Position numbers and translations under genes: made by a program
Assembly: GCF_036588685.1 (NCBI RefSeq)
Contig: NC_086375.1
Coordinates: forward strand, 55,552,001-55,616,000
Length of the DNA stretch: 64,000 nt
Reading direction: 5' to 3'
Origin: Mytilus trossulus
Lineage: Eukaryota
In this document: positions 1 through 64,000 of the stretch, piece by piece
Position numbering within the stretch: the first letter of the stretch is position 1
How the letters are laid out: the number at the start of each line of letters is the position of its first letter
Notes under the pieces: generated by a model
What the model was told of the DNA's origin: nothing
The model's database searches: none
Seen by the model: only the letters and a program-made list of their open reading frames with translations

Positions 1-2550
1 AACTGACAAAAAGTGGTCGGAATTGATTTTGGAATGCAATGCTTTTGTCATGATTTTTCACAAGTATTAAAATAATATCCTTTAAATTTAAATGTAAAGA
101 TGTCATAATACGATAAGTGTTATGATATTTAATTATAATTCTACTTTTTCTGAGCATTTTGTTCCTGTGTCATTTGCAAAAATGTACTGTAATTTCACCA
201 GGTCTTTGAAATGAAAGAAAATATTTAATATGGGTGCGAACATATGAAGAATTTATAACGAGTTAGTCATCGTCATATTTTGGCGACTATGATGTATGTT
301 CTGCACTATTATCTTCATGATATCTACAAAAGATTTTTTAGTGAAACATTGTAACAAAGTTTATCATTATTTATTATTAAAAATAAAAGTTCTAATAAAT
401 CGGTCACGTGGAATAAAGGACAGAACGAGGTCCAATTTATAACTTTTACATAACTACAAATTTGCACCCACTGTTTCCATGTGGCAAGTTAACAGCTACA
501 CTAACGACTAATTAATAGGCCAATTAATCGAACCCATCTTGATATAAATCATGACGGAACAATGTGGTTTTGTCATATGCTTCAGAAAGAGAGGAGCGCA
601 CATCTTGTTTTTACATTGCGTCTTAATATTTCAGTCTGACAGTAATTATGGTCATAAACTTTAGTTATGGGGGACAAGTCGGAACTAAATTTCTTTCCAG
701 ATGTCTTTGAGAACGGTCTTTGAGTATTATGTCTTCACGCCCCTAACTTGTTTTGATAAGTAAACCATGCTTATTTTCACCAAAATCTTATTTTTATTGC
801 CGTATGATGAATCAACAGGGTGTTATAATTTTCATTTATTACAGGAATTTTGTAATATACATATCAAGTTTTATATATCCAGGCTAATTCGTTTTGCAGC
901 AGGGTTATGGAAAGAGAATTGTAGTCATTTTTTTAATTTTAAATAAATCTTGTTTAAAACTTTCGAATGTACCAACTATGTAGGAGTCTAAAGTCCCTCT
1001 CGATTTTAAAGGTCGTGAAGAAGAAATGATAAAACATTTTTCCTCTTCTGTTTGACATATTAAAAATTCAAATACCGCTGTTAAAATTTAAGTAACACAT
1101 TTTAAATATGATCCTACAGGAGGTCAGAACCTATTTAAAGTATTTCAAAACTGAATTGAAATATGCATATTGCCGACACTTAACAAATAGACTCTCTTAC
1201 TGTAAATGTATCGGTCCGAGGTTTGAAATCGGTCTAAATTTATTACTTTTTAAACATAATAAAGACTCTCACATTGCATACAAAAAATTTCACGTGTGTT
1301 TACTAAAATAAAAATTACAAAATATCTATCTGCACGGTGATAAAATATGCGTATCCAAGGATACAAACTGTCGACGTTGTAGGTTTTGAAAAGTAACCTA
1401 TTTGATCCCTAACAGAAGATTTTCTCACCACTTTTGTTTGTTTTTACTCGGTACCATTCATAAGTTCTTATGCTTAATTTGTGCTCTTGACAGACAAGCT
1501 ATCCGACTATTGAAAACAACCATCATTTAGAATGTCAAATTACACTTCTGTAGTAGATTGGGGAAAGTGCATTTTTCTTAAGATTGCTTCCTGCTAGTAG
1601 TAGTAATTCAGAACAGCTGGAAATCTTATTTATTATCATAATATTTTCAATATTTATTAGAATATATAAAAGTTGAAATAGCAGTTTGTAAAGTTGTTAA
1701 CACACATACGTACACTATTTTATGACAACCTGTTGCGAATTTAGTTTTATGTTGTCGTATTTTGAGAGACAGCTTGCAAGTAAACTTCGAAATTACAGTA
1801 CAATGAGTGTTATATATGTATATAATAATTCTTTTTTACAAATATTATGTCATTTTTTTCTTTCAATAGGATTTTTAAATATATCCTTACTTCTATTTCC
1901 TGAAGAAACGTATACACAATCAATCATCTTTTTTTACTTAAAAAAGTTATTTTCATCATTTTGAATTCAATGAAATAATATCAACAACTGATGAACAAAT
2001 TGAGAAAGCTTTGAAGCATCCTTCACTCCTCTACAAATAATTAATACAAATAGTAATTTTGTTTTAACTGGAAGCAACATACAATAAACACTTGTAGAGT
2101 ATTGGATTACAAGTAGAATTAATCCTGAAGTAAATACACAAACATTCATCGATTTCAGTTTGACAGTCTGTCAAATGCCATATCTTCATCAATAAAAAGA
2201 AAACAAGATTAACAGATATGGAGAGAGTTCCACTACCGACATGCTTTTCCACTTCCGGATATTTATTTTTCACTTAATATCATCTATACATTTAAGTTAT
2301 TAATACACGAGTTTATTAAAAAAAAAAAAAACAATAACATTTTATTATCAACTAAAGACCCACAAGGGACACGCGGACATTTTCCTGGCTCTCTGTCTTT
2401 ATGCTTATTGCAAATATTAGTATTATATCATTACATGATCATGTATATACCAATGAGCAGTAGTGTTCTAGTAAATATTATAAATAAACCATATAGGGGG
2501 AAAAAGGATACTGAATTAGTTAGCAAAGTAACATACAATATTCTTAATAC

Positions 2551-2786
2551 CAACATTGTCTCAATATCTATTGTACAATATTATTACATAGTAACATTAT
2601 ATACTGTGCAATATAAATACAATGTTACAATATCTACTGAACACTATAAATACATTGATACAATTTATAATGTACAATTTAAATACATTGTTACAATATC
2701 TACTGTACAATATAAATACATTGTTACATTATTACTGTACAATACAAATACATTGTTACACTATATATATACTGTAACAGTATCTT
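2551..2786. repeat. Minisatellite, ~33-bp unit (AATACATTGTTACAATATCTACTGTACAATATA), ~7 degenerate copies, in the presumed intron of the upstream Zic gene
   Basis: Recurrent TACATTGTTACA...TACTGTACAAT at ~33-bp spacing; explains the repetitive ORF 2408..2788. Confidence 0.85.
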
Positions 2787-5076
2787 GAGCATACAATATA
2801 GTAAAAAAAAAGCATTTAATCAAGATGACTTTAAGAAGATGACTTAATTAATTTTGCGCATTGTCAAACATTTAAACTTTAGATATTATTTTTGTAAAAT
2901 AAGATTGTCACTTGTTCTTCCGTATTTGGAATAATTAAAGTCAATATATATTGGGCTTTTAACATATTTAGTTACCATAATCGCATATAGTCGTGAAGCT
3001 CTGTAAATAAAATGTCATATTTTTTACTTAACAAGGGTAATTTGGTTTATTTCATTTGCAAAATAAGATATATTAATGAATATGTATGCAGTTAAAAATG
3101 TTTTTCTGAATAATTTTAACATCCGATGTATTTTAAGACATTTTTGACAAACTAAAGATTTGAAATATACTCAGAAGTCTTAAAGTATATCAAATAATAA
3201 TACCCTTCACGTGACAGATGCATGACAATAGGACAAATCGACATCTGTGCAGCCAACAACATGCTTTGCATGGACAATTTCTCATTTAAAATAATAATCA
3301 CTTACTGCTGCTTTCTTAAAATTTTCAAAGATAAACTTATAATAAAAAGGAGAAATATATGTATTTTCATGTTTGTAGATTTTTGAGTTTTAAAAAATAT
3401 GCATTCGAAACATTCACAACAATTGTTATAACTAGGAATAAACAATTTGCATGCACTAAGTTAAGTTGTATAAATTGTAATTTCAAGTATAAATAATCCT
3501 TTATTTTGTGTAACCACTACAATTTTAAGACCCATTACAAAATCGAATGATTCCGCCGCATAACAAAAACAAAATTTAAAAGATAGCAAACTTTTATTAA
3601 CAAATAGAATAGATTTATTTTGTAACTGTTAACACTTCGTCTTTTAAAAATAAAGAAGAGTAAACAAATAAAAGCCTCAATTTATGGCGCTTTACATTGA
3701 CTTCAATATATGCATGCGATTGTTAAATTAGAATTACAATGCAACATGTATACTTATGTTAAAATACATTGTTTAACTATTGATCCTTTTAAAGTCGAAA
3801 GCAAACCGTTTTTTGTTTATATGCAATATAAGACTTTATAAATTTTAAATATCCACCATTATTTGCAAAAGGTTATGTAAACTCTGGAGTTTTCAGATAT
3901 GTTTTTTTAGAGGATGTTATTATTATTGACGCAAAGTTAAACGTTTAAATTCTCCAATTTATACAAATCTGTCGGGAGAGTTACAGGAGCAGATATATAG
4001 AAAACGAAGTACATTGCATAAATACAAGCTTCCAAAATACATAGAACAAATGACAAGCAAAACAAATACAAAAAAGAATTTCAAATCAAGAAATAAATTC
4101 CATTATGTATCATCATGTTGATAGCAAACACTAATGCCCCAAATTTTGTGCAATATGGCAACCCTGACGATGGGATAATTTAACAGTTCATAAATTAATT
4201 TGGCATATGTTTCAATATATATAATACAGCTCTCCTGATAGCTGCAAAAATAACAAACGAGCGAAATGAAAGACGAAGCATAATTAATTATTATTATTTC
4301 AAGACAAATCTATATTATCGGGTTTGGTCATTATAGTGGATTAAACATTTATCAGTAAGCTGTCAGATACAGCTCTCCTATTGTAGTTGACTGTCTGCCA
4401 CTTCAGGATAATGACTACGAGCTGCAAGCATATCTCATTGTTTCTTCAACTCTCGTGAGATGTCGTCCCTAACCATAGTCGGATTCTATTAAAATATCAT
4501 GAAATAACGGTGCCATTTAATACTGGGGATTTTCATATTTGTAATTTTGAAAAATAATCACATTAATGCCGCGACATTTATTCAGGGTTGATAATTATTA
4601 CATCAATATTAATATGTCTCTGCTTATGTAAATGGAAATTAATTTTACACAAACAATATGATCTCTGTTTTGATTACTTTAAGAAAATGAAAAAGTTGGT
4701 AAAATACTATAAAAAAAAATATATATGAAATTTCTAAGCTTTACCGAATGTTATTTTTCATCACTTCTATAATATCTTTCTAATTGTTTATTATTCAAGC
4801 TGACTTCACTCCATGTTGGACAACAGAAGGCTAGCTTTTACTGGATTAAACCCTATAGAATAACATTATATAACATACAGATGGAATAGACCGGTTGTTG
4901 AAACAACAAAATACATTTATTTTAGACCCAACAAAAAATATAAAAAACAAAGAATGCTTCCGAATAAGTTTTTCATTTTTTAAATGATGCATTGATATTG
5001 TGTCGCCATTTTTGTTTCAGATTTTGGAACTTGTGCATTTATGAAATGATTTGACAAATATTTATTTTATTTACAG

Positions 5077-5606
5077 GAGAAAAGCCGTTCCGTTGTGAAT
5101 TCGAGGGATGTGACAGGCGGTTTGCAAATAGTTCTGACAGAAAGAAACATTCACATGTTCATACCAGTGATAAACCCTATGTATGTAAGATTAGAGGTTG
5201 CGACAAGACGTATACTCACCCCAGTTCTCTCAGGAAACATATGAAAATACACGGGAACATTTCACCGAGTACCGAATTGAAAGAATCAGACGAAGAAACA
5301 AGTCCGTCTGAAGGTGACATTACTGCAAGCTCGCCACCCTCCACGAAGGAAATGAAGATTGAACAAGTGACAGGAAGTCAGGAGACTACGACTTCACCAT
5401 TATCAAATGCGTCGTCTGCCGACATTCATCGAAATGACAATGTAAGTTTAGGACAGTCCCATCAAACGAATATTAATGATTGGTACGTTTACCAAGGATC
5501 AAATCACGGACTTGCAAATTTGAGAAACGAAAACGAACATTCTGCCTTCAGTTCTATGGGACATTTATCGAACTTACATCCGCCGCCTATCGCACAATAT
5601 TCTTGA
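5077..5606 (+). CDS. Zic: Last coding exon of a Zic/odd-paired family C2H2 transcription factor (paralog A): ZF4, ZF5 and C-terminus. Exon 1 is not in this window and presumably lies upstream.
   Basis: Acceptor ttttatttacag ends at 5076. Phase-1 exon reads (G)[59 protein letters not shown]...NINDWYV...PPPIAQYS*. Diagnostic Zic ZF4/ZF5 and NEWYV-like motif. ORF 5241..5606 is only its 3' part. Confidence 0.96.
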
Positions 5607-6774
5607 TCAACAATGACCAATGCACAGAGGTGCATGGATAAAAGACTAACGAACTTACATGTATTGTTTTGATAAGTAATAATTAAATTATTTTATTTCT
5701 ATGATTGTCGAGATAAAAAAAAATGTTTCTCATAGTATCATTCATCCATTTCGAGCCATTTCAGTTATGGTCAATGGTTATGGTTATGTCTGCAATTACC
5801 AAAGATATTCATTACTGCACGTTGTTGCCAGTTTTAAGAATATTCCTAACAGTCAATCACAAGGTACTGTAGTACTATTTCCAAATTAACAAGTAAAAAC
5901 ATACACTGTGACAGAGGAATACGTTTTTGTGGTTGATATTTAATAGATTTTTAAAAGAAAACCATACATGAAATGTGCAAGGGCTCTACATGTACGAAAT
6001 GTTTTGGATGAAGCAATTGTATAAATCAATATTTTCTTTTTTGTATATATGGTTAACACTTTTAAAAAATTATTTACATCTATCTACTCTTAACTGTAGA
6101 TTTCATATAGTTTCTTTATCAGACAAAGAGCAGTGGTTTACATCCATTTATAGTTTACAGCCCACACCTTTTTGAAAATCATATTCTTAGTTTCATAAAA
6201 ACTTTTCACAATTGCTACGAAATTGTAACATTAAGGGCTGTCTTATCCCCTTTGTTCATTTTGTAAATCCGTCATCCAATTATGTTTATACTGAACTTCT
6301 AGTCAGAGAGATAGTACGTAAATGGTTAAGAAGAGTTCCCGAGCGAGCAAATATAACCTATTAAACTTTTACTTATCATAGTTCACCTAGTTTAGATGAG
6401 ACCATACTTTCCATAAATCTATTTTAGTGCATATATGATGTGCAACAGCAGTGCTCAATATATGCAACTTATTGGCCATGCTGTTTGTAACAACTGGGCT
6501 ATCTTGCTTTATGCTTGTTGTTTAAATGCGTATTTAATTTTCCCGATATCTGGACTATATAGGCAAAAAGATTGAACGCATTCAAAACTTGTTTAACTTT
6601 GCCCCATTTCATTTGTGATTGTTCTAATCTAGGCTATCTGGACGATGTGGTGTTTTAAATTGTTGTTTGTTTTCTCTATTTTTGTTTCGGACTCTCCTTT
6701 GTTGGTGGGTTTAGTCTAGTGGACTGTCTTTAATATACAAAATCATCATATATGTTAGGCTTAAAACTGTATAC

Positions 6775-6836
6775 CTGGTGGCGTTTGGTCTTCAAAAGAC
6801 TCATCAGTGACTCTCGAATCAAAAACGAAAAAGGCC
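6775..6836 (-). mobile_element. Decayed hammerhead-bearing (retrozyme-like) repeat fragment
   Basis: Minus strand GAGTCA-CTGATGA-GTCT-TTTGA-AGAC-CAAA-CGCC; homologous to the intact copy at 60360 but GAAA is mutated to CAAA. Confidence 0.7.
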
Positions 6837-6861
6837 TGATATATAATTTTGGTAATATGCA

Positions 6862-7029
6862 TCCAAGTTTTATCTACCATTTTCTACATTTGAAAATGTC
6901 TGTACCAAGTCGGGAATATGACAGTTCTTTTCCATTCGTGTTTTTATGTTTTTTGATTTTGCCATGTCATTATGGACTTTCCGAATTGATTTTCCTCTTA
7001 GTTCAGTATTTTTGTGATTTTACTTTTTA
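6862..7029 (+). mobile_element. Repeat family A 3' fragment (partial twister-like motif)
   Basis: CCATTTTCTACATTTGAAAATGTCTGTACCAAGTCGGGAATATGACAG...GTTCAGTATTTTTGTGATTTTACTTTT, shared with ~10 other copies in the window. Confidence 0.85.
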
Positions 7030-10000
7030 CACGGACATAGAAAGCATCTTGACACATTTGAATGTAGAAGCCATCTGACGTGTAGTGTCAGTCCATGCAA
7101 GCGATTTAGGATCAAAACAGTGTTATACTTTCAAGGTTTCAACCAATTGTGTTCTCATAACAATAAAAACAATTTTAAAGTCAATCCCTCCCCTTATACA
7201 GAACTATTAGTCATGGTATAAAATTTCTGAATGTGCATCCTACTTTTTTGCGAATTATGTTTGTTGAAAGACCAAGACTGGTTCTGAAAATGTTTAACAT
7301 GTATAGCAATAGTTTAGTAGATACATTCAAATATTCCTGACTGATATACTGCTTAACATTTTTAATAAACCCTCCCAATAACCTAGAACAGACGTGTTAT
7401 AGCACAACATAATCACAAGTTGTAAAGAAACCAAGATTGAAATATATAGTTGGACTCATCAGATCGAAACGGAACCACCCACACTCAAAACCCATAAAAA
7501 CATAAAGATAAAATTCTAAAAGTACCGTTCTAGGAGTACCCGCATGCAGTACTATCCTTTTAAAAGACTAAATATTAAGTTTAGATTGAAGTTCAGCATC
7601 CATGTGCATCTAGAACGCCTTTACCATACAAGTAAGACGTTCTTCTATTATGGATATATAGTTTTTCTTCCATATTTGTTGAATCTTTAATAAGATTTGA
7701 TAACGGAGAAAACACTTTCATTTCATTTCACTGTAGGGAAAATCTAATATATATGTTCACAATCAGTTACGTTAACTTTTTGTGCTTCTTTTTCGAGAAT
7801 TATTAGTGTTGTTTATTCTTCCTCGACTCATGGTTTCCTATTGCTTTCTGCTTTTGTTTGGGTTGCAAAAAATCATTTTCACCAGATGATATAAACAAGA
7901 AGATGTGATATGACTACCAATGAGACAACTCTCCACAATAATATGGTTATTTCATATTTTTGCAGTTTTTATTAGATATCACTGTGCCAGAGCTGGTTTT
8001 TTCCCAATACATATATATATTTGAAAAGTCACTTGGTATATATAAATATTCCTAAAGCATTTGAAAAATTTCTATATCGTTAAACCCAATTTGAACTTTT
8101 AACTCATCTGCCATCAGCAATAAATTCTGCACTCAAAAAAATATTTAGAAGGTCAAAGACAATCAAGGGGAGTAACAAAATATTTAGAACAGAACATTCA
8201 CTGAAATCGGCACATGGAAGACACCTGTAACTTTTAAATAAGTTTAAGCAAAATATAATAAGTAACAAATACGTTTGGAGTCACTTAAAGCAAGATCATA
8301 GTTTAAAACCTACAGATGGGAAGTTTTGTCGTTTTATAATGCAATATCGATGTCTGAACTTATAGTACAGGACGACACTTTCAAGTGCAATGCCATGAAC
8401 AAACTGAGAAAAAAAATATTGTGGTTTTTACAATATTAGTTTTTTGTTAGTCGTACATGGAACATTTGCTAGAAGGTGTTACCTGTGCTGTGTTTTTTTC
8501 AGTTGGGTTTATTTGCATATTACAAACTGTTTAGTTAGGTCATATATTACACTATCCTGGTGTAATATAGTTAAGTGACAAATAATGAATACCAAATATG
8601 TGTTTACTTAAATGTATATATCCCTTTTATATAGTGAATATAACTTCTGATAGTTTTTTTTTGTTCTATATGTGAAAAGTCACTTGGTATCTTTCTTCGA
8701 TGTGATCTAATATATCCGTCTTGTCTGATTAGAATTTTGTACGACCACATTTTTCTGAATGTATATACTTGTACTTTTAAATTCATATTACACCGCCTTA
8801 ATATAGTTATGAGAGCTATAAAGAAAATTGCAAAAATAATCATTCAAGCTGTGCGGATTTCAATGAATTATAGGTATCAAGTTGAAAGAGTAAATATCAA
8901 AAATAAACAACTTAACTTATTGAATACGTAACTTTACGTCAATTAAAACATACGATCGAAGCTTTCAAGGCATCAACTGAAAAGAAAAAAAGTTTCGAAT
9001 TTTAGTTTGCAGGTTCATGATATGCATTTGTCTAAATCGTGATGGTTTAATTCGAAGATGTATCACGCATAATAAGATACTAATTGTCTTGTACTAAATG
9101 TATAATTAACAATACATACGTCACCAGTAAATGCACAATGCTTCAACAATACCTATGCTACAGCAGCAAATGTCACAAAAACTTCTTGTATTAGACATTT
9201 CACAGTCAATATATCTTACCACAAAGGTCGTTATGGGACAGTCTCTGGAAATGGGTCGAACATTTATCAATGATCAGCTATGGTATTCTTAATTTACATT
9301 ATAATGGTTAATGGTTACCATTTTACTTTTGCTTTTTGTACATCTATGGGTACAGCCTTCAGAGGAGGACTAAGAGTCTCGATATAATTTTCATTTCCAA
9401 TGTATTTGAATTTTCTTCTTTTTCGGTACTTTTTTCTGATAAACAATTTATCAACAAATAGTTTACTGTTTTGTGGATTTCAAAAACTGAATAAATATTT
9501 TTTAGTGTGACTACTTTCTAATTACATGTACCAAAGCAACAAACAAAATACAAATATATATCGATTTGGCTGCTGAAGTGACGAACATTGCTGATGTGCA
9601 TTCTCGAAATGTTGCTGATCGTGGCTTCCACATCATTTTTTGGTATACCATATGGAGAGTTGTCTCTTTTGCAATCACCACATCTTCTTATTTTCATACT
9701 ATCCTTTTCAACAACTGCTACATTTTGTACATCTGAATTCATGTCACAAGATTAACCTCAAGCCGATTACAAAACTTTGGCTTTACTGTTAGCTGATATG
9801 ATTATTTTCAGGCGTTTGATTTTGCTTTAATTGTACTTTTTCATATAGAAAGAGAAAAAACCCATACCACATAGTATAATAATGTTATTATGCACATTAA
9901 AACGTTCACGAGTCACGTTTTCAAGCTCAGCCTCAACCAACATTAACAGATATCTGTAACTACAGACAACGTTTTAAGAATTATTACTTTACCAATACCA

Positions 10001-13000
10001 ACATTGAAAACAAGACTGTACAATAAAATTTATTTAAAAAAAGCTTACATATCAACAACGCGACGAACAAGAATTTTAAGGACGTTACGTTAAAGGTTCC
10101 CTACATTTACAATGCAAATGGTTTAACATCAACAGAGGTAATGATTGTATAGTCTGTATTCGGATGTATTGTTAGCCAAATGTTCTTAGCAATCAAACTG
10201 ATAATATTCTTAAACGAGATAATGCATTATATTTAAACCGTAACATTTTTGCGGAATCATAAATTTAATTTATCTGTTGTGACATGGGTATGCTTTTTAA
10301 AGGACACTGGAATTTTAACACCTTTTGACTGCTTTGTAATTTATAATATTGCATTTCTATATATGTCAACATTGTGTTAAATGAAATAAAAAGTCGATGT
10401 AATATATGGCTAAAAAATTCCCTATTTATATGGCGGATCCTGAAGTTTAATTTCTTATCAGTTTATATGCGTTGTTAAAAGTGTCAAAATCCAGCCTCTG
10501 TCGTGCAAAGAAACAAACAATTCACCGGGGGAATGTCATTAAAAACATAGGATAAATGCAAGGATTACATTTCTCTTCAATGAAAATTGAAGATTCATTT
10601 AACTTGTTGAAAACGCTTTTTTCCGAAATTCATTCATCCGTACGTAAGCTTAGAATCGCCGTGGACATAAAGTAACCAGTTTGTCGCCTATGTCATATTA
10701 AAAAGACATAAGATTTAAAAGTCTGTCGGGAGATTCCAATGAAGGCAAATCGAGCGAAATGAATGATTCATTTTCACATAAGAAATATTTTCTTTTATAG
10801 ACTTCACAATAATACACACATTTATTTGTTAATAGTATCTCTTTTAACAAAAATACCATTACGGAAATAGAGATGCATTGGTTAAAACCGCCTTGTCACG
10901 GGCCGTCTATGCTAATTAGGTAGTTAACAATATAAAAGGTGTCAATACTTACACCTGAAGGAGCCCGTTTTACAAACGTTCAATTTTGTTTTCAATTTAA
11001 AAAGATATTCGTTTGAAGAGGGTAGTAGCGTCTTCATTTGTAGAAACGAGTGTGTAACAACTTGATCATTGAATAAGACATTGCCATTGTAATTGGAGAC
11101 AAGCTGCCATGCTTCTGAGGAGGACTGACCAATGGAAGCCTTGTATAGAGACTCAACCGGAAGTAATTATTTCTGAATGACCAAAGAGTTGTCATTACTC
11201 CGTATGCAGATTGCAAATACTGGAATAAATACATTCGACGTATACTACGTGCATTGATCTTTAAACAACAATTCATACTTTGATTTTGAGGTTATGGATG
11301 GTGAATAACTAATGATCGTATAGGTATCATAAAAAAAAACCAAAAGGTGCTCCGAATTCTATATGGTACTTGTATATATACAGGAAGAAAACCACTATAA
11401 TTCTTAGCCAATTTGCTTTCTATGTTAAATTCCTTAATTTGAAACATGGTTAGAGCTTCGGTGTTTTAAGTTCAGTTAAACAGCGACAATCAGTTTATGT
11501 GAAAGCAATACATTAGTTAACATGTTTTTTTAATCTTGGAGAACAACAGATATGTATAACTTTAGTAGGTAATGAAACTAACTTTTGGTAACTGCAAGTA
11601 CTTTTAGATGGACACTTCGTGTAATTGGTCTTTATGCATGTTCGTTGTATTTGTTTGTGCTTTCCACCGATCAGATGAAAACCACTGCTCCATGTTAAAG
11701 AATGATTGGTTAACATAGTGTCTGAACAATGCACGGAGCCGATATAATTAAGTGTTTTGCTGTCTGTCATATCTGGTTTTCCGCTTACTTTTTGGTCATA
11801 AATTAGGCCGTGTTTTGTTTGTTTCAATTGTTCCAAATTTTGTGATGGCGATGCCTTTTGGTGTCGGTGTTGCTGACTATGCAGTAAAGGTTTGGTAATT
11901 TCTGATGGCCTATATTGTTGTTAAAAATCATCTTCATTTGGACTATGTTTGATAGCTGTCCCTTTGACAATCATACACCATCTCCTTGTTCATATTTGTC
12001 TAGAAATTGCATATGAGACTGTACTGGTTCCAAAACTTTGAAATTTGAAAAACAGGAACTTCAGGTCTGAGAAACAGACATAGTATGCCCTTTTTTAAAA
12101 TTGCTTATTTCTTAATACGCATTTAAACTAATGGTGTTCTACAGCAATCGCAAGTCCTTCAGCTTTCATTTGATATAACAATTATTGAAATATTCTACAT
12201 CATGTGACTATATGATGTATAGATACGGAAAGTTACACGTATGCATATAGGAATCGGGACCGTCTTGTTTTCATAGAAAACCAGTTCCTGGATAACGGCT
12301 TTGTCTCAGTTTTAAACTATTCTGAAGACTACTCCACTAAGTTTATTTTCTAAATATATAGTTTTTCTTACGTTGAATCGATCGTTTGTTCGATAATGTA
12401 AACGAATAGCGAAGTAGAAATATGAATTCCTTATCACTCATAAAGAAGTATCTTTATCGAATCTTTCTTATCATCAGACATGTCTTTTCAGCGTTTGGAA
12501 ATTCGCTATGATGGTTATTCTGGCACACAAACCCTCTAATATTTCATTATATGATACGGACATTAAAGTGTGTTTTTCAATTCATTCAAAGAACTGTGGA
12601 AATATTGCCTTGATCTTTTTTGAGATAATCAAGTCAAGATACGCTATTTGCAGCTGTCACATCGCCTCTGTTAATTTTTTTTCTTTTTCGAATAATTTTT
12701 GGTCAGAAATATGCGATCTTTCTGTAAGATATTCAAGTTTGAATAAAAATAAGCAATCGTTATCGGTCAATTTTAAATTGGAAGATTCATTTAAAGCCTA
12801 CTAAACGATAAAACTTGCTATAAAATAAAATTAAGATTTAAATGTACGATGTAAAGACATATTGAAACGATTATTCTTCATAAAGAAAATGCATAAAGTA
12901 CAAGTGATCAACCAAAATTGCATCTGTTAAGTCATTTGAAGAAAAACACTTAGCTAAAGACAAATATCTTTACATTTACACTTAGCAGATATATATACGT

Positions 13001-13151
13001 GTCATGAGGTTGATCTCCAATTGTTATAATGTCTGAGGAGATTTTCAAAAAAGAAATCAGTATAACTAAACATTGATTATTGAAACCTAATAATATAGAC
13101 ATTAGAATCTCCTGTTTGAGTTGTTTTACAGTATTCATTTGGAACACTCTT

Positions 13152-13440
13152 TATGTATGTGCCTGTCCCAAGTCAGGAGCCTGTAATTCAGTGGTTGTCG
13201 TTTGTTTATGTGTTACATATTTGTTTTTCGTTCATTTTTTACATAAATAAGGCCGTTAGTTTTCTCGTTTGAATTGTTTTACATTGTCTTATCGGGGCCT
13301 TTTATAGCTGACTATGCGGTATGGGCTTTTCTCATTGTTGAAGGCCGTACGGTGACCTATAATTGTTAATATATGTGTCATTTTGGTCTTTTGTGGATAG
13401 TTGTCTCATTGGCAAGCATACCACATCTTCTTTTTTATAT
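13152..13440 (+). mobile_element. Repeat family B (retroelement-like 3' end) starting within a twister-like core
   Basis: GCCTGTCCCAAGTCAGGAGCC at 13161; ends GTTGTCTCATTGGCAAGCATACCACATCTTCTTTTTT. Related fragments at ~11795-11995, 13540-13625, 24205-24290, 38395-38590, 40310-40580, 43478-43740 and 52534-52582, with short 3' stubs at ~7898, 9655, 31852, 43762 and 49670. Confidence 0.85.
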
Positions 13441-14070
13441 AACATGATTTTATTAAAAGGAATTACGAAGGTTTACTGTTTTTTGTTTTAAATCATCAAA
13501 TATTTAGCTTGTTGTTCCGGTAATGCGAGTCAAGACTCCGTGTTTTATACCGTTCTCATTGACCTATAGTTGTTTCATTTTAACACATTGTTGACTCATT
13601 GACACTCATACCACATCTTCTTATATATATGTTGTATATAAAATAAAGAACTCCATACCTTCTGACCAGGTATTTCAAAGAACCTCAATCAATTGTATAT
13701 ATATGCAGAATACGTATATGTATACTAATATACTGTAATATTACAAGTTGTGTATTGTGAACATTTGACCATATGGAACAAAATTGAACCGTATGTACTA
13801 CAACGAGTTATCTACCCTGTTTTTGTGAATCAAGTTTAGTACACATATTTCACTGTCGGTTTTGTATGTATTTTCACGATTATCCTGGTTCCCTGTACTA
13901 CGTTCCGTGTGTTAGCTTATAGCCATACTCGAACGTGTAACATACTGAATATTGTGATCGGGAACCAGTCTATTTCAGGATGAGCTTGGTTTGTGAATTT
14001 CGACAAACAGTTTTTTTTTAGATTTACCATTGTTTGATTCTTTGTGGTATTTTGACGTTGACATTGAGAG

Positions 14071-14230
14071 AAGTTTTCCATAGTCAGATTTGGGGTGAAT
14101 TTCAAAGGTTAGAATGGCAAACATTTCCACAGTTTGGAGAAGAATTTTAAAGGTGATATTGGAGGGGAGTTTCAAAGGTTATATTGGAGGGCAGTAACAA
14201 AGGTTAGATTTGTTAAAAATTCAAAAGTTT
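14071..14230. repeat. Degenerate minisatellite, ~25-bp unit (TTTCAAAGGTTAGATTTGGAGGGGA-like)
   Basis: AAAGGTTA/G...TTGG repeated ~6 times. Confidence 0.7.
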
Positions 14231-16486
14231 GGTTTCAAGATGCACACTGACTGATATTTCCTAATTCTTTGAGATGTTTTCCGTGAAATAAAAACAAATG
14301 TGTTAAATTACACACTAGAAAGAAATGTCAATCATCAATGCACCGGATCTTACTCTGAATCAGACTATTTTTACTCGCATATTTTTCCATAGGGTAATCA
14401 TAGTAAACCTGAACTGACATCAACATACTTTTCCATTGTTGAATATTTTTACAGATCTTCGGTTTTATAACGAACTTTTTCAGGAATTGTCCCATACATT
14501 TTAAAGGTCATCGGAAGAATTTAAATGTTATAGACAAATAATTTACTGTACAACTAAAACATTTGCATATGACAGCGAGTGAAAGACCTAAACTGAACAA
14601 ATTTCATATTTGTTTCTTTCTTTGGTCGATTTAAAAAAAATCTTCATCCTGTGGAACTCAAGTTAACAACTGAAACCCTTGTTTCCATATTGATACTTGA
14701 AAACGTTCTATGATGATGGTATTTTTCGTATTTACAGTCGGAATAATTGGCGCGCAAGAATTTTTTTTTTTAATTAATGAAAAATTGGCTGTAGACGTCG
14801 ATGTAAAAAATTATAGGCTACGCAGTCGTAATTTGTAACTTTTCTATGTTTAAATAAATTGCTTCTTTGAAAAAAATGAGATTTCACAAATTGTCGCAAC
14901 TCTATCCGGGCAATCAGTCATCATGTGTAATACTATATACCAAAGCTTGTTCCGAAATGGTAATTGTTTTATTGTTGGTTGCAGCCTTCACTACCAAAAG
15001 ATATAATCAATTGTAAGAATTTTACATTTACTTCATTAAAGACCCATATATTTGCCCATATTTACATGCAAATAACATGTTATCAACATCGTTTCTTTAG
15101 AGAGCTCTTTTGCTTCCTTAAGTTAAATAGGGACGTGTGACTTTTAGATAAAAACTTATTATCAACCCATAATTCTCTGGTATTTTTATAGTGTTTTTCA
15201 GAATAAAAATTCATAAATATAAAAGTAATGGCCGATTTAGTTTCTTGTTTGCTAAAAGCAGTGATTATGAACTCAGCAGGGCCATTCCAAACCAAAACAT
15301 CGCTGAGAAAGAGCACGTGCGGAGAAATAGAAAAGTGTCGTCTGTGACAAGTTTCGCCAGAAATTGTCAGCTCGAGAGTTAATAGGTTTCAAGTATTCTA
15401 GTTAATAATGAGAAAATTAAGACTTTATTGTTTGGCTAAGGGTGACTCTTTACAAACACACAATTGTTATTGTTAAAAGATTTAATTGCAGACAACAGAA
15501 TTACAACATTTTTAATTCTACCATATTTTCCTTACTTTATGAAGATAATCAAAACGAACAGTTCATTTAAGTTTAATTCATTCATTTCTTTATCTATTTT
15601 TTCACAATTAATGACATTTTCCTGCATGAATTCAAACATTTATAACAAAACTCCGAAAAAAAAGTTTTACTTTGTCATTAGTGGAAAAAGAGGGTGTTTA
15701 ATATTTTAGAAAATCTTCTTTCGCTGAACGGTTAAAGCTAATTATAGGTTAAGCGGATTGTTTACAGTTTATAAGAACATGGAATCAAAAGATTCATTTC
15801 GAGAGAAGCTAAGTGTCCAGACAAATGCGAAACTAGGGAGCAGGTGTAGTAACGAGGATTTTGCTTACATTTCCCGTGGAGTACAAATCAAAACATTTAT
15901 AATTGTTTTATCGGAAGTAGATAAGATAGTTGTTTTAACTTCCTGTGTAGCGTGCGTTTAACGAGGTAAATCTGACAAAATGTTTGGTGATCATATCTTT
16001 ACATATTGGTAGTACATGTACACAGTAAGATACTTAATTTATTGAATGTTTACAAATAAAACGTGCATTCTTCTTTTGTTCACTTTAAAATAATGTTGTT
16101 AACCATTTTGGTAGTTGTTGTCCATTCGTTTGATGTGTTTGAAAATTCTTTGAACTTTTGATTTTGCCATTCGATTAGGGACAATTCATTTTGAATAGTA
16201 TTTTTGTGATTTTACTTTTTTATGAAACATTATGTTAGTTGTAATATGAGTTTGCTATATGTTATGTATGTTGATACTCTTTTGATTATAAACATTCACC
16301 AAGACAGTAAGCTAATATATTTTGATACATCAACTTAGATTCAATGCTTCTACTGGTTTTTTTTTACTCTATTATTAAAATACTAGAAAAGATTTGATTT
16401 GTAAAACCATCAAATCTTAACGAAGCATCGATGCATTATTTGAAACGGTGCTTGGCGCAATAATATTTCATAAATCTGGACATTGT

Positions 16487-16712
16487 AAAAAGTAAAATCA
16501 CTAAAATACTGAACTGCGAGGAAAATTCAATCGGAAAGTCCCTATTCACATTGCAAAATCAAATGACAAAACACATCAAACGAATGGACAACAACTGTCA
16601 TATTCCTGACTTGGGACAGGCATTTTCAAATGTAAAAAAACGGTAGATTGAACCTGGTTTTTTTTAGCGCTAAACCTCTCACTTTTACAAATCTCATCAA
16701 ATTCAACGATGT
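16487..16712 (-). mobile_element. Repeat family A copy (degenerate twister-like motif at 16593-16685)
   Basis: Plus strand AAAAGTAAAATCAC...GGAAAGTCCC...AACTGTCATATTCCTGACTTGGGACAGGC...TAAACCTCTCAC. Confidence 0.9.
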
Positions 16713-17015
16713 ATTTTCTTTTCAAAACAGTTTTCAAGATGATAGACAAGTTATTCAAAAACAATTTCAAATATTATCATTGAAGGACAATCAAACGTAT
16801 AAAGAGTCAACTGAAGATTGCATCGTAAGGTGGGTTTTTTGTAGATCTTCTTGCTGGTCATGCTTCGTTGAGATTTGATGATCATATATATCTATGGTCT
16901 TACATATCAACTTATTTCTCGTATAGGGTTCGAAAAAAACTTATAGGTAGTCATGCAATCTAAGTTGTTGTATGTGTATGGTATAAGCTCAATTTCTGGT
17001 CGAATATTGTTTATC

Positions 17016-17750
17016 AAAAAGTTAAATAACGAAAATACTGGAATATTCATAACGGAAAGTCCATAATCAAATGATAAAACACATCAAATGAATGGACAAC
17101 AACTGTCATATTCCTGACTTGGTACAATAACTTTTAAATGTAGAAAATGGTGGATTGGACCTAATTTTATAGTGCTAAACCTCTCACTTGTATGACAGTC
17201 ACATCAAACTCCATTATATTTACAACGATGCGTGAACACAACAGATATAATAGGTAAAATTGTCAAAATATGGGTACAGCAGTCATCAGTCACAATCTCA
17301 AAACAAACAAATATTTAACAAAGAAGCATAAAAAGTATCTATCTTTATCAACCACTTTTATTGCTTCGCGTGTTTGATGTCAGAAAATGTAAACGTCACA
17401 CAGAAAGAAATATAAAATTATTTTGTCGTTCAAAGTGTTTAAAAACAAATAGAATTTCACATGAGGAATGGTTGTATTCAGGGTTAAAAAATCCACATAT
17501 TGTTAATACCACTATACGCGAGTAAAATAATTTTGTCGTTCAAAGTATTTTCAAAATAAGAATAGCATAATAATATAATGGCGGGATCCTAAAAAGTACA
17601 GAGCCACGTCATATTTACCTAAGAAACACAAAAAGTCACGCATACAAAACACACCAGCAAAAATGAAAAACATGCATCGACGGGATGTATAAGTACCGAG
17701 CCACGTCAAATGGATATCACAGAAAACAGACCAAACAGCAAACGTACTAA
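17016..17750 (-). mobile_element. Long repeat family A copy with twister-like motif (17101-17200) and internal repeats upstream of it
   Basis: AACTGTCATA (17101) and TATGACAGTC (17191) form an inverted pair bracketing the core. The GTAC(A/C)GAGCCACGTCA repeats at ~17595 and ~17693 also occur in the 44815 copy. Confidence 0.85.
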
Positions 17751-18463
17751 AGGTTGTATCGTGAGAACATTCACTCACGGTCTTCCTAAATTTGGAAAAA
17801 AAGTAATAGAATATCGGTAAAACGCCGTTTTTAATGGAATACCATTATGGTATGTACCAAAAGACAATGTATTGTAGTGTCTATCTTGGGAAATGCATAC
17901 TAATATATATATACGTGAGGTTAAAATAATTTGAGTTCTCAATCATTTACATTATAATCTCAATTTGTTTTTAAATAACAGGCATGATGGCACAACAAAG
18001 GGTGAACTATAGGATAAATTCAGAAACAGTGATTGAAAGCGCAATTAGTATATACAGATGACAAAAAAAAACCAGCAGAAAGTAACAAAGTAACAAAGGA
18101 ATACAAACAGTATCACATAATATTTACAGTTACTAGGCCATAGAACTGAATCTACTGAAACCGGAAGCGTGTCTCCTTACTCTTAAATATAGAGCCCTGA
18201 CTATTGATAAGGACAGGCTTCTTGAAGATTTGCAAAGAGTTTTTTCATATTTTCTAAATTGGCTTTTTTTTTTTAAATCAAAGTAATTAGTTTTAACGTC
18301 AAGTTGATGTCATTAGGTCATTGACGATCTTGCTCCATATTTATAGTCGCTATTAGTGCAATGAGATTTCGTCTAATGCAACTTATCACCGATCATATTT
18401 CTACTTTAATAACTTGAAGACAAGAAGGTCCAATACATAGCTGGTTCTGTCTGTTCTGTTTGT

Positions 18464-18679
18464 CTCCACATGTGGAGCAGGATCTGCTTACCTTTCCGGA
18501 GCACCTGAGATCACCCCTAGTTTTTGGTGGGGTTCGTGTTGTTTATTGTTTAGTTTTCTATTTTGTGTCATGTGTACATTGTTTGTCTGTTTGTCCTTTT
18601 CATTTTTAGCCATGGCGTTGTCAGTTTGTTTTCGATTTATGAGTTTGACTGTCCCTCTGGTATCTTTCATCCCTCTTTT
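18464..18679 (+). mobile_element. Repeat family C 3' end (3' UTR of a Penelope-like retroelement) with a structured RNA motif
   Basis: CCACATGTGGAGCAGGATCTGCTTACCTTTCCGGAGCACCTGAGATCACCCC...GTCCCTCTGGTATCTTTC; reverse-complement match to 46678-46900. Confidence 0.85.
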
Positions 18680-21014
18680 ATACTCTTGCAATCGTTTTAG
18701 TCTTTGCTATCTCAACTTTTTATTTTCACATATACCTAATTAACGATATTTTATAGAACAGGGTTGACACAAGGGTTCAATTCCTATATCCACTTGTTTA
18801 GCAATATTTTCCCATTCAGCTTTTTTTCTCATCTTTTTCCAAGATCGTTTTGTTTACCCCTTACATCTCACATTCCCAAAAGCGTGTAAACTGGACCCCT
18901 GTTGTGTTCACTTATCGCTATACTTCGGTGCAAAGCTATAGATGGAACGGCGGACCAGTTTACAAAGCGTGTCACCCCTTTATGGAAATAATATGTCAGC
19001 CGTAGTTAATGTCAATTTCCCAAAAAATATATAGAAAGTTTACAATTTAGTTTAATGCTAACCTGTCCTATAGTATTAGAAATTAATTTCATTTGTTTTT
19101 TTGCACTTACAGTATAAGAGAATAACTTCTTACGTATTTCAAGTTCTAAATTCAAATGAAATCAAAGATCACCGAAAAACAAAAATCAATGATTTAATAT
19201 ATAAAAAAAGTTATTTTTATTATTTAAAATTGAAATAACATGACGTATGTGATTTTGTTTGTGATTGGTTGTTATAAATAATTTCCTATTATTGAACCGA
19301 TTACGTGCCATATAGCATGTTAAGGAAAGTGACACATTTTAAAAACCTTCATCTTTCCATATCAAATATACTATTTATTTCATTATTTGACTGTTATGTT
19401 AAATTAAAATATTGTACTGTTATAATTTTTCAATAATATATACTAGCTGTTTTAACTAACATTAGGGAACGGTATAGATAACTTTTATTGGATGCATGTT
19501 GATCGAGTACCATAGATTTCTAAAAAAAATTTAAAAGCATTTCAGGTGCATAAAACATTTATTAATATCGTCATTTAGTTAACTGATATAATGCTATCGT
19601 AGAAATTGTCTCATTTCAAATTTTCACTGTTTCGTTAGTATTTTGCCGGATTTAACATAGTTTTACCAACAAAGTGGAAAAACAACTGTAACTTGTATAC
19701 AAACATAATGTATCATTCAAATTATGTTGATCCCAGTCTTGAAATTTAAGTCATTCTATTCTTGTTTGCATCTTTTTCTCTACGTCGTTTCAAATTGAAT
19801 GAACATTTAGTCCTTATCTGCAAATACGCAAAGATGATCGATTAAGAATAAACACATAAGTTATTATTGGACTGGCTTTCAGACTTTTTTATCCGTTAGA
19901 AGTGCTCCAATTTTGTAATTATTTACTGGCTTTCATTCATTATTTAAAAATAATCATTTATAGTTGCTGTTATAGTAAAAACGTAAAGGATATATAATGG
20001 TTGTCACATTGAAGCAGTTGGAATCCAGTGTCACGCTTCATCGATTTCTGTATTTGACACATTGTTGCTTAAAAAAAGCTGATATTGTGAGGGGCTCGTT
20101 AAGGGCAATCTATTGGAAAAATCATTTCTAAACAATCTACACTGTAATATCTAACTTGTTGCTGATCCACATTCAAGTACCTGCATACACGAAAGTCAAG
20201 TCGTATGTTTTCATTCTTTGATTAGATAAATAAAAGGAAACAATACCACGCCCTGTGTGATACCCAAAACTGTGAAAAATGTCGATACCATATTCATTTA
20301 AGCTTCAATTAAAGATTAATGTGCTTTCTCTGTTGAAAGCAGTCAAGTTTAAAAATCGTTTTCACCTTGTGTCAAAACTCATTCACGGATTTATAAGCAT
20401 ATATTGAAAGCATATTCTATCATCCATCACGGTATGATTTTTTTAATATTTCAATTGCCGCTCTCTGCGTCATGTAGTCTAGAAAACGGATTACGGCCTC
20501 GATTCTAATGAATACAAATAGACCTACCGATAGGAAACTGCGAAACCATACAAAAAACTTACTACGTCTCATTGACACGGCCATAATCGCTTATTCTGAA
20601 ATTATTGTTTTCAAATGTGACTATGTATAAAATTTTCCGGTAGCTCTTATATTTAATTCCTTATACGGCACGAAGTGGTACCCGTTTTAAAATCCAATCA
20701 AAAATGATACCCACCATTAAGCATCAAAAAAGTAAAATTATGATTGATAACCAACACACAACATGCATACTAACTACAACATTCAATACGGGTGTTCGGA
20801 AGTGATAATAATAGTAGAAAAGCAACAGATGAAACGAATTTAAAAGGATTTCAAAACTGGAAATTAGAAAAATAAAAATAAACACAATGATGTTTTATGA
20901 TGATATTAAGTTAATTTTTGTGTCAACCTATTTTCACTACTAAGTGTAATATCTTTCGATTGACATAATTTATAATGAATCATTGTGAATAAGTATATAA
21001 CCACGGACCTAAAA

Positions 21015-21121
21015 CTGTGTACGCAAGGTGCTTGTTTCGTCTAGCAAAGATCATCAAAGGCGCTTTCAAATAGAATGCAAAATCATTCAGCAAGTTAGAA
21101 AGCATTGAAAACTCAAAATTC
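21015..21121 (-). mobile_element. Decayed hammerhead-bearing repeat fragment
   Basis: Minus strand GCGCCT-TTGATGA-TCTTTGCTAGAC-GAAAC-AAGCACC-TTGCGT; flank AGCATTGA...CAAAATTC is shared with 59221. Confidence 0.6.
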
Positions 21122-21129
21122 TGTCAAGC

Positions 21130-21392
21130 TATAGGCTTAGGTTCTCTGTGTTTGGCTGAGGTCCTCTAGCTTTTGGCTAAGGCTGTCAATGTTTTGGTTT
21201 AGGCCTTATATGTTTCGGCTTATGTGCTTTATGTTTTTGCTATTTTGGCTTATGCCCTCCGGCTATGCTTTGGCTTAGGCCCTATATGTTTTAATTTATG
21301 CCCTTTTTGTTTTGGCTTAGACCCTATGGTATTGGATTAGTCCCTCTATATGTTATAGCTAAAGACCTCTCTGTATTGGCTTAGACCCTTTA
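21130..21392. repeat. Degenerate minisatellite, ~21-23-bp unit (ATGTTTTGGCTTAGGCCCTAT-like)
   Basis: TTGGCTTAG/TTGGCTTAT recurring ~11 times. Confidence 0.8.
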
Positions 21393-24300
21393 TATTTGAA
21401 ACACAAAACCAAACTTATTGAAAAATTTCGCATAAAATGGCGTGTCTATATTTTATGTCGTCATAGGAGTGTTGGACACGTGGTACCCTCGGATACAAAA
21501 CGTCCATCCGTAGTGGAATCATGCACTTTCTTGAGTCTTGTCGGACTCCACTATATGACCCTAAATTGTTTGCTATCATAATACGAGTTAATTCCCTTTA
21601 AACAAAATGTTATATGTTTGCTGATAGACTATATTTATCACCCTATTCTTTACCATGAGAAGTAGATGGCATATTATCTTTATCTAGATAATGTATGCAG
21701 TATGTTCGATTTGGATAACAATATCAAGTATGAACGAATCAGACTCAACGGTGTTTAAATGATAGGTTAATAATTCTGCATTAGATGAAAACGCTATATT
21801 TACGCCAACCAAATAGAACATGCAAATTAAGGGAAACAAATGTTGTATTTTTATAGCAAACTAGTTTTCGCTTCTTTTCAATTAAGTGAGTATTCAGTTT
21901 TAATATCAGAATCAATTAATGATGCGGGAATTGACTTATCAATACTTTTTTTCCATAATAAAATGATTATATCAGTTTTTTAATTGTATTGTTTGTTTGC
22001 TGTTTCGTTGACATCCTTCCCAAAGTCGTTTTAATATTAAACATATTTTGATATCTCTATTAATATGTTATACAGTGTTGTATTTATTCAAGACCATATC
22101 ATATTATTAAGGCATGGACGATTTATTCTATCAAAACACAATTTATGATTGATGCTTATTTCTGTGTACACAAATAGCAATTAAATTTACTTTTATGACT
22201 TGTATATCAAGACATTTGCATGTTGGAAGTGTATGAATTTCTCCTTATGCTGATCTAGATCATTAAATTTATACATTTGGAAAAATCAAGTACAATGCAT
22301 GCAGAGAAGCTAAAGCTAGAAAAGCATTGAAGCACATTTTCACCCTGCAGTTAAAAGCTTTATCGCTTTATATTTGATTAACTTACAACAATTGACTCGC
22401 GTTCATCGTTCTTCAACCTTTATCGAAAAGCGCTTGATGTTATGGGGAGAGGAAAATATCTTTTTGAATTATTTGAATGGAAATAATATTGTAACAATTT
22501 TTCATGGCTATTCACTGTAACTAATTTATAAATTCCCGCCCAAGGAAAGCTTACATTGCTTCCTAATTGATGTGGAGATCTTTGTCGTCTAGCTTGTAGG
22601 CATACAGATTACAGTCGGTTTTACAAAAGAAATGAAGAAGCTGATATTTTTTACATTATTTTGGTACTGATGTTCACGCGTCTTTGCTAAACTTTAAGTT
22701 GTCCATTTAGAAAATAAAGAATTGAAAAACAGTTTACCAATAAAAGTACGTGATTAAAGCAAAATGCGGCATATCTATATAAAAGAACTGTTAATGAACC
22801 CGCATGGGAATGGCGCGATTTTAACTATTTAGTTACATGCAAAGAGGCATTGCTGTACTTTCTTTTATCTTTTTATATGCAATATTAACATGTCAACATT
22901 AATATTTTACCAATTTAATGCCTGGGAGAGGAAAGAGGACGATATCATATAATTTTTTTACGACTTTCTCATTTAATTTACGGTAAGTATCTGTCTTAAC
23001 TCTGTCTTTTAAGCGTATAATTGGAGCTGACTTTTCAACGGGATCACGATGTCTTTATTAACCGTGAAACACAAAAAGTTAGCATTCCATGCCGATTTTC
23101 ATGGCGGGAATCTAAGTTTTTCTTGTAATGATACACATCACATCATCACAATTTCCTGCTTTGTTTCCAACAGTTATTACTGAAAATGTATGTAAGAATT
23201 CATTATGATTGACAGTACAGATTGTAGATTTCTATTTTATACTTTTTGCAATATTAATTTTGATTTGTTTTATGTCTTGTTTATAATTTTATTTGCTATA
23301 TTGTATATATATTAGTACTCTATTAATCGACTCTGTAGACAAACTGACCACATAACATATGTTGACAATTTATGATACTTCAAAAACAAATGAAAAGCAC
23401 AGATAAATAACCTGTAAAACGCCATGTAGTTAATTCTGAAAATATATTTGTAGATATATAAAATGATTCTTTTTTGAAAATATCTACTAGTCTTCATGTA
23501 TCAAAATCAAAGATTTTATTTTTAAATGGGAAGAAAAACAAAAAATATTTTTGGCATCATCGGAATTTTTTGTTATCTTATTTTTCATAATTCCTTTCAG
23601 ACCAACACGTACTAAATCTCAAAAAGCTATTGTAATGATAACCAAAAATAAACTATAATAGCAGCATGGACATTCAAGGTGGGACAATTCTCAATTGGTG
23701 ACACAACATATTCTAAAATGCTGCTTTCACTGAAGCAACTGAGAACGGAATCTGGAATCTAATTTTTAAAATAGCTTTGTTATTCGTATGTTTGTCTATT
23801 ATACAACTGGGAAAGCAAACAAACATTAGATAGATATATTTAACTTTTATAAGGAATTTCTTCTGATATTCAACAGGTGATAACTCTTAGGATTTTATCA
23901 ATTCATATTGTAATGTTAAATCATCTTACTTCAATGTGAAGTGTTAAAAGGGCAATGTCTTCAGTTCAGACAAACGATCGGGTTTTTTTTTAATCTGTTT
24001 GTCCTTTTAAAAGAAAAACGCAAAACTATTATATAAATAAACGAAGATTTTGCGTATTTATCACCGAGCCAGCATCCTTACGTTACAAAAAGGAACAAAT
24101 GACAGCTACAGATGTCAACGTACAAAATTTAACACTATGGTTTGAATTAATATACTGATATACTGATTGGAAATCTTCTAAAAATGTAACAATAAAGACT
24201 TGCAACCTATAGTTGTTAATGTTTGTGTCATTTTGGTCTTTTCTGGATAGGTGTCTCATTGGCAATCATACCACATCTTCTTTTTTGTATTGTAACTCAT

Positions 24301-25650
24301 ACCTCATCTTCTTATTTCTAAGACAGCGGAGTTACCCTCAATTCTGACTATTTGGTTACATTATTTCAAAATTGTCTTAAGTTTTGATAATAAACGTTTT
24401 AAAGAAGAAAACAAATCAATTTCTAATAAGGACGGAAATATACTTCATGACCTAGAAGTTAATACATGAGTTTGTAATGCCGATAATTAATAGTATTTTC
24501 ATCTTTAAAATGATGAAAGGTATTCGGTTATATATAGCAAAACCTTATACCACAAAGATGTTCTTATCATTATTTAAGATGGATTCATAGTGGACTAGCA
24601 CGCGCCGTAACTCATTTTTTAACGTTAGTTGTTGATGTTAATCGCCATTTTATCTTATCGTGCAGCCAATCAGCGTGACTTTAATACGACATTATAAATG
24701 ACCCATACGGAACTTTTACGCGCCGTAAGCTTTGATTCAGTGCAAATGAAAATAGTTGACTGAAGCGTTATAAATTTATATTCTTGAAATGGTATACTGC
24801 AAAAGTATGATCTGTAGAAGCAATTATGAGTTTCTTGATGCCGATAAAAGAATGGTCATTAATTATTCATTTTGATTTTTCTGTCCAAATTCTGACTGTA
24901 GGTCTTTTGATGTTTGGTGATCGATTGTGCTGCATAATACTTATTTTCATGTCAGAAGAATTGGAACATTTAAAACTTGATAAAATGACTTGTTTTTGTT
25001 GTAATTGTATATTAGAATTAGGTCTCTGGTTGTATCTACAAAGCTGATGGTATCTCGGGTTTATCAGGGTACAAGGATCCGCTTGAAATACAACTCGGCT
25101 GCGTTCGTCATTAACTTATGATTTGGGATAAATAATATTGATGCAAAATCTTAATTTAATGGAATTTGTTGTCAAAAATGATAAAGTTCCCCTTTGAGAT
25201 ATTGTTTTTCAGCTATGGGTTATGCTATTACAAATTCATCAACACATTGCTTCCACAGTTATTTTCTCAACGTTTACATTTTGTATTTTCGATGCGAGTT
25301 TGATCGCATTTGTCTAAATAAATAACACTATAGTAATACTCCAATAAGTAGTTTTCCTTTCTTCGTACTAGAGTGGCTTATTTTACAAAAATTATGCATG
25401 TTAAGTTTTTACTTTCTTTTATTTTCTCTTTTTTCCATTGCAGATATTGTTTTGATTATATAAAAATGATTAAAGCTTCCCTCGAGCCTATAGTATATTT
25501 CCATCTGCAAATAGAACTTGGAAGATGCAACTGAATAATAACAAAATACTATAGAACAGACATTGTTGGACAATCAAACAATCAAACAATGTCGCATAAT
25601 GATCTCGTGAAAAAGGAAAACCATACATAGGTGTTTTAAGTTCTGTTTAT

Positions 25651-25787
25651 ACCGTAATATATTTACAAGACAGTTTAAGACTTTGTGTTAGACCGCCTGA
25701 TATTTACAAGGTAGTTGAATTACTTTTAAAACCGCCAGATATTTACAAGGCGTTATAAGTACTGATGAAACCGCAAGATATTTCAAC
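25651..25787. repeat. Degenerate tandem repeat, 39-41-bp period (ACCGC.AGATATTTACAAG core), 4 copies
   Basis: Units start at 25651, 25692, 25731 and 25770. Confidence 0.75.
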
Positions 25788-25870
25788 ACTACTATTTAGT
25801 CAGATATCATTGTGTAGACCATACTGTTCAGCATGAAGCTGCGATATATGATATGGAAAATGTGTCTAAC

Positions 25871-25897
25871 CATGGAAGTGTATTTAATACTTCCATG
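25871..25897. mobile_element. Short CATGGAAGT...ACTTCCATG inverted-repeat remnant (putative P-superfamily footprint, degenerate)
   Basis: CATGGAAGTGTATTTAATACTTCCATG; same termini as 31218-31251; flanks GTCTAAC / GTCTCAA match at 5 of 7. Confidence 0.55.
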
Positions 25898-25904
25898 GTC
25901 TCAA

Positions 25905-26035
25905 TGACTGCGAGAGATTATACAAGAAAACATGTGTCGAGCTGACTGCAAGGGATTTGTCATAGAAAGTGGACTGAACTGACTGCAAGTGGGATAACAG
26001 AGAAAATAGTCCGAACTGACTACACAGGGGATAAC
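25905..26035. repeat. Degenerate tandem repeat, ~37-38-bp period (GAACTGACTGCAAG core), 4 copies
   Basis: TGACTGC/TGACTAC recurs at ~25905, 25943, 25980 and 26017. Confidence 0.7.
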
Positions 26036-27088
26036 TAAATGTGCTTAATTGAATGTGACCCTAATAGTACTTACTGTATTAGGATATGCAAAAATACTAC
26101 TATAGAAATAAAAATTGTACACTGATATTAAAGAATAAATATAGTGTTGTTTGTTTTATGTATTATCAAGTTGTAATATATACAAAAAGATAGATAGGAC
26201 ATGCAGATAGAGAGATTTTGATCGTGGTATCTTTGTTATTTTGCTATAAGGATAACTTAAAATAAAAATAAACTAAAAAGCTTTGAAATTAAGAGATGAC
26301 AAAAAATAATCGAAAGAAAAAAAACCAAACTGATGAATATACGAAATTGTCAAGTCATGATATAGAGAGAAAAAACAACCAAAGAATTTTATACTTACCT
26401 TTTTCAGAACTTTACCTTTTTTTTTTTTATCTTAATGAATAACATTAAATATGATATTTAAAAGATTTCAGGAATATATGGGTACTTGATAATGTTAACG
26501 AGTTAATGATCTCTCGCTGTGGAATAAGGTATTATCGTCCAATATCATCCTATATTTCATTATCTCCCGTAGTGATTGTTTTCATCCAGACCCTACTGAA
26601 ATAAGATACTGCAGATCATAATAAAGAAATAAGTGATTGTGTCTCCCCGGGAAGGGTGCGGAGCTGAAGGCTTTAAGCAACTGTAAGGGAAATGTGAAAC
26701 TCAAATCTATTACTTTTTATATTAATGTTTGATTTCCATTATGGTTTTTGAATATGGGTATAATTCATTTTCTGACTTTTTTGGTCTTGCTAATTGTCTG
26801 CGGAACGTCTTAAGCCTCGGGGTTGTCAAGCCCATATCAATTCAATATTGTTTTCTCTATTTATTTAAAGCTTAGATCAGAATATTTTTAGAAAAAAAAA
26901 TATCTTCAGTTTCTCCTTAAGTTTGTTTTTTTGTCATATATTTATGTTACTTTTCTAAATGTGTCAACAATTATAATATACAGGGCTACGAATTGCTCGT
27001 GTTAATTATTGTTCTTGTTCACTTAACCTCCATTTTTGTAGAACAGGGATAATGTACCTTCTTTGTTACAATGTTTTTGCAGTTTAGT

Positions 27089-27196
27089 AAATAAGGCAGT
27101 AGTATACCGCTGTTAAAAACTCATAAATCCATGGACAAAAAACAAAATCGGGGTAACAAACTAAAACCGAGGGAAACGCATTAAATATAAGAGGAT
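27089..27196 (-). mobile_element. Repeat family F 3' fragment
   Basis: AAATAAGGCAGTAGTATACCGCTGTT...AAATCGGGGTAACAAACTAAAAC; homologues at 47345-47432 (opposite strand), 53788 and 62078. Confidence 0.8.
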
Positions 27197-27841
27197 ATTT
27201 AGAATTGTTGTTGCGATATGAGTTTTGGAAATCTCTGTGATCTTGAAGCGATTTGGTATAGATGCTATATACCTAAAGACCATGTGCACACATACAATTT
27301 GTTTTTCTCATCTTCAGTTTACAGTCGATGTCTTTCTGAAAATTTACTTTTGAATAAAAAAAATCAAATCATGATAGATGATGTAAAAAACATAAGTTTT
27401 GTTTTTGTTACATTGGACTTCATTACACAAGACAGCGAAAGGAAACTTATCTCAAGCTGTCGTGATTGTCATTTATGGTAATGGTTGACACAATATCTAA
27501 ACCATGATGAACAATATTGAATAAGTTTTCTTTGATTCTTTGCCGGGGTGCTTATACTTTGAATCACTTGAAATTGATAAGAAAGTATTTAATGCAAATT
27601 TTAAATCTGTTCATTGTATTCGAGATCTGCATTGGCTTCGCTATTTTTTGGTGGGTTTTTTTCATCGAACTTCGTTATGGGTTTTTTTTTTTTTTTTTTT
27701 AATTTTAGTGTTTATTGAAAGGCAAATATAGAAACTCGTTTCAACTGGTAGTAGTAATAACAATCAATTCAGAAACACAGTTTTTGATTTTGGCTGTAAA
27801 CATTTGGAACCCAGCAAATGAACTTGTATATCTTTTAATAC

Positions 27842-28041
27842 AAGTGAGAGATTTAGCAAGCTATATATCTAGGTTCAATCCATCATTTTCTACATAAGAA
27901 AATGCCTGTTCCATGTCAGGAATATGATAGTTGTTACCATTCGTTTGATGTGTTTAAGCTTTTGATTTTTGCCATTTTGATTAGGGACTTTTCGTTTTTG
28001 AATTTTCCTCGGAGTTCAGTATATTTGTGATTTTACTTTTT
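27842..28041 (+). mobile_element. Repeat family A copy (degenerate twister-like motif)
   Basis: AAGTGAGAGATTTAGC...GGTTCAATCCATCATTTTC...GAAAATGCCTGTTCCATGTCAGGAATATGATAG...TTTTACTTTTT. Confidence 0.85.
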
Positions 28042-31000
28042 AATACTAGTAACGATTTGTATATGTGAATACATACACAAAGAGATTTTGTGACCTAATA
28101 TAATGAGACAGCACCACAACGAAACCAACAAACCAAAATACATACATTTTTACAGAGTTGTAATTATTATTGCTACCAAAAAAAACACACATTGCTATAA
28201 ATAAAACAATATAATCCGGTAGCAAAATTTACGATATCCTTTCATTTATTATTTTTAATCCTGGGGACATTTATATTTTGACTTGAAATCATATTGACAA
28301 TTATTCGTACTGTGTGGAGATTACTTCTCCGTCATCCAAATCCCAAATCGTGCCAGGAAGCAAAACTTCAGAGATTTTCTCACCCCTTACAATATCTGTA
28401 CAAGTACCGATCAATTTAGGAATTAAACAGCATAATCGATAATCGATATAGTATTAGTTCGTGGAAGAGGATTCTTTTTTAAAATGTAGTATAAATAAAA
28501 CGAAAAGGAACGGTCGAAATAATGAACAGAAAATATCCTATCTAGGAAATCTATTGTGACTATGAAATGTGAAATCAATAGCATTTGTTATCAATTCATT
28601 TTTCAGTTGTGTGTTGAAAACCTCGGACACATCATTCCTGTTTGCCTATGTCGTATCTGCACTGGGATTAAAGGATGAGTTTCTTTTATCTAGTACGGTA
28701 AATACATGGCAGTGTAAGATTGTCACGTTGGAGCAATCCTAGGCCGATTTTCTCTTTGATTCTAGATAACTGTCATGAAAAATTACCCCAATTCACACCA
28801 AAACCTGTTTTGTTTGCCGTAGTGTATACATATTTATCAATGTAAGCTCTTAAAAAATAAGTATAATGGTTCATACATAGGTAAAAATGCGTTAATCTAA
28901 AATACCTTTTTAATAGTCAAATATAGAACTTTCAATTTGATTGATGGATTTGAACCCAAACTAGGTTAATTTTATTTGATAGCTTTTATGTACATATTTT
29001 TAATCTAATGCACATTACTTTTCAGATATAAACGAAAATACGAATTTTCCCAATAATTCGGAAATAACTTTTATCAAGTTCTGGTTTGTATTTCTATCTT
29101 GAATAAAAAAAAATCAGACAAAAAAAATTTAGAATAACAAATCCTCTTTATGCCGACGCACAAGATGTTCAAAGAATTCACAAAATGCTTTTATTCAAAA
29201 TTAATTATATTTTGGTATCGTCGATTTAGAAATAAATCAAAGTTATGCAACAGTGGGTATCTACAACGGCTCACCAGGACAAGGGACAGATACATACTAA
29301 TAAGCATCTAATCTTTAGCTCTGTCATTCACAGTTTAAAAATATCATGGTGACTTAATTAATAAAATCTGGTTTGTAAATTAATGTGTTCCATCGTCAGA
29401 TGGTTCCCATTGCATACCATTATTGAACCCTATGGATTATTGAAATAAGTGAAAGAAATGGTATACCAGAACATATTTAATTCACTGAATATGCAATTTT
29501 AATTGACTTGCTAATTGAATCAACTAAGTATATAAGAACCCCCGTCAAGAACATGCGCGGGTTGTACATATATATGTTAATATTGGAACAGGGAGCCACG
29601 GGTTACTAATTATAAGTTTTATCATTCAGTCATGTGATTGGTGTTTTATTTTGTGTGGCTAATTAAGACCATACTTATATATAATTTGTCAAATTTGGGT
29701 TAATCTGGCGTTTCCTTCTTACGATGTCAGAGATTAAAGTCGTTATGGACATGTGGCTGAAATGAAATAAAATCGCCACTTGCTGTTGACAAGCTTAATA
29801 CGATTATTTTTTCTGGAATGTTTGTTAAATTTTTTATAGGTAAGCACAACGAAATATCCTAAAAATCTAAATCTGTTTTTAAAAGCACGCAGTCATATTT
29901 GGTGGATTATAAAAGTTTTAAGCAAACGTCATATGACTGATTATTGTGCTGGATGTATAACTTCAAGCACATACCATTTAATGCTAAAACAAAATAGCAA
30001 CAGATCGACAAGATGGGCCAGACTTTAACCTGCTACTCACATAGACTACAGGAAGATATTACGTCGCACTGGGAATTTTATTCCCACAATGATCCAAATA
30101 CTCTTTCTGTTTGTGTCGTGATCGAATTTTTAGTATGAAATTGAGAATGGAAATGGGAAATATGGCATAGAGACATATTTTGAGATATCTGTGTTATAAT
30201 AATGTATCACCAATATGCAGTTTCAGTTCGTTTTGTTTCAAAAATGAAAAATTTCCTAACGTTTTTGTAGGATACTTTCAATGTGTATGAGATTTTAAAA
30301 TAAAATACCAGAATATGTATTTCTTAGATTTTTTCAAATAATTCAGAAAACAAAACAGAAATGTGTTTTATCATATTCCTTCTTTGGGACAAACTAGACT
30401 GATGAACAGTATTTATCTGAGTTAACATCAGTCATTTTTTACATATTCAATGATCCAAAATATATTTGTTTTGCATTTGTCAAAAGTTATCACCAGAAGA
30501 AGAAGAACAGATAGAAATATCCCCATTTGAACGAAAAATGTTTTACAAGCACATTTCTGTATCAATTTGCCAATTTCGGTGTCTAAGGCCACAGACCACA
30601 ATTAATTCCTCTATTAGTTCTTTATACCTTTTTGTCTCATGAAAAAAATTGCACCGAATCTTTTTGTCAAATTTTTTGTGTGTGTAATGTATTGATTATA
30701 CTAGTCCAAACATATATCCAAAATTCAGAAAGATTGCAGTCACACATCTTAAAAATTTAGCCAATACACATCCATACCCCTATTGACAAGTCAAGAGATG
30801 TTCCGACAACTGTAAATAAGACCTTTTTGCACTTGGCCTAATCACTCATTCCATATCAAAATCAGTTTAAATACAACATCCAAAAATTTATTTCACCTTT
30901 CTTCTTTCATTTCCACCCAAAAAAATCTAGGAAATGAGTGAGGAAGGGGAAGAAAAAAAATTAAGGAAAAATACACTCTAATTAAAAGGAACTATACAAC

Positions 31001-31217
31001 AAACACACTTTTCATTTAAAAGTCAATGGCAGAATATTCCCATGCTGACGACGGTGCTAGACCCTCATGGGAAGTCAATGTTGTTACAATAACCCCGTTG
31101 TGTGAGAGAGCATAATTACTACAGTAAGTGCACTACTATCAATGAATTTTGAATTTACGATAATTGCTCTTTGAGAGCGGACCATAGAGAACCCTCCTGT
31201 TAAATGTTTAGTATAAG

Positions 31218-31251
31218 CATGGAAGTATTATATTAATATAATACTTCCATG
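31218..31251. mobile_element. Perfect 34-bp palindrome (17+17) flanked by a 7-bp direct repeat: putative P-superfamily transposon excision footprint
   Basis: CATGGAAGTATTATATT|AATATAATACTTCCATG, with GTATAAG at 31211-31217 and 31252-31258. Confidence 0.7.
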
Positions 31252-32997
31252 GTATAAGTTAGTCTCTAAATGATTGTCAATGCAACCCGTGGTACATTTA
31301 TGAACACATGTGCATTATTTTGCGTCAATACAGTAGAACTTAAATAAAGGAAAAACTAAAATAGATTGTCAAAAATCAGCTATTGCGGGGTAAATCTTTG
31401 AAGTGCAAAGGTTGTCTCATCAACGTTTATACTTTTACATATTGACAAAAATACAAGAAATATTAAATAAAAACAACTATCCAGATGTACATATACAGTT
31501 TAATTGGTACCATGTAATGTTATTATACATAGTGTATATATATGCATACCTTCGACTGTTGTTTGCTCTCTTGGTCAAGTTGTTTTCTCTTTGACATATT
31601 CCGCGTTTTCTTTCTCAATTTTATTTTATGCATAGATAAGTCCTATTATTTGTTCCTACATAATTTTTCAACGGTTATCTAGAACGGAATTCTTATTTTA
31701 TTTACATAAAAGTAAAAAACGTACGGTAATTTGTACACCTTAGACAATTTTCGTCAAAAACCGTTTGACTAAATAAATAGGCATAGGGTCCAAGGCAACT
31801 GTCGTATCCATTTCTGCAACTTCCAATTGTCACCTATATATGCCCATATGAAAATGTGGAGATGTGGTATGATTTCCAATGAGACAACTATCCACCATTG
31901 ACTATTGATAATATTTACCAAAATATTCAGAATCATGGATTGCAATCTGTATACCTTTATACCAAGGTCTAGGCATGATACAATCATCTTGTTTAGACAA
32001 TATTCACTTTCGTCTTGGTGGAGTTATCTCAATTTTCAGTAAGCAACAAATTTTCTTTCGAAAGATGTGGACTTATTTGGTATGCTGGTAATTTTTTTTA
32101 AATGTATAGAATTGAACAGAATAAAGACTAATTTCAAACATATAGTAGCAACTAATGTTTAAAACAAATAACCTTCCAATAACTGACTTTGTAAAACTGT
32201 ATCACTTCTAGAAAATAGGATAAAATTACAAAAACAATGTTGGAAAAGAGAAGTTTATAAAAAATTCAGGTTTAATAATAATCCACAATAAATTTAAAGG
32301 AATGGACCCACAATCTGTGCCTAATTTTCGAAGGTGTCGTAGAATCTGTCCTATGACATATCATAAGACACGATCTAGAATGGACAAATCGACTATCCAA
32401 ATACATAGAGCTATTCAGATTATCTTACCTAGAATGTATTCCAAAGGGGTGGACTGCAAGTATATATAACAAAAGAAAAAGAAAATAAAACTATTGATAA
32501 AAATTAACCGATGAATATAATAATAATATTGAAATAACGATAAAATATTGTTTTAAATCATATCAATAATATTAATATATTGATTATAAAAAAATATATA
32601 TATTAACTTTTTAGGAAGAACAACAAACAAACCAAATATTACTACGCAAAAAAAAAATAACTAAATTAAGTGTAAATGTCTACAACCGGGTACATCGACG
32701 GTAAAATTATATTACTTTTATCTTTTTTTTTCGGCCATCAGCAGGGAACCAACTGCATACACTTATTCAACATGATAAAATATATGTACGTAATAAAAAC
32801 AAATATTCTTAATAAGACATCTTCATTTTTCCATTTTTTATACAATGTTATAAAATTACCATTAACAATTCGGAAAATGAAATAATACTATTTATTTGAA
32901 ATAACATTATGGGATATCTCATATATATCAATAACATCACATAAACTTGATATATGATTTACCGATACACAATCCTGATTCTGCGGAAGATATTCAT

Positions 32998-33106
32998 CCA
33001 ATCGCTTGCGAGAAAGGCGTGACTGCATGACAGGGGTGCTCACCATGAAAACGGCTTGTCTGAAAACATTGATTGAAGATTCATATAGATTGTAAACATA
33101 TCAGTT
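32998..33106 (+). promoter_or_regulatory. Putative core promoter of Zic paralog B (CCAAT box plus initiator-like TCAGTT)
   Basis: CCAAT at 32998-33002 in a locally GC-richer patch; TCAGTT at 33101-33106, ~150 bp upstream of the ATG. Motif evidence only. Confidence 0.35.
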
Positions 33107-33252
33107 TAAGCATTAACAGCGCCAAATAACAAGTGTAAAGTGTTGAAATGTAGAAATTTAACAAACTATCACCTGTTCTTGAAGAATCAGCTCTGCATGT
33201 TTACAGTTAAGCTATTGTAAATAGACAAATAAACTGGAAAATTGTCTCAATA

Positions 33253-34129
33253 ATGATTGCATCTTTCATGGATAGAAGTGACCCCCAGCATATTTCTCCA
33301 CCAGGGGTCAGTTACGGTCACCCGGAAGGAAGTATGATCCAGAACCAACAATATAATTATTACAATACTCAAGCTAATGGGTATACGGGTGCATATTCTA
33401 ATGTTAACAATATAAATTCCAGGGACTTGTTTTTAAGGCGTTCTGAATTTGGATTGCATGGATCCATGAATGAAACCAATATTCCATCTCGGACGCCCGG
33501 AATGTTATTTCATTCCCCTTCTGGATATCCTTCCCATCATCATCACCAAGATGTCAGCACACACGTTTTACTTCAGGGTCTTCATGAAGCTTCACCTTAC
33601 CATAGCTCACGCCAAAATGTGCCTCCACAATCTGGATATTTTAATATTCCTGGACATACAAGTGACATGTATTCCCGTGGTGATCAGCTTGGATACAATT
33701 CATTACCTCGTACAGAGCAGTACCATGATCATTCGCAACAATCTTTCCTCAATCACATGAACATGTTTCCGAATGGATCGTCGTCCTTTTTTCGATACAT
33801 AAGACCTCCTATAAAGCAAGAACGCACGTGTATGTGGATTGACCAAGACCAACAAGAACCTAGAAAGGCATGCAATAAAGTGTTTTACACGATGCATGAA
33901 ATTGTGAACCATATAACTATAGAACATGTTGGGGGACCAGAGCAAACGTGTCATACTTGTTTCTGGCAAGAATGTCCGCGGGAAGGACGACCTTTCAAAG
34001 CGAAATATAAACTGGTCAATCATATTAGAGTTCATACCGGAGAAAAGCCATTCCCGTGTCCGTTTCCGGGATGTGGAAAAGTTTTTGCCAGATCTGAAAA
34101 TCTCAAGATACATAAACGAATACATACGG
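33253..34129 (+). CDS. Zic: Zic/odd-paired family transcription factor, paralog B, exon 1 (ZOC motif, ZF-NC, ZF1-3)
   Basis: ZOC-like NSRDLFLRR; [16 protein letters not shown]; ZF1-3 CMW...[12 protein letters not shown]...[57 protein letters not shown]. Donor G|gtaaga at 34129/34130 (phase 1). Confidence 0.97.
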
Positions 34130-37100
34130 GTAAGAATACAAAAAATGTCTTGTATATTTCTACTGGGTTTGGACCCTTCTTTGCAAAAAGAATATGTTAT
34201 TTTTTTATTTAAATCTTGTAACAAAGCCAATTAATAAATTACCCGTCAATCTCATAAAAAGTTACTTTAATGGAAAACATTTTTAAGATATCGCAATATC
34301 TTAAATTTGAAAACACCCGAAAGAAAAGGAAATATTAAGAGTCCAACTAAGAGTTTTTAAACTCAAGAAAATTACAGAATTTTCTGAAATTTATGAAAAT
34401 CTTCGCATCAATATTTCGAATAAAAACCGTGAAAAATAACTAAAACGGATTGAAATTAGAAATGTTATAAATGCACAGATTAATCTTTCTGGTAAGAACA
34501 AATAGAAAATCACAGAACTGTGTATTTATAATTTGTTAGTCTTTATTATACTTCACATCATTTAATTGTTACACATACTTAGCAGAAAAATATTCCACAA
34601 ACGTGCAAAACATATGTATGTACCGGATTACAATTGAGCCGTATCTGGCTTCTATTTCAAACGTTCTAAAAGACTCAGATCTATATCATAATAAATATTT
34701 ATAATTTCACACCGTTTCACTTTTTGATGGCAAAATCATTAGAAGGACACAAAAGTTCGACTTAATGGTTCGTTCACTATTAGCATGTCTCAATTAAGGA
34801 ATTGACGATATATCTTAGAAATACTGTTAAAAGCATATATTTCAAAAAATTCATCAAGAAACATATTTAAGAGAGAGCATGCACATTTTGCCGTTACTAT
34901 CACAAAAATGTAAATCATGTACATTTCTCCCTTTTGACAGATGCTTTAATCATTATGTTGTGTTATGTATTGAAAAATAATTACCTTGTGAAACTGTCCC
35001 TTCTAAATTATGAAGGAGAAAAACCCTTTGTAGAGAGACTCATTACTTACATTATTCCATCGAGAGGGAATAAATGGTTTTGACAGGGAAATAAAACCTT
35101 TGATCTGAAAAAATAGAAGATTTCAAGTTAAGATATTAAACAGAATTTGTGAATATAATTACTTGCATTTTGTAATTATTTAACGTTCATGATATCATAA
35201 ATTTATTGGTTACATATTGCAAGGTTAATTCGTCCCATTGTTAGTAATAAATATTGCACTTGATTAATATTTACCGTTTTAGAAAATTCACAAAATATTT
35301 GAACCGTTATCATTTATCATACAAATATTTTAATGATTTTCAGTTTTCGATCGAGTTTTATTTTTTTAGTTTTCGTAAAATAATTATATTTAAAATTGTA
35401 TGACATACATTTTGGAACAAGTGCAGTAATTTGGTAAAACACTTTGATTCCTTTGGTTATGTATAAGGGTTATTGTGATTTGTACTGCAATGCAATATTG
35501 TTAAAATGAAGGTTTCATCTTAATTTTGTGTGAACAATTGCATTTAAAAAAACATCTTCAAATAAATTATAATAATAATCTTTTAACAAATAAGACAAAA
35601 CTTATAAAATGTGGTTCATTTATTTATGTTTCTGTCAATGATATCTTGTGGACTTAAGTTGGTCCAAATGGCTATCGGATATTTTCTAAATATGATTTAT
35701 TAAATAATCAACAAAAGGTTATCTATTTCCTTTTTGTAATCATTTCAAATAATCCCGGTTTTCATCGGTTTCCTAATTCAGAAATCAGTTCAATAGATTC
35801 TCGCGTCAATAATCTGAAAGGGTTAATCTCGTTATGTGTCAAAGTTTTAGGTTTTGCACAGCTGTTTCAAACTATGATGTTTTCTAATATAAATCCATTG
35901 CAGCTAAATATGCTTAAAACAACAAGTTTTCTCAGCGGTTTATACATGTTAAGTAGAATATTATATACCGATAAAATTCCAATCAATTTTATGTAAGTAA
36001 TCTTTTTGTTACAGTAACTCCTTCATTAACCGTTTTTGTGAAATATCTCTTATCTGTTCTTTCATGCGTTTATACCAAAAAATTCAACTCCATACTGTCA
36101 AGATTTTCACTGCGGGAGTGTCAAAGTTTGCTTAGGAATACGTAAGACCAACTGCGAGAAGAGCTAAAGTAATCAGGGAATTATGTATGTAATGAGCCAA
36201 ACTGGTCACTTCCTTTAAAAGGTCATCTGGGAATTAGTAAAGGCCGTTTAATTCTCCACGATGGCCGTTCTTAAATCATTTAGTTATGAAAGAAATCAGT
36301 TAATTGTAATTTCTGGGATGAAACACATCAATAACGGGGAACTACTTCCAATAAACTGGCATTTATCATTTTTGTTGTGCATTAGCTTTTTGGTATTTTT
36401 TTTCTTCATTTTTCATAAAATCTAAACATTCTTTTGTTATATTTATTTTACATTGTTATATAAAAATTTATTAATTACTTTGAAAATATTAAATAATAAG
36501 CAGCGTAATAAGGTTTGTGAAACATTGGATGTTATAGTATTGCGTAGTTCTCTCAATGACGAATTAACCAACCCACCTTTTAACCACAAGGATAATTATC
36601 TGAACAAATAAGATAAAAGCTATATAATAATACATTATAAACTAACAAATAGAAAAAAATATTTAAAAAAAATAGTAGAAGTGAACAATTATGACATCAG
36701 AAATAAAATATAACGTAGAATACACTTTTTAAATGTTTAAATTAATTCTTAATTTATCTATTTATTACAAAACCTCATTTGTTTTTAGTTAAGAAATGAA
36801 ATTCCTATAGAATAAATTTTTTATTAGTTTTTAACTTGTTTATAAACTATACATCTACTATTGAAATATGTCATTGGTTGTTAGTTTTTTTGTCTGTGTG
36901 TTTAGACAGATAAAGAAACTGTTTTTTATTATTCTGAATAAAACCTTTTTGTTGTGGATATGCGTAAGGATACACATTGACAAATAATTGGGATATACGC
37001 AAAACATTAAATAGATTTTAAGATTGTTTTAATTTTGTAAAAGTTTCATAGTTTATTTTTTGTTTTCATTCGTATGGTTTTTTTTTGTAATTTGTTAGAT

Positions 37101-37299
37101 TTGGTTTTTTTTTAATATACGGGAAGGGGATTTAATTATAAAACTTTGATCATACCTCTCCTGAACTTGCGTTTTTATTGAGTTGTACTCAGATATACAA
37201 AACAGAAGTTTGAATATTTTATTGAATATACAACTAGCCGAATAAATAACTCCAAAGCATATGAATGAGTTTCCTATTTACAATTATTATCTATTTCAG
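34130..37299 (+). other. 3170-bp phase-1 GT-AG intron of Zic paralog B, in the HTG|EKP linker between ZF3 and ZF4
   Basis: gtaaga...ctatttcag; joining gives HT-G(G+GT)-EKPFKC in frame. This is the intron position conserved in bilaterian Zic genes, and matches the acceptor position in paralog A. Confidence 0.93.
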
Positions 37300-37850
37300 G
37301 TGAAAAGCCCTTCAAATGTGAATTCGAGGGATGCGATAGACGATTTGCCAATAGTTCTGACAGAAAGAAGCATTCACACGTTCATACCAGTGATAAACCA
37401 TACTACTGTCGAGTACGGGGTTGTGACAAAAGTTATACACACCCAAGCTCTCTTCGGAAGCACATGAAAATTCATGGAGAAATTACACCTGCAATGGAAA
37501 AGGATGCAGAAGAAATGGCAGCCTGTGGTGCAGGAGAATCACAAACAATATCTCCAGCAAAAACAAAAACTACTTGGAATTCACCAACAGTGCTAAAAAC
37601 AGTGGACAAGAAACCAGACGTTTCAAATCTACCACTAGTCAATTCGGAACCACCGTCATCAGCGCCGGAAATTCAAAAATTAAATGACTGGTTTGTGTGT
37701 CATTCAAGGTCAACTATACCGCCATCTGTAGTTAATAAAGACCATCAGAATATGGGTTCAGTCCCCTCTCTACCAAGTGCTCCTCCACCTTTACCGTCCG
37801 TACCCACGTTACCATCGTTTCATCACATGCCTATTATGCAATATTCATAA
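37300..37850 (+). CDS. Zic: Zic paralog B, exon 2 (ZF4, ZF5, C-terminus); spliced CDS 1428 nt = 475 aa
   Basis: (G)[59 protein letters not shown]...KLNDWFVC...MPIMQYS*. Confidence 0.97.
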
Positions 37851-38033
37851 CATGCAAAGACAGGGATAATGACCTAGTCACATATCACAGATGTTTATAA
37901 AAATAATTCTGTAAACAGATTTGTTTATTATTATAATTATATTGATACAATATTTTGGGTTCTTTTCTTTTGTATATACAAATATATATTGGAGTAAGCT
38001 ATCAATTTCGAAGAGTTTCATTCCATACATTAG

Positions 38034-38039
38034 AATAAA
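38034..38039 (+). terminator. Putative polyadenylation signal of Zic paralog B
   Basis: AATAAA ~185 nt after the stop codon, followed by a T/GT-rich tract (TTCTTGTTCTGCTGTTCTTTT). Confidence 0.5.
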
Positions 38040-41000
38040 TATTATTCTTGTTCTGCTGTTCTTTTCGTATAAGGAGGAGAGAAGTTAAAATGATAATTTG
38101 TATACAGCGCTACACCGGATCTCGTTCAGTTAAATACATGTATTAACTTACATCGTAGTGAAAAAAAATATAAAACATTAAAAAAAGATCATGTCATTTA
38201 AATTAATCAAACACACAATAACGTGCAATATAATACTAATGCCACCGTGACATCTTATAGTACCTATACACGCCCCCTTATTCTATACTGAGGAACCAAA
38301 AAATTAGACATAACGTGTACTCTATTTTTAATAACGAATATATAAATTTAATACATTGCAAACAATATTTAAAAAAAAAGGAAACTTTTTTATATAGTAA
38401 GACCGTTGATTTTCCCGTTTGAATGGTTTTACATTAGTAATTTTTGGGTCCCTTTATAGCTTGCTGCTCTGTGTGAGCCAAGGCGCCGTGTTGAAGACCG
38501 TACCTTGACCTATTATGGTTTACTTTTATAAATTGAGACTTGGATGGAGAGTTGTCTCATTGGCACTCATACCTCATCTTCCTATATCTACTGTTTATCA
38601 AGTAGTGTTAAATGTGTATCTAGCTGTTGGTAGTTGGTGTTTAGTAACATTGAACACTTTAAGACATTCTTCTTTACACAATTTTTACCAAAGAACCAGT
38701 TTACGAAGGCATCTTTTAATTAATGAAACTTTTGTAAATCGATGCTGTTATTTTAAAGTTTTTTATCTTAACTTGTCAATCATATTAAGCAAAAAATGCT
38801 AAAAACATGAGAATTTGTGTGTGGCCTATACTGTATGATCAGTATAACTTGATGTGATAAGTATTCGAGGTTTTTTATGAATAGTAAACCAATACAATTC
38901 GTATTTGTTGACAACTGCAATAAATTACAAAAAAATAGATTTTTCATCTAATTCATTTAAGATATTGAATTAAACTTTCTATTTAATTTAGTCTGTTGCT
39001 TTGCATAATTTTATCTGCCACTTGGGTGTTTAAGAAAATTAAGATTAAAGTAAGATCTTGTATCATTTTTTATTTTTTTCTAATTCTAACTTTCATCTGT
39101 CAAGGAGAAATATTATCACACTTTCATGACCGTGTCACTCTTTTTTTCTTTTATCCTTTCTGAATAATACATACAAGGGCGTGCTTGAGCAATGTCATTT
39201 TAGAAGAAAAAGCATAAAAAGCTAACCAAAGAAAACTATAAACCAAAAAAAAAACGTCGTTGCAGTTATTTACTTCTTAATGAAGCCGTGTTTTGCATAT
39301 ATTTAGGAAATATAATCAAATCCATTTTATTTGTTAATGTCGATGTATTTGAGACTATGCAATGTTCAACCATGGCTATAATATATGTATGGTTTAAAAC
39401 AATCTCTACATTAACATAAAGCCATTTCTGTTTTAAAATGTCTAAACTTCGTGCGATGCAAAGTTTGGAAGAATATACAGATATGTTGTCGTTTTTGTGT
39501 CGTGTTTGCTGCCTCATACATTCCGTATTCTCCTAAGTAAAGTCGACAACATTTAGAAAACTTATCCAACGGCTATCACAAGTCATTTGTTTATAAAAAA
39601 AATTAGAACATACTTGCTGAATCTATGACACACAAAATACAATACATCATCCTTATAGCTATTTTTTTGTCCAAATCCACCCTTATAGGTTTATATTTAA
39701 ATTTCATTAAAGAATGTCCGAACTCATGGTTTATCTCTATTTTTTAAGGAAGGGGCAAATAGATTTACAAAGACCAGTATATATATATGTGTGATGTTAA
39801 CTAGCGTGTCTGTGCCTGTTTGGATATATACTAAGAAGGCGATTTTGCAATAATTATTCCTTCTTTTCTATAATTCCGTATTTGATGTTTTGTTTATTGG
39901 TTGCATATTTCGACATTTATTGACTGAATGTATCGGATGACTTTTTTTTTTTTTTATCAACTACAAATTCAGTTGAACAAACATCGGTTAATTATGTATC
40001 CAATACTGTTGTAGAACCGACCAAAGATTTCTTTGACTGCGCTAGATTGGCCTTTTTTTGTATCGTAAACCCCTAATTTGTTAATCATTTTATTTTTATT
40101 AAATGCATCCCCCATTAAGTAAGTTCCAAAATGGTGTTTATGAGTGTTTTAAATTTACCATGTACCTATGCATCCATTTCAACAATTTGATTGTTATTAT
40201 AATTTATAATGCTTTAAATTTAAATCTCATTAAAGATGAGTAAAAAGAGACTTTAAAACAATTTAACGGACTTAAAACGTGTTTCACTCCGCCTCATTTA
40301 TAATACATTTAGTGTGCCTTTCCTAAGCTAAGCCAGGAGCCTGAGTTTAGTGGTTGTCGTTGGTTCTTGTTTGTCATATTTGTTTTCCGAAAACTGTTTT
40401 GATAAAATAAAGCCAAGATTTCTCAATTGAATTGTTTCATATCTTTCATTTGGGGGTCTTTTATAGCCGACCATCGTAAAGTGGTTTTTTTACTTATTGT
40501 CGAAGGCCTTACGGTTGCCTACAACTGCTTACAAACTTTGGCGTATAGTTGCTTTCCAATCATACAACATCTCCTTATTTTTGTAAGATATGGGAGAACG
40601 TTTAGAGCATCATAGAAAGTCAGCAAAAAGTTTACTCGTTATTTTTTTCTGTATTCTTGGTATGCTTGTAATATTGGCTTATGAGGTAACAAACAGTTAT
40701 CTATGTTTTTTATCAGTTATTTTGAGCAATCAAAAAAAAGAAAAATTAACCAAACATTTGCTCAAATAATTTTAAAATCCACCATATTGAATATTTTTCT
40801 GATGCATACACGAAGTACAGGATGAATAAAGAATGACTAAACACGTTATCTGGGTAGATTATTGAAAGATGAAAAGTTTATCTCAAATACCCTATACATA
40901 AGTATATGACTGTGGAGTAGTTCATTGAACAAATATGATATAAAAAAAAAATAGTGACATATTAGTTAAGAGCTGATTCTTTGATTGAATTGTTTTCGCG

Positions 41001-43211
41001 TTCACAACCGACCAAAAAAAAATATAGAAAAGCAAGTTTAAATTATGCATAAGTGAATTTCCTCCGTTAAATTGCAGATTTTTAAATTGAAACTTTTCTG
41101 CATGTATCAGCTCTATGTAGAAACGCAAAAACTATGATTTGTTCATGGATAAAAAGAGTTTGAAAAAATTGCTCTGTAGTCTACTCAATACGACTTTCAT
41201 TTTACATATATATTTGCCAACAATTTCGACAAGTATACGCATGTCAATCACAAAAATAAAGGGAATAAAAACGAAAAATAATGATATGACACATATTGTT
41301 ATTATACTGATAATTGGGTGGTATTCATAATTTATGAATGGTGCGAATCACTACGTTCTGTCTCGTGATTCTTCTTCCGCCATTATCTGGACGTCGAATT
41401 TAGCTTAAATACCGAAAAGCACAGCAAGAACCCAGCAAGACTCTGACAAAACATGCCTTATAATAACGATTATGGTGGTGGCCCTCCACTTGTCACGGAA
41501 TATAATCAGTGTATTAAGTCATATTCTTCTGTTGATGACATCTTCCAGCTGAGGAAGACTGTAGAAAAGAAAAAAATCGCTTGGAAAGGATCAATTACTA
41601 AAGAAAATAATCCGATAATTTTATGACTTGTCTATTGTTCTCGTACAATTACCACAAGATTTAGTTACTCAATTACAATGGCGTAATATATAATTCATAA
41701 GTATAAGGGGATTTTGTTTGCCTTGCCATTAAATGTCAAAAGGAAATAATTAATCTTTATTTTCTTATTTTTGACATTTTCCTAAGAAGCTATCTGAACA
41801 AATGTTTTTAACTGCAAATTTTTTTTTACATCAAATTAAGTAATTCACCGCATGTATCAAAAGTACTTCGTATGATTTTGTTCCAATTGCGCATTGTCCC
41901 AATGTTCTTTTTTCTTAGCAGTTATTCTTTTTCAAGGTTTAATTGGGAAACATACATTACATTTGAACTTTAAAAAATGTGCAAAGTCACATTTGACTAA
42001 AATAGCGGTCCAATTTAAGACTATACCAGGTCTAGTTCTCATCTTTATCATATAAGAGGGGCGTAGATGTGCATACCAGCAGTATATGGATGAGATTGTA
42101 TGGAAAACCTTAAGACACAATGACAATGCTCTTGAGCCTCGATGAATTGTCATTTCTGCAAATACTTCATCCACAGTGGTTTATCACGGGTCAGTTTTTC
42201 AAGTATGTGATTTATCAAAAACAACCCTTACCACTAGGTGGACAAGTAGTATGAGTCCAAAGTCCATCCGACCGACAAATTGAAACCGAAAGAATATCAT
42301 TTTACGTATGTCATATGTGTATATATTGAATCTGAAATCGAGTAATTCAGCAACTAGCTGCACGAATATATTATCATTCCTTATATAATTTGATGCACGC
42401 CATTCAGAGAAACACATGACGATTATAATTTTTCATCAATGATATGAAATTCGCTGGCTTACATATATTTTACTGCATGGTTCAAAGCTAAGTTGTTTTC
42501 GTGTGAAGTTTCGATTTGATTTTATTTCTGAGACAATCGGTTTTACAGTTTTCTTTCCACTGTTGTGTAGATTTTCTATAGTAATAAAAATATATTGCAT
42601 GCAAATACACAAATAGATGCAACATGATTCCCAGCAACTAGCAACTTATCATCTATTGCATGTTCTAATGCATCCTTTGCTTTCAAACTTTCGGACGCTT
42701 GACATTAACCTCGTTAAGCGATTTTCATCCTATCACAACTTGAAAACCGAAACTTTGTCCAATTTCATCTTGTATTGCCCTATCCTTCGTAACTGCAGAA
42801 TTAACGTTTTGGTAAACTTTTTATTTATTCCCATACAAGAAAATTAGCAAAATGTATATAGCTCCTACATATTATATAGATAGTCTGTTGCTCAATCACC
42901 AATAAAAATTTAAACTAAGTGCGGGCATTATAAGCATAAAGAATGACAAAAAGGTTGTATAAGCGTTAAAATTGCCCCTATAATAAGATTTTCCATATAG
43001 AATATTAATATAGCCATGCATGCAGATGGCTGAAATTGACAAAACCTAACTGCACCTTGTTCATGTGTCTTAGGAATTTTCTATATATGGGGGAATTATT
43101 TGTAGATGCATGTGTATAACACCAAACTGTATCTTATAACAGTTCAGTTTGTTTATATGTTGTGCATGGTCAATGTTTTGTAGAAGGTAATAATCTTATG
43201 AAATGTATTAA

Positions 43212-43406
43212 GGGAGCAACTATTTAACTTCAATGAGAGTTATGATTTTTGTCCGAGTCAGAAAATTTAGTATACCCACGCTATCAATATTGTTTTTCTT
43301 TTTCAAAATTTAACACTATAAGGTGTGAGGGAAATCTGAATTCAGAATAATTTCTTAAAGGAAAAAAACATAACCCCACTCCTTTTGAAATTAAATGGCC
43401 GTTCCC
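43212..43406. mobile_element. 195-bp MITE with imperfect 21-bp TIRs and TTAA duplication (Kolobok-like GG...CC termini)
   Basis: TTAA|GGGAGCAACTATTTAACTTCA ... TGAAATTAAATGGCCGTTCCC|TTAA; the TIRs match at 16 of 21. Confidence 0.7.
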
Positions 43407-44814
43407 TTAAACAGCAAATATGACTCAAAGCTGAAACCCAATGGTACTTGTGACGGTAATGTATAAACAATAAATTTAATTCAGTGGTTATCGTTTCTTG
43501 CTGTGTTACATATTTGTTTTTCGCTCAATATTTTGTACATAAATTAGGCCGTAAGTTTTATCTTTTGATTTTTTTTTGCATTTGTCATTTGGTGGTCTAT
43601 TATAGCTGACTATGCGATATGAGCTTTGCTCATAGTTGAAGGCTGTATGGTGACATATAATTGTTAATTTCTGTTTCATTTGGTCTCTTATGAAGAGCTG
43701 TATCATTGGCAATCATACCACAGCTTTTTTTTTTTTTTTATTATAAAACAGTTCTTTGATATATAAAAATAAGAAGATGTGGTATGATAATGACAACAAC
43801 AATTATCCACTAAAGTTTAATTAAATTGGATGTAAGCAATCATAGGCAACCGCACGACCTTCTTCAACGAAACAACCCCATATCGTGTTAAATTTGCGAC
43901 AATAAAAGTAAGGAACGAAGGATAAAGAAAGTTCAAAACAAATTTGGGATACATAATAACCAGCAAATTTTGAAATAAGTAACGTCGAAGGAAAGATACC
44001 CCCGAATTAATGCAAAGCATGTTCACCCCTGTTGTAAGTACAGTAAAATCTTTCATATACTCTGTCGTGCTGTGATTGTAGGCAGTACCACAGCGGATAC
44101 ACAGTAAGTGATTAAGAAATCTTTTGTACCTAGTTACATTCCTGATTGATAATTGTCGAAAGAATCGTACCAAAGGTCGTATCGAAGAAATATTTCATGG
44201 TCTAAAGTACCTTTTAATTAGTTGCATGATGATGATGTTCTTAACAGAAATGAATACCCATTAAATATCATTGTTATTGCTATTATGGGTTTGAAATAAT
44301 ATTTGCTTTCCCGGAATCCAGATGTACATTGCAAACTTATTAATCTAATTCAATACGACAAAATCATTATCAAATAAATCATAATATCCATCCGCTAAAT
44401 TCTCTTTGATGAGTATGATTTCCTCTTATGCTTGAAACTTTAATATGAAAAACAGAAATCTGAAGGAACGAAATGTTTTTCAGGGCGTAAGGTTGTTAGT
44501 AGGTTCACTAGAAGATATATCATATTAGTTCTCAATTGTTATTGCAGGCGGTTTGAAATGTCCTATTTCCTGTTTTAGGGAATATTAATTGTCTTGGATC
44601 ACATTAATCAAACGCACTGGAATTCAGCAAGTGTGAGTTTTTGTATATTTATTATAGTCTTTATACGTTGAGAATTACAATGTTCTTAATGTATCTTTAC
44701 AACGTGTCGTATAATTTGACAATGTGCTACTAGTATTATATTTTTAAGTCACTATAAACATTAAACTGATGTATGCCAAATAAAGATGTTACAATTTTAG
44801 TACCAAAGTTAAAT

Positions 44815-45420
44815 ATAAAATCACAAAAATACTGAACTCCGAAGAAAATTCAAAAAGGAAAGTTCCTAATCAAATAGCAACATTTAACTCATCAACCGAA
44901 TGGATAACCTGGTTTGGGACAGGAATTTTCTTATGTAGAAAACGGTGTATTGAACCTAGTTTTAAAGCTAGCTAAACCTCTAACTTGTATGACAGTCGCT
45001 TCAAATTCCATCGAATTGCCAACGATGTGTGAACAAAACAAACAGTCATAAAAGGTAAAAATGTCAACAGTAGGGGTACCGTAATCGTCATTTAATTATA
45101 ATCTTAATCACTATAATAAATAAATAATTATGTAACAAAGAAGCACAAAAAGGCATAAAGACAAATAATGTAGGCACACATAAAAGAAAATAATACACAA
45201 ATTTACCATATCACAATAACGGATGTATAAGTACAGAGCCACGTCATATATGTATCAAAGAAGCATACAAAAAAGCATATAGACAAACCGCATTAGCAAA
45301 AATAAAAGACATTAATACAAAAATGTTTTACAATAGCACAATGACGGGATGATAAGTACAGAGCCACGTCATATATGTATCAAAGAAACACAAAAAGACA
45401 TATAGACAAACCGCATTAGC
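44815..45420 (-). mobile_element. Long repeat family A copy with degenerate twister-like motif and ~125-bp internal tandem duplication
   Basis: AAAATCACAAAAATACTGAACTCCG...TAAACCTCTAACTTGTATGACAGTC; ATAAGTACAGAGCCACGTCATATATGTATCAAAGAA occurs twice (~45227, ~45352). Confidence 0.85.
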
Positions 45421-46517
45421 CGGCAATGAAAATTTCATTTCAAAATTAGGTCGCAAAGTCCCCCCCCCCCCCAAAAAAAAATGCATCCATTGTCCAGACG
45501 TATAAAATGGCATTGATCAGCGTTATGTCGTCGTACGAAGGCGTCCCAGAACAAAATTAAAATAGCCTTGTCAGACGTCATAATTATTTGGACTAATCAT
45601 TCTCGTGTCCTGTTATAGCTAATATTACGCTTGTGTTCGGTTACACCTGATATCGCAATAGTGTGCTTTGGCATTATATGATCACTATAGTGTGTGGACA
45701 CCTTAACCTATTTGACTACTGCTTAGTTCCCTTCTTGCAATTGGATATCATAGCTTGTGACGTCAAATATGATTGACCGGTCTTTCTTAATTTATCAGCG
45801 ACGGCCTAATGGTTGACCCGAACTAATCTTGTCCTCTTCCGATTTGTTTTAAAAACAAATATAACTATTGCTTTATCATAATTAATAGGACGTCGATTTT
45901 AACAGATGTATATGCGCAGCATATTATTTAATGATAAAGTATATGCATGCCTTAATAATTAGATATCTTCCGCATTATACATCTGAAAAGTTTTAAGATT
46001 GAAGATTCGTCAAAATATTCTTCAATGCATACATTTGTACAAGAATAAGATGACAGTTGTGTTTATTTTTGCTCAGGTGTCAAATCATGACAGAATAACC
46101 ATATGCCAAAACAGAAACGAACCACTTCAGGTGATATTTACCCAAGATAATAATCTTTAGATGTACAAATAAACAAATTCTAAATTTTATATTAGATTAG
46201 AGTCTTTGGAAGTTTTGATACCAACCAATTTAAAATAATATACCCTACCCTGTTTGTGTTCAGTATACACACAATATCATACTGCAAATGCAAGGGTGCA
46301 CTCTAATACTACTTTAACAAGAACAGATATTGCTATTATTATGATCGTATGTATATCTTTCTGATCAGGTTAATATATGATATATTTACATTTCCAATAT
46401 TATTTTTAATCTATATGATTTATTTCTTAATTCATTTTCAAAAGTAAAACGGATCTTATATAAATATACGTTATTCAATAAAACAATTACTTGAAAGTTC
46501 GAGGTTCATTTTGACAA

Positions 46518-46606
46518 GACCTGTTGGTGACCTTCTGCTGTTGTTTTTTCTATGGTCGGGTTGTTCTCTCTTTCATACATTCCCCATTTCCATTCTCAAT
46601 TTTATT
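46518..46606 (+). mobile_element. Repeat family E 3' stub
   Basis: GACCTGTTGGTGACCTTCTGCTGTTG...TTCCCCATTTCCATTCTCAATTTT is the reverse complement of 60836-60927. Further stubs at ~30138, ~31550-31622 and ~61975-62078. Confidence 0.85.
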
Positions 46607-46677
46607 TGTATTTAAAGTTTATCATAAAGTATTAAAAAAATGTCACACTTTGCTTCTTCAGAAGATCTTATACTTTA

Positions 46678-47262
46678 CAAAAGAGGGGGGAAGATACCAG
46701 TGGGACAGCCAAACTCATAGATAAAAAATAAACTGACAACGCCATGACTAAAAAGAAAAAGACGAACAGACAAATAATAGTACAAAGGCACAACATAGAA
46801 CACTAAAGACTAAGCAACACGAACCCCACCAAAACTGGCGGTGATCTCAGGTGCTCTGGAAGGGTTAGCTGATCCTGCTTCACATGTTGCACCCGTGTTG
46901 CTCATGTTATTACAAACTCCTCGATAAATAATCTAACTTGGTTTAGGTCAAATTCGTGAAAAGGGAACGGAATTATAGTTACAACACAAGGAACATGTCC
47001 GATATAATCTGTGAAACGGTTATTCCATAACGGTCAACCAACTCGTGACGGGGTCCGAAAAATTTACGAAGGGTTGATTTCAACTTCACTTTTTGGAACG
47101 CGTGGTTTAATTGCTTCCTTGTGAGCAGCACCCTCCATATGAATTTCAAACATCACCCCTCTTCATGAATTTCTAACAGTATACTACTGTTGCCTTCATT
47201 TAATAGCTTCCTTGTGAGCAGCACCCATCTTTCAAGGAAATCATGAATATCGTATCAATTGT
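46678..47262 (-). mobile_element. 5'-truncated, rearranged Penelope-like retroelement (family C): RT-thumb C-terminus plus 3' UTR
   Basis: Minus frame 47128->46979 reads LLTRKQLNHAFQKVKLKSTLRKFFGPRHELVDRYGITVSQIISDMFLVL*. A duplicated upstream piece (47199-47262) reads QLIRYS/HDFLERWVLLTRKLL. Resembles the PLE thumb signature SQ.xR..R.CS...F......L...L...GY (recalled pattern, no search run). Confidence 0.7.
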
Positions 47263-50200
47263 TTTAATACTTTTGCCAGATGAAAGAGTCTCAGATTGTA
47301 TGTACTCTAAAAGATCTTTGGATATTTTTAGTATCCATATCTGCCACCTCTAGTTTTAGTTTGTTACCCCGATTTTGTTATTGTGCACGGATTTATGAGT
47401 TTGAACCGCGGTATACTACTGTTGCCTTTATTTAGAATGAGCAGTTTCTCCAAAACCTTGAATCCCGGTTTGATTGCTTATAAAATAGATGTTAATAAAT
47501 TAGAAAGAGGTTACGTGGAACACTTGGAAGACCCAGCAATATACCGTTGTTTGTAAGGACACTTATCTAGTTTAGGAATTCAATTCAGTGATGGAAGATC
47601 CAGTTCTTTATCTTTGGAGGAAATTCGAAAGGAAAGGAACATAAAACAGACCTATGATTATCAAGGATTTCCTCTTTGGTAAGTGTCGTGAAGGCATATG
47701 TTGAGTTTTCAAGTGAATTGTCAATAAATAATTCATTTATAAAGCAGTTTATTTAATGAGATTTATACACAAAAACGATTTTATTTGGGATTTATCTGCG
47801 GGGACAACAACATATTTTGTCATGAAGATAGGACAAGTGTTTTGCAACATTTGGGTCTTTACAGTTTGACGTAACATTACGGGTATTGATAGACCCATTC
47901 AGTTTCTTAATTCTGATTTGTATGAAAGAACCTTTTTTTGCGAATTTAAACACATTCCTCATAAGAGTATATTAAAGGCTCAACAGTCACCACATTTTGG
48001 AGATAATATCAATCACATGATCCTGAAATTGACAACATGTAACGCCACAAAACACGAATGCACACAACATACTGCAAAAAGGAATCAGCAGTAATATAAC
48101 TTATCGTATGCTTGACTTAATCGTGGTTTAATTTCGTAAAAGTGAGACATCATGATGGAGATGAGACTCATATGAAGATGCAAAAGGGCTTACCAAATTT
48201 ATACACGTCGATTATTTCCTTTCACTTGACTTACCATAATACTTGATTAAAGTATAGAAAACTATTACATTAATAATTAGAAAACAGAACACTTAGATAT
48301 TATTGTTACGAAATAACTAAAAGGTGGTCTTTTTTGGGGGAATATTTTTTTTATGTATATAAGGCGTATTTTTTATGCAAATGATATATTACACATAAAA
48401 GGACGTTTACATTTAAAATTACCTTGTACTGAAAGAAAAACTATATATACTGAGGGCTCTACTCTCATTTTACTAATAAAGAGGGAAAAAAAGAATAAAA
48501 AAGTGTCAGAATTGCTAAAATGGACATATTTAAACACACAAATGATTCAAACATTTTACTTGATTTTCGTCGATAAGGTAATAGAGATACCAGTGTATAT
48601 TCATATATCGACAATTAGAAGTTATTTGTATGTTTACATTTTGATAATATTTTTCTTCATTGTCTCACGATTTCTTAATAACTTAACGTGGCGTAAATCT
48701 TAAAGCAAATACAAAACGACCATTAATGATCTCTGTATTGACCAACCGCGACCAGTAGCTTAGTAAACGGTACAATTTTGTTTCTTGAATCATTCGTGAG
48801 GAATTTTATTCCGACCGAAGTCACGTATGTTAACCAATATATTTCAAAGGTTTTAAGTTTATATATATATTTATGATATCTCTGACTTAATTCTTTCAAA
48901 AAGGGTGAATATTTGTATAGAAGGAACATACAATTGGCGAAAAACCTTTTACTCCATAGTTGTTCATAAAAATAACTATATGACATTTTGTTCATACATA
49001 CATTTCCGTTTCAATGATGCAAATTGAAGGTAGAGTCGTCGACTTCGTTTTATGCGGTATATATTATTAAAAGCTGGGTTCTTTGTAAAAAAAAAACTCC
49101 CACAAAACTTCGCAATATAGTTAAAGAGGGGCGAATGATACCTTTAGGGAACCGGAACGTCATCGCGTTGCAAGCCATAAAATGTTTTGATGTTTTTCAC
49201 TACAAATAAAGTAACGCATTGATTATTAGACGAAAAAGAAGTCGGTGACCATATATTTATTTTATAGTATTAAAACAGAAATGTATGTGTCAACAACATA
49301 CAGTTTTCTTTTTCTGGACAATTCTGTAGGGTAGAAATTAAAGAATTTTTGATTTTAAGACAAATGTTAGAAGTGTTTTCGCCAATTTTTGGCTTTTTAT
49401 ACTAATATTCTCCAATATTGAAAGACAACAATCTTTTATATTACAGTTAATAAAAGAGATAAATGCATTATTTTTGCGACTGTTGGTTGTAGTTCAACAA
49501 GCCAAGATTGTATTCAAAATTTCAGCAAAATCTGCGACAAAGCCCATTTACTGTCCCTAAACCTTAATATTTTTCATTTATTTATTGTATTGTGTATAGT
49601 TTTTCACAACACTCAGTGAAAGAATATTAATTGGCGATAATCAAGTCACGTTATAGTATTTCAATGTAAAAGAGGAATTGTGGTATGATATCAATGAGAC
49701 AACCATCCGGCAACTGAGTTCAAATGAAGAAGTTTAAAGCAGTAATCAGGCGATATAGTGGTTACAATTTTATTTCTTCAATTACGTATTTCAAATATAC
49801 AGCAGTTTAGATAACTTGATTTTTTTTGTGGCAAGTAATTTAAATATATTAATATACTTTGTAACAAATACTTTTCTTTGTCACCCGAAACCATTCGACG
49901 TCTTGGAATACAACCCGTGTAATTACCAGCACTTTGTCATTTGTGAGTATTTTTTTCTCAGTATTAGATGCGTCATTCTCGTTTCGTATATCCGAAGTGG
50001 GTGTTTTCAATCTCACACAGCGATCGCCCTGGGATATCTAGCATATTCAAACTGAAACAAGCAAATTTTAAACGTTTTTGATGGATCTTGTTAAATTTGA
50101 AGTTTCATTATGATTTGAACAATACTATTTGTGTATTTAACATGGTTTACATATTTGAGGCGGTGTAAATTGGCATGTGACATATCGGCCACAGTTCATG

Positions 50201-50696
50201 GGGTGAGCTTCCTTCTAATGATGTCTTGTTATTCACATGTATTCTGTCATCTTCATCATTAGTTTGTGACACTTTTTTCTTCTTTTATATAAGTAATTTG
50301 TAATTGTGAGTTTGTATCTTCACGAGAAAGTCCCATTTAGGTAATATACAGAACAATTTGTATATATCACTGTTAAAAGTGTATGCATGTTTAAGCAGCT
50401 AAATAATCATGCAACTACAATATTTGATTGAATCTTAGCGTAAATTTTGATAGCGTATACAAAAAAGATCACTCACAATATTGCAATTATTTTTTTCGAA
50501 TTTCCAAAGATTTTAGAAAACTTTACTAAATACTGTATGAAGCAGAATTAACATAACCTTCTCAGACAAAAAGTAAAGGCATCTTACAAAATTCTTTAAA
50601 TTCAATTTTAGATACATCTATAATGTTCTGAAACTCAACAACCCGCATCTCAGTGACTGCTTACTATCTTATATATCTCAGTTGACTTGAAATAAA

Positions 50697-50853
50697 GAGT
50701 AAAAACACAAAAATACCGAACTCCGAGGAAAATTCAAAAGGAAAATCCAAAATCAAAAGGCAAATCAAAGGTCCAAACACATCAAACGAATGGATAACAA
50801 CTGTCATATTCCTGACTTGGTACAGGCATTTTCTAATGTAGAAAATGGTGGAT
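50697..50853 (-). mobile_element. Repeat family A copy, 5'-truncated at the predicted twister cleavage site
   Basis: Near-consensus 3' half of the motif at 50799-50853; homology stops at GGTGGAT. Confidence 0.85.
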
Positions 50854-52289
50854 GACTATGCTTATAGAGAAGATCTGCTTCATATTCTGATTTGTTCTTC
50901 GATATTGATATATATGGACTACGCCACATAACATTTTATGACAAACGTGAATTGCACTTTTCAAATTGTGGACTCCCATTACGTAACAGAAATTGTCGAC
51001 TCTTATTACGTAACAGTAACATATCATCTTCTCCATCGTATGGTGTTAGAAAATCTTACCGAAAACTCTTGTGCTTGTTCACATTATATGGACTTAACCA
51101 ACAGTGTGCAATTTACACAAACGAAAAGATGCAATATAGTTATTAGAACAATAAATACAATCTTCACTTTATGTTAGTTAACCGATGCGATGTATAAGTG
51201 TCGCAACTCATTGTTTACATGTTTTCGCGATTCTAGATATTTCGATACCAGCATAGTCATCTGATCTGAAACAGCATAGTGTGTCCTTTTCCCGATTGTG
51301 ACATTTTGACTGACTTAATTTACATGTCAATTGATGCATGCGTAGCAAGAAACACACTCATTCGCTCTTTTTGGAGTATACCATTCGATTCCTCCAATTG
51401 TGTTTGTGATCTTTTTTAAATCAACTCACAAGACTTGACCATCCGTTAAATACGGTTGCTAATGTGATATCTCGGAATAAAGGCTACACTGCCTGGTTAT
51501 GTCAGCCAAAAGGACAAACATTATTGCACATCATTAAATAAGAACGTTTTGTGAAATTAATGCTATAGAGAAATAAATACCACCACTATATATCGTGTGT
51601 GATACGATATCGCCTGACTGCAATAGTAATGCAGTTAGATTTCAAGCATATAAAATGTACAAAAAGCCTCAAAAAGAAAAACAAATGGGGAGATGATACT
51701 AAAGGCGTTATACCCTTATGTTGAAAAATTAATCGAACAGAAAAAAAGAGGTCACAAGATACATCACTGAAATCTATAAAACAGGTGTGTAAGGAAGCAA
51801 AAGTGTTAATGTGTAAATTTGATTAATCCTCACCTTTTCTTTGGATTAACCTTCTTCAGATAAAAAAATATTTGAAGCCAATGATGTACGAAAACCGACT
51901 AATAATAAAAGCAATATTTTAACAAAGCTATACTATAAACCATGCAAGTACGGAAGCACTTATTACTGACCTGATGATACCATTGGGACTAACAAACCAC
52001 ACCACAAACTAAGCTTACTGTTTGCGTCGTGTATGTGTTCCAGTTGTTACAATAGTAAACTATAACTATTTTTGTTGTTACAGTAGTAACAAGTGTCCAT
52101 GGCAACAATCTGTATTTAGTTATTATCAAATATGCCAAAATAAGATGACACATCTTTTCCTTAAAATTGACCAAAGTAAACGTAGAATGTTAACCTCTGC
52201 GAGAGATAGATTTTCTGAAATTATTAACACATATCTATCAAATGCTATTGAATGCCTTTCGTCATATTTTTCATAAAATTGCATAGAAA

Positions 52290-52655
52290 AAAAATACTGA
52301 AATCCGAGGAAAATTCAAAACGGAAAGTCCCTAAGCAAATGGCAAAATCAAATGATAAAACACATCAAACGAATGGACAACTGCCATATTACTGACTTGG
52401 TACAGGCATTATCAAATGTAGAAAACGGTGGACTGAACATTGTTTTATAGCGCTAAACCTCTCACTTGTATGGCAGTCGATTCAAATTCCGTTATTTTTA
52501 CAACGATGCGTGAACAAAACAGACAAAATGGTTTACCTTTATAAATTGTTATTTGGATGGAGAGTTGTCTCGTTGGCACTCACACCACATCTTCCTATAT
52601 CTATAGTCGGTAAAATAGTCAAAATATGGTTACAGCAGTCATCACTGTGTTACAA
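52290..52655 (-). mobile_element. Repeat family A copy with twister-like motif (52379-52478) and a nested family B stub (52534-52582)
   Basis: AACTGCCATA / TATGGCAGTC pair (compensatory change versus other copies). Family A homology resumes at GGTAAAATAGTCAAAATATGG after the insert. Confidence 0.85.
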
Positions 52656-52928
52656 TCAAGGTTAGTGTAAAAAATATAATTGTTAACATTTTAAAAATTG
52701 CAGGACTTATGGCTGATATGGATAAGAAGATACGGACTGTCAAACAGTCATTAGCCCATATAATATACAAAATTAATAGTGATGTGCATACAAACTAACT
52801 TTGAATGCCATATTATGCGCCATGTATTTTAAATTGCATTTAATTGCACAGTGAATTAAATATTCAAAACAATAATCTACAAGGAATAAGATAACAAAAA
52901 TACACTCCTAATCATTAATATCAAGCGT

Positions 52929-53197
52929 AGTCCCCAAGGTTATCAAAAAGCCCTGTAACCAGTGCCTGAGTACTGACGGATTTTGTTGTATTTTAAATAG
53001 TAAACTGTAACTATGTTTTTCTATTCAAGGAATAAATTACTTAAGCTGTATTTTGCCAAACTTTTATTTTGGGTCCTAAATACTTTTCAACTTCGTATTA
53101 TATTTGGCTTTCTATGATTCGAGCGTCACCGATGATTTTATAGCGGACGAACCGCGCATCTAGCGTAGACAATTTCAATCCTGGTATCTATGATGAG
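52929..53197 (+). mobile_element. Long but decayed hammerhead-bearing (retrozyme-like) monomer
   Basis: GAGCGTCA-CCGATGA-TTTTATAGCGGAC-GAAC-CGCGCATC-TAGCGT at 53121-53166 with family flanks (TTTGGCTTT, AATCCTGGTA). Its 5' part has a weak inverted homologue at ~51940-51992. Confidence 0.7.
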
Positions 53198-53787
53198 TTT
53201 TTTGTTGTTGAAATTGCATATGGTAGAGTAAAATTGGTACCGTTAATATTATGTCTACAACTAGGCCGATTCCTCTGCTGGTGTACTGTAGACAGTAACG
53301 GATGTTAATACCATTGAAGTTTTGGCATGAAAATACGGATACTGTTTTATAGGCATTAGATTTGGCAAAATTAAAGAGTCGTTAAATGTCGGAATAAGAA
53401 TTTGTTGTAGTAAACTACTCATCATTAATGTGACTGTATTACAACCGAGTGACGGCATTTGCATAACAGTATTTGAAATTATACCATGCACTTCCTTTCG
53501 GGACAAATGATATACAATACGGTTTTCTGGTAGAAACAACATAGACGTTAAAAAACATAAAGCTACAAAAGGTATATGAACTACTGTAAATAAAACTGGA
53601 TAAACTATGGAGCTCTTCTAATGACAAGCTACATTCATTGGTGAATATTTCTGCGACAGATAAAACATACCCGTGTATGCTCATCTGTAACACAGACCTA
53701 ACGATCAACCAATCAGAATCGCACGCGTAATGCTTTCAGAGATATCACTTACAACTATTTACAATTTCACAGATAAAAATATGGTTC

Positions 53788-54011
53788 AATAAATAAAAGC
53801 AACAGTAGTATACCGCTGTTCGAAAGCCATAAATCGGTTGAGAGAAAACAAATCCAGGTTTCAAACTTAAACTGAGGTAAATAAGAGGAAAATAAAAAAT
53901 GAACAACACCACTGAAATGCAACAAAAACCCAAAACGACAACGCAAAACATAGAAACGAAATATCAGATAACAACCGCCATTCCCACGACTTGGTACAGA
54001 ACATTTTAAGA
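53788..54011 (-). mobile_element. Repeat family F copy, 3' part (twister-like core interrupted by an insertion)
   Basis: AATAAAAGCAACAGTAGTATACCGCTGTTC...GACTTGGTACAGAACATTTT; the remainder is at 55522-55580. Confidence 0.75.
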
Positions 54012-55462
54012 AACAAGAGGCTCCCAAGAGCCTGAATCGCTCACCCTAATGTTTTTGATTAAATCTCTCATCAATGATTATTTTGGCTTTTCAATTTATT
54101 TAAATGTTCTATGAATCGTCCTATTTTCTTCAAAAGCAAAACAAAATTTTTTTCTCCTATGTCCTAAGTTTGGCTGAAATTGATACAGCAGGTTCAAAGG
54201 AGAAGATTTTTTAAAGTAAGTCAACATGATGAACAAATTGTGAAAAAAAGTCTTTAAAGGGCAATAACTCCTGACGGGGTCAATTTACAATTTTGGTCAA
54301 TAGACTTATTTGTAGATCTTACTTTGCTCAACATTTTTGCTATACACAGTTTATCTGTATCTATAATAATATTCAAGATAATAACCAAAAACTGCAAAAT
54401 TTCTTTAAAATCATCAATTCAGGGGCATTATACCTGAAAAACCAGTTACCCAATTCGGCTGAAAATTTTAGGACAGGTAGACCTTGACCTTATAAATACT
54501 TTAACTTCTTGTCTTATTTGCTCTAAATGCTGGAGCTTTTGAGATATAAGCCAAAAACTGCATTTTACCCTGTGTTCTATTTTTAGCCATGACGGCCATG
54601 TTTTTTGACGAAATAGAAAATGAAACACAAACTTTATTTTATACACCCTACTGATCATTCAGTGGAAGTTTGGTTGAATTTTGTTGAGTAGTTTTAGAGT
54701 AGAAGATTTTTTAAAGTTAGCAAATATGATGAACAAATTGTGAAAAATTGTCATTAAAGGACAATAACCCCTTAAGGGGTCAATTAACAATTTTGGTCAT
54801 ATTAACTTAAAACTGCAAAATTTCCTTAAAATTACCAATTAAGTGGCAGCAACCCAACAATGGGTTGTTTGATTCATCTGAAAATTTCAGGGCTGATAGA
54901 TCTTGACCTAATGAACATTTTTACCCCTATCAGATTTGCACTAAATGCTTTCGTTTTTGAGATATAAGCCAAAAACTGCATTTGACCCCTATGTTCTATT
55001 TTTAGCAATGGCGACCATGTTTGTTGATAGATCAAAATTTCGGATACAATTTATAAACTACATACCCTAAGGAACATTCAGTTAAAGTTTGGAAGTAATT
55101 GGCCTAGTATTTTCAGAGGAGAAGATTTTTTAAAGTTAGCAAATATTAAAGGACAATAATTGACAATTTTGGTCATATTAACTTATTTGTAGATCTTACT
55201 TTGCTGAACATTTTTGCTGTTTACAGTTTATCTTTATCTATAATAATATTCAAGATAATGACCAAAAACTGCAAAATTTCCTTAAAATTACCAATTAAGT
55301 GGCAGCAACCCAACATTGGGTTGTTTAATTCATCTGAAAATTTCAGGGCTGATAGATCTTGACCTTTACCCCTTGTCAGATTTGCTCTAAATGCGTTCGT
55401 TTTTGAGATATAAGCCAAAAACTGCATTTGACCCCTATGTTCTATATTTTTAGCAATGGCGA
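54012..55462. mobile_element. Non-autonomous Helentron/HINE-like element with ~3 internal tandem units of ~420-500 bp
   Basis: Terminus ACAAG-AGGCTC-CCAA-GAGCCT-GAATCGCTCACC (hairpin plus subterminal motif typical of bivalve Helitron-N/HINE elements, recalled). Units start at AAGTTTGG 54166, 54666 and 55085; GAGATATAAGCCAAAAACTGCATT occurs three times. Other terminus not found. Confidence 0.7.
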
Positions 55463-55685
55463 CTATGACAGCATAACATGACAGAACTATTGTACAAATA
55501 AATGCAAGAACACAGGACAGAGGCCTGGTTTCGCGGCTAGCCAAACCTAAGGCTTTTATGGCAATGTTAAATATAACACTAAAATGACAGCATAACATGA
55601 CAGAACTACTGTACAAATAAATGCAATAAAACAGGACAGAGAAATACACAAATACGCGTTACAATAGGACATCTTGACATGCTAT

Positions 55686-55812
55686 TAGTTATCAAAGGTA
55701 CCAGGCTTATAATTTAATACATTATGCGTGTACGTGTCTTCTACATAAGACATACCAGTGACACACAAAGCAAAATAGTAAAGAAAGTCAAACAAGTACA
55801 GAGTTGAAGAGG
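55686..55812 (-). mobile_element. Decayed hammerhead-bearing repeat fragment
   Basis: AGTTATCAAAGGTACCAGG...CTACATAAGAC...CAGTGAC aligns to 59101-59220; catalytic core mutated. Confidence 0.7.
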
Positions 55813-57732
55813 ATGTGATAAGAACATCCTTAGTATTTAGAAGAAGCTTCTTTGAAAACAGTAGCATTTTTTCAGGGAAATTAGGCACTGAAATTTCGTT
55901 TCAATTGAGATACTCTCATTCATATATATATTTTTTTATAATATTGCTATACAGAAACAGAAAGTTAATGTTGACAAATTAAACTTATCTTTTTGTCGTT
56001 CAAAGGTGTGACCACCAATTAATAATCCCTATCTGTTCAACCAAATTTCTAGATATTTTACATTACGTTTAACAAAATAGAAACCAGGTATATCATAAAT
56101 TGTACATGTAATGATGTATCACCTATCTGCATGCCAATTTTCAACCCATGTTCAAAATCTTCTAAGAAAGAATTGACTTCGGAAATATAACTACTCCAAA
56201 TTAAACCCGTGGTTTTCTGGAGATCCTAAATAAGTATACTATATGTAGCGCATTAATCCTGATTGTTATTGCAAACTCATAGAAAAGTGAATTTTGGCTC
56301 AAAATAGTCTAAACACATTTCTCTTTCACCAAAAGTTTCAATTATGCAAATGTGTTAGTTTCGGTAAACAATGACACCAAAAGCACTATATTGTGTCAGA
56401 GAAGGGATCATATTACATACGTTCTAAATTGATGGGAGTAATTGGTGGTTTGACACCTAACGAACATTCATTGTCACTATCTAGATATGTACACATATGA
56501 AGCAGATTTAACATTAACGATAGCATCCTTTTTTTCAAGTTTAATGTAAAGATGTTATCAACAAAGCACCCAAAATGTAATTTTTCAGTGAGATGTATAG
56601 ATGCATATGAAGTAAAAGAATTACAAGGATAAAGACGTGATTCTAGTTTTGTTGGTCAGTATATATATATATATATAAATATGATACTGATTTCCAATAA
56701 GTCAGTGTGTTATATTAAGAAGCTTATATAAACAGTATCCACAGCTTTTCCGATGTAGGAGTTGTTTTGAAACGTTACAATATTATATCAAAATATCATC
56801 GTCTTACTATTAAAATGTCATCTTCATGTTTATTACACACTATATTCGTTAAATTCCGTTCCTTAATTTGACACTAGGTCAAACATTCAGTAGAGTATTT
56901 AGGTGCGTCTCATACAAAGTGGAACCACCTTATAAATTAAATGATTTGTTTAAAATACATGTACCCATTATCTATGCGTTTCTTCAATATTGCAAGAGAA
57001 GTTGAATATGAAGCTGAAAATTTACAGTAGTTAAAAAACACAAAAAAGCCGTATTCTATGTGTGAGTAATATGAAGTAAGAGCGTAATTCAAGTTCGCAT
57101 CTTTGTTCAGTATAGTAAGAATTGTATAAATGGTGATTTCGAATAAGCAATTTTGGTCTATATGTTATATGAAATCTAATAAAAATAGCTCACATTTGTT
57201 AAAAAAAAAAAAAAAAGAAGAGTATACGTCTACAAATAGTAATAGATGTGTAATATTTCCGTTGATCCACACCTTTTCTTTTGTAAATGTAACTTTCAAA
57301 TGTTAACCAATGCAATAAAACATAACATTTTCATATATCGAAATGTCATCCTCATGATTTTTACAAATTATGATTGTTGTATACTGTCTTTCCAGTGACA
57401 CAATTTCAACCATTCAATTGTTGATTCTAATGAAATTTGGATGTAACATTTTTTTTCATTGGCTAAAAGTTGCCGTCAAATCCACAGTTGACCAGGCGTA
57501 ACTAAAGAGAGACCCGCCATTTTGAATTGATGAATCAACAAATGTTCGATTACTACTATATACTCGAAAATAAAACAACACCTACCTCGAATTCGCCGTT
57601 TTAATATAATTTTATCCGAATTTGAAACGTACAGGTAAGGTAATGACGTTTCGCGGATTTTTTTTTATTTTACAGATTTAGACATTTTTTCAATTTTTAT
57701 CGTATTTTTTCTTTTTGTAATGCATTAGAATC

Positions 57733-57917
57733 GGAATAACAGTACTGTAGTTGAAGAGTTGCCACTGTCAATTTTGATTTGACGGTCGCAAATCTCCGTT
57801 TTACTGTCTCCGCTACGCGTCGTCAGTAAAACTGCATTTGCGTCAGTAAAACTGCATTTGCGACCGTCAAATCTACAATTGATGGTGGCAACTCTTCAAC
57901 TACAGTACTGTTATTCC
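57733..57917. mobile_element. 185-bp foldback/MITE; nearly the whole element is one hairpin
   Basis: Perfect 33-bp TIR GGAATAACAGTACTGTAGTTGAAGAGTTGCCAC, then imperfect pairing through GATTTGACGGTCGCAAAT and GTTTTACTG/CAGTAAAAC. Internal 20-bp tandem duplication CGTCAGTAAAACTGCATTTG; TTAA on the right flank only. Confidence 0.9.
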
Positions 57918-58558
57918 TTAAGTATGTAGGTACGATTTATGAGTGTTAATTAAAAGATATTGTTTTACACATTAATTCTGCAAGTACTTCCGTATTAATA
58001 AATATAGAAATATGAAGTTAAACTAGGAAAATTGAAATCATTATTGGGTCGTTCTCAACGATCATTAATTGTCACTATCCAGATGAAAGTCGAGATATGA
58101 TGCAGATATAACACTATCGACCGTATCCTTTTTTGCACGTTCAATGGATAAATATGCTCAATGATATACCCAAACTGGAAGTATGTACTGGGATATAACG
58201 TGACGTTAACAGGTCATGGGAAAATATGATACATAGTCTCCCCTTTCGTCGTTCGCATGACTGAAAACTGAAATAGTTAAACAAAACGCCCCAAAACAGA
58301 CTTCTCTATATATGCATAATTCGAAGTAAGAACGTAATTCTAAAGATAGCCGACATTTGTAAAACGATTGTAAATTAAAAAAAAAGAATTAATTTAAAAT
58401 ATTTGATATATGTTCAACCTTCACGTTAGTCCAAAACTTTTCCTTGTAGGATTTGTATTGAAATGTTAACCTTTATATAAATATCATCTTTTAACATTAA
58501 AATGTCAACTTCATGTGTTTTACACACTTCGTTTGTTGTATACTATCTGTTCAGAGAA

Positions 58559-58722
58559 GGGGCCTCAATGGCTCTAAAAAGGTCTTCTACTGTAATTACT
58601 AGCCAACCAGCCCTGATATTGTGATTTCGAACCCCGCTCGTGCGGATGCACTCGTCTTCAATCCTTATTGATTAGGATTGTCAGTTTTCCTATCGAAGGT
58701 CTGTGGATTTCTTCGGGCACTC
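58559..58722 (+). mobile_element. Decayed tRNA-derived SINE (head plus start of core)
   Basis: GGGGCCTCAATGGC (A-box-like), GATTTCGAACCCC (B-box-like), then GGTCTGTGGATTTCTTCGGGCACTC resembling a SINE core domain. Confidence 0.6.
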
Positions 58723-58735
58723 AAGCAATGTGACA

Positions 58736-58855
58736 TTCGGAAGGAAAACTAACAATCCTAGTCAATTAATATTGGAGTCGAGCACATCTGCCAAGTGAAG
58801 GATTTGATCTCTCAACCTTAGAATTGACCGACTTCTTAGACCAACAGGCTATATG
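58736..58855 (-). mobile_element. Second decayed copy of the same SINE in opposite orientation
   Basis: TTCGGAAGGAAAACTAACAATCCTAGTCAAT...GAGTCGAGCACATCTGC is the reverse complement of ~58640-58698. Confidence 0.6.
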
Positions 58856-59132
58856 GTCTATATTTTATAAAGAAACTAATATAGATAACCCACATTTGTA
58901 AATAGGTTTGTTCATTTACATATATAAAATCTTTCCGTGGGTCCACATCTTTTCCATAGTAGGAGTAAATTTGAAATGTTAACCCATAACATTAAACAAA
59001 TCATCTGCTGATATTAAAATGTCATCTTCTTGTTTTTTACACACTATATTTGTTGTATTCCTTTTTTCAGTGACACTATTTCTACTCAAGACTCATAAAA
59101 AGTTATCAAAGGTACTAGGATTATTATTTAGT

Positions 59133-59176
59133 ACGCCAGACGCGCGTTTCGTCTACATAAGACTCATCAGTGACGC
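59133..59176 (-). ncRNA. Minimal type-I hammerhead ribozyme (intact) within a retrozyme-like repeat spanning ~59101-59290
   Basis: Reverse complement is GCGTCA-CTGATGA-GTCT-TATGT-AGAC-GAAA-C-GCGC-G-TC^TGGCGT, identical to 60360-60403. Confidence 0.88.
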
Positions 59177-59736
59177 TCATTTCAAAATATTTATAAAGCC
59201 AGACAAGTAAAAAGTTAGGGAGCATTGAGGATCCAAAATTCCAAAAAGTAGTGACGCTCAGTTCAAAATAGTTATAAAGCCAAACAAGTACAATGGTGAC
59301 GACGACGTGCATTGATAACCCAAACATCCATTTCAAGAGTATTTGGTGCGTATCATTTAAAGTGAATTCATTTACTAAATTTCATTGTTTTAAGCAGACT
59401 TAACATTATCAATGGTATCTTTTATTTCAGGTTAAGTGAATAAATATGAACAACAATTAACCTTCCAAATATTCAGGTAGAGGGTATAGCTGAACGTGAT
59501 GTTTAAAGATCATGGAAAAATATGATATCATTGGCGTACGCCTTGCATCCTCTTTTATTTGTTATAATGGTTGATATTTCGCACTAAATAAAAAAAAACA
59601 GACATCAAAAGGAAGAGTAATATATATATAGTACGAAGTGAAGACACGATTCTACCCTTTTTTGTTCAGAATAGTGAATAGTAAGAATTATATGAGTGGT
59701 GGTCATTTTCCAATTAGCGATTTGGTCCATAAATGT

Positions 59737-59920
59737 GGTTAGCGCTATAAAACCAGGTTTAATCCACCATTTTCTACATTTGAAAATGCTTGTGCTAAGT
59801 CAGGAATATGACAGTTCTTGTCCATTCGTTTTTGATGCGTTTTGTATTTTAATTTTGCCATGTTGGACTTTCCAAATTGATTTTCCTCTTAGTTCAGTAT
59901 TTTTGTGTTTTAACTTTTTT
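59737..59920 (+). mobile_element. Repeat family A copy (5'-truncated twister-like motif)
   Basis: TTAGCGCTATAAAACCAGGTTTAATCCACCATTTTCTACATTTGAAAATGCTTGTGCTAAGTCAGGAATATGACAG. Confidence 0.85.
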
Positions 59921-60359
59921 CTATATAGTATAAGGAACTACTTTATTTATCCCACATGTGTAAATAGAGCGTACTTGCATAAATAATCATTTCATTAATA
60001 TATGATTAATCTTTCCCTTGGGTCCACAGTTTTTCCCTTATAAGGAATACAATGTATTTTGAAATGTTAACCTATAATATCAAAATATCTCTAACATACA
60101 ATGTGTGTTGTATACTTTTATTTCAGTGACACTATTTAAACCATGTGAGCATGGAATTGAATATCAGCAGCTTTTTTGTGTTATTAAAATAATATTGGTT
60201 TTATATAAATTTTTGATTTCAGACTTGCGGATTTAATTCTCATAACATGATGAAATGACATATATACTGCTTTCATTTCCTGAACATTAATCATATCTTT
60301 TGTCATTTTTGTAAGACAAAAAATGCTTATTGTTTGGCTTTTTAACTATTTTGATCTGA

Positions 60360-60403
60360 GCGTCACTGATGAGTCTTATGTAGACGAAACGCGCGTCTGG
60401 CGT
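60360..60403 (+). ncRNA. Minimal type-I hammerhead ribozyme (intact) within a retrozyme-like repeat spanning ~60330-60437
   Basis: Stem I GCGTCA/TGGCGT; core CTGATGA 60366-72; stem II GTCT/AGAC; GAAA 60386-89; very short stem III within the palindrome ACGCGCGT; GUC cleavage triplet ending at 60397. Confidence 0.9.
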
Positions 60404-60835
60404 TTAAAATTATAATCCTGGTACTTTTGATAACTATTATTGATGGTCAAGAAGACTTATGTATAAATCTCCAAAACTGGTGCTAATAGATTGTTTTAGT
60501 AAATACATCTTGATAGATTTATAAGTCAAATTATAAATGAAAATGCATACGTTTTAGGGATTTCTTTAGCAAAGGATATACTTCACCAGACGAGGATATT
60601 GTCAACGTAGAATCTCATATCATTTAAATTAATATACATGTATATCGACAGCTGTCAAAATCACATTTTTATAAATGTGGTTGTAGATATCCTATTTCAA
60701 TTTTTATCCGAGAGCATTCAATTTCTAAATATAGAGAACATTTGTCAAAGCAAAAGTTTCGATTTGGCAATCATCCCCAAAAGAAAATCCAGAAAGAAAA
60801 CACAAGCCATTTATAAAAAAAACCTACTGGAATGT

Positions 60836-61648
60836 AAAATTGAGAATGGAAATGGGGAATGTGTCAAAGAGACAACAACCCGACCAAAATAAAAAAAACA
60901 CAACAGCAGAAGGTCACCAACAGGTCTTCAATGTAGCGAAAAATTCCCGCACCCGGAGGCGTCCTTCAGCTGGCCCCTAAACAAATATATACTAGTTCAG
61001 TGATAATGAACGCCATACTAATTTCCAAATTGTACACAAGAAACTAAAATTTAAATAATACAAGACTAACAAAGGCCAGAGGCTCCTGACTTGGGACAGG
61101 CGCAAAAATGCGTCGGGGTTAAACATGTTTGTGAGATCTCAACCCTCCCCCTATACCTCTAACCAGTGTAGAAAAGTAAAAGCATAACAATACGCACATT
61201 AAAATTCAGTTCAAGAGAAGTCTGAGTCTGATGTCAGAAGATGTAACCAAAGAAAATAAACAAAATGACAATAATACATAAATAACAACAGACTACTAGC
61301 AGTTAACTGACATGCCAGCTCCAGACTTCAATTAAACTAACTGAAAGATTATGATTTCATCATATGAACATCAGGCACAATCCTTCCCGTAAGGGGTTTA
61401 GTATCATACCATCATAACATATATGAGAAGAACATAACCCGTGTCATGCCAACAACTGTTTTTAGAATAAATGTGTTTAGTTCCGACGCAAAGACCTTAT
61501 CAGTGACTCAATATTAACGCCAAAATATGCAATCTTTAATGACTTGACAACAGTATCGTAATTATATCCCTTCTTAATAAGTCTATTCAAAGGTTTTGTA
61601 AGTGTATGAGGTGAATACTGACACCTTTGTGCTTTATAAAGAATATTT
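60836..61648 (-). mobile_element. 813-bp 5'-truncated retroelement (family E) with 13-bp TSD, ORF C-terminus and 3' UTR
   Basis: CCTACTGGAATGT at 60823-60835 and 61649-61661. Minus frame 61650->61477 is open: GNILYKAQRCQYSPHTLTKPLNRLIKKGYNYDTVVKSLKIAYFGVNIESLIRSLRRN*. 3'-end stubs are dispersed elsewhere in the window. Confidence 0.88.
61074..61164 (-). ncRNA. Candidate twister ribozyme, type P5
   Basis: GGUUAGAGGU-AUA-GGGG-GAGGG-UUGAGAUCUCACAAACAUGUUU^AA-CCCC-GA-CGCA-UUUU-UGCG-CCUG-U-CCC-AA-GU-CAGG-A-GCCUCUGGCC. P5 (10 bp including G-U), P2 GGGG/CCCC, P3, P4 CCUG/CAGG, T1 CCC/GGG, conserved N^AA and GAGGG. T2 has a mismatch here and P1 is non-canonical. Confidence 0.75.
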
Positions 61649-62077
61649 CCTACTGGAATGTGTATTCTTCATTTGTAAATGCCTTTTCAAAAGTGAAAAA
61701 TCACAATGAGAAAATTAAAGGTCATTATTAGAAAATACTTTTTAGTAGAAATAAAAATGTATTAAAATTAAAATCAACAGACAAGTGCTTCTTACACCAA
61801 GATTATGATTTGACGTTGGCAAATAATTCCTTTCATCCTGATTTTTTTTTCTGTATGAATGATTAATTAATATGTCAAAATTCGATCTCAAAAAGGCCAG
61901 ACTTTCTATGATTCATATCTACTGTCAATTTACATCACGGTGAAATAAAGGCATTGTTTGGTTTGTAGATTTTCTCGCTGTGTTGGAGACACATTGGTGG
62001 CTTTAGGCTGTATGTTTTTTTACACATTGGTAAGGTTGTTGTCTCTTTGAGACATACCCATTTCCATTATCAATTTT

Positions 62078-62352
62078 AGTAGTATTCCGCTGTTCAATAA
62101 TCACAAATCGAATAAGTGAAAACCAATCCAGGTTACAATCTAAAATCGAGGGGATCACGTCAACGGTAAGACAAAAACATCGAAACAAAAGAAACACTAA
62201 CATGCAACAAAAAACAAACTTAAACATACATTGAAATGGATTATTTGATAATAATTGCCATATTTCTGACTTTTTTGATTATTTTTTTAGGAAAACGATT
62301 GGTTGAAACTTGTTTGATGGCTAGCCAATCCTCCCGCTAATTTGGTAATGTT
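62078..62352 (-). mobile_element. Repeat family F copy with decayed twister-like motif
   Basis: AGTAGTATTCCGCTGTTC... at the start; minus strand GCGGGAGGATTGGCTAGCCATCAAACAAGTTTCAACCAATC...AAGTCAGAAATATGGCAATT. Confidence 0.7.
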
Positions 62353-63483
62353 AAGAAACTAGCAGCACCGTTTACCAATTACCTTATTCGTTTTTATAAA
62401 AGAATGAAATTATGTTTGATGATTCTTTCTATTCTACACATAGTTGGTTATGATTGTTTAACTATAAGCATTTATTTTATATTCTTTATATGTTCATTAT
62501 GTCTTTTGATTCCAAACACTGCAAGAAAACTTTTGTTGGAGATATTTGAATTTAAGAATCGGGGACAGGCAACTGACAAATCGACGTTCAGTAACAACAA
62601 AAGCAATATGCCTCTCTCTATATATAAATATATACTGTGAATCAGAAATAAATAACAACATGGTTTATTTAACACTTCCAGATATAAAGGAATGGTCATA
62701 TTTAGGGCATATGAATGTTTATGTAGTTAAGTATTCCATACTAGTGCAAATAAAATATTTATATGTTCTACTGAAATAGATCCCCTTCAAGTTGCTAATA
62801 ATCATATACGACAATGAAGCCATAACTACCAAACTGAATTAAGTGAAGGATCACTTTTTAATCAACTGTGATAACCTACCTACATTGACATCTGAATAAT
62901 ACTTATAGGTGTTTATTTGGTATCGTATTTTCAGCTTCGGTTATTATTATAGATAAATCAGTACTACAGCTTTTTTCCCAACAAACTTTAGATCAACACT
63001 TGATCTTCAACAGAGAAAAAGTTCTCTTACAATAATTAATACCTAACGATATTGTTATTGTATAGTTTATTTTTTACCATCTTCATATACCCGTCCCCCT
63101 TGAAACATTAAAAAAACCATATAAAATAATGTCTTTTGTAATCGTTATGTGGTTGTTACCTTGCTGCATGCAGTCTATGTTAGTTTTACAGCTAACGATA
63201 TTAGTGAGTATGACGACATAATTGAATACCAACAAGTTAAGTACTTAAAGTTTTATATTGATACAATATAACTAGAATAGTGAATTATTATAAAGGGTAT
63301 CTTTTGTGTTCCGATTAAGATAGAGAACAGGAGATGGTGATATTTAAAACCGCAATTTCAACCATGCAGCATTTATTTGTCTGTAATTGAACTCGTCAGT
63401 GGTGGAATTATGAGTAACAAAACAACTTTAATCAATCATAACAGTTGTTCAAGATCAAATTCAACGTATAAATGTTATGATGA

Positions 63484-63730
63484 AACAAAAATATTGAACT
63501 CTGAGGAAAATGTAAAACGAAAAGTCCTTAATCAAATGGCAAAATCAAATAAAACATATCAAACAAATGGACAACAACTGTCATATTCCTGAGTCGGTAC
63601 AGACATTTTTTTAATCGTAGAAAATGGTGCATTGAACCTGGTTTTAGAGTGCTAGACCTCTTACTTGTGTGGCAGTCGCATCAAATACCATCATATTTAC
63701 AACAATGTGTAAACAAAACAGACATAATAA
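63484..63730 (-). mobile_element. Repeat family A copy (twister-like motif at 63576-63677, degenerate)
   Basis: AAAAATATTGAACTCTGAGGAAAA...AACTGTCATATTCCTGAGTCGGTACAG...TAGACCTCTTACTTGTGTGGCAGTC. Confidence 0.85.
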
Positions 63731-63875
63731 ATAGTGATTGTCTGAGAAATGTTTGTAGTCCTTTATCCCAAACATATTGCAAATATGTTTTTTTTCTTAT
63801 GTTGAAAAAATATAGAAGTTACAGATGTTCATGGACATCGTTGTCAATAAAGAGAAATGTTATGCATCTGTCTTA

Positions 63876-64000
63876 CAAGTGTGAGGTTTAGCTAGCAATA
63901 AACCAATTGTTATCCACCATGTCAGGAATATGTCAGTTGTTATCCATTCGAATGATGTATTTGAGCTTTTGATTTGTCATTTGATTGCGGACATTCCGTT
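63876..64000 (+). mobile_element. Repeat family A copy, internally deleted, running off the window end
   Basis: CAAGTGTGAGGTTTAGCTAGC...ATCCACCAT/GTCAGGAATATGTCAGTTGTTATCCATTCG. Confidence 0.75.

What the first reader, a model, noticed from the sequence alone, without database searches (positions are those of the whole stretch)
31211..31258. Exact 17+17-bp CATG-terminated palindrome with 7-bp TSD: signature of P-element-type excision
Seen: GTATAAG-[CATGGAAGTATTATATT|AATATAATACTTCCATG]-GTATAAG. Established: Drosophila P transposase cuts with 17-nt staggered ends, so end-joining leaves up to ~17 bp of each TIR at the donor site; P TIRs begin CATG; the P-superfamily members Galileo and 1360 make 7-bp TSDs. 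Inference: a P/THAP9-type family with the same 17-nt cut geometry has been active in this lineage and left a near-pristine scar 2 kb upstream of Zic-B.
Basis: partly seen in the sequence, partly recalled or inferred. Interest (0 to 1): 0.7.

Follow-up and report, generated by a model that had tools for sequence, protein, structure and literature searches.

The report
P-transposon scar; inner motif sets cut
This 34-base palindrome between two copies of a 7-base target is one of hundreds of fused transposon tips in this animal genome, likely the scar left when a relative of the fruit-fly P element cut itself out, and related scars stop 18, 19 or 20 bases into the element's ends, just before a short inner motif that likely sets how deep the enzyme cuts, rather than at the fly's 17.

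Summary
Observation confirmed: 17+17 palindrome in a perfect 7-bp duplication, 2 kb upstream of a Zic exon. The arm is the tip of a roughly 30-bp TIR of gene-less 1.2-6 kb elements (586 exact hits), and 411 short head-to-head scars share its tips. Arms peak at 20 in this family, 19 and 18 in two sister end types, and 20 in a family whose full elements encode a P-type transposase (about 1,100 scars). Each limit lies just 5' of an inner AGGA-type motif. Elements with one 18-type and one 19-type end leave blunt 18+19 scars, so the inner cut is likely placed by that motif, not counted from the tip. The five bases after the cut resemble the element's own tip (26 of 30), which fits the fold-back seen in the fly structure. 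No transposase with this exact TIR was found; P membership is inferred. One other individual has a scar-free allele. The scan reported 18-20-nt scars before, in this genome and others. New variant of a known kind; interest 0.6.

The parts
31211..31217 (.). left copy of the 7-bp target site duplication (GTATAAG)
   Evidence: fits the target consensus of 110 exact duplications, (G/A/C)T-N-N-N-A(C/T/G)
31218..31234 (+). left arm: outer 17 nt of the family-A TIR (the TIR continues in long elements to about 27-32 nt)
31235..31251 (-). right arm: outer 17 nt of the opposite TIR, joined without microhomology or filler
   Evidence: overlap 0
31252..31258 (.). right copy of the 7-bp target site duplication
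25871..25897 (.). second, decayed 27-bp scar with the same 9-bp tips; flanking 7-mers differ at 2 places
33253..34209 (+). context only: first coding exon of a Zic gene, 2.0 kb downstream of the scar

Best explanation
The palindrome is two fused outer tips of a gene-less DNA transposon family inside its 7-bp duplication, likely the end-joining scar left when a P-superfamily transposase excised the element with a predicted stagger of about 20 nt, each tail likely trimmed to 17 during repair. Steps: (1) insertion at GTATAAG made the duplication (shown for the family). (2) The transposase cut one strand at the tip and the other inside the TIR, leaving a single-stranded 3' TIR tail on each flank (established for the fly enzyme, inferred here). 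(3) End joining fused the tails, blunt, through 1-6 nt of microhomology, or with filler (inferred from scar shapes). (4) The inner cut falls just 5' of an AGGA-type motif, so tail length follows the end type: 20 (family A, this one), 19 (B1), 18 (B2), 20 (C, transposase-linked), 18 (D and F, one scar each). The limits are shown; reading them as cut sites is inferred. (5) The bases after the cut resemble tip positions 3-7, which would let the new 5' end pair with the 3' tip of the other strand while the loop between absorbs the length difference, as in the fold-back described for the fly complex (inferred).
For: Family: 586 exact hits of the 17-mer, control 0. 10 of 10 fetched long pairs (1.2-4.3 kb) have TIRs that begin with it; 7 have exact 7-bp duplications, 2 one mismatch, 1 none. 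Scars: 411 short loci; 110 of 158 scar rows have an exact 7-bp duplication, 135 of 158 at most one mismatch. Two size classes: ends with the 32-nt TIR pair only at 1.2 kb or more in the 100 of 135 rows listed; scars with an arm of 22 or more number 9 genome-wide. Limits: A unambiguous arms 17x4, 18x1, 19x9, 20x16, 21x10, 22x1, 23x5, 26x1; blunt 20+20 at 5 loci and 21+21 at none in the 100 of 164 rows listed. B1: 21 of 22 end at exactly 19. B2: 19 of 31 end at 18, 11 at 19 (7 of these ambiguous through microhomology), 1 at 24; unambiguous 18:19 arms 0:8 in B1 against 12:4 in B2, Fisher p 0.0013. Elements with one B1 and one B2 end exist (7) and so do blunt 18+19 scars (2 exact, 2 with one change) and 18+2+19 scars (4). 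P link: family C TIRs bound a 10.6-kb element with 7-bp duplication encoding PF21787/PF21788/PF21789; its sister transposase matches only the fly P transposase in the PDB (6P5A, E 4e-14, three acidic residues aligned); family C has 1113/1119 scar hits with arms peaking at 20. At 3 loci a CATGGAAGT-type scar and a C- or F-type scar sit in tandem in one triplicated 7-mer. Tip match after the cut: 26 of 30, best of 9 shifts; own tip beats all other pairings, 1 of 24; an 18-nt limit for family D was noted before the result and the one full-length D scar found is 18+1+18. Fly: 17-nt tails and scars of the same shapes (PMC2895639 Tables 1-3, passages); the fly TIR printed in PMC11368186 has AGG right after base 17 (passage); fold-back pairing and unknown cleavage order (PMC7776569 section 8).
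Against: No transposase gene was found between CATGGAAGT TIRs: 28 P-type loci read on both sides and 4 on one side, and no transposase remnant in 50 element loci. No THAP domain in 61 reading frames of two linked elements. Family A's limit is soft: 21 is common and 23 occurs 6 times, so the stagger could be 21 or 23 with trimming. The modal 37-bp scar fits tails of 20, 21 or more equally. Scar sets for A and B were selected by patterns that require one long arm. A free search for a tip repeat was not significant in most single TIRs (p 0.03-0.98) and picked another offset in B1a, B2 and D; a second tip match 4 bases upstream scores 17 of 30; the 5-base window was chosen after looking; D and F rest on one scar each. 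No allele with a full element at this locus was seen.
Confidence: 0.72

Rival explanations
1. One reading: a P-type enzyme with the fly's fixed 17-nt stagger made this scar, and longer arms elsewhere come from partial resynthesis.
For: The window scar is exactly 17+17 with no overlap; the fly enzyme cuts 17 nt in.
Against: Arms of 18-21 are the rule in all families examined, with sharp family-specific limits and blunt 20+20, 19+19 and 18+19 joins; 17+17 is 0 of 50. The window scar also differs by one base from a 19+16 scar seen elsewhere (L310).
Confidence: 0.06
2. Fixed ruler per enzyme: each family has its own transposase that counts a fixed 18, 19 or 20 (or 21-23) nt from the tip; the inner motif is only a binding site.
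For: Several distinct transposase families exist; family A shows arms of 21 and 23; B2 shows 4-5 unambiguous 19s.
Against: One element with a B1 and a B2 end leaves 18+19 joins; B1 arms are never 18 when unambiguous (0 of 8) while B2 arms mostly are (12 of 16).
Confidence: 0.12
3. Extreme internal deletions: abortive gap repair, or deletion across the stem formed by the TIRs, shrank whole elements to their tips; the lengths reflect microhomology, not cut sites.
For: Modal scars (37 bp in A, 32 bp in B) sit on self-complementary stretches; a few arms reach 22-26; partial resynthesis is common after fly P excision (PMC2895639).
Against: TIRs run 27-32 nt but arms stop at 18-21; many joins are blunt or have filler; nothing was seen between about 60 bp and 0.7 kb (the scar patterns reach at most 91 bp).
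Confidence: 0.06
4. Self-mobile mini-elements: the 30-45 bp palindromes transpose as such, so their number reflects amplification and not excision.
For: The same 37-mer stands at many different targets (28 of 71 family-A rows are 37 bp); the scar-free allele fits any insertion.
Against: Dozens of different junctions per family; the scars lack the inner TIR half that the fly enzyme's HTH domain binds (PMC7776569).
Confidence: 0.04

Closest known systems
Drosophila melanogaster P element and its end-joining excision junctions (PMC2895639 passages and Tables 1-3; PMC7776569 passages and section 8; PDB 6P5A/6PE2)
   Same: CA..TG termini, TIR of about 30 bp, TIR tails left at the donor site and joined blunt, by short microhomology or with filler; AGG follows the inner cut; linked transposases share RNase H and GTP-binding domains.
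   Different: 7-bp not 8-bp duplication; limits of 18-20 not 17, differing between the two ends of one element; no THAP domain found; linked elements are 8.6-13 kb and carry a second convergent gene.
Galileo and 1360 (P superfamily; PMC4168063 passages, PMC3698922 passages)
   Same: 7-bp duplications; Galileo's consensus GTANTAC is close to the consensus here (T at 2 and A at 6 in 193 of 220).
   Different: TIRs here are short (27-32 bp), not Galileo's long ones; the word 'footprint' does not occur in either paper; phylogeny not tested.
BuT5, a gene-less element moved by a divergent P element (PMC3698922, abstract and passages)
   Same: About 1-kb non-coding elements assigned to P through their ends.
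   Different: There the autonomous partner was found; here it was not.
Zebrafish Pdre2 / THAP9 (PMC10983969, passages)
   Same: P-type elements outside insects with many internally deleted copies.
   Different: 13-bp TIRs and 8-bp duplications; no cut depth or junction data in the passages seen.

Membership tests
P superfamily DNA transposon (family A, this scar) | TIRs with CA..TG termini on longer elements | tested here: met
P superfamily DNA transposon (family A, this scar) | 7- or 8-bp target site duplication | tested here: met
   7 bp: 7 of 10 long elements exact, 42 of 71 family-A scar rows exact, 13 with one mismatch
P superfamily DNA transposon (family A, this scar) | P-type transposase gene between these TIRs | tested here: inconclusive
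   none in 32 P-type loci or 50 element loci; the family searches give lower bounds; link rests on TIR likeness and shared targets
P superfamily DNA transposon (family C, related TIR) | RNase H DDE core with GTP-binding insertion | tested here: met
   PF21787, PF21788, PF21789; only PDB match is the fly P transposase
P superfamily DNA transposon (family C, related TIR) | N-terminal THAP domain | tested here: not met
   no hit in 61 frames of 55 aa or more of two elements or by motif scan; a THAP split over short exons would be missed
Fly-type P excision footprint | TIR tails retained at the donor site inside the duplication | tested here: met
Fly-type P excision footprint | arm ceiling at 17 nt | tested here: not met
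   limits 18-20, tail to 23-26
Fly-type P excision footprint | empty and full alleles at the same locus | tested here: inconclusive
   one scar-free contig in 1 of 4 runs; no full allele seen
Fly-type P excision footprint | staggered cleavage and GTP dependence shown biochemically | not testable with these tools
   needs enzyme assays
Galileo / 1360 clades | transposase phylogeny places it in the clade; long TIRs for Galileo | not tested
   no tree built; TIRs are short

The most novel reading that the evidence does not exclude
P-superfamily transposases do not count 17 bases from the tip: they nick in front of an inner copy of the element's own tip, and that copy then pairs with the tip of the transferred strand. 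Stagger length is therefore set by the DNA (18-20 here, different at the two ends of one element) and can be read from genomic scars and predicted from a TIR sequence. This THAP-less, two-gene lineage has left well over a thousand such records in one genome.
Probability: 0.5. Interest if true: 0.75.

Novelty: new variant of a known kind. Interest (0 to 1): 0.6.

Why it matters
[quoted passage not shown] If the scar limits are cut sites, natural end variants show what positions the inner cut and give a simple test: move the motif and map the cut. Scars also record past excision at over 1,500 places in this genome, and mark 30-45 bp palindromic insertions, such as this one upstream of a Zic gene, as transposon debris and not regulatory elements; no function near Zic is implied. 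Eight paper searches listed no paper on non-fly P cut depth, but the library lacks Beall and Rio 1997 and Ghanim 2019 and Repbase, so prior description is not excluded.

Tried and rejected
Search for the autonomous partner: PF21788 (20 hits) and PF21787 (51 hits); 28 loci read 10 kb on both sides and 4 on one side held other TIRs or none. The longest family A and B elements (up to 5.9 kb) owe their length to other insertions and show no transposase remnant. A first idea of a 21-nt stagger (37 = 21+21-5) was dropped because 20+20 blunt joins occur and 21+21 did not; a 23-nt stagger is not excluded. A free search for tip repeats within each TIR was mostly not significant. The Fisher value 3e-5 is not used, because part of that B1 set was selected by a pattern that forces arm 19. 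hAT-type origin was considered and set aside because such enzymes leave no TIR at the donor site (recalled, not tested). Two primary papers were not held; no supplements were read.

Full report
Observation. The sequence is as described: a perfect 17+17 palindrome at 31218-31251 inside GTATAAG copies at 31211-31217 and 31252-31258. Chance expectation in the window is 5e-9. A Zic exon begins 2.0 kb downstream. The window lies in a 1.3-Gb animal assembly; earlier scan notes call it mussel-like, which I did not test.

The arm is a transposon tip. The 17-mer has 586 exact hits, the reversed control none. Ten long pairs taken from that list are 1.2-4.3 kb elements whose TIR continues past base 17 into GACAGGAACT; 7 have exact 7-bp duplications, 2 one mismatch, 1 none. 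They form two gene-less subfamilies (family A). A sister family B shares the first 10 bases and has two end types, B1 and B2, with 109 long ends; 7 elements carry B1 at one end and B2 at the other.

Short head-to-head forms are abundant. 411 loci of at most 48 bp have the 9-bp tips. Of 158 scar rows held as loci, 110 have an exact 7-bp duplication and 135 at most one mismatch; three nested loci count twice. The sets came from the first rows, with 40 loci taken nearly in order and 20 picked among those with both arms intact, so they are not random. Ends with the full 32-nt TIR pair only at 1.2 kb or more (100 of 135 rows seen). The scars are blunt joins, joins through short microhomology, or joins with filler, the same classes as junctions sequenced after fly P excision (PMC2895639, passages and tables).

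The 17-nt ceiling fails. In family A the modal scar is 37 bp (28 of 71 rows), unambiguous arms peak at 20 (16, against 9 at 19 and 10 at 21), blunt 20+20 joins stand at 5 loci and 21+21 at none in the 100 of 164 rows listed, and only 9 loci genome-wide have an arm of 22 or more: six at 23, two at 22, one at 26. The 17+17 form was seen only in the window. It can arise by trimming three bases from each tail, or by one substitution from a 19+16 scar such as L310. In B1, 21 of 22 arms stop at 19. In B2, 19 of 31 stop at 18. Counting only unambiguous arms, 18:19 is 0:8 in B1 and 12:4 in B2 (p 0.0013; counts read by eye). Blunt 18+19 joins and 18+2+19 joins occur eight times. In A, B1 and B2 the number of bases before the inner AGGA is 20, 19 and 18, which equals the limit.

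Link to P transposases. The genome holds many P-type transposases. None of 32 loci read had CATGGAAGT TIRs around the gene, and no remnant was found in 50 element loci, so family A's enzyme is inferred. Family C has a related TIR with AGGA after base 20 and bounds a 10.6-kb element with a 7-bp duplication and an intron-split transposase; a sister protein matches only the fly P transposase among solved structures (E 4e-14). Family C left about 1,100 scars, with unambiguous arms peaking at 20 and none above 22 in 38 rows. At three loci an A or B scar shares one triplicated target with a C or F scar. The target consensus is close to Galileo's GTANTAC (PMC4168063 passages). No THAP domain was found in the linked elements.

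Mechanism. Established for the fly: the 5' cut lies 17 bp inside the TIR, the HTH domain binds the inner half of the TIR, the transferred strand loops out and pairs back with the 5' part of the other strand, and the cleavage mechanism is unknown (PMC7776569, passages and section 8). The fly TIR printed in PMC11368186 has AGG directly after base 17. Here the five bases after each scar-defined limit match tip positions 3-7 in 26 of 30 places over six end types, the best of nine shifts, and among four distinct tips each matches its own inner motif best (1 of 24 permutations). An 18-nt limit for family D was written down before the result and the single full D scar found is 18+1+18. Against this: the window was chosen after looking, families share ancestry, D and F rest on one scar each, and a free search was mostly not significant and chose other offsets in B1a, B2 and D. 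My odds: excision scar 0.9, P-type enzyme 0.85, stagger longer than 17 0.85, cut placed by the inner motif 0.65, tip-pairing as the reason 0.5.

Population data. Four runs of one study were laid. X1, X3 and X5 have contigs identical to the window from 30967 to 31247-31249, passing the centre by only 13-15 letters, and one may be the source sample. X4 has one contig without any TIR remnant, a single target with two small additions, on a diverged haplotype. This shows the palindrome is an insertion; it does not show a full allele. The same call shows the 37-bp scar as the commonest form in all four runs.

Comparison and novelty. It works like the fly P excision footprint. Family A meets the TIR and duplication features of the P superfamily, its transposase is untested, and the 17-nt feature is not met. 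Eight paper searches listed nothing on cut depth outside the fly; two primary papers were not held. After my reading was noted, the scan's own notes showed similar unreviewed reports: one in this genome and several in others, one naming an internal motif; none listed holds all words of the tip-repeat query. They are not independent support. Verdict: new variant of a known kind, interest 0.6; the single locus is ordinary debris, the family-wide pattern is what matters.

Noticed in passing
G000:C12:49652222-49662777, C14:4523173-4533064, C6:57829444-57842527, C5:63071198-63082007 (L071-L088): P-type elements with 7-bp duplications are 8.6-13 kb, show no THAP hit, and carry a second convergent ORF of 350-430 aa with a C2H2 finger and a weak match to the P transposase C-terminal family (PF12596 E 0.064): possibly a split transposase.
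   Followed up: partly
L265:4678-7995, L280:4902-8114; similar ORFs in L279 and L090: A second group of P-type elements (CACAGG ends, 8-bp duplications, about 8 kb) carries a convergent 1,050-1,100 aa PIF1 helicase with a PHD finger (E 3e-31 and 6e-25).
   Followed up: partly
L310:46-131, L249:1501-1577, L250:1501-1586: Scars of two different TIR families stand in tandem in one triplicated 7-mer, which means repeated insertion at the same target in register.
   Followed up: yes
window 25871-25897: Second, decayed scar with the same tips, 5.3 kb upstream of the first.
   Followed up: partly
window 5055-5606, 33211-34212, 37269-37850: Exons of two Zic genes in tandem on the + strand.
   Followed up: partly
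window 31235, table 4: A further 39-bp scar type (5 letters put in at the centre) at depth 38-58 in all four runs, against about 6 for single-copy DNA; its long element was not sought.
   Followed up: no
G000:C7:26323586-26328109 and C7:82189042-82190555: Full-length family B and A elements lie directly beside each other, again suggesting local reinsertion.
   Followed up: no
run X4, contig 23: The scar-free allele is also diverged downstream of the site (24 other letters and 3 gaps in 153 bases) against 4 in 243 upstream.
   Followed up: no

What the first reader, a model, noticed from the sequence alone, without database searches (positions are those of the whole stretch)
46811..46904. Unclassified structured RNA in the 3' UTR of a Penelope-like element, where family E carries its twister-like motif
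Seen, element sense, copies 46811-46904 (-) and 18464-18545 (+): outer stem AGCAACACG/CGUGUUGCU (9 bp) enclosing GGUGC/GCACC. In the 18464 copy there are also a palindrome CCACAUGUGG, hairpin AGCAG-GAU-CUGCU, palindrome UCCGGA, a CUGAGAUC linker and hairpin ACCCC...GGGGU; these are partly mutated in the other copy. It lies ~75 nt after the RT-thumb stop codon and ~135 nt from the 3' end. I cannot match it to hammerhead, twister, HDV-like, pistol, hatchet or twister-sister cores. Inference: a candidate new self-cleaving motif or an RT-recognition structure.
Basis: partly seen in the sequence, partly recalled or inferred. Interest (0 to 1): 0.7.

Follow-up and report, generated by a model that had tools for sequence, protein, structure and literature searches.

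The report
Two-palindrome ribozyme candidate in Naiad retroelements
The tail of a very abundant animal jumping gene carries a conserved, undescribed ~90-base RNA fold with two self-complementary stretches that likely pair two RNA copies together, and it is likely a self-cutting RNA of a new class; cutting is untested.

Summary
It lies in the 3' UTR/pLTR of a Naiad-clade Penelope-like element (5,596 exact core matches in this genome). Both window copies are defective: one is decayed, the other 5'-truncated. Across divergent families (bivalves, a hydrozoan, acorn worms, a fish, metagenome contigs) the layout is fixed: outer stem, C, GGGUG, palindrome A, CAG, a 4-5-bp helix strand, GCUYACY, palindrome B, CACCU-G, partner strand, hairpin. 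Palindrome A stays complementary at its central adjacent pair (19 of 20), which only intermolecular pairing explains. There is no Rfam match, and it fails the hammerhead, twister and twister-sister core tests. It occupies the position where sister Naiads carry twister-like or hammerhead cores. Best reading: a dimer-gated self-cleaving ribozyme of an undescribed class (0.5). Main rival: a non-catalytic dimerisation/RT-binding element (0.3). RNA reads and 95 genomic 5' ends show no sharp cut site. The scan noted this motif before on other DNA.

The parts
46982..47929 (-). Decayed, interrupted remnant of the Naiad reverse-transcriptase ORF (palm/thumb end)
   Evidence: 82-86% DNA identity in pieces to long copies; intact relatives encode N-terminal GIY-YIG, CxC, DKA and RT
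46979..46981 (-). ORF stop codon
46896..46904 (-). Outer stem P1, 5' arm (3-nt deletion relative to family copies)
   Evidence: P1 differs between families but stays paired
46890..46895 (-). Junction C plus GGGUG (5' strand of helix P2)
   Evidence: pairs with CACCU; one double change GGGAG/CUCCU in L076 and CACCC in Naiad_Tgra
46880..46889 (-). Palindrome A (damaged in this copy); predicted intermolecular duplex
46875..46879 (-). Conserved (R)GCAG segment
   Evidence: CAG fixed by the search pattern
46870..46874 (-). 5' strand of the 4-5-bp crossing helix
   Evidence: covariation
46863..46869 (-). Conserved GCUYACY segment (GCUAACC here, mutated)
46855..46861 (-). Palindrome B (damaged in this copy)
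46848..46853 (-). CACCU (3' strand of P2) plus conserved single G
46843..46847 (-). 3' strand of the crossing helix
46823..46842 (-). Variable hairpin
46813..46822 (-). Outer stem P1, 3' arm
46679..46812 (-). U-rich remainder of the 3' UTR up to the sharply defined element end
18466..18679 (+). Second copy, 5'-truncated at palindrome A; motif remnant 18466-18541

Best explanation
This is a conserved pseudoknotted RNA module in the 3' repeat of Naiad retrotransposons whose two loop-less palindromes likely pair two copies of the RNA, and it likely acts as a self-cleaving ribozyme of an undescribed class that would cut only as a dimer. Shown: the host element, the helices (crossing helix, palindrome A, outer stem; P2 by one double and one single change), the presence across four animal phyla, and tandem elements that place two copies in one stretch (L187, L190). 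Inferred: palindromes A and B form two intermolecular duplexes, most easily between the two motif copies of a pLTR-ORF-pLTR transcript; the unpaired conserved bases (C, CAG, GCUYACY, G) then form an active site; cleavage releases element RNA from read-through or tandem transcripts, as proposed for the dimeric hammerheads of other Penelope-like elements. The cut site is unknown. Candidates are the C-GGGUG junction and GCUY-A.
For: Crossing helix: 107 of 116 cells paired in 29 cluster representatives, against 63.4+/-3.9 in shuffles (max 80 of 20,000); 16 distinct fully paired types. On 25 hand-picked sequences 95.7% of cells pair; covariation score 0.61 against 0.126 shuffled and 0.09-0.13 slid. 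Chance matches to similar, looser patterns lack it: 5 of 119 prokaryote and 2 of 87 viral matches pair 4/4, against 75 of 111 metagenome matches. The central adjacent pair of palindrome A is Watson-Crick in 19 of 20, in four letter types; self-duplexes of perfect copies are about -8 to -21 kcal/mol and hairpins 0 to -2.6. Same position as ribozyme-like modules in sister Naiads: twister-like type in Mgal, Bpla, Mphi, Scon, Mmer (read by eye), CUGANGA/GAAA cores in Dst-1 and EuTe. The motif is shared with RTs 32-36% identical to this family, whereas a family-E-linked RT is 45% identical, so the module does not track RT similarity. Precedent: PLE hammerheads with palindromic helix III work as dimers (PMC4209133). 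Craig et al. report that Naiads lack canonical hammerheads.
Against: No cleavage assay. In four RNA-seq runs no pile-up of read ends falls at the motif (none at all; 8 scattered ones elsewhere). The 5' ends of 95 genomic copies show no sharp site (77 located, at most 5 in any 5-nt window). Both tests are weak: the active PAc hammerhead also left no read ends (PMC11167929). The strand-ratio dip at the motif (0.52, 0.68, 0.83 against 0.95-1.09 downstream; three libraries of one study, in one of which the minimum is one to two bins further on) fits RT stalling as well as cutting, and the ratio falls again to 0.72-0.89 near the 3' end. The invariance of the core is partly built in by my search pattern. 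G.U versus A.C counts in the crossing helix (4 against 5) did not discriminate the strand. Candidate RNAs found beside ribozymes often fail to cleave (PMC10085705).
Confidence: 0.5

Rival explanations
1. A non-catalytic element: it dimerises the RNA and/or recruits the Naiad RT-endonuclease to the 3' end of its template, like the structured UTRs bound by R2 protein.
For: It lies 44-87 nt after the RT match in 30 of the 35 metagenome loci with an upstream RT end (of 119 loci; 81 had no RT match, 3 had one on the other strand). No cut signature in reads or junctions. PAc protein binds a stem-loop near its hammerhead and cleavage is dispensable in vitro.
Against: The motif is kept across very divergent RTs, including a GIY-YIG element whose RT-like ORF does not align to this family (L076), and is replaced by other ribozyme-like modules in closer relatives. 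RT starts 224 nt downstream of the junction C. Pairwise identity is not a phylogeny, so the swap argument is provisional.
Confidence: 0.3
2. It self-cleaves but is a remodelled member of a known class: twister (helix-G-A followed by a pseudoknot strand) or twister-sister-like (GCUY-A opposite CAG).
For: CACCU-G-R-NNNN recalls twister P2-G-A-T1 (recalled layout). GCUYA matches TS-like G7 C8 U9 C10 A11, and CAG matches positions 38-40 (PMC11620745 section 10). Sister families carry a twister-like fold.
Against: There is no conserved A 5' of the P2 strand, where twister has its scissile U-A, and no second pseudoknot is supported. The TS position C37 is G, A, C or U here, and position 12 is C, which nearly abolishes LINE-1 ribozyme activity. 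No Rfam twister or twister-sister hit. Model R1 does not detect family E in the window.
Confidence: 0.13
3. The palindromes act in DNA (cruciform or protein-dimer site) during integration.
For: Perfect palindromes are natural double-stranded DNA features; PAc endonuclease cuts its own pLTR.
Against: The palindrome letters vary freely (20 distinct words). The crossing helix and the outer stem need a single strand. The commonest variant in the main cluster has a G.U-compatible change in palindrome A (80 of 193), and P2 starts with G.U.
Confidence: 0.04
4. A chance fold carried along in a high-copy repeat.
For: Single sequences fold only moderately better than shuffles (z -1.75 for an intact family copy, 0.19 for the L076 copy).
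Against: Compensatory changes across unrelated flanks and phyla, with negative controls.
Confidence: 0.01

Closest known systems
Naiad clade of Penelope-like elements (Craig et al. 2021, PMC8557442)
   Same: Host element: N-terminal GIY-YIG, CxC, DKA, C-terminal RT, partial-tandem pLTRs; the motif is visible in 12 of the paper's 54 Naiad consensus sequences.
   Different: The passages read report only the absence of canonical hammerheads and some HHR cores; this motif is not described in them.
Minimal/dimeric type I hammerheads of PLEs (PMC4209133)
   Same: Located in the pLTR; palindromic helix; predicted dimer dependence in tandem transcripts.
   Different: No CUGANGA/GAAA core; two palindromes instead of one; a pseudoknotted multi-way junction.
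Twister ribozyme (PMC5408937) and the family-E twister-like module of sister Naiads
   Same: Same position, an outer stem, two self-complementary tracts, and a helix-G-purine-pseudoknot strand arrangement.
   Different: No conserved scissile U-A at the L1 position, no supported T2, different conserved words; model R1 does not find family E.
Twister-sister and TS-like (lantern) ribozymes (PMC11620745)
   Same: GCUYA and CAG words.
   Different: C37 equivalent not conserved; the two words are not set between two nested stems; a pseudoknot is present, which twister sister lacks.
HDV-like ribozymes (layout recalled)
   Same: A G.U-initiated helix 3' of a single nucleotide; pseudoknotted.
   Different: The helix is 5 bp; no P3/L3 before its 3' strand; no catalytic-C J4/2 after the hairpin.

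Membership tests
Naiad PLE (host element) | N-terminal GIY-YIG, CxC linker, DKA motif, C-terminal RT in one ORF | tested here: met
   ORFs of L033 and L187; GIY-YIG Pfam match at residues 135-172, weak (E 0.039)
Naiad PLE (host element) | Partial tandem forming a pLTR | tested here: met
   L187 and L190, 2 of 20 long copies examined
Hammerhead ribozyme | CUGANGA and GAAA core around three helices | tested here: not met
   Only CUGR is kept and the following bases form the covarying helix; no conserved GAAA; no Rfam hit
Twister ribozyme | Highly conserved A at the scissile N-A step between P1 and P2 | tested here: not met
   The junction is N-C-G in all 25 aligned sequences (C and G were fixed by the pattern); feature from PMC5408937
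Twister ribozyme | Two pseudoknots T1 and T2 with P4/L4 | tested here: inconclusive
   One crossing helix covaries; a second (GC/GC) shows no variation to test
Twister ribozyme | Rfam covariance-model match | tested here: not met
Twister sister / TS-like | Internal loop GCUC-A-N opposite GCNAG between two stems | tested here: not met
   The C37-equivalent varies (G, A, U; C in a Clytia consensus); topology differs
HDV-like ribozyme | Nested double pseudoknot P1-P2-P3-P1.1-P4 with catalytic C in J4/2 (recalled) | tested here: not met
   Strand order in the covariation-supported fold does not fit; no Rfam hit
Pistol, hatchet, hairpin ribozymes | Class-specific cores (recalled) | tested here: not met
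   No Rfam hit at E<=5; comparison by eye from recalled consensus only
Self-cleaving ribozyme (any class) | Site-specific cleavage giving 2',3'-cyclic phosphate and 5'-OH | not testable with these tools
   RNA-seq ends and genomic junctions were uninformative

The most novel reading that the evidence does not exclude
A new class of small self-cleaving ribozyme, widespread in marine animals and probably beyond, that is an obligate dimer held by two loop-less palindromic duplexes and is interchangeable with hammerhead and twister modules in the terminal repeat of Penelope-like elements.
Probability: 0.5. Interest if true: 0.9.

Novelty: categorically new. Interest (0 to 1): 0.72.

Why it matters
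Few natural self-cleaving ribozyme classes are known, and the recent ones came mostly from bacterial metagenomes (recalled). A new class in animal retrotransposons would bring a new active site and an unusual two-duplex dimer switch. It would also answer why Naiads, which dominate many invertebrate genomes, lack the hammerhead of other Penelope-like elements. The ~90-nt motif, with dozens of natural variants, is directly testable in a standard transcription assay. Even if it does not cut, it is a deeply conserved RNA dimerisation module in a retroelement group whose mechanism is poorly known.

Tried and rejected
Rfam scans gave nothing at the motif. The strict pattern found 0 matches in viral contigs. 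The alternative pairing GGGUG with YACYC was considered; it is disfavoured by the L076 copy, where GGGAG/CUCCU change together while GCUCAC stays (one example). One search used misnumbered columns and is void; one search is the corrected count. One search was meant to exclude the main family and did not. A pattern for the short-helix variant found nothing in the own genome. Sequencing-run search: no RNA holder listed on record; four 2026 raw RNA runs were added by species label and laid. No solved structure matches the ORF. The repeat search for retrozyme-like tandem units was not run (errored); the model scan found a second hit in only 5 of 58 loci. PMC5785218 was not held. Literature searches listed no paper describing the motif; subscription papers and the supplements of motif-discovery papers (for example the HRIMA lists of PMC10085705) were not seen and could hold it.

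Full report
1. Observation. Both copies exist. It is a decayed copy: a 3-nt deletion at the outer stem, both palindromes broken, GCUUAC changed to GCUAAC. The copy at 18466(+) begins at palindrome A and lacks the 5' arms. Rfam has no match at either copy.

2. Host element. The genome is 1.3 Gb and mussel-like by similarity to published Mytilus Naiad sequences (inference). Long copies encode an N-terminal GIY-YIG domain, a CxC motif, DKA and a C-terminal RT, the diagnostic set for Naiads in Craig et al. (PMC8557442; passages). A 3'-end word occurs 12,165 times and the motif core 5,596 times, with 0 for the reversed control. Two of 20 long copies have an upstream pLTR, which puts two motif copies 3.4 kb apart.

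3. Spread. String searches of that paper's supplement (file S5; I saw the 3' ends of 24 of the 54 records plus the string hits, and line breaks may hide others) show the motif in 12 Naiad consensus sequences: two Clytia, three oysters, Tegillarca, Pinctada, two Saccoglossus, two Ptychodera and the fish Chatrabus. Naiad-1_Chem and Naiad-2_Pfla are assigned by file order. In 35 of them an RT end lies upstream on the same strand, mostly 44-87 nt away; 81 had no RT match and 3 had one on the other strand. The strict pattern has no viral match.

4. Structure. The order is: outer stem, C, GGGUG, palindrome A (8-10 nt), RG-CAG, NNNN-N, GCUYACY, two or three bases, palindrome B (6-8 nt), CACCU, G, R-NNNN, hairpin, outer stem. 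The positions left free by the pattern give the test. I clustered 225 hits (2 more dropped as too near a contig end) into 29 clusters and kept all, including decayed singletons and one chance hit in a coding region. The 4-bp helix pairs in 107 of 116 cells against 63.4 in shuffles (max 80). Palindrome A averages 7.5 nt against 3.4, palindrome B 4.6 against 3.0, and the outer stem 6.2 bp against 4.6. On 25 hand-picked sequences (chance hit and decayed copies left out) the covariation score is 0.61, with 0 of 500 shuffles as high and slid controls at 0.09-0.13. Chance matches to similar patterns in prokaryotes and viruses pair 4/4 in 5 of 119 and 2 of 87 cases, against 75 of 111 for the metagenome set. 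The fifth pair is U-A in 22 of 25, and C-G or U.G in four consensus sequences. GGGUG/CACCU was fixed by the pattern, but model R1 found a second copy in L076 with GGGAG/CUCCU, and Naiad_Tgra has CACCC. Since this helix and the NNNN helix cross, the fold is a pseudoknot.

5. Dimer. Among the 20 of 29 representatives with perfect outer pairs, the two central adjacent bases of palindrome A are complementary in 19 (AT 8, CG 5, TA 5, GC 1). Adjacent bases cannot pair in a hairpin, and computed hairpins are negligible against self-duplexes. Selection for pairing between two molecules is the simplest reading (inference). Metazoan PLE hammerheads with palindromic helix III are described as dimer-dependent (PMC4209133, passages).

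6. Does it cut? No direct evidence. Four RNA-seq runs show transcription on both strands and no pile-up of ends at the motif. In three libraries of one study the ratio of the presumed sense to antisense depth is lowest around the motif (0.52, 0.68, 0.83 in bin 6156-6179 of L187; 0.95-1.09 eighty bases on), while the fourth library is flat. This fits a cut or an RT stall and is confounded by many loci. The 5' ends of 95 genomic copies are spread out: 3.8 per 1,000 nt at risk across the motif, 4.4 just upstream, about 2.1 elsewhere, and no single site. The proven PAc hammerhead also left no read ends and needed protein (PMC11167929, passages), so these blanks weigh little.

7. Why a ribozyme is favoured. 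The same position holds a twister-like fold in five bivalve Naiad consensus sequences and hammerhead cores in others (by eye). Our motif travels with RTs only 32-36% identical to this family, while an RT linked to family E is 45% identical, and it also occurs twice in a contig with an unrelated-looking GIY-YIG element (L076). A module that swaps with ribozymes and ignores RT divergence is more likely to work on its own than to be read by the RT (inference; no tree was built).

8. Known classes. Hammerhead: no GAAA, and the bases after CUGA covary as a helix. Twister: no scissile A at the P1-P2 junction (PMC5408937 passages); R1 misses family E. Twister-sister-like: GCUYA and CAG resemble the lantern core (PMC11620745, sections 10-11 and passages) but the C37 equivalent varies and the topology differs. 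HDV, pistol, hatchet and hairpin were compared from recalled layouts and by Rfam. Eight literature searches listed no description. I read passages only of bioRxiv 2026.07.22.740005, PMC10085705 and PMC6765202, and did not see their supplements.

9. Earlier scan notes. After I had stated my reading, the notes showed the same motif reported from other DNA (e1-9824664, e1-9927331, e1-10141633). They are unreviewed AI notes and not independent evidence. Notes on family E supplied the type-P5 twister mapping, which I checked only by eye.

10. Verdict. A real, deeply conserved, undescribed pseudoknotted RNA module with predicted intermolecular pairing. New-class ribozyme 0.5, non-catalytic element 0.3, remodelled known class 0.13. 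Interest 0.72.

Noticed in passing
window 61361-61425 (-) and 61085-61151 (-): A SECIS-like element (32.8 bits) lies just after the ORF end of another Naiad-like family, which then ends in a family-E-type motif with two palindromes. The supplement table marks SECIS-bearing Naiads in clams and spiders, not in Mytilus.
   Followed up: partly
window 59133-59176 (-) and 60360-60403 (+): Two identical type I hammerhead matches (33 bits, E 2.4e-4), probably retrozyme copies.
   Followed up: no
L076:1264-1324 (-) and 2714-2790 (+): Two different variants of the motif in one metagenome contig with a GIY-YIG ORF and an RT-thumb-like ORF that does not align to this Naiad; the motif may extend beyond Naiads.
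   Followed up: partly
PMC8557442 file S5, Naiad_Obim and Naiad_Ovul 3' ends: GAAA precedes CUGAUGA with interleaved complementary strands, suggesting a permuted hammerhead missed by the published descriptor.
   Followed up: no
L279:5500-5559, L287:6588-6647, L275:1118-1177: A second family in this genome (RT end about 55% identical) carries the same core with a different palindrome A and a different crossing helix.
   Followed up: yes
L414: A motif identical to Naiad_Pmar in a prokaryote genome collection; likely host contamination of a bin.
   Followed up: no
L085, L114, L073, L178: Motif copies for which no Naiad RT match was found in the held flanks (L085 beside simple repeats); possibly non-autonomous elements.
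   Followed up: no

Follow-up and report, generated by a model that had tools for sequence, protein, structure and literature searches.

A predicted twister-type ribozyme in the tails of Naiad retroelements

A dead, 5'-truncated copy of a very abundant Naiad-type Penelope-like retroelement in Mytilus trossulus carries in its tail an RNA with the core, the P2, P3, P4 and P5 helices and the double pseudoknot of the twister self-cleaving ribozyme, and many independent Naiad families keep the same fold through compensating changes, although cutting itself has not been shown. The window, i.e., the whole stretch of DNA analysed, comprises 64,000 nt (GCF_036588685.1, contig NC_086375.1, positions 55,552,001 to 55,616,000 of the forward strand); coordinates below refer to this window unless a locus is named. 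The original prediction, a group of retroelements using a 3'-located twister in place of the hammerhead and possibly undescribed, is supported. The motif is nevertheless a variant and not a canonical member, as it lacks helix P1 and fails the Rfam cut-off for Twister-P5, and no paper in the library searched describes it.

The insertion is located at 60836-61648 on the minus strand (813 nt) and is flanked by a 13-bp target-site duplication, CCTACTGGAATGT, at 60823-60835 (3' side of the element) and, identical, at 61649-61661 (5' side). The copy ends ...CATTCTCAATTTT(A) without poly(A). The 40 scored genome matches, from 4573 first-look candidates, are 99-100% identical; other copies continue upstream and share the same 3' end. 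The end of the RT ORF (61648-61477, minus strand) comprises 57 codons plus a TAA stop at 61479-61477, and was 98% identical by tblastn to residues 379-436 of the RT ORF of L046, the locus in which the full unit could be read (L numbers denote loci throughout).

The element is a Naiad-type Penelope-like element [criteria according to PMC8557442]. In L046 one frame reads ...GIQYVGET...NWIKKLQTVYPLGLN...TSCNCSN...PADKAANN...IPMGTNCAPL...YLDD, running from GIY-YIG-type motifs (GIQYVGET...NWIKKL...GLN) through a CxC motif and DKA, in place of DKG, to the RT motifs. The unit is 4017 nt and is directly preceded by an 822-nt partial copy, the pseudo-LTR; copy lengths range from 837 to 4839 nt, and two copies are followed directly by the 5' end of another unit. 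Pfam gave no significant domain in the ORF pieces; classification rests on motifs and architecture. No hammerhead match was found in the element, in the window at gathering or in 22 Naiad loci. An Rfam search at E<=10 on 33 kb of Naiad loci dropped the twisters that a 171-nt search does find. A second Naiad family with an open 482-aa frame is present in this genome.

The type-P5 twister-like fold spans 61164-61074 (minus strand), 238 nt from the 3' end of the element. P5 is formed by 61164-61155 and 61083-61074; J (AUA) is 61154-61152; P2' is 61151-61148; the GAGGG strand is 61147-61143, in which G61147 equals Osa G45 and 61145-61143 forms T1; P2 is 61118-61115; T2 is 61114-61113; the P3 hairpin is 61112-61101; P4 is formed by 61100-61097 and 61088-61085 and is closed by the loop UCCCAAGU at 61096-61089. 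The predicted scissile bond, U61121^A61120, was placed by alignment to the UAA of the Twister-P5 consensus and to U6-A7 of the Oryza sativa twister (PMC6154101). The T2 mismatch noted in the original prediction is real and private to this copy: a C-to-A change at 61113 breaks the otherwise nearly invariant pair C14-G30, whereas 53 of 57 copies read in the loci have GCC. The window copy is probably inactive.

Rfam Twister-P5 (RF02684) scored 19.9 bits for the window copy and 23.1 bits for the family majority form, 14.5 bits under the gathering cut-off of 37.6; every upper-case consensus position of the model is matched in the majority form. Rfam at gathering gave nothing in the window, and RF02684 gave nothing in the whole genome, although the latter search is uninformative because its controls were not recovered either. 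Two custom models scored 94.7 bits (R1) and 63 bits (R2) for the window copy.

The core motif CCTGTCCCAAGTCAGG, with up to 3 mismatches, occurs 10 times in the window against 0.05 expected, and R2 gave 11 matches at E<0.01. Besides the copy described above, these are 16604-16686 (minus strand; 61.5 bits), a module of another Naiad tail family with a GAGGU strand, palindrome UUAGCGCUAA and C^AA; 52390-52469 (minus; 47.6 bits) and 17112-17191 (minus; 40.9 bits), both of the same tail family, the latter with a 12-bp P5 (GTGACTGTCATA/TATGACAGTTGT); the decayed modules 27840-27921 (plus; 40.8 bits), 59729-59805 (plus; 38.9 bits), 44907-44988 (minus; 37.7 bits), 63587-63668 (minus; 28 bits) and 6843-6915 (plus; 19.5 bits); 50810-50886 (minus; 23.4 bits), decayed or 5'-truncated; and 13127-13178 (plus; 20 bits), the P4 hairpin and 3' part of the module in a third tail family, truncated within P3. 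A fuller copy of this third family, with GGAGGG, palindromes and UAA, is present at L035:4716-4794(-). The original prediction held that the other repeat families share the core and otherwise no obvious sequence; this is to be corrected, as they share the whole twister-like module (GAGG strand, palindromes, YAA, P2, P3, P4, often P5), not only the hairpin core.

To test for conservation, 80 independent Naiad loci from metagenomes were retrieved by protein alone. R2 gave 35 matches at E<0.01, 34 of them on the sense strand, and 25 of 26 loci with at least 48% RT identity and at least 450 nt downstream have the motif (the RT tree was built in its quick version only). Three loci also carry it upstream of the ORF, as expected for a pseudo-LTR. 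About 18 of 24 more distant Naiad loci with enough tail show no match; a search with filters off found no motif in 19 loci, 18 of them distant in RT plus L071, and Rfam found no other ribozyme there. At 70% RT identity the twister core is the only part of the 3' UTR that still aligns.

P2, P4, T1 and T2 covary across these independent Naiads. On a plain MAFFT alignment, from which three misplaced rows (L088, L096, L106) were left out, 90% of cells pair against 74% in shuffles (0 of 500 as high), with a covariation score of 0.419 against 0.139; slid controls gave at most 50% paired and at most 0.104, and 7 of 13 pairs change on both sides. On a model-based alignment, where T1 and T2 were not part of the model, 87.6% pair against 72.9%. 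The shuffle controls do not correct for relatedness of the sequences. In P2, pair 1 is paired in 23 of 23 Naiad sequences with 5 pair types, pairs 2 and 4 are nearly always C-G, and pair 3 is mismatched in 11 of 23. In P4, 100% of cells pair and two pairs covary (A-U, C-G, G-C; C-G, U-A); its 8-nt loop is of the UCCCAAGC type and reads U(C/A/U/G)C(C/U)AAG(U/G). In T1, 88% of cells pair; C-G becomes U-A at 27-47 in L058/L059 and in L064, and position 25-49 shows C-G, A-U, U-A and G-U, but U-U in the largest clade. In T2, 14-30 is C-G in 22 of 23, and 13-31 is C-G in 9, G-U in 5, A-U in 4 and unpaired in 5. P3 and P5 could not be put into common alignment columns and were assessed per sequence; P5 helices of 5-17 bp with unrelated sequences are present in 22 of 23. 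The G equivalent to Osa G45, the general base (PMC6154101), the following A and the AA after the cut are invariant; N-1 is U in 19 and C in 4 of 23 sequences.

Helix P1 is absent. In its place (61141-61121, minus strand) are palindrome 1 (UGAGAUCUCA, 61141-61132), one C, and palindrome 2 (AAACAUGUUU, 61130-61121, which includes the U before the cut); the monomer of this segment is unstructured and the homodimer folds at -15.4 kcal/mol. Across Naiad sequences the 20-25 nt between GAGGG and U^AA fold at 0 to -3.3 kcal/mol alone, never pairing their two ends, and at -12.5 to -23.5 kcal/mol as a homodimer, and the Rfam alignments of the window copy and the majority form skip the P1 positions. Palindrome 1 is at least 8 nt in 21 of 23 sequences, with 18 different sequences. 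P1 is said to be conserved but dispensable for cleavage (PMC6154101), and Penelope-like hammerheads are reported to act as dimers through a palindromic loop (PMC6765202).

The stretch is best explained as a fossil copy of a Naiad of a kind that probably encodes selenocysteine, whose 3' UTR, in full-length insertions also repeated upstream of the ORF as a pseudo-LTR, encodes a type-P5 twister-fold RNA on the sense strand. We infer, as more likely than not though by no means settled, that this RNA cuts its own transcript between U and AA, which would release unit-length RNA from transcripts running from the upstream pseudo-LTR through the downstream one, the job proposed for hammerheads in other Penelope-like elements. 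The two palindromes cannot fold within one molecule but pair well between two copies; the ribozyme may therefore work, or be gated, as a dimer of two copies, in tandem on one transcript or on two RNAs. Against cleavage, the minimum-energy fold of the monomer pairs GGGUUGAG with UUUAACCC, which hides the cut site, and genomic copies extend 285 nt beyond the predicted cut, so that the RNA copied into DNA was uncut at that site, or rejoined. More tentatively still, the twister may cut only when two copies pair; two Penelope-like lineages would then have arrived, with unrelated catalytic folds, at the same dimer-gated design, and the selected property would be sensing a second copy (tandem or pseudo-LTR transcripts) and not the ribozyme class.

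An alternative that is less likely, but not negligible, is that the RNA has the twister fold but no longer cuts, and serves as a structured recognition or binding site for the element's own reverse transcriptase (a telomerase relative that may bind pseudoknotted RNA) or as an RNA dimerisation site that favours template switching and so the partial-tandem insertions. The absence of P1, the low Rfam score, the 285 nt kept beyond the predicted cut, the resemblance of the palindromes to dimer-linkage sites and the retention of the module in short non-coding tail copies that must be mobilised in trans all fit this view; however, the nucleotides that matter for catalysis more than for folding (the G45 equivalent, the A after it and the AA at the cut site, with a pyrimidine always at N-1) are invariant across clades, and P1 is dispensable for twister cleavage. 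It is improbable that this is an ordinary monomeric twister with palindromes unrelated to catalysis, for example DNA-level protein sites or a by-product of sequence history: although P1 is dispensable and all core features are present, the 18 different perfect versions of palindrome 1 mean selection for self-complementarity, including the central bases that a hairpin loop would not need, and palindromes 1 and 2 sit exactly where the 3' and 5' strands of P1, respectively, should be. Chance resemblance, with only a conserved hairpin (CCUG UCCCAAGU CAGG) shared by repeats such as a SINE core domain (overlap with the mollusc SINE core domains of PMC4758252 could not be assessed, as no sequences are given in its text), is very unlikely despite the lack of Rfam hits at gathering and the hairpin-only copy at 13127-13178, given the covariation, the nearly exclusive sense-strand position downstream of the RT and the fuller copies of the hairpin-only family.

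Compared with the type-P5 twister (RF02684; structures reviewed in PMC6154101), the order of parts is the same (P5, A-rich joint, P2', GAGGG, P1 position, U^AA, P2, GC, P3, P4 with loop UCCCAAG(C/U), P5'), as are T1, T2, the general-base G and the cut-site A; besides the missing P1, the last loop base is mostly U or G, with the T2 partner changed to match, the third pair of P2 is often a mismatch, and the RNA sits in a eukaryotic retroelement tail at a copy number roughly estimated at hundreds of thousands. The minimal hammerheads in the pseudo-LTRs of canonical Penelope-like elements [Cervera and de la Pena 2014; Lunse, Weinberg and Breaker 2017; as reviewed in PMC6765202] share the host element class, the place (pseudo-LTR or 3' region, sense strand) and a palindromic stretch where a closing helix should be, which points to action as a dimer, but are of a different ribozyme class. 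Perere-3 also carries a twister-class ribozyme transcribed with the retrotransposon; there it lies at the 5' end of a LINE, with the target-site duplication forming part of P1, and cleavage is shown experimentally. The paper that defined Naiads reports that they lack canonical hammerheads, asks whether ribozymes matter at all for these elements and never mentions twister (PMC8557442). A conserved twister in the same place would answer part of that question, in that the ribozyme slot is kept and only the fold differs; it would be the first twister tied to a Penelope-like element, a natural P1-less variant and a second, independent case of a palindrome-gated, probably dimeric, ribozyme. It also shows that the Rfam twister models miss a very large eukaryotic group.

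A SECIS-like element follows the stop codon after 52 nt (61361-61425, minus strand); it scored 32.8 bits with Rfam SECIS_1, just under the cut-off of 35 (E 0.0002), with equivalent matches in relatives L055 and L057 (30.9 and 28 bits). The full-length copy has four in-frame TGA codons at conserved Cys positions (L046 3327, 3420, 3453 and 4728), the last two exactly at the Cys before GIY-YIG and 8 aa after DKA, as described for the selenoprotein-encoding Naiads of clams and spiders, for which no ribozyme is reported (PMC8557442).

The insertion is flanked by CCTACTGGAATGT, present at 60823-60835 and again at 61649-61661, and the 813 nt in between (60836-61648) read as one element on the minus strand. 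The element starts inside an ORF, with 57 codons followed by TAA at 61479-61477, and ends in ...CATTCTCAATTTT without poly(A). The proposed fold spans 61164-61074, with its U^AA at 61121/61120. The core CCTGTCCCAAGTCAGG, with up to three mismatches allowed, occurs 10 times in the window against 0.05 expected. The insertion is thus as described in the original prediction.

A DNA search of the 1.3-Gb genome to which the window belongs gave 4573 first-look candidates, of which the 40 that were scored are 99-100% identical. Other copies continue upstream with the same sequence and share the same 3' end, so the copy in the window is 5'-truncated. Among 23 copies that were extended, homology from the 3' end runs 837 to 4839 nt. 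In the longest, locus L046, an 822-nt partial copy lies directly upstream of a complete 4017-nt unit, which is the pseudo-LTR arrangement of Penelope-like elements. The pseudo-LTR of two full-length copies (L044 and L046; L046:1979) starts only 5 nt upstream of the point where the window copy is truncated (61648); this may be chance or a preferred 5' end, and it is not the twister cut site.

One reading frame of the unit carries, in order, GIY-YIG-type motifs; a CxC motif; PADKAANN; and RT motifs (IPMGTNCAPL, YLDD). N-terminal GIY-YIG, CxC, and DKA are the diagnostic marks of the Naiad clade [according to PMC8557442]. Pfam gave no significant domain, so this classification rests on motifs and architecture. 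The family, which is young and very abundant, encodes a putative selenoprotein: the frame in the full-length copy (L046:3165-6176) holds four TGA codons at conserved Cys positions (L046 3327, 3420, 3453, and 4728), two of which stand exactly where selenoprotein Naiads have them, at the Cys before GIY-YIG and eight residues after DKA. A SECIS-like element (61361-61425, minus strand) starts 52 nt after the stop codon and scores just under the Rfam cut-off (32.8 bits, cut-off 35); relatives have one too. Selenoprotein Naiads have been reported only from two clams and two spiders in PMC8557442.

Rfam found nothing in the window at its cut-offs, and no hammerhead was found at gathering anywhere in the window, 59101-60437 included. 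When only 161-171 nt were searched, Twister-P5 was the sole match, with 19.9 bits for the window copy and 23.1 bits for the majority form of the family, against a cut-off of 37.6. Every strongly conserved consensus position is matched (GAGGG, UAA, GC, and GUCCCAAG); the score is lost on the P1 hairpin, which is not matched, and on an inserted P3 hairpin. The window copy differs from 53 of 57 other copies by a private C-to-A change at 61113, which breaks the T2 pair, as flagged in the original prediction.

Eighty Naiad loci were fetched from metagenome contigs by protein similarity to the RT alone (99-33% identity); this sample is therefore not biased towards the RNA. A first model, built from six close sequences, found 27 matches at E<0.01, and a second, built from 17 diverse sequences, found 35, of which 34 lie on the sense strand. 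Most lie 80-690 nt downstream of the RT match; three lie upstream of the ORF, as expected of pseudo-LTRs; the one antisense match is an inverted upstream copy, a structure known for these elements (PMC8557442). Of 26 loci with at least 48% RT identity and at least 450 nt of downstream sequence, 25 have the motif; of 24 more distant loci, about six have it. A search with filters off added none, and Rfam found no other ribozyme there. Neither a twister-like motif nor an Rfam ribozyme was found in Naiad loci L071, L089, L097, L102-L105, L108, L110, L111, L114, L115, L117, L122, L127, L129, and L132, which have 460-2900 nt of sequence after the RT. A quick RT tree, which is not the careful version and has some long branches, places the positive loci in three well-supported clades, one of which is positive wherever it can be judged apart from L071, the single exception inside that clade. 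At 70% RT identity, the twister core is the only part of the 3' UTR that still aligns by BLAST.

Parsed by anchors, all 23 distinct Naiad sequences show the same order of parts: P5; A-rich joint; P2'; GA(G/A)G(G/U/A); palindrome 1; A-rich linker; palindrome 2; Y^AA; P2; two bases; P3 hairpin; P4; loop U N C Y A A G N; P4'; A; P5'. P2 pair 1 is paired in 23 of 23 sequences, with five pair types; P4 pairs 1 and 3 show three and two pair types, respectively; T1 pair 27-47 is C-G in 20 and U-A in three (two lineages); T1 pair 25-49 shows C-G, G-U, A-U, and U-A, but U-U in the largest clade; T2 pair 13-31 is C-G in nine, G-U in five, A-U in four, and unpaired in five; T2 pair 14-30 is C-G in 22 of 23. 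P5 helices of 5-17 bp with unrelated sequences are present in 22 of 23 sequences, and P3 hairpins vary freely in length and sequence. The G corresponding to G45 of the rice twister (the general base), the A after it, and the AA at the cut site are invariant [roles according to PMC6154101].

On a plain MAFFT alignment of 17 sequences, the structure with both pseudoknots gives 90.0% paired cells against 74.3% in shuffles (0 of 500 as high) and a covariation score of 0.419 against 0.139 (0 of 500), with at most 50% paired and at most 0.104 when the partner columns are slid. On a model-based alignment of 31 distinct rows, whose model did not contain T1 or T2, the figures are 87.6% against 72.9% and 0.344 against 0.119, respectively. 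The shuffle control does not correct for relatedness of the sequences; the slid control does keep relatedness, and it fails clearly.

Canonical type-P5 twisters have the P1 hairpin between GAGGG and U^AA. Here, this position is taken by 20-25 nt that do not fold alone (0 to -3.3 kcal/mol) but are predicted to form homodimers of -12.5 to -23.5 kcal/mol, a gain of 13-20 kcal/mol against 6-8 for shuffles. The segment consists of two palindromes. Palindrome 1 follows GAGG(G/U)U directly and is perfect over at least 8 nt in 21 of 23 sequences, with 18 different sequences; because its central bases also covary, a hairpin does not explain it. Palindrome 2 (AACCGGUU, AAACAUGUUU, AAACGUUU, and others) ends at or includes the U before the cut. 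P1 is reported to be dispensable for twister cleavage (PMC6154101), and the minimal hammerheads of other Penelope-like elements have a palindromic loop and are reported to cut as dimers (PMC6765202). We infer, without experimental support as yet, that two copies may pair through these palindromes, putting a helix where each strand of P1 would be.

A conserved twister-fold RNA is thus present on the sense strand of the tail, and on both sides of the ORF in pseudo-LTR insertions. In the absence of experimental or RNA-end evidence, it can only be inferred that cutting at U^AA trims transcripts that start in or upstream of the 5' pseudo-LTR and releases unit-length RNA. The ends of a twister cut (5'-OH and cyclic phosphate) could be rejoined into circles, which would fit the partial-tandem insertions, as proposed for hammerhead-bearing elements (PMC6765202). 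Against a simple picture, inserted copies, including this one, keep 285 nt beyond the cut site, so the template was uncut there; this fits cutting that is inefficient or needs a second copy. The main rival explanation is that the fold has become a non-cutting binding or dimerisation site. In the literature searched, no paper was found that places a twister in a Penelope-like element, although a passing mention in the original twister paper cannot be excluded. The description of Naiads does not contain the word twister and states that canonical hammerheads are absent (PMC8557442); the known retroelement twisters are at the 5' end of Perere-3 LINEs in Schistosoma (PMC8501958).

The second model finds 11 matches at E<0.01 in the 64 kb; apart from the element considered here, they are short tails of other Naiad families. 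The commonest (for example 16604-16686 and 17112-17191, both on the minus strand) has the GAGGU/UACC version of T1, a UAGCGCUA palindrome, C^AA, and a 9-12 bp P5, and closely resembles the motif of Naiad locus L093. One family copy (13127-13178, plus strand) keeps only the 3' part, but fuller copies elsewhere have the rest. The four repeat families, which in the original prediction shared a core but otherwise no obvious sequence, therefore share a whole homologous module. In the whole genome, the model has about 404,000 first-look candidates (a rough figure), and all 150 that were scored are significant. A degraded Naiad RT remnant at 46997-47603 (minus strand) is 47-67% identical to pieces of the RTs of L093 and L098, and lies just upstream, on the minus strand, of 46811-46904, where neither twister model has a match. 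A second Naiad family in the same genome (G000:C10:3519328-3520746, on contig C10 of that genome, and about 90 other places) has an uninterrupted 482-aa frame in most scored copies (65% identical to sequence P0025).
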